Assembly: GCA_023515725.1 (NCBI GenBank)
Contig: JALDTO010000234.1
Location: forward strand, 1-7,324
Direction: 5' to 3'
Origin: Amoeboaphelidium protococcarum X5
Taxonomy: Eukaryota; Fungi; Aphelidiomycota
DNA length: 7,324 nt
Part shown: piece after piece, positions 1 to 7,324 of the stretch
Numbering within the stretch: position 1 is the stretch's first letter
How the letters are laid out: every line of letters starts with the position of its first letter
Program-made: the position numbers and the translations under genes
The notes under the pieces: generated by a model
Seen by the model: the letters and a program-made list of their open reading frames with translations, nothing else
Database searches by the model: none
What the model was told of the DNA's origin: nothing

Positions 1-273
1 CGGATAGCAGACTCAGTTATGAGCCGCCCCGTCGCGTTGCGTCGCTGAGCCGCTCTACGTCGTGGGTCGACAGGAACTGAAACTCTTGGTCGGCATGTCC
101 GGGACGTTGCTGGATATTCCTTTTGGCTATAGCCAATTGACAGTGATAAGAAAGCTCCTCTGGAAGAGTCAAATATTGCTGTGTTCTCGGATAAAAGTGA
201 ATTGAGTGTGTTATATAGATTACATTATTATAATGTTGTTTCGCTTACTTTACCGTTTGCTTAGCGAAGGCAT
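1..273 (-). CDS. Possible 5' part of a gene running off the left edge (exon 273-249, intron 248-160, exon 159-<1); product unknown
   Basis: ATG CCT TCG CTA AGC AAA CGG TAA A/GTAAGC ... TTTGACTCTTCCAG/AG gives MPSLSKRQKELSYHCQLAIAKRNIQQRPGHADQEFQFLSTHDVERLSDATRRGGSQLSLLS, open to the edge. Positions 1-120 are about 60% GC, while the putative intron is AT-rich. No homology recognised, and other frames are also partly open. Confidence 0.35.
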
Positions 274-676
274 GACTGTTAGACGAAAGAAGCGGTTTCA
301 GCATTTTCTCGCGTCACAAAACGATTTTTCTGAATTTTTGTGCAGATATGTATCTGGCTTTTGATGGACTATCGTTTTACACAGTTTTTACGATCATAGT
401 GCAAAAAAGTGTACTGCCAAATAGGGGGTCCGTACATGTAACAACACTATGACTTTAAAGCCTTATAACTTTCTTTGTAGAAATATTTACTTGAAAATGT
501 TCTGATAGATCAAAAGCTCTCATAGAGATACGTCGATTTATCACGTTAAAATCAAAATGTACTGAAGTTTGAGTGACTTGATAGCCTCGGCGTTTCGGCT
601 CTTACGTTTGTCGGGTTACGGTTGCGGGCACTATACTACGAAAAGGATTGAGGTCAAACTTCCAAAGAAAGACAAT

Positions 677-700
677 GCTGCTGCTGCTGCTGCTGCTGCT
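677..700. repeat. (GCT)8 microsatellite
   Basis: Eight perfect GCT units read directly from the sequence. Confidence 0.95.
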
Positions 701-743
701 ACGAAGGCACGTAAATTGCATAAAAATAAATCATTTAACAATA

Positions 744-1282
744 TCACTGATTATATTAATTGCTCCTTTTGTAGAAAAGGTCGTTAATATATTGAGCAAG
801 AGTCATGGAGGATTGGAAAGCCATATGCCGGAAGTTGTAAAACTTGGTAATGAGTGCCAAGTGAAACGGGATTTTAATGACTAGTTACTTTTAAGAGCTG
901 ACAAGGTTGAGGATCCACTTAACTTGACTAATTAGTAAGTAACCGGGCTAACTGATTCTCATTGTATCTAAGAGGCTGATCCTTTGGCGCAGAATCATAA
1001 GAAGAAATGCACCAAAAAACTACCTACCTGTGAATCAGATACTAGCTCAAACCGCGTTGATGGACGAGTGTGATATTTGTGAAACGTACAGTGTTTGAAC
1101 GATGTACTTTCAAACAGTGCATTCTTGAAGTTGATGTATGCGCAGATTATTGGATGATAGCCGAGTAAAGACACTTGGGTTAAGTGTTGTGAATGATTAT
1201 TAATTGGGTACCTCGAGTGTATTTAATTTCTTTTCACGTGTGTCATAAACAGCTAGTTCTCAATTTACGACGCGGTAGACAT
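744..1282 (-). CDS. Tentative small intron-containing gene divergent from the DUF726 gene; structure unresolved
   Basis: ATG at 1282 opens MSTASQIENQLFMTHVKRNQIHSRYPINNHSQHLTQVSLLGYHPIICAYINFKNALFESTSFKH... There are donor-like sites (GTACGT, CAG/GTAGGT, GTAACT) and a possible last exon FYNFRHMAFQSSMTLAQYINDLFYKRSNQYNQ-TGA followed by AT-rich sequence. Long ORFs arise easily by chance when only TGA stops, so support is weak. Confidence 0.25.
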
Positions 1283-1496
1283 ATCGCGATTGCTGATTGC
1301 TCAAGTTCTCGTTCTCTATATCCTTTGTTCCAACAAATCTTTTTTTTGTTTTAACAGAAAATCTTTCTTGGTGTTGGATATAACAAGTCCGCTAATCATC
1401 ACATAGCCTATTGCCTTTAAGGTGATTTTACTGCTACACTCCAGATAGTATTTTGGCCTTGCAGATTTTTTGGTAGACGCTTCATCCTGATTACAT

Positions 1497-4400
1497 ATGA
1501 GCCATCATGACTTTATTGATGATGAACTGACGCGAAATGTCTGGGCTGAGAACTATGATGAAGTGGAAGAGTCTTATAATTCGACAAAGTAGTCACCATA
1601 CTCCTCACATATCTAGTCTCCGGTGCCCATTAGTGACGAAGAATCTCTGGTTCAGGCTTAGCTGTAAAGTATCGCCATTCAGAGTGACTCTTAAAAAGAT
1701 ACATCTCCGCCAATGATGAGTGTCTAATTAGAATCCACCTCGACTCCTGTGAAAGAGAATGTTCATACTGCTCCTGTCTCTCCGTTGGAATAATCTTCTG
1801 TTGCTACTTTATCTCCAACTACATTGTTTACTGCGCACCCAGAGCCTGATAAAGATGTCTAATAGGATGATGAGGTCGATGATGATGATGATGGGGAATA
1901 GGAATAGGAATAGGAAGTTAATTTATCCGGAGATACCATTAATTCTCCCGTTGCTGAAACTGAAGTTCAACAGGCCAACATGACCAAGGAAGAGCAACAG
2001 TAGCTCTTTAACAATTTGCTTGAAGAAGCAGTTTGGGTGGACGTACCGGATCTCAAAGACATCCTGGATGAGCAGGAGCGGATTGCATTCGCTGGGCTGA
2101 TACTAATTATCATTCGGAAATTGGCTCATAGATTTGCTCGATTTCAATTTGTAGACTTGGCCGCATTGTAAAAGCACATCACTTAACAGCAGCAGCAAAG
2201 CAATGCAAATGTAAAGAAATCTAAAGACAGTCTTCTCTATGATTATTCTGACTAGGAGTCTAGCGATGATGACGATGTAAATGGTGGCTAGCACTCTAAA
2301 AGCACTAGTTCACAGTAGATAGTCTCAGCTGAACCATTTGAGTCGGAGTTTTACACTCATTTGCATGCGCAAGATAACATCACCCACTTGGTGTATATCG
2401 GAGTTAATATCACGGCCAATACATCGCTGGCATACGCTGTTAATGATTATCTGAGTTGGGGTAATGAGTTTTATGATTCTCTGTGTAAAGACTTGGAGAT
2501 AGATTTTCAGGAGCAACATTTTATCGAGAGCAGTCTGCAGTTTATGACAATGTCATAGCTGAAGAGTAACATACGATTGAATGATCAAGATTCTGTGCAA
2601 AAGATTGAATTTGATAAAGATGGATAGTTGACCGGGGACTCTAAGAATATGTCGAAGATGAAAAGAACTTTTATTCTGTGGAATATAATGATTTTATTAA
2701 TGTAATCTGATCGATAAAGAGCCAATACAAGTAAAGAGAATGATAATCTTGTGCACAAGGAGACTATTTTGTTAAACACTTTGGATTGTAGATCGCGTCA
2801 GTTTATGAAGCTGCTGGCTTTAGAGTGTCTTGGTGTTGATAACTGTTTAGATGTCGTGGAGTTTATTGAAAGTCCTTTAAAGTTTACATATTTAGCTAGC
2901 GATGAAACGGAGGACTTTATGGCGTCTTCGGATCAATTTGTCACTAGTCCTACTTCGACCACAGCTGATGCTTTCACCTCTAAACCTTCTGATAATAAGA
3001 CCGCTGATACAAAGTCTAGAGAGCGAACAGAGTCTGAGAGGAATCGACAAATTGCCGATAAAAAGCTGGCTGCCAAGAATAAGCGTAAAAGAGTCGGAAT
3101 GATGACTGCTGCTGCTATCGGTGGTGGACTTATGCTTGGTGTATCAGCTGGACTTGCTGCTCCACTGCTCGTAGCCGGACTCGGTACTGCTCTGACTGCA
3201 GTCCATGTTGCCGGAGCTTCAGCTTTTCTGTCTAGCGTTGGCGGTACAGCTCTAATCACATCAAGTGCAACCCTCTTCGGAACATCATACGCAGGATACA
3301 AAATGGGAAAGAGGACGGCAGATGTTCAAGTGTTCAAATTCATTCCTCTCTAGCTTAATACCATGGCATCCACTGATACGAGTCAGGCACCAGCAGTTAT
3401 TATTTCCATTGCCGGCTGGGTGTTTAACAAAAAGGGTAAATCAGCCAGAACATCATAGTAGACCAGTCCTATGCCTAGTGGAAGTTCGCAAAAGAAATCT
3501 CTGCTCTCAAATCAGCAATAGCAATAGCACTCTGAGCAGTCTACTGATGAGACTCTTGCTTGTGGACTGGAGGATTTAATTATCCCGTTTGTTGGTCTCT
3601 CTGCTATCAATGGTGCGCATTACTCTCTCTGCTTTGATCCGCATATTCTATCTACTCTTGGGGATGCTTTGAAAATGTTTGCCAGTGAATTGGTGTCTTT
3701 CTCCACTCAGTAGATTCTGTAATAGACTGTGCTGAGTACTTTAATGTCTGGACTTACTTGGCCTCTGTGGCTAATAAAGTTGAGCTACCTGGTTGATAAT
3801 CCGTGGTCTATGGGTTTGGATCGAGCCTAGAAATCCGGATATCTCTTAGCTGACTCTTTATGTAATAACATTCAAAATTCTAAGCCTGTCACTCTTGTCG
3901 GATACTCTCTTGGTGCCAGAGTCATTTTCTATTGCCTGTTAGAGTTAGCCAAGCGTGGTAAGTATGGGATCGTGCAAGATGTGTATCTCTTTGGCACTCC
4001 GATACTTACAACTCATGTCACTTTGTCCAATGGATCTAATGCAAAGAACAATAATAGTGTAATGCCCCTTAATGTGGAATAGTCAGATCCTTTTATCAAA
4101 CCGGAGAATATTAATTCTTCATCTCCGAATGCTTTTTAATCTTTGGACGAGTGGCGATCAGCAATATCTGTGGTTGGTGGAAGACTGTTTAATTGCTTTA
4201 GCCGTGTTGATTGGGTGCTTGGGTTTCTGCTCAGAGCATCAGTAGCTGGACTTTATGATGTTGCCGGTCTGTCCCCGGTAATACTGGACGAAACAGAGAC
4301 ACCAGATGTTATAACGTTGTTTGATGAGATGACAGAAGACGAGGGGAGATAACGCGCCAACGTAGAAGCTGAAGTTCGCCTCAAGTCCACGTCAAGGCTT

Positions 4401-4640
4401 CTGGTGAATGTCGATATAACTGATGTGGTCACTGGGCATCTCCAGTATCGTACAAAGATGCCTCAGTTGGCTAGGCGTGTATGTGGATTTGCCACATGGT
4501 CAGAATCCACAGAAGTTTTACAAGAAATTGTGGCTGGCAGTTGGCTCGATGAGATTGATGGATGGTGGTCAGAGGAGAAGTAGAAACTGTCCAGAAAGCA
4601 ATCTAAGAAGAGTGGCAAAAAGAGTCAGTCAAAAAGATGA
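1497..4640 (+). CDS. TMCO4: DUF726 family (TMCO4 / yeast Mil1-like) membrane-associated alpha/beta-hydrolase-like protein, 1047 aa under TAA/TAG=Gln
   Basis: ATG at 1497 follows an in-frame TGA at 1488. One frame then runs 1047 codons with no TGA until 4638-4640 and contains about 35 in-frame TAA/TAG (hand count). Track ORFs 2361-2558, 2751-3353 and 4143-4352 are pieces of this frame. Family motifs: Gly/Ala-rich hydrophobic block AAAIGGGLMLGVSAGLAAPLLVAGLG, then ISIAGW, QQILQQTVLSTLMSGLTWPLWLIKLSYLVDNPW, KPVTLVGYSLGARVIFYCLLELAKRG (GxSxG at 3900-3914), VQDVYLFGTP, VVGGRLFNCFSRVDWVLGFLLR and VNVDITDVVTGHLQY. Long acidic low-complexity N-terminus and Lys-rich C-terminus. Confidence 0.93.
1878..1916 (+). 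repeat. Coding microsatellites (GAT)5 and (GAATAG)3, encoding DDDDDGEQEQEQE
   Basis: Read directly; in frame within the acidic N-terminus of the DUF726 CDS. Confidence 0.85.
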
Positions 4641-4826
4641 GCTTTATACATTGTATATACAGTACATGATGAGTTTGGAACCATAATTATATTTTTACTT
4701 TATCTCCATTCATCGTTGTTTTCGATTATGAAGTCACCTGTCAGTTTCCATTTTCGTTTTATCTGCGAGAAAAGTGAAACAGGACGCGTCTCCTTTGTTT
4801 CAACCGCACTGGAGCTGAGGATTGAC

Positions 4827-6200
4827 ATGATGAAAGTATACGTAGCTGCTGCACTTGCGCTTATACCTCTACTGTCTATATGTGGTCGCTCTCTTTCGCT
4901 GGATGGCCGCTAAACTTATGCTATAAGTCGCTGTCACCCTGAAGATCCAGAACTTATATCTACGGGCCAACTCGATATTGTATTTGAGAAATGTCCAGAT
5001 GGCTATGTGTGCAGGAGTCATAAAACCCTTTAAAAGCACCTTGATATGCCTGCGACATCATTTGCTCATTGCGTAGATAAGAAGCTACTGAATCTCGATT
5101 AATTCTGCTCTGATAAGCTTGCTGCTGCGGCTGCTACATAAAATATTCAATTGCCCGAAGAGATCTCCAGCTCTCCAGTGAATTACACTCTTTTGGCTGT
5201 AACAACATGCAGTCCATTTGATTCTAACAGCAAATAATAAGTTTAATGCTCTTTGGTTTTGACTGATCTCACGTAAACTAAAGTTTAATTCCAGATTAAT
5301 CCATGTCCGCAATTTGATGTTTGCCGCAAGTACTAGCAAGTTACCTATTCTGGTGATACTGTAAGTTTAACATCTCAATAACAAATTATCTCACAAAGCC
5401 TTGTGTAGAAAAGCTACTGTGAATAGCCAGTACATGCTTTATGCAAGGATCGATTTTTTAACGTTTACGCTCAGTCTATCAAATAGAATCTGCTAACAAC
5501 CTCTGACGTGCAGCAAGGAGAAATTGAATTCAAGTTTTGCGATCCTTACAAGTAGAATAAATACCTGGGATGCTCAATGAAATACACTGTTCACATGCAG
5601 AGAGATGACGATCTGTATCATGGATAGCCTCGCGAAATCAAATTTTAATTCAATCATATCACTGTGTCTCATCATTTCTGTTCGTAAAAGTTGATAAGAT
5701 AAAGTGGTCTTACATAATTGGACACATAGTAGAGCTATTTAGATACAACTTTCATCAATTCTGGGCCTTAATGTCGCCAGTTTACTCCCTCTGTAATGCG
5801 CTGTACTTCAAGACCGAGCGTTCGTTCCAATCCATAGGCCGTGTAAAAGCTTCGATCATCCACAACAGCTGATATATTCAATCAATTGTTTCAACTCGGG
5901 GAATTTGTACATTTCTGCGCTGATAAAGATGAGCCTGGTCAGTATTGTCTTCCCGGAAGTCCAGAGATTGGTATCATTTGTCCTCAAGGTAGAGCTGTTT
6001 CTTGTCCTCGCCCTTTTATCACTGATCCCAACAACTGGAATGATTTAGGCTAGGCGCCTCGATGTGTACAAAGTTATGGCCCTTTCCCAGGATTTATATA
6101 AGGTGATCCTTTCAGATTGCCGCTTAATGCTCCGTATGATATGTTCACTGGTGTCAAGTTGAAACAAGGCCATTATGCGCAGTGTAAAGTGATGAAATGA
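4827..6200 (+). CDS. Uncharacterised secreted cysteine-rich protein (457 aa unspliced, 441 aa if 5361-5408 is spliced out)
   Basis: The frame from ATG 4827 has no TGA until 6198-6200 and has about 25 exonic in-frame TAA/TAG. N-terminus MMKVYVAAALALIPLLSICG/RSL looks like a signal peptide. 22 Cys follow it, plus an NYT sequon; no obvious TM segment. An upstream in-frame ATG at 4728 is an alternative, less likely start. No family recognised. Confidence 0.82.
5361..5408 (+). other. Candidate 48-nt phase-0 spliceosomal intron (frame-preserving)
   Basis: Begins GTAAGT, has a branch-like TCTCAC and AT-rich interior, and ends TGTGTAG, the same 3' end as intron 6483-6544. Length is 3n and there is no TGA, so splicing is not forced by the frame. 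Confidence 0.6.
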
Positions 6201-6258
6201 TTGCAAAGGATTATGTGAGGAGAATCTGTTTTATTACGCTCAGATTATAAAACTTTTT

Positions 6259-6844
6259 TCACAATTTCTTTTTCAGTTTAGGCAACTTGCTGCTAGATGC
6301 ACCATCTTTCTGATCCAAAAGTAGCTGAGAATCGAGATTGAACTGGTTGCGGCCATTAGTCTCATCCAAAATTGCCTTCTTGCGGTCGCGCACTTCTTTA
6401 GCACGGTCCTAGTCTGCTTTTGCCTTCAATTGAACTCTTGACAGCTCAGCTAATCTATTCTACTCGGCCTATTCTTCCTTCTCTACACATTCATACTATT
6501 AAAATATTTTATGACTTTAAGCTAAATTGCGCGCTAATTAATACCTTTTAATTCAGCAGCCAGGCGTGCGTTATCTTTAGTATCTTCAGGTGTCTTATCC
6601 TCTGCATCTCTGATAAATGCTGGCTTGTTAGATGGTACCTTTAACTCGTCCGCAGATACTTCAAACACGACAGCTACAAGGATCTGGGTATGATGAAATA
6701 TCAAAATTTAGTTCAACTCTATTTCATACAATTTCACTTACATTTTAGAGGCTTTTTGGCATCTTGGGCCTTACCATTTTGCTATGGCTTCTAATCCTAC
6801 GACTCGGCCAAGTTGCTCTGCTCACTGGATGGTCCACAGCCCAT
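6259..6844 (-). CDS. Stathmin-like (STMND1-like) protein with N-terminal myristoylation/palmitoylation motif, 151 aa; exons 6844-6742, 6673-6545, 6482-6259
   Basis: Spliced translation with TAG=Q: MGCGPSSEQSNLAESQDQKPQQNGKAQDAKKPLKSVVFEVSADELKVPSNKPAFIRDAEDKTPEDTKDNARLAAELKEKEEQAEQNRLAELSRVQLKAKADQDRAKEVRDRKKAILDETNGRNQFNLDSQLLLDQKDGASSSKLPKLKKKL, ending TGA. Exons of 103+129+224 nt sum to 456 nt, and both GT-AG introns are phase 1. The gene structure is well supported; the stathmin assignment comes from by-eye motif alignment. Confidence 0.8.
6483..6544 (-). other. Intron 2 (62 nt) of the stathmin-like gene
   Basis: Minus strand AAG/GTATTA...TGTGTAG, AT-rich. Removal joins AELK/EKEEQAEQNR into one charged helix. 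Confidence 0.8.
6674..6741 (-). other. Intron 1 (68 nt) of the stathmin-like gene
   Basis: Minus strand GTAAGT...CCTTGTAG, AT-rich. Removal gives the continuous frame KPLK/SVVFEV. Confidence 0.8.
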
Positions 6845-7324
6845 ATTTTCGCGTTATTGCTTAGAAGAATGACTCTGTAAAAGTGTTAGTGATGAAAAGT
6901 TGGATGAATATGTGTCAATTTGAAAATGAAGATTATGTCGCACCACTGACTATATGAAAATATTTGAAGTTAAAAATAGCCATCTCTTTGAGCTGTTTCA
7001 ACTGAAATATGATTGTAACGATTGTGAGGATGTACGATCATTAAACGATTACTTTGGTACATGGAGTTTCCTTAAACTTCAAAGTATTACCTAGTATATA
7101 CTTTCTACGTCGCATTAATGGATAATACTCCATGTATGGGTAGACAGTTAATAACAACGCGGTCAATTGATCTCGCAGCCTCGGGAAATCTGTAAGCAGT
7201 GCAAGTAGCGTTGTATCACTCAGTTGATACTACGTTGGTCTCTTGGCAGTCTGCGATTCGCCAAATTTCTATATTGATTTCGTGTAACGTTGATTTAATT
7301 GACTGTACACTCCTGAGTTGCAAC

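Follow-up and report, generated by a model that had tools for sequence, protein, structure and literature searches.

A recoded three-exon gene of Amoeboaphelidium protococcarum encoding a putatively dually acylated helix protein with an STMND1-like layout

The minus-strand gene and its neighbours in the window

The window, by which we mean the whole stretch of 7,324 nucleotides analysed here, comes from Amoeboaphelidium protococcarum, a member of the Aphelidiomycota on the fungal side of Opisthokonta, as a preliminary description made from the letters of this DNA had supposed when it assigned them to a non-animal genome on that side of the opisthokonts. The organism parasitises algae; at the rear of its amoeboid zoospores sits a pseudocilium that contains 2-3 microtubules and does not move. 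On the minus strand the window holds a gene of three exons and 151 codons that opens with an ATG at 6844 and closes with a TGA at 6261-6259. Exon 1 (6742..6844) encodes M1-K34 and contributes the first base of codon 35; intron 1 (6674..6741; 68 nt, GT..AG) is followed by exon 2 (6545..6673), which supplies the rest of S35, V36-K77 and the first base of codon 78, and intron 2 (6483..6544; 62 nt, GT..AG) is followed by exon 3 (6259..6482), which completes E78 and runs through K79-L151 to the stop codon. Six in-frame TAG codons are read as Gln, three of them in exon 1 (6799-6797, 6793-6791 and 6784-6782) and three in exon 3 (6471-6469, 6462-6460 and 6411-6409). The product begins MGCGPSS (6824..6844), continues through the stretch VVFEV (6671-6657), which lies in exon 2 together with a Pro-containing acidic linker, and ends in the polybasic tail KLPKLKKKL (6262..6288), which is identical in all four natural copies. 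A single long alpha-helix predicted by AlphaFold2 spans residues 63-138 (6301..6590, the DNA being split by intron 2) and includes the stretch L76-K113 (6551..6376).

Several lines of evidence indicate that this model is correct. Transcript contigs from three runs (X5, X6 and X7) omit precisely 6483-6544 and 6674-6741 and differ from the exons at 0-1 positions. Contigs from X5 and X7 extend to 6867 and the transcript begins there or further upstream, giving a 5′ UTR of at least 6845..6867, while the 3′ UTR (6216..6258) ends at a poly(A) site near 6216 that is marked by a poly-T loose end before this position in an X5 contig. That these contigs derive from RNA is evident from their splicing and from the poly(A)/poly(T) and adapter sequence at their ends; the three runs belong to one study and were counted as one independent source. 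The same gene is present in GenBank as KAI3632642.1, a 151-residue "hypothetical protein" annotated on a contig of 7324 bp, equal in length to the window. The window exons were handled singly, with per-exon counts summed, and their translations correspond to residues 1-34, 36-77 and 79-151 of KAI3632642.1, which leaves residues 35 and 78 to the two junction codons; since these matches are exact, the spliced model is identical to the existing annotation, in which S-VVFEV occupies residues 35-40. The preliminary description had proposed exactly this three-exon structure with TAG as Gln, and its landmarks (the MGCGPS start, SVVFEV, the Pro linker, the helix and the KLPKLKKKL tail) all fall where it placed them, with both introns now confirmed by the spliced contigs. 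It erred in holding that recoding and introns hide the gene from standard annotation, where it already stands as a hypothetical protein.

Comparison with a second gene copy, on contig C155 of genome G000, adds evidence for coding function and for the genetic code. The two copies are 92-94% identical in the exons and 76% identical in intron 2, and their 29 coding differences comprise 23 synonymous and 6 non-synonymous changes (pN/pS 0.07); exon 3, which encodes most of the helix and the tail, contributes 13 synonymous changes and no non-synonymous change. The minus-strand gene is under purifying selection. Among the codon exchanges between the copies are two of TAG/CAG, one of CAA/TAA and one of TAG/TAA, which is direct evidence that UAR encodes Gln, in agreement with the reassignment already published for Amoeboaphelidium protococcarum and with the recoding that the preliminary description had read from the window.

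A sceptical view would be that 6844..6259 is a chance open reading frame or a non-coding transcript, for which one might cite its short length, its six in-frame TAG codons and its lack of homologues. The chance of this is negligible: the transcripts are spliced and polyadenylated, the substitutions between copies fall as they do in coding sequence and include the TAG/CAG and CAA/TAA exchanges, the use of UAR as Gln is documented for this organism, and the helix is predicted with confidence. The transcripts together with the pattern of synonymous and non-synonymous change rule out a non-coding frame, and 6844..6259 is a genuine, expressed and selectively constrained gene of Amoeboaphelidium protococcarum.

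A neighbouring gene on the plus strand converges on the minus-strand gene. Its poly(A) site lies at about 6242 and that of the minus-strand gene at about 6216, and the two overlap at the mRNA level by about 27 nt (window 6216-6242). Transcript contigs of the neighbour over window 4847-5690 confirm a 48-nt GT..AG intron at 5361-5408. Over about 800 nt these transcripts show 29-30 mismatches to the window, compared with 0-1 for the minus-strand gene; several of the variants recur in run X1, in its second DNA haplotype, and the RNA seems to come from another allele or a strain mix. Further upstream on the plus strand, an open reading frame at 2751-3353 matches the Pfam family DUF726 (E 2e-20, residues 111-200 to model positions 2-91) and forms the first part of a larger gene of DUF726/TMCO4 type that is interrupted by introns and TAG.

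Architecture of the protein and the search for relatives

Full-length protein analyses were run on the three database proteins, P0001, P0002 (KAI3632642.1) and P0003, of the 90% cluster, whose three GenBank entries are KAI3654324.1, KAI3651440.1 (assembly MP228) and KAI3632642.1. AlphaFold2, run without an alignment, models residues 1-62 and the tail as disordered and residues 63-138 as a helix, in which pLDDT exceeds 90 over about residues 71-130. Only 18% of the residues in the helix are L, I, V, M or F, and the best heptad register places core residues at no more than 29% of the a/d positions; a canonical coiled-coil dimer is ruled out by this absence of a heptad core. There is no internal repeat in the helix either, its best self-alignment scoring 23 where shuffled sequences average 25.6 (p = 0.71). 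Three prolines (P48, P52 and P63) lie between VVFEV and the helix, which starts 25 residues downstream of that motif, and residues 139-151 carry a net charge of +5. Searches with the AlphaFold2 model against Atlas shapes and the PDB (Foldseek) returned generic long-helix matches or nothing.

The N-terminus fits the consensus MGCxxS/T, in which Gly2 is N-myristoylated and Cys3 S-palmitoylated, and a six-frame profile search of genome G000 found genes for both an N-myristoyltransferase (NMT) and a DHHC palmitoyltransferase. The protein thus has the N-terminal motif of the dually acylated, SH4-type functional class in an organism that encodes the modifying enzymes, the acylation itself being predicted. 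At the DNA level the degenerate pattern ATG-GGN-TGY-GGN-CCN-WSN occurs in genome G000 only in the two copies of this gene.

Homologues outside Amoeboaphelidium protococcarum were not detected, the exhaustive part of the search covering the last 56 residues. That part was a phmmer search in which the C-terminal 56 residues of the second copy were run against 1.84 billion representatives; it recovered only the gene's own cluster, represented by a single public protein, P0001. Word-seeded searches of 5.8 billion proteins with full-length P0001 and with residues 35-138 of P0002 again found only this cluster, a scan of JGI metagenome contigs with P0002 found nothing, and helix look-alikes within genome G000 were limited to the two copies of the gene. 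Neither KAI3632642.1 nor its copies match any Pfam family at threshold, and the stop-free exon pieces (42, 49 and 56 residues) gave no match in Pfam or the PDB.

The preliminary description had aligned the helix with the second tubulin-binding repeat of stathmin, and had named a profile match above generic coiled-coil background among the observations on which this reading should stand or fall. No such match was obtained. At E <= 10 none of the three full-length proteins (P0001, P0002 and P0003) matches the Pfam Stathmin family (PF00836). With four slices of P0002 as queries (residues 30-140, 35-140, 41-120 and 36-125) hmmscan reports it at 13.4-14.1 bits (E 0.046-0.081), short of the gathering score of 24.7 by some 10 bits; on these slices it ranks first or second among only 3-4 weak Pfam matches and aligns residues 41-113 with model positions 62-135 of 136, in about the register proposed in the preliminary description. 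Because the hypothesis arose from this same similarity, the search-wide E-value applies and not a per-family P-value, and since many slices were tried the slice E-values are weakened further. In P0001 and P0003 the corresponding slice gives no such match, D57N being the sole difference from P0002 that the two share in that region, and the alignment starts beyond VVFEV and lays the disordered, Pro-containing residues 41-62 onto helical positions of the model.

Against a control of 10 segments, which included four myosin-II tail slices and one K/E/R-rich segment from the same genome, PF00836 was listed for none, one control being represented by the best 25 of 65 families; the K/E/R-rich query of the charged-helix background set returned 2 matches only. 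On the P0002 slices themselves, however, unrelated families score much as Stathmin does (Calreticulin 12.5, LPP20 14.2 and Vma12 11-12 bits), and true coiled coils of genome G000 match unrelated helical families at up to 22.7 bits, so that the PF00836 match does not rise above the helical background. A phmmer search of all PDB chain sequences with P0001 and the exon pieces likewise returned no stathmin or RB3 chain at E <= 10. A six-frame search of genome G000 with PF00836 gave no candidate, whereas the positive controls in that search (NMT, DHHC, Snf7 and the myosin tail) were found across in-frame TAG/TAA.

A different picture comes from the ESM-Atlas feature search. The nearest neighbours of P0001 are mostly animal clusters whose members partly carry PF15398 (DUF4619) or PF00836, with a top score of 0.91 and 196-199 of 256 features shared among the leading matches. 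Stathmin-labelled clusters account for 24 of the 30 matches and include forms of 148-152 residues. The top neighbour is a 152-residue arthropod cluster labelled DUF4619 (score 0.91, 199 shared features). The recognition value of P0001 is 1910, and below the mark of 2300 even a high score is rated as weak evidence; the 49-residue exon piece gave no usable match. Pfam matches are carried by only 11-19% of the members of these Stathmin and DUF4619 clusters, and the failure of Pfam to recognise KAI3632642.1 is therefore weak evidence against membership. Some invertebrate clusters carry PF00836 and PF15398 together, a hint that FAME and STMND1-type proteins may be related.

Likeness to STMND1 and the competing readings

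The helix of the stathmin-like domain, about 95 residues long, hydrophilic and not a coiled coil, carries two tubulin-binding repeats in tandem and is preceded by a capping strand or hairpin at the N-terminus and then a linker rich in Pro; STMN2-4 are anchored to membranes by palmitoylation alone. Measured against STMN1-4/RB3, KAI3632642.1 shares an F-E-V motif about 25 residues before its helix, VVFEV being a candidate counterpart of the capping strand, and the weak PF00836 alignment places residues 41-113 on the second half of the model at 13-14 bits. It differs in showing no detectable similarity to solved chains and in lacking the tandem repeat within a predicted helix of 76 residues. AlphaFold2 predicts no strand at VVFEV in the monomer. 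The anchor of KAI3632642.1, predicted to be myristoyl plus palmitoyl, also sets it apart from STMN2-4.

The closer comparison is with STMND1, which Deng et al. (2024, PMC11238091) describe as a stathmin clade of ancient origin with a lipid anchor and a link to cilia. All STMND1 orthologues share the N-terminal consensus MGCGPSQ, called "highly conserved", which was shown to be myristoylated and palmitoylated, and the stathmin-like domain binds tubulin with a KD of 0.4-0.6 uM (PMC11238091). The same study lists stathmins from fungi, ciliates and choanoflagellates, and the view taken in the preliminary description, that stathmins are in general known from animals and close holozoan relatives, is accordingly outdated. 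The shared N-terminus to which that description drew attention is real, MGCGPSS agreeing with MGCGPSQ at 6 of 7 positions with Gly2 and Cys3 kept, although the motif is not exclusive to the family. Beyond it both proteins are small and without any other domain, both have a long hydrophilic helix after a disordered spacer and a basic cluster rich in K and L, and the nearest neighbours of P0001 in protein-language-model space are of this kind. They differ in length (151 versus about 280 residues), in the spacer (35 versus about 117 residues) and in the absence of a PF00836 match at threshold from KAI3632642.1. The predicted nuclear localisation signal of STMND1 (consensus PLRKPPARLKKLKIKKEV) lies inside its stathmin-like domain, while in KAI3632642.1 the sole cluster of like composition, KLPKLKKKL, is found at the extreme C-terminus, past the helix.

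How far the N-terminal motif speaks to kinship is limited by a third protein. The PPEF phosphatase PEF-1 of C. elegans also begins MGCGPSS, the first seven residues being identical to those of KAI3632642.1, and there the motif directs myristoylation, palmitoylation and localisation to the ciliary membrane (PMC11569196). The remainder of PEF-1 is a phosphatase unrelated to KAI3632642.1, and the heptapeptide is therefore a recurrent targeting signal and not a family marker.

On this evidence we regard KAI3632642.1 as a lineage-restricted, dually acylated and membrane-tethered helix protein that is STMND1-like, perhaps by convergence, a reading to which we assign a probability of about 0.5. The consensus MGCxxS/T and the NMT and DHHC genes suggest that Gly2 would be myristoylated co-translationally and Cys3 then palmitoylated, and the protein would most likely reside at the cytoplasmic face of a membrane. 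In the structural model the first 62 residues would form a disordered spacer and residues 63-138 a single, very hydrophilic helix that has no coiled-coil core and is probably stabilised on a partner and not by self-association; the +5 tail could bind acidic lipids or act as a nuclear import signal. Because the layout is that described for STMND1, soluble tubulin is the leading candidate for such a partner. The stathmin interpretation of the preliminary description holds with respect to the N-terminus, the succession of anchor, spacer, FEV, Pro linker and helix, and the Atlas neighbours, and fails with respect to profile and PDB matches. Kinship with the stathmin family cannot be demonstrated from the sequence above background, and we consider true homology less likely than not.

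The heptapeptide, the Atlas neighbours and the weak PF00836 match nevertheless point to one family, which makes very diverged homology a serious alternative. Under it KAI3632642.1 would be a true STMND1-type stathmin with a membrane anchor and approximately one tubulin-binding repeat, its helix binding soluble alpha/beta-tubulin and VVFEV acting as a cap, possibly at the zoospore pseudocilium. The uniqueness of the MGCGPSS motif to this gene in genome G000, Atlas neighbours dominated by PF00836/PF15398 animal clusters that include 148-152-residue forms, the recurrence of PF00836 on four P0002 slices and its absence from the families listed for the control segments, a helix that is hydrophilic and not a coiled coil, the known occurrence of the family in fungi, ciliates and choanoflagellates, and a pseudocilium with microtubules in the organism are all consistent with such descent. 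We nonetheless hold it to be the less probable account, in that PF00836 is missing from every full-length copy and from the P0001 and P0003 slices, aligns disordered residues with a helix, and scores within what coiled-coil controls reach by chance with unrelated families; the PDB and six-frame searches were empty although the genome's other targets were recovered; the helix is 76 residues long with no internal repeat; no basic nuclear localisation signal lies between strand and helix, the basic cluster being C-terminal; the heptapeptide also opens PEF-1; and the Atlas recognition value falls below its mark. The specific proposal that follows from this alternative, a single-repeat, myristoyl/palmitoyl-anchored STMND1-type stathmin in an aphelid that senses or buffers soluble tubulin at the zoospore or pseudocilium membrane, is likewise tentative.

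The Atlas result admits another explanation. FAME/CCDC198 (DUF4619, PF15398) is N-myristoylated and moves from the membrane to the nucleus when myristoylation is blocked (PMC10226981), and it resembles KAI3632642.1 as a membrane-associated, N-myristoylated (here by prediction) and otherwise featureless protein whose family labels the top Atlas neighbour, the 152-residue arthropod cluster. It is improbable, though, that KAI3632642.1 is a relative of FAME and not a tubulin binder: PF15398 (threshold 31.7 bits) matches neither the proteins nor genome G000, the clusters that carry PF00836 alongside PF15398 suggest that the label may describe invertebrate STMND1-like proteins, and the authors who described FAME found it to lack homologues across the genomes that they surveyed (PMC10226981). 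Given a recognition value below the mark and a DUF4619 label that denotes another N-myristoylated protein, the neighbours may reflect a class of proteins with an acylated N-terminus, disorder and a charged helix and not common descent.

The main present result is a well-validated gene model together with a direct demonstration, through allelic codon exchanges, that UAR encodes Gln. Were the stathmin link proven, the gene would encode a minimal stathmin of 151 residues, anchored to the membrane, from the lineage that is sister to Fungi and from an organism whose flagellum is reduced to a pseudocilium. It would connect the cilium-linked role of ancestral STMND1 with this lineage, and as a minimal natural stathmin-like domain it would be useful both for understanding that ancestral function and for establishing which part of the domain suffices for tubulin binding. 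Even so the gain would be moderate, because fungal, ciliate and choanoflagellate stathmins and the ancient, cilium-linked, lipid-anchored clade are already on record (PMC11238091). The case also carries a caution, in that an N-terminal acylation heptapeptide and a charged helix are insufficient for assignment to a family.

Paired copies of the locus in the genome

The minus-strand gene is one of several that occur in pairs in this assembly. Between the window copy (6259-6844) and its counterpart on C155 (L002, L003) the divergence amounts to 6-8% in the exons and 24% in intron 2. The NMT, DHHC, Snf7 and myosin-tail genes are likewise present as near-identical pairs on separate contigs. This suggests an assembly in which two diverged haplotypes or subgenomes are represented, and the 7.3-kb contig of the window is possibly a haplotig of the C155 region.

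Within intron 1 the second copy contains an insertion of about 2.76 kb (C155 about 274409-277167; L002:1969-3468 and L003:241-1500) that is not in the window copy. The open reading frames of this insertion have no Pfam match. One of them, of 147 residues, occurs at 21 places in genome G000 with 99% identity, and the insertion for this reason looks like a recently active mobile element.
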